NCBI GenBank assembly: GCA_023705945.1
Contig: BPTM01000182.1
Location: 1 to 24,000, forward strand
Length of the DNA: 24,000 nt
Direction of reading: 5' to 3'
Source of the DNA: Candidatus Heimdallarchaeota archaeon
GTDB lineage: Archaea > Asgardarchaeota > Heimdallarchaeia > Heimdallarchaeales > Heimdallarchaeaceae
Below are positions 1-24,000 of this stretch, one piece after another (position 1 is the stretch's first letter; the number at the start of each line of letters is the position of its first letter). Below the pieces are notes generated by a model that made no database searches, was not told the origin of the DNA, and was given only the letters and a program-made list of their open reading frames with translations. The position numbers were made by a program, and so were the translations under genes.

Positions 1-7591: not shown

Positions 7592-7900
7592 ATGGAATAT
7601 GTATATGCCGCACTAGTACTACATGAATTAGGAGAAAAAATTACACAAGCAAAAGTAAAAGGAATTCTTGAAGCTGCTGGCACAACAGCAGATGATTTTC
7701 GTATCAAAGCTTTAGTAGCTGCTTTGAAAGAAGTCGATATTGAAGAAGCATTGAAAACAGCTGTTATGTCCGCTGCAGCTGCACCAGCCGCAGCTCCTGC
7801 AGGAGCTGCAAAGAAGGCAGCTGCACCAGCAAAAAAAGAAGAAGTTAAAGAAGAACCTGAAGAAGATACCGACTTAGGCTTAAGCGCTTTATTCGGATAA
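7592..7900 (+). CDS. rpl12: 50S ribosomal stalk protein P1 (archaeal L12)
   Basis: MEYVYAALVLHELG N-terminus, Ala-rich hinge, and EEPEEDTDLGLSALFG tail. The track start at 7583 is the GTG inside the SD-like AGGTGA, so ATG 7592 is preferred. Confidence 0.9.
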   Translation: MEYVYAALVLHELGEKITQAKVKGILEAAGTTADDFRIKALVAALKEVDIEEALKTAVMSAAAAPAAAPAGAAKKAAAPAKKEEVKEEPEEDTDLGLSALFG

Positions 7901-7925
7901 TTCTTTCTTTTCTTATTTTTTCAAA
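7901..7925 (+). terminator. Oligo-T tract after the stalk operon
   Basis: TTCTTTCTTTTCTTATTTTTTC lies immediately after the rpl12 stop. Archaeal termination commonly uses T-runs. Confidence 0.4.
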
Positions 7926-7964
7926 AATTACACTTTTAAAATTTTTAAATCTTTATTCTTCTTT

Positions 7965-8282
7965 CTAAGTTTTCTTTAGAAAATCGTTGAATGCTTCAAC
8001 TATATCATTATATTCTTCTAATATTTGATAATCCCCCAAAGATTCAACGTCCTTTTCTATAGTTAAATCAGAGCTAAGAGATGCAATCCTTGATCTTCTA
8101 ACCTGCCCTCGACCATCAATTGATATGATTAATGTATGATCCTCTGCATGCATCAGAACGAAATTAAACAGCTGACTATCTCTTAATTCCTCAATTTGCT
8201 TTTTATCAATTCTACATTCCAGCATTCTACCACATTTTTCACAGTTAAATGCCTTTATTATGAATTGGTTTTCCATTTCCAT
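7965..8282 (-). CDS. Small CxxC...HxxxH protein (possible metal-binding), last gene of the GTPase operon
   Basis: 105-aa ORF starting 22 nt downstream of the GTPase gene on the same strand. It contains CEKCGRMLEC and HAEDH. I recognise no family. Confidence 0.5.
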   Translation of the reverse strand: MEMENQFIIKAFNCEKCGRMLECRIDKKQIEELRDSQLFNFVLMHAEDHTLIISIDGRGQVRRSRIASLSSDLTIEKDVESLGDYQILEEYNDIVEAFNDFLKKT

Positions 8283-8304
8283 TCTAGATCACTTTTTGGT
8301 ATTT

Positions 8305-8901
8305 CTAAACATTAGAGTATTTTGACAGTAGTTCTTCTGCTAAATTATCCTCTTTATTCACAATTTGATTAACCATATATTCAAATGGCTCAGAAACATT
8401 AGCTGAAAAGAGACCACTGACTAAGAAATGTTTGCGTATGTCATGAGTTTTCATAAAACCATGGATGTCTTCAACCGTTACTTCAACATTATCCAGATCT
8501 AATTTATTTCCAACTAAAATTTCAGGAACTTTAGGATAATAATGGTTTTTAAGATAATTTCTGGTAAGTTCAACAAATTCACCAAGATCAAGCAGGGTTT
8601 CAATGTCGGTTACATCGTAAACATACATCACACCTTTGACTCCTCGTAGAAACACATCTATCATAAATCTGAACTGCCTTTGACCAGCAAAGTCCCATAT
8701 CTGCAGAGTTACAGCTTTATCAAATTGTGCTATTCTCTTTATGGTAATATCAACTCCTTTAGTCATAGAAATTTCATTAGGATCAGTCATTTCTCCTGTG
8801 TAACCTTTGGATATTGTCGTTTTACCAACAGATCCTAAACCAAGCACAGCAACTTTCAATATGTTCCCTTGGTTAGTGTTATGTGGTTGTCTAGCTATCA
8901 T
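8305..8901 (-). CDS. Ras/Rab-like small GTPase
   Basis: G1 GLGSVGKT. Switch I TKGVD (compare Rab TIGVD). G3 WDFAGQRQF (compare WDTAGQERF). G4 GNKLD. SA-containing G5-like VSGLFSANV. No C-terminal CAAX or Cys lipidation motif. Confidence 0.85.
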   Translation of the reverse strand: MIARQPHNTNQGNILKVAVLGLGSVGKTTISKGYTGEMTDPNEISMTKGVDITIKRIAQFDKAVTLQIWDFAGQRQFRFMIDVFLRGVKGVMYVYDVTDIETLLDLGEFVELTRNYLKNHYYPKVPEILVGNKLDLDNVEVTVEDIHGFMKTHDIRKHFLVSGLFSANVSEPFEYMVNQIVNKEDNLAEELLSKYSNV

Positions 8902-8925
8902 TATATATCATATCCTAATAAATAT

Positions 8926-10266
8926 TTAAAACACCACATTTTTTGTGGTACCTGTATTTTCACCAGCAACCATCCCATGTAAAGAAACAGCTGAAAATAC
9001 TGGTTTGTTCTTTATTACAGAAAATTCTCCTCCAGAATATAACGTTATAAAAGGTACATCATTTCCAATCGCTTCTCTAATCATAACATTTTCTTTTTCA
9101 ATCTTATCTCCTGCAATTAGCAATCTATTACTACAATTTACAAACATACCAAAAAGTGGTTTTTCTATGTTCCGAGATGCTTTCATAGCACACTCAAACG
9201 CTGATTTTTGGATACCTGTACCAGATTGTGTGAAGAAATCTGCATTAACATTCTTCCTTTTTAACATCCTTTCTGGTATTGTGGTGACAACTCCATTCAA
9301 AATTGATTGACATATTGAAACATAGGGTATATGTTCTTCATCCTCTGAATTGAGTGCTGCTAAGTATAACAACGAAGCATTAGCATATCGTGCAAATGAT
9401 TCATTATACAGTTCCTCCGATATTCCAATAAGATCAAGAAATGCTTGACGAGCAGGCTTTTCGTTAATTTTTTGTATATATCCACTTGTAAGAAATTCTG
9501 AAACATCAAAATCATTCAATTTTTGCGATTTGTCAAAAGTCCAGTCAATGTCAAATTGCAATTTATCCGATGAAAAAAACGTTCCAATCATTGCATCTTT
9601 TAATACATTTGTTCCTTCAAACTGAAAACTTGTTCTCATATCTAAGTCAATGGTGGCCCCTCCAATTACATTGCTGATATTATTTTTTGCAAGAATAAAT
9701 AGAATCTCATCCGCATAATTTGCTGTACCAAATCCATTCTTACCCATGTTTTTATTTATGATTTTTCCAATTATATTGAACATTCCTTTAAATTTATGTG
9801 CAAAGAAAGTATCCAAAATTTTCATTTGTTCATATGCATCTGGTTCAAAGAAGGGACCAGCGGTTAGAAAAAGTCCCATTTTATTCTTTTGTTCGATTTT
9901 TTTATGACAATCCAGAATGACTTTAGCACCCTTCTTTGGATTTGTTCTAATGTTAGAGTAGGAGAAAGGGTTATGAAACTGAATATCACTGGATTTTATT
10001 GCCAAAACAGCGCATCCTTGTGTTGTTGGATATCCATTTGAGGTAGCAACTCCTGGAAATGTACCACCAACTATGTTTGATGTTCCACTTTCTTCACTTA
10101 ATTTTGTGAGTGCTTCTTTGTAGGCTTGTTTACTTCTGTAGTTTGGTGTAAAACCCACTAATAAGAAATCAGAAGTACCATTCATATCACCAATTACATC
10201 CTTTATTATGTTTTTAGTTACTTGATGTATGGATCTGTGGCTTGCGGTTCCTGTAGCTATTTTCAT
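8926..10266 (-). CDS. FIST-domain (FIST_N + FIST_C) putative sensor protein
   Basis: The N-terminal pattern DFLLVGFTPNY...NIVGGTFPGVAT...GCAVLAIKS matches the FIST_N layout. The C-terminal FITLYSGGEF matches the FIST_C end motif (fysyGEi-like). GAGGAG lies 5 nt upstream of the ATG. This is recalled family similarity, not a database search. Confidence 0.6.
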   Translation of the reverse strand: MKIATGTASHRSIHQVTKNIIKDVIGDMNGTSDFLLVGFTPNYRSKQAYKEALTKLSEESGTSNIVGGTFPGVATSNGYPTTQGCAVLAIKSSDIQFHNPFSYSNIRTNPKKGAKVILDCHKKIEQKNKMGLFLTAGPFFEPDAYEQMKILDTFFAHKFKGMFNIIGKIINKNMGKNGFGTANYADEILFILAKNNISNVIGGATIDLDMRTSFQFEGTNVLKDAMIGTFFSSDKLQFDIDWTFDKSQKLNDFDVSEFLTSGYIQKINEKPARQAFLDLIGISEELYNESFARYANASLLYLAALNSEDEEHIPYVSICQSILNGVVTTIPERMLKRKNVNADFFTQSGTGIQKSAFECAMKASRNIEKPLFGMFVNCSNRLLIAGDKIEKENVMIREAIGNDVPFITLYSGGEFSVIKNKPVFSAVSLHGMVAGENTGTTKNVVF

Positions 10267-10275
10267 ATAAACTCC

Positions 10276-10635
10276 TCACAAATTTACTGAGATCAACATT
10301 GATTTTCTTTTAGTTTCTATAGATAGAAGGCTTAAATTAGCTGTTCCAATTGCTAATGTTGTTAGGATTGTAACATTATTAACAACAGAAAACAGAACAC
10401 AGAAATTGTTCAACTCATAGGTTACTTTAGCCAAGTTGTTGGTTTTCATTTCAAGTGACACTTTTTCCACATTAGCTTTGCACCATTGAATTGTTCTGAG
10501 AATCTCATTGGAATGTTGTTCCTTAAACGCTGAATTAATCACGTTCCCATCTATTCGAAAAAGTATGACTGCCTCAACATCATCTAAATGTATCAAATCA
10601 GACAACTCTGAGGATATTCCGGTGCTATCATTCAT
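10276..10635 (-). CDS. Roadblock/LC7 (MglB-like) domain protein
   Basis: 119 aa with the typical pattern DDVEAVILFRIDGNVINS ... KVTYELNNFCVLFSVVNNVTILTTLA ... NLSLL. Its ATG overlaps the stop of the upstream KaiC-like gene (ATGA at 10632-10635). Confidence 0.7.
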   Translation of the reverse strand: MNDSTGISSELSDLIHLDDVEAVILFRIDGNVINSAFKEQHSNEILRTIQWCKANVEKVSLEMKTNNLAKVTYELNNFCVLFSVVNNVTILTTLAIGTANLSLLSIETKRKSMLISVNL

Positions 10636-11558
10636 TTTTTAACCTCTTGAAGCATTTGAGGATTGGTTAATGCATCTACAAGCTCAATTTTGTCTCCCTT
10701 TTCTTGTCTATCATTTAGCAGATTTTTAGCTATCTGGGCAATAATTCTCTTTTTTGGGTCCTTATCCTTTGACATTTGTTTAACTTTCTTCATTAATTCA
10801 TTATATCTAGTATCATAAACCAATGGTTCGTTATTATCTATCTGAATTGAACTTGTATCAATAGCAATACCTGGACCATGAGTAAAATGCATTGGGAAAA
10901 TGCCTTCATGATGGGCTGTTCTTCTAGACTTAATAATTTTACATGTTCTATTATATTTGCCTCCCAATCCAAGATTTTGAATGTGGACTACTGTATCTGA
11001 TAGATAAATTGGAACTCTTGTTTCCATAGCTCCAATATCTGTTTGTCCAAACGCATTAGGTTCTTCAACTGTTTGTAGAACAGTACCTAACGAACTTAGG
11101 TGCTGATAGATTTTTGTTAAAACCTTTCTTTGTTCTTTTTCAGATGGGAATTCCCATAAAATTGGAGTAAGTGGGTCTAAAATTATTCTTGTGTGCCTAA
11201 CATTTTTATGCTTAAGTTTTTGAGCTAAAGCAGGAAGTATGTTAGTCATAAATTCAACAATTTTCTCGCTCTCCACAAGGTGTATAAGATCTGTAAAATT
11301 CTGTGACACTTCCCTAATTTTCATTCCTAAAGCTTCTGCTCCTGCTATAAGTTTAGATGGTGTCTCTTCGAAAGACAGGTAAAGCGTATGATCTCCTTCA
11401 AGTAACCCTTGGTAAATATAGGCTAGAGCGAAAGTTGTTTTCCCTGTACCGCTGCTTCCTACGATGGAATTTATTGAATTTTTAATTATTCCACCTTGCA
11501 ACAATACATCTAATCCTTCAATGCCTGAAGAAATTCTTTCAGTAATTGACATATTCAT
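10632..11558 (-). CDS. KaiC-like single-domain RecA-superfamily ATPase
   Basis: ISSGIEGLDVLLQGGIIKNSINSIVGSSGTGKTTFALAYIYQGLLEG (Walker A), LYLSFEETP (KaiC catalytic-Glu motif) and RIILDPLT (Walker B). A ~60-aa Lys-rich helical C-terminal extension follows. Confidence 0.8.
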   Translation of the reverse strand: MNMSITERISSGIEGLDVLLQGGIIKNSINSIVGSSGTGKTTFALAYIYQGLLEGDHTLYLSFEETPSKLIAGAEALGMKIREVSQNFTDLIHLVESEKIVEFMTNILPALAQKLKHKNVRHTRIILDPLTPILWEFPSEKEQRKVLTKIYQHLSSLGTVLQTVEEPNAFGQTDIGAMETRVPIYLSDTVVHIQNLGLGGKYNRTCKIIKSRRTAHHEGIFPMHFTHGPGIAIDTSSIQIDNNEPLVYDTRYNELMKKVKQMSKDKDPKKRIIAQIAKNLLNDRQEKGDKIELVDALTNPQMLQEVKK

Positions 11559-11680
11559 CTATATTTTTACATGAACAAGCTAAATAAACTCCACAATTTC
11601 TTTTTAAAATTAAATTGGGCTTATTATCGAATTAAACGCAATATTTTATAAAGAAATAGAAATAGATATTCTCGAGTATC

Positions 11681-12439
11681 ATGACATCTCTCTTAGTTAA
11701 AATTAAAGAGCTATTTATCTCCAAAGAGAAAAAATTTGTTATTGCTCTTCATGAGAAGCTAGAAAATAAGAACTTTGTTAATCTAAAGAAAATCTCTTCT
11801 AAATTATCATTTCAGCAAAGATATAAGGTTGTCAATAAGCTCCAATCATCCAAAGAATTGCATGGTGTATTGCTTAGCGAACGAATGCTGTTTCTGTCTA
11901 TTGATGAAGACAACTTAGATGATTTGAAGGACAAAATAAAGAACATTGGAACAATTGAATTACTTGAACTAAAAGAACGATGGAAATTGAAAGATAATAT
12001 TTTAGATAACCTTCTACAACACATTGAAAAAGGTATAATTGGCAAAAAGGCCTTCTATACTCACAGATATCTTCAACATCATTTTATTGCTAATTTAACA
12101 AAAGGCGATGAACATGACCTTATACAGATGAGCTCAAAACTTGGGTTAGAAACGTCTATTATACTGCTTTTTATTCAAAAAATGATAGACGAAGGAGTAA
12201 TTTCTGGTGTGATAAAGCAACAACAGTTTTTTGTAGATTCTGAATCCTTTGAAACTTCATTTTCTGAGTATCTTGAGGAAATAGATGAGGATACATTAGA
12301 AAAAGAGTTCAGTGAGATAGCTCTAAAATTAGGCGTTTCATCTTTTGTGGTTGAAAAATATCTAATGAAATACGTTGAAAGATCACCTGGTCGCTTTGTT
12401 ATATATCCTCTTGAAAAGAAAGTAAGAATAAAGAGATGA
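11681..12439 (+). CDS. Protein of about four tandem winged-helix-like repeats; possible UFL1 N-terminal-like protein
   Basis: Repeated segments of the type LIQMSSKLGLETSIILLFIQKMIDEGVISGVIK and FSEIALKLGVSSFVVEKYLMKYVE. By eye these resemble the N-terminal WH array of eukaryotic UFL1 (VVNKL..K.L; G.I.LLELKE; YL..; ISG.I). TTTTATAAAG lies ~30 nt upstream of the ATG. Confidence 0.35.
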   Translation: MTSLLVKIKELFISKEKKFVIALHEKLENKNFVNLKKISSKLSFQQRYKVVNKLQSSKELHGVLLSERMLFLSIDEDNLDDLKDKIKNIGTIELLELKERWKLKDNILDNLLQHIEKGIIGKKAFYTHRYLQHHFIANLTKGDEHDLIQMSSKLGLETSIILLFIQKMIDEGVISGVIKQQQFFVDSESFETSFSEYLEEIDEDTLEKEFSEIALKLGVSSFVVEKYLMKYVERSPGRFVIYPLEKKVRIKR

Positions 12440-12584
12440 AGCATTTTAAGTGCGCTCTCTTTGGTCTTTTTTTATTCACATTAGAAATTATACGCTTACA
12501 TGTCACTTTCTACAATATATTTTTTTGGTCTATTGTCTGTCGAAATCTTTAAAATAGTGTGTTGTTTTCGAACGATAGATAAAA

Positions 12585-13010
12585 ATGGCAAAGAAGCTAC
12601 CGTGGATTTTTCCCGGAATTAGACGACCAAATTTCAGTTTGCATCAAATTTCAATTCGAATACCAACACGAATCCCTCGTAGTGTTCTCTACATATTGGT
12701 CTATGCGGTTGTTTTCTATATTTTTGCTGGTGGAGCATATGACATTGTAAATAGTGAGACCCTCATTAGTATAGGATCAGACGGGAATTCACCGATATTT
12801 ATTGCCCCTAATCAACATGCACAGTATCTAATAGAGGGTATTGTAGCAGGATTCGTTTTCTCATTTGCTGCAGCAAGTTTATACCTTTTTGAACATGCAA
12901 CAAAATATGCTTTTGATGTCAATACAGCTCAAAAAGTTGAATTAATTGCATCAGTGTTAATAATTGTTTGGTTTGTTGTTATCCTTCTACTATTTAATGC
13001 AAAAAGTTAG
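12585..13010 (+). CDS. Three-TM membrane protein resembling the OSTC/DC2 (Ost3/Ost6-family) oligosaccharyltransferase subunit
   Basis: 141 aa. By eye it is collinear with human OSTC as I recall that sequence: PNFSL vs PNLKL; YIFAGGAYDIV vs FLITGGIIYDVI; AQYLIEGIVAGFVFSF vs GQYIMEGLASSFLFTM. Length and TM topology are similar. Confidence 0.55.
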   Translation: MAKKLPWIFPGIRRPNFSLHQISIRIPTRIPRSVLYILVYAVVFYIFAGGAYDIVNSETLISIGSDGNSPIFIAPNQHAQYLIEGIVAGFVFSFAAASLYLFEHATKYAFDVNTAQKVELIASVLIIVWFVVILLLFNAKS

Positions 13011-13035
13011 AACTTCTTTCCATATTTTTTATATT

Positions 13036-13242
13036 TTATAATTGGAGCTTCCCAATATGTCCTTTTGTTGTCTCTTGATTTAAAAATAAAACAAACAAAG
13101 ATACTGGCATTACACTTTCATCTCCATCTTCAGGATCAAGTATGTAAGCATTCTTGCGAGGAGATGTGAACAATGTAGGGGGTGATGGGGCGTCCCTGTG
13201 ATGTGTCCCAGGGGCTTTCAAAGAGTTTGGTACAAGATTCAT
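13036..13242 (-). CDS. 68-aa protein carrying a fourth copy of the DPEDGDxS[IV][LM]P acidic motif
   Basis: Its ATG overlaps the RadB-like stop by ATGA (13239-13242). It contains ...KNAYILDPEDGDESVMPVSLF... (13105-13146), matching the micropeptide core at 2271-2769. The N-terminal half is Pro-rich. Confidence 0.45.
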   Translation of the reverse strand: MNLVPNSLKAPGTHHRDAPSPPTLFTSPRKNAYILDPEDGDESVMPVSLFVLFLNQETTKGHIGKLQL

Positions 13243-13868
13243 GTCATAAGTTCAATGCCTTGAGATGATAGAGTATAAAACATCTCTTGATTCTCATACT
13301 TTGCTTTCCATAGTTTCTTATTAACATGTTCAAGCATGATGTTGTTATCTGAGTAATTTGTTATAATGGAATTAGCGAAAGGACGTACTATTTTCAGATT
13401 ATTTTCTCTGAACACACTAACTTGATTTGTTAATACCACAGGTATGCTAAGTTTTCTACTAACCATTTGTAAATAAGCCATTTGGAGAGATAATGATTTG
13501 TTCCATTTCGTTTCATTTGCATTTAAAGAGCTGAATCTGAAATGATTTGTAAACCCATTTATTCCAACAAAAAGGGGTTTTTCTTTCTTAAAGAAACTGT
13601 GTAATTTCATTAGAATTCTTATTTGATTCGCTTTATCTAATGCTCTTAAAAGTATTATATTTTTAAAATCAATATCTTTTCCTAGAGTTATTTCACGAAG
13701 CCTTCTAGCGCTAAAATTTATTTCACAATCTAGAATTAGCGCCTTTTTCCTTTTTTTCAGCCCTTTGCAAAGATGATAGAGAATTGTTGTTTTTCCAGAA
13801 TTTGGCGGACCTGCTATATGTGTAATGCCATCTGATACTGTTGATTTTTCAAGAAATTTTGAAAGCAT
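13239..13868 (-). CDS. RadB-like RecA-superfamily ATPase (divergent)
   Basis: Walker A GPPNSGKTT. ALILDCEINFSARRL parallels RadB VAYVDTEGGFSPERL. IPVVLTNQV parallels IPVIVINQV. The C-terminal FYTLSSQGIE parallels FRITERGIED. At ~209 aa the size matches RadB. It lacks the usual N-terminal LDxLLGGG. Confidence 0.65.
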   Translation of the reverse strand: MLSKFLEKSTVSDGITHIAGPPNSGKTTILYHLCKGLKKRKKALILDCEINFSARRLREITLGKDIDFKNIILLRALDKANQIRILMKLHSFFKKEKPLFVGINGFTNHFRFSSLNANETKWNKSLSLQMAYLQMVSRKLSIPVVLTNQVSVFRENNLKIVRPFANSIITNYSDNNIMLEHVNKKLWKAKYENQEMFYTLSSQGIELMT

Positions 13869-14002
13869 AACTTGATCACATATTTTTCTGTTTATACAAG
13901 ATTAGTGCTGTTTTATCTATATTAAACCTTTTACTAAAAATTTTTCATTTAATAAACACGTGTTTTTGCTTTTATAGTGAATAAAAACATGAAAAATTTG
14001 AT

Positions 14003-14257
14003 TTACATAACTAAAATGTACAGAATCAATGAGAAAAGTATAAGACCCAACCCCTTACTAATAGCAATCCCATTCCATCTTCTTTCCTTATAGAGAATAG
14101 CTTTACTGGCTTTTTCGGTTGAAATCATAATACCTATCAACATTCCTAGTTTTGCAATGTAGACTAATACAGTGTTAAGAATTGAAAGAAGGTTTTGGAT
14201 AATATCGTTGCTAATGTCAGTAACCATTAAAATCAATATGATATTTACATGAAACAT
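14003..14257 (-). CDS. Small hydrophobic membrane protein (2-3 TM), unknown function
   Basis: 84-aa ORF lying 59 nt downstream of nadE on the same strand. It has three hydrophobic stretches. No family is recognised. Confidence 0.4.
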   Translation of the reverse strand: MFHVNIILILMVTDISNDIIQNLLSILNTVLVYIAKLGMLIGIMISTEKASKAILYKERRWNGIAISKGLGLILFSLILYILVM

Positions 14258-14316
14258 TATATACTCCTCAAAAAATCATATTATAATATACCCTCAAATT
14301 CTCCATTTATTTGTGG

Positions 14317-15102
14317 TTACTTTCTGGTTATTGAGAGTGTTTTTGGCATTCTTCTCTTATGATGGCTACTTGAGATAAGTTGTTTAATACGAGCGATTTG
14401 TTCTTCGTTTAACTGTAATTTCTTAGCGAGAAATTCTTCTTTTCTATTGTTTTCTAATCCAATTAGAAACTTGTCAAGTTTTTCATAAGATACTCCAATT
14501 TCCTTTTCATCAGTTTGCCCCTTCCATAAACCTGCTGTTGGAGGTTTTGTAATGACTTTTTGATTTACACCCAACTTTTCAGCAACTTCATACAGTTCTG
14601 TTTTATATAACTCTCCTATTGGCCACATATCCGCTGCTAAATCACCAAATTTTGTTCCATAACCAATTGATATTTCTGATTTATTTGATGTTCCTGCTAC
14701 TAGTCTGTTATCAATATTTGCTATAGAATATAGAATAACTGCTCTAACTCTTGCTTTTAAATTTCCCTTAGCTAAAGTATTATCTTCAATATTTGGTAGC
14801 AACTTAAATACACTATCAAGCATTGGTGAAATTTCTATCATCCTTAAAGGAATGTTTAAATCATGGGCAACAGCTCGCGCGTCTTCTGTATGGATGCTAT
14901 CTAGCTCTTCCTCAGGTAAGTGAACTAAATCTACTGCCTCCTTCCCAAGCGCGACAGCTGATAAATGTGCAATAATTGCAGAATCAATACCACCACTTAG
15001 TCCTATGACTACCCCACTTGTTTGTGAATTGTTTACCTCATCTCTAATGAATCGTACCGCCAAATCTATTATTGTATCATAATTCTCAATAAATTGAACC
15101 AT
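14317..15102 (-). CDS. nadE: NH3-dependent NAD+ synthetase
   Basis: PP-loop GLSGGIDSA, plus other sequence expected of the family (GTSNKSEISIGYGTKFGDLAADMWPIGELYKTELYEVA). The track ORF runs up to 15246 across the tRNA gene, so I chose ATG 15102 (MVQFIENYD...). Confidence 0.85.
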   Translation of the reverse strand: MVQFIENYDTIIDLAVRFIRDEVNNSQTSGVVIGLSGGIDSAIIAHLSAVALGKEAVDLVHLPEEELDSIHTEDARAVAHDLNIPLRMIEISPMLDSVFKLLPNIEDNTLAKGNLKARVRAVILYSIANIDNRLVAGTSNKSEISIGYGTKFGDLAADMWPIGELYKTELYEVAEKLGVNQKVITKPPTAGLWKGQTDEKEIGVSYEKLDKFLIGLENNRKEEFLAKKLQLNEEQIARIKQLISSSHHKRRMPKTLSITRK

Positions 15103-15185
15103 GTTCTTACGTTCCTCAAAATTCGTAATAAATTCATTATTTTTAAATCTTAAGAAATGAGAAGTCTTTGCCTTTGTAATAACCT

Positions 15186-24000: not shown

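Follow-up and report, generated by a model that had tools for sequence, protein, structure and literature searches.

Related systems

Roadblock dimers act as GAP or GEF platforms for GTPases, a role established for MglB and for Ragulator (summarised in PMC10933270). The genes of small GTPases and of Roadblock or longin proteins generally lie outside operons in Asgard archaea, and the matching of a GTPase to its regulator is therefore difficult (PMC10933270). A conserved Asgard operon has been reported in which a LAMTOR1-like Roadblock protein, a Rab-like GTPase and a DENN protein are encoded together (Liu et al., bioRxiv 10.1101/2020.10.19.343400). Archaeal KaiC-like ATPases are called 'signal transduction hubs' (PMC5847659). 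Asgard genomes encode dozens of small GTPases and of Roadblock or longin proteins. The term 'signal transduction hubs' for the archaeal KaiC-like ATPases reportedly goes back to Makarova, Galperin and Koonin (2017, mBio), and FIST is said to have been proposed as a small-ligand sensor by Borziak and Zhulin in 2007. We know of no proven FIST ligand in any archaeon. Mss4/Dss4 is a small zinc-binding chaperone and GEF of Rab GTPases.

The locus analysed here was found in a Heimdallarchaeia MAG, in a window (the whole stretch of DNA analysed) of 24,000 nucleotides. Its five genes form a variant of the Roadblock/small-GTPase module that is not described in the searched literature. Like the MglA/MglB system, it combines genes for a small GTPase and a Roadblock-fold protein in one operon, and its Roadblock model superposes on MglB and MglC. 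It differs in that the GTPase is Rab-like (DxxGQ), a FIST gene separates the GTPase and Roadblock genes, the operon also encodes a KaiC-type ATPase and a new small protein, and no motility context is present. As in the archaeal KaiC 'hubs', a single-domain KaiC-family ATPase is encoded beside putative input and output domains, but its orthogroup is restricted to Heimdallarchaeia and is nearer to the CI half of KaiC than to the SSO2452- or PH0186-type archaeal proteins. The operon of Liu et al. likewise links a Rab-like GTPase to a member of the Roadblock superfamily and to a putative regulator of large size. In that operon the regulator is DENN, whereas here it is FIST, with the KaiC-type and zinc-type proteins as extra members; no DENN domain was matched in the cassette proteins or FIST orthologues in Pfam searches. 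The DENN operon occurs in most Asgard lineages and the five-gene cassette in Heimdallarchaeia only.

Among the eukaryotic systems, Rag-Ragulator and TRAPP resemble the cassette in that dimers of Roadblock, longin or Bet3 fold dock small GTPases, and a Hodarchaeota variant has V4R (TRAPPC3-fold) proteins. The window cassette lacks a Rag-type C-terminal domain and a longin or Bet3 subunit, and neither KaiC nor FIST is part of the eukaryotic systems. The 105-aa protein of the cassette is like Mss4/Dss4 in being small and rich in beta strands, in probably binding zinc and in its genetic link to a Ypt1/Sec4-like GTPase. This likeness is a functional analogy only; the ligands are Cys4 there and C2H2-like here, and no sequence or fold similarity is detectable.

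Organization of the locus

The following features were assigned, with strand given where it applies.

7901..7964, no strand: 64-nt spacer separating the convergent genes of the small protein and of ribosomal protein L12 (P1), with T-runs on both strands
7965..8282, minus: small protein of 105 aa, new family, with a putative C2H2-type metal site
8305..8901, minus: Rab-like small GTPase of 198 aa with complete G1-G5 (Pfam Ras, 3.6e-27)
8926..10266, minus: FIST_N + FIST_C protein of 446 aa with no other domain (Pfam and orthologues)
10276..10635, minus: Roadblock/LC7-fold protein of 119 aa, its start overlapping the KaiC stop (ATGA) (AF2 and Foldseek)
10632..11558, minus: single-domain KaiC-type RecA-like ATPase of 308 aa (Pfam KaiC PF06745, 1.7e-35)
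11559..11680, no strand: A/T-rich stretch of 122 nt separating the divergent KaiC and WH252 genes (sequence read)
11681..12439, plus: WH252, 252-aa winged-helix protein similar to UFL1/DDRGK/PCI (Pfam E3_UFM1_ligase)

The five minus-strand ORFs between 7965 and 11558 follow one another in the order KaiC-like, Roadblock, FIST, GTPase and 105-aa protein, with spacings of -4 (ATGA overlap), 9, 24 and 22 nt. The co-orientation and tight spacing reported in the first-pass annotation agree exactly with these ORF coordinates, and the GTPase motifs quoted there (TKGVD, WDFAGQ and GNKLD) and the CxxC of the small protein are all present in the translations. Gene callers place the KaiC-like start two codons later (306 aa). 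Shine-Dalgarno-like motifs could be read directly in front of the internal cassette genes. The divergent region 11559..11680 is likely the operon promoter region, as judged from the stretches TTTATAAAATAT and TTTAATTTTAAAAAG read upstream of a GTGGAG Shine-Dalgarno-like motif; a scan for bacterial-type promoters found sites there no more numerous than in shuffled sequence. The T-rich spacer 7901..7964 is likely the terminator region.

WH252 passed the E3_UFM1_ligase cut-off of 23.2 with 27.4 bits, and its DDRGK and PCI matches fell short of theirs. Its gene adjoins the KaiC gene in all main-clade loci, mostly divergently (co-oriented in L009, L010 and L032), is absent from the cassette of the divergent lineage L042, and evolves fast (29-88% identity, dN/dS 0.17-0.20). 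WH252 is possibly an accessory or regulator and not a universal member. Ribosomal stalk genes (L12-L10-L1) or EF-1alpha adjoin the cassette in several lineages.

Protein assignments

The KaiC-like protein scored 122.9 bits against PF06745 (cut-off 26.6), and the solved structures that it matches best are those of the CI half of circadian KaiC (2e-37). It carries the RecA-like core (Walker A GxxGxGKT, Walker B and a Glu-Glu pair). Walker A G34/G37/T38/G39/K40, catalytic E64-E65 and Walker B D128 are invariant in 27 species, with Walker A and the Glu-Glu pair aligning to GTGKT and FEE of KaiC. The arginine-finger motif K-x-R-x-T/S-x-H, which implies a ring oligomer, is present as an equally invariant K210-S211-R212-x-T214-x-H216 (27 species) aligned with KFRGTSH of KaiC. 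An oligomeric ATPase with catalytic activity is predicted. Once identity falls below 53%, the nearest proteins outside its orthogroup are bacterial double-domain KaiC proteins at no more than 31%. Circadian KaiC proper was rejected: the protein has a single domain of 308 aa, scored 72 bits against NCBIfam circ_KaiC (cut-off 546), and does not have the defining combination of duplicated CI+CII (about 500 aa), Ser/Thr phosphosites and KaiA/KaiB partners; no kaiA or kaiB genes were called in the cassette neighbourhoods.

For the Roadblock protein, the AF2 model (pLDDT 90.8) has an alpha-beta-beta-alpha-beta-beta-beta-alpha topology, which includes the alpha-beta-beta-alpha-beta-beta-beta pattern of the Roadblock fold. 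The best Foldseek matches of this model are MK-D1 Roadblock3, MglC, Thor Roadblock, MglB and LAMTOR (TM 0.72-0.83, probability 1.00), and the family profile found Thor Roadblock 7f8m with an E-value of 1.9e-4. The window protein itself had no match to Robl_LC7 (PF03259) in the local Pfam copy, and its precomputed family is PF27410. The L042 orthologue matched Robl_LC7 (28.9, cut-off 23), and P0038 carries PF03259.

The window FIST protein showed the tandem FIST_N + FIST_C arrangement (PF08495 + PF10442), with 29.7 bits for FIST_N (cut-off 23.2) and 23.3 bits for FIST_C (cut-off 28.5). Among the orthologues FIST_C was matched in 13 of 13 and FIST_N in 12 of 13; in L042 FIST_C reached 39.8, above cut-off. 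The presence of 48 positions invariant in 27 species suggests a conserved site. The proposals of the first-pass annotation for these three proteins were thus retained: the KaiC-like one by profile and invariant catalytic residues, the FIST one by both domains across orthologues, and the Roadblock/LC7 one by fold, Foldseek, 7f8m and the L042 Pfam match, with the window protein lacking its own Robl_LC7 match.

The GTPase, which had been described as Ras/Rab-like and not MglA-like, proved to be so by its Pfam Ras match, its Rab relatives and its DxxGQ motif. Its best solved relatives are Rab18, Rab3, Ypt1 and a Thorarchaeota Rab, along with Rab1 and Sec4, and the best 60 solved matches listed are all Rab, Ypt or Sec4, the Thorarchaeota Rab included. 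It has G1-G5 with a switch II Gln, and Rab is its best-scoring subfamily. Invariant positions in 27 species are the P-loop G21/G23/G26/K27/T28, T47, D70/G73/Q74, K133/D135 and S162/G163, and dN/dS is 0.02-0.03. MglA identity was rejected, as DxxGQ (WDFAGQ, with invariant D70) is found instead of TxxGQ and no Arg lies around T47, where MglA has an intrinsic arginine in switch I. Rag/Gtr identity was rejected as well: the protein ends at 198 aa, directly behind the G domain and without a C-terminal Roadblock domain, and Rab scores far higher than Gtr1_RagA, which matched residues 16-135 only (4.3e-6). The C-terminus (...LLSKYSNV) contains no cysteine prenylation motif; without such a lipid anchor, a Rab-type membrane role is not implied.

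The 105-aa protein had no relative in Pfam, NCBIfam or PDB, or among the best 50 Foldseek matches listed, and its family is rare (10 cluster representatives among 1.84 billion). Residues C14, C17, L38, H45, H49, D56, G59 and R62 are invariant family-wide and include a CxxC...HxxxH set. The four putative ligands C14/C17/H45/H49 are kept in even the most divergent members, and the protein is probably zinc- or metal-binding on the basis of these four residues. Its AF2 model has moderate confidence (pLDDT 69), with five strands and a C-terminal helix. Kinship to Mss4 (PF04421) was rejected, with none found in 14 family members at E<=1, in the profile search against PDB or among the best 50 Foldseek matches listed. 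In the loci examined, its gene is always directly downstream of a related GTPase gene. In Hodarchaeota and Wukongarchaeota, the GTPase and small zinc-type protein are joined to two V4R (TRAPPC3-fold) proteins in place of KaiC, Roadblock and FIST; the Hodarchaeota GTPase has 38% identity and is a putative orthologue. V4R and TRAPPC3 have a common fold (PMC10933270). As the two are found there with none of KaiC, Roadblock and FIST, they are the tightest pair observed and the part of the system that is retained most consistently. Judged from sequence and gene context, the small protein represents a new family whose genes accompany those of Rab-like GTPases. The earlier suggestion of a possible metal-binding effector fits the four invariant residues as regards the metal, but the protein is probably a core partner of the GTPase and not an add-on.

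Conservation of the cassette

Gene order is identical in every complete or sufficiently long locus, a count covering 27 Heimdallarchaeota species genomes. In L042 the cassette is complete and in the same order at 30-47% identity among entirely different flanking genes, and is therefore retained as a unit. Strong purifying selection acts on each of the five genes (dN/dS 0.02-0.11, with 0.05-0.07 for the KaiC-like gene). Because the order is kept in 27 species and a divergent lineage with such dN/dS values, it is not due to chance. Gaps are at most 54 nt throughout the lineages examined, and the KaiC/Roadblock start-stop overlap is retained. In the main clade the neighbouring WH252, OST3/6 and RadB-like genes are syntenic too, and the shared order is therefore due in part to vertical inheritance. 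The expected conservation of gene order was thus found within Heimdallarchaeia (27 species and L042) and not beyond, as no full cassette was detected in other Asgard lineages or other archaea. The five-gene composition, for which the first-pass annotation knew of no characterised system, was not described in the literature searched, to which the 2017 archaeal KaiC survey did not belong.

Proposed function and alternative explanations

On balance, the cassette is probably a five-gene operon for a cytosolic small-GTPase switch module found in Heimdallarchaeia only, a reading drawn from sequence comparison in which the pathway steps are deduced. Its core would be the pair of Rab-like GTPase and 105-aa protein, the latter probably binding zinc and being an obligate partner that may serve as effector, nucleotide-state chaperone or GAP through invariant R62/R63. 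Docking of a Roadblock homodimer on the GTPase, in the manner of MglB or Ragulator-type platforms, would set the nucleotide state of the GTPase. The Roadblock protein would be translationally coupled to the hexameric KaiC-type ATPase and is a probable binding partner of it, so that Roadblock availability would be gated by the ATPase cycle or by the state of autophosphorylation. The input may come from FIST, through binding of either a small ligand or a partner protein. We thus infer a path from sensor to ATPase, Roadblock, GTPase and zinc-protein partner, in roles as well as in signal direction.

The Roadblock model matches MglB and MglC with TM 0.76-0.83, the KaiC-like protein has weak ArlH/FlaH matches (NCBIfam ArlH 2.7e-11), and Roadblock genes are frequent in archaeal type IV pilus loci (PMC4858521). 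These points could indicate an MglA/MglB-type polarity or motility module, with Roadblock as GAP and the KaiC-like protein acting like ArlH on a pilus or archaellum motor. That reading is quite improbable, as the GTPase has DxxGQ, Rab-type best matches and no MglA signature, ArlH is matched with 43.6 bits where the cut-off is 215, and no pilin, ArlI/J or other motility gene was found in any cassette neighbourhood examined. A Rag/Ragulator-like nutrient sensor, with FIST as the detector of an amino acid or metabolite and the Roadblock-GTPase pair as the relay to translation or growth control, is unlikely. It would fit the resemblance of the Roadblock model to LAMTOR subunits, the Gtr1_RagA match (4.3e-6), the L12-L10-L1 or EF-1alpha neighbours in several lineages and the role of small-ligand sensor once reportedly proposed for FIST. 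However, the GTPase lacks the Rag-defining C-terminal Roadblock domain and scores far higher as Rab, and the translation genes, which are missing beside the L042 cassette, mostly converge with the operon and are not co-transcribed with it.

The zinc-type protein and Roadblock (V4R in Hodarchaeota) could instead be a GEF or chaperone for a Ypt1/Rab1-like GTPase, with KaiC and FIST as lineage-specific regulators. We hold this proto-Rab exchange reading to be doubtful. Solved relatives of the GTPase do include Ypt1, Rab1, Rab18 and Sec4, the Hodarchaeota/Wukongarchaeota variant joins GTPase, zinc-domain protein and two V4R proteins of a fold shared with TRAPPC3 (PMC10933270), and Mss4/Dss4 offers a functional analogy only. 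Against it, the small protein has no sequence or fold match to Mss4 or longin domains (best 50 Foldseek matches listed), the window cassette has no V4R gene, the GTPase has no prenylation motif, and the 38% identity of the Hodarchaeota GTPase makes for putative orthology. Mere synteny of unrelated genes by vertical descent, or a mobile defence island, is disfavoured and very improbable. The WH252, OST3/6, RadB-like and ribosomal protein flanks are also syntenic in the main clade, but the cassette survives at 30-47% identity among completely different flanks, with the start/stop overlap and gaps of at most 54 nt in each lineage examined. PADLOC found no defence family in the cassette beyond a weak P-loop match, and the cassette lies among core genes.

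Significance

The switch module favoured here is a strictly conserved exception to the general absence of operons for such Asgard genes, and it occurs in the lineage commonly regarded as nearest to eukaryotes. It offers a rare case in which an archaeal Rab-like switch and its likely regulators can be tested as a set, being five named proteins that can be co-expressed, and would be the first concrete wiring for KaiC-like ATPases as archaeal signalling hubs. The link of the small protein to V4R/TRAPPC3-fold proteins in Hodarchaeota is relevant to the origin of Rab regulation. As a speculative extension of low probability, the GTPase and zinc-type protein may be an ancestral Heimdallarchaeial regulatory core with interchangeable regulators; Heimdallarchaeaceae-type genomes would use KaiC-Roadblock-FIST, and Hodarchaeota/Wukongarchaeota V4R/TRAPPC3-fold proteins. 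Such a core, linked here to a metabolite sensor and to KaiC as an ATP-driven timer, would be an archaeal precursor of the TRAPP- or Mss4-like GEF/chaperone complexes of eukaryotic Rabs.

Layout of the five-gene cassette

The cassette comprises five minus-strand genes, and the ORF coordinates agree with the placement in the first-pass annotation:

10632-11558 (-), KaiC-like ATPase gene, 308 aa
10276-10635 (-), Roadblock gene, 119 aa
8926-10266 (-), FIST gene, 446 aa
8305-8901 (-), GTPase gene, 198 aa
7965-8282 (-), small-protein gene, 105 aa

The stop codon of the KaiC-like gene and the start codon of the 119-aa gene have ATGA in common, and the remaining gaps, read from the sequence, are 9, 24 and 22 nt. 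Shine-Dalgarno-like motifs could be recognized ahead of internal genes (GAGGT for the 119-aa gene, GAGGAG for FIST and GTGAT for the small gene). Non-coding DNA of notable length is limited to a 122-nt A/T-rich divergent stretch upstream of KaiC and a convergent, T-rich spacer of 64 nt 3' of the small gene. Since the genes are tightly spaced or overlapping and longer non-coding stretches lie only at the ends, all five are likely expressed as one transcript. A scan with bacterial-type promoter and terminator models gave the same counts as shuffled sequence and was uninformative.

Components of the cassette

The first-pass annotation had named a KaiC-like ATPase, a Roadblock/LC7 protein, a FIST protein and a GTPase of Ras/Rab rather than MglA type, and each assignment held in the profile searches and structure comparisons. 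The KaiC-like protein matched Pfam PF06745 at 1.7e-35. Its closest solved relatives are circadian KaiC proteins (CI half, 2e-37), compared with only 1.7e-14 for archaeal single-domain proteins of the SSO2452 type. It has one domain and scores far under the cut-offs for circadian KaiC and ArlH. Without exception, the 27 species retain Walker A, the catalytic pair E64-E65, D128 of Walker B and the arginine-finger motif KxRxTxH, so that an active, ring-forming ATPase is predicted and not an inactivated KaiC. Orthologues end at about 53% identity, the next matches being bacterial double-domain KaiC proteins at 31% or less. The cassette KaiC has a paralogue (58% identity) at locus L040:7001-8593 (GCA_016840095.1, the same MAG as locus L019), so at least one duplication has taken place in the orthogroup. 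Its context differs from the cassette, with FMN reductases upstream and, by eye, an APH-like kinase-fold gene after it; a 313-aa gene upstream matches Pfam APH.

The 119-aa protein gave no match in the Pfam and NCBIfam copies scanned. Its precomputed family is PF27410 ('AF0774'), on which nothing relevant was found in the literature searched; the protein looked orphan at first because this family, probably not included in the Pfam copy used, did not appear in the scan. Homologues carry the JGI name Roadblock/LC7/MglB, and a profile of 22 sequences matched Thorarchaeota Roadblock 7f8m over the full length (1.9e-4). The AF2 model (pLDDT 90.8) has the order alpha-beta-beta-alpha-beta-beta-beta-alpha, and Foldseek retrieved MK-D1 Roadblock3, MglC, Thor Roadblock, MglB and LAMTOR subunits (probability 1.00, TM 0.72-0.83). 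One divergent orthologue clears the Pfam Robl_LC7 cut-off.

The GTPase matched Pfam Ras at 3.6e-27, and the best 60 solved matches listed are all Rab, Ypt or Sec4 proteins, including a Thorarchaeota Rab. Motifs G1-G5, including D70-x-x-G73-Q74, are invariant in the 27 species. The protein is not MglA-like and has neither the Rag C-terminal domain nor a C-terminal cysteine. For the FIST protein, FIST_N was over its cut-off and FIST_C just under; among 13 orthologues FIST_C was matched in all and FIST_N in 12, with the FIST_C cut-off cleared in one. A FIST profile found neither FBXO22 nor any other match among PDB sequences.

Conservation and gene neighbourhood

Close homologues all come from Heimdallarchaeota or Heimdallarchaeaceae MAGs. 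In tblastn searches with the window proteins, the order WH252 / KaiC-Roadblock-FIST-GTPase-small was present in all loci of sufficient length, with the KaiC/Roadblock junction kept and lowest identities of 60, 57, 43, 56 and 41% for the cassette proteins in this order. The Roadblock profile, run against a single genome of each GTDB species, gave matches in 27 Heimdallarchaeota genomes and no credible match in any other. In GCA_030666915.1, of a divergent lineage, all five genes recur in unchanged order with overlaps or gaps of at most 7 nt and identities of 30-47%, flanked by genes unrelated to those of the window (PolD small subunit, archaeosine TGT and purine genes). Compared with close relatives, dN/dS is 0.02-0.11 for the five genes and 0.17-0.20 for the following neighbour:

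11681-12439 (+), WH252, 252-aa winged-helix gene matching E3_UFM1_ligase (UFL1), DDRGK and PCI models

Throughout the main clade WH252 adjoins the KaiC gene, divergently in most genomes and co-oriented in loci L009, L010 and L032. It is fast-evolving (29-88% identity), absent from the divergent cassette (L042), and was ranked as a clade-specific neighbour, possibly accessory. A 104-aa gene without Pfam match is conserved just 3' of the small-protein gene in the divergent lineage (L042:8690-9004 and L046:808-1116, 82% identity), where it may be a sixth member.

The surroundings (ribosomal L1-L10-L12, the UFL1/DDRGK-like winged-helix protein, OST3/6, a Rad51/RadB-like ATPase, NAD synthase and RPA) fit a Heimdallarchaeal origin. 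The OST3/6 homologue (12585-13010, +) is over its Pfam cut-off, a 354-aa protein (15404-16468, +) matches OST48_N under threshold (E 9e-4), and STT3 lies near the cassette in the related loci L007, L009 and L052; together they make up a loose grouping of genes for eukaryote-type oligosaccharyltransferase subunits beside the cassette. Directly downstream, most genomes carry the convergent ribosomal stalk set L12-L10-L1 (window 5883-7900, +). In Heimdallarchaeum, L009 and L052 its place is taken by EF-1alpha, which is co-oriented in L052 (L007:10695-11978, L009:10666-11949, L052:2589-3872). Both are translation-GTPase-related, which may be coincidental synteny. A 68-aa ORF (13036-13242, -) and the Rad51/RadB-like ATPase gene (13239-13868, -) overlap by 4 nt at the latter's stop codon; the ORF is predicted as a gene on every related contig and matches no family. 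In a 960-aa protein (2918-5800, +), a HerA/DUF87 and TrwB-like ATPase domain is confined to the middle part, and ORFs of 528 aa (607-2193, -) and 967 aa (20193-23096, -) had no Pfam match.

The small protein and a variant operon

No relative of the 105-aa protein was found in Pfam, NCBIfam or PDB sequences, nor by Foldseek of its model against PDB, and kinship with Roadblock was rejected (hhalign probability 0.1). Among 1.84 billion cluster representatives searched with a profile, only 10 family members turned up, and a metagenome scan with a reduced alignment gave only 2 loci. Residues C14, C17, L38, H45, H49, D56, G59 and R62 are invariant family-wide, including members of 120-300 aa, with the core motif QLFNFVLMHAxDHTLIxSxDxRGxIRR. 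The four invariant Cys/His residues suggest a putative C2H2-like metal site. The AF2 model, of moderate confidence (pLDDT 69), contains five strands and a C-terminal helix along with a disordered linker.

Wherever the contig extends upstream of a family member, a related GTPase gene directly precedes it. In Hodarchaeota/Wukongarchaeota, where the homologue has 300 aa, the locus lacks KaiC, Roadblock and FIST genes and has the order GTPase, zinc-domain protein, V4R, V4R and 195-aa protein:

L050:8417-11824 (GCA_048886645.1, Candidatus Hodarchaeota), variant operon of Rab-like GTPase (196 aa), 300-aa protein, V4R (187 aa), V4R (235 aa) and 195-aa protein

This operon is also present in L044 and L051. 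Its first two genes overlap in their start and stop codons, and the N-terminus of the 300-aa protein is the CxxC...HAxDH domain. In the Hodarchaeota homologue P0216, the roughly 200 additional residues at the C-terminus resembled Roadblock on visual inspection, but neither hhalign with the Roadblock profile nor Pfam scanning yielded a match, and this part was left unassigned.

Proposed function and alternatives

By analogy with MglB-MglA and Ragulator-type platforms, a Roadblock dimer would regulate the nucleotide state of the GTPase by binding to it. Translational coupling of the KaiC and Roadblock genes suggests a stoichiometric complex, in which an ATPase or autophosphorylation cycle could gate Roadblock. 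FIST would serve as input, and the small protein could be an effector, chaperone or GAP of the GTPase, with the invariant R62/R63 as candidate finger residues.

Mere synteny of the cassette genes is one rival. The strongest argument for a functional unit instead of passive synteny is that GCA_030666915.1 keeps the cassette intact in an unrelated neighbourhood at 30-47% identity. An MglAB-like motility module is disfavoured, as the gene context of the loci speaks against it. A Rag-like nutrient sensor is a further rival, as is a proto-TRAPP/Mss4-like exchange system. On the latter side, V4R and TRAPPC3 have a common fold (PMC10933270), and the Hodarchaeota variant operon may for this reason be a GTPase module of proto-TRAPP-like kind. 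Among PDB sequences, the L050 V4R protein had no match. A defence-island reading was rejected, with only a weak P-loop match by PADLOC and the gene context also against it.

Small GTPase genes of MK-D1 are generally located outside operons with Roadblock, longin or TRAPPC3 genes (Tran et al. 2024, PMC10933270). An Asgard operon of a LAMTOR1-like Roadblock, a Rab-like GTPase and DENN has been described (Liu et al., bioRxiv 10.1101/2020.10.19.343400), from which the cassette differs. The first-pass annotation knew of no characterised system of this composition, and none is described in the literature searched; the 2017 KaiC-hub survey may already mention it. The large components all belong to known families; what appears to be new is their combination, the coupling of KaiC with Roadblock and the family of the small protein. 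As the GTPase and the small protein are kept together where KaiC, Roadblock and FIST give way to the V4R set, this pair is the most persistent part, and the set of regulators differs between lineages.
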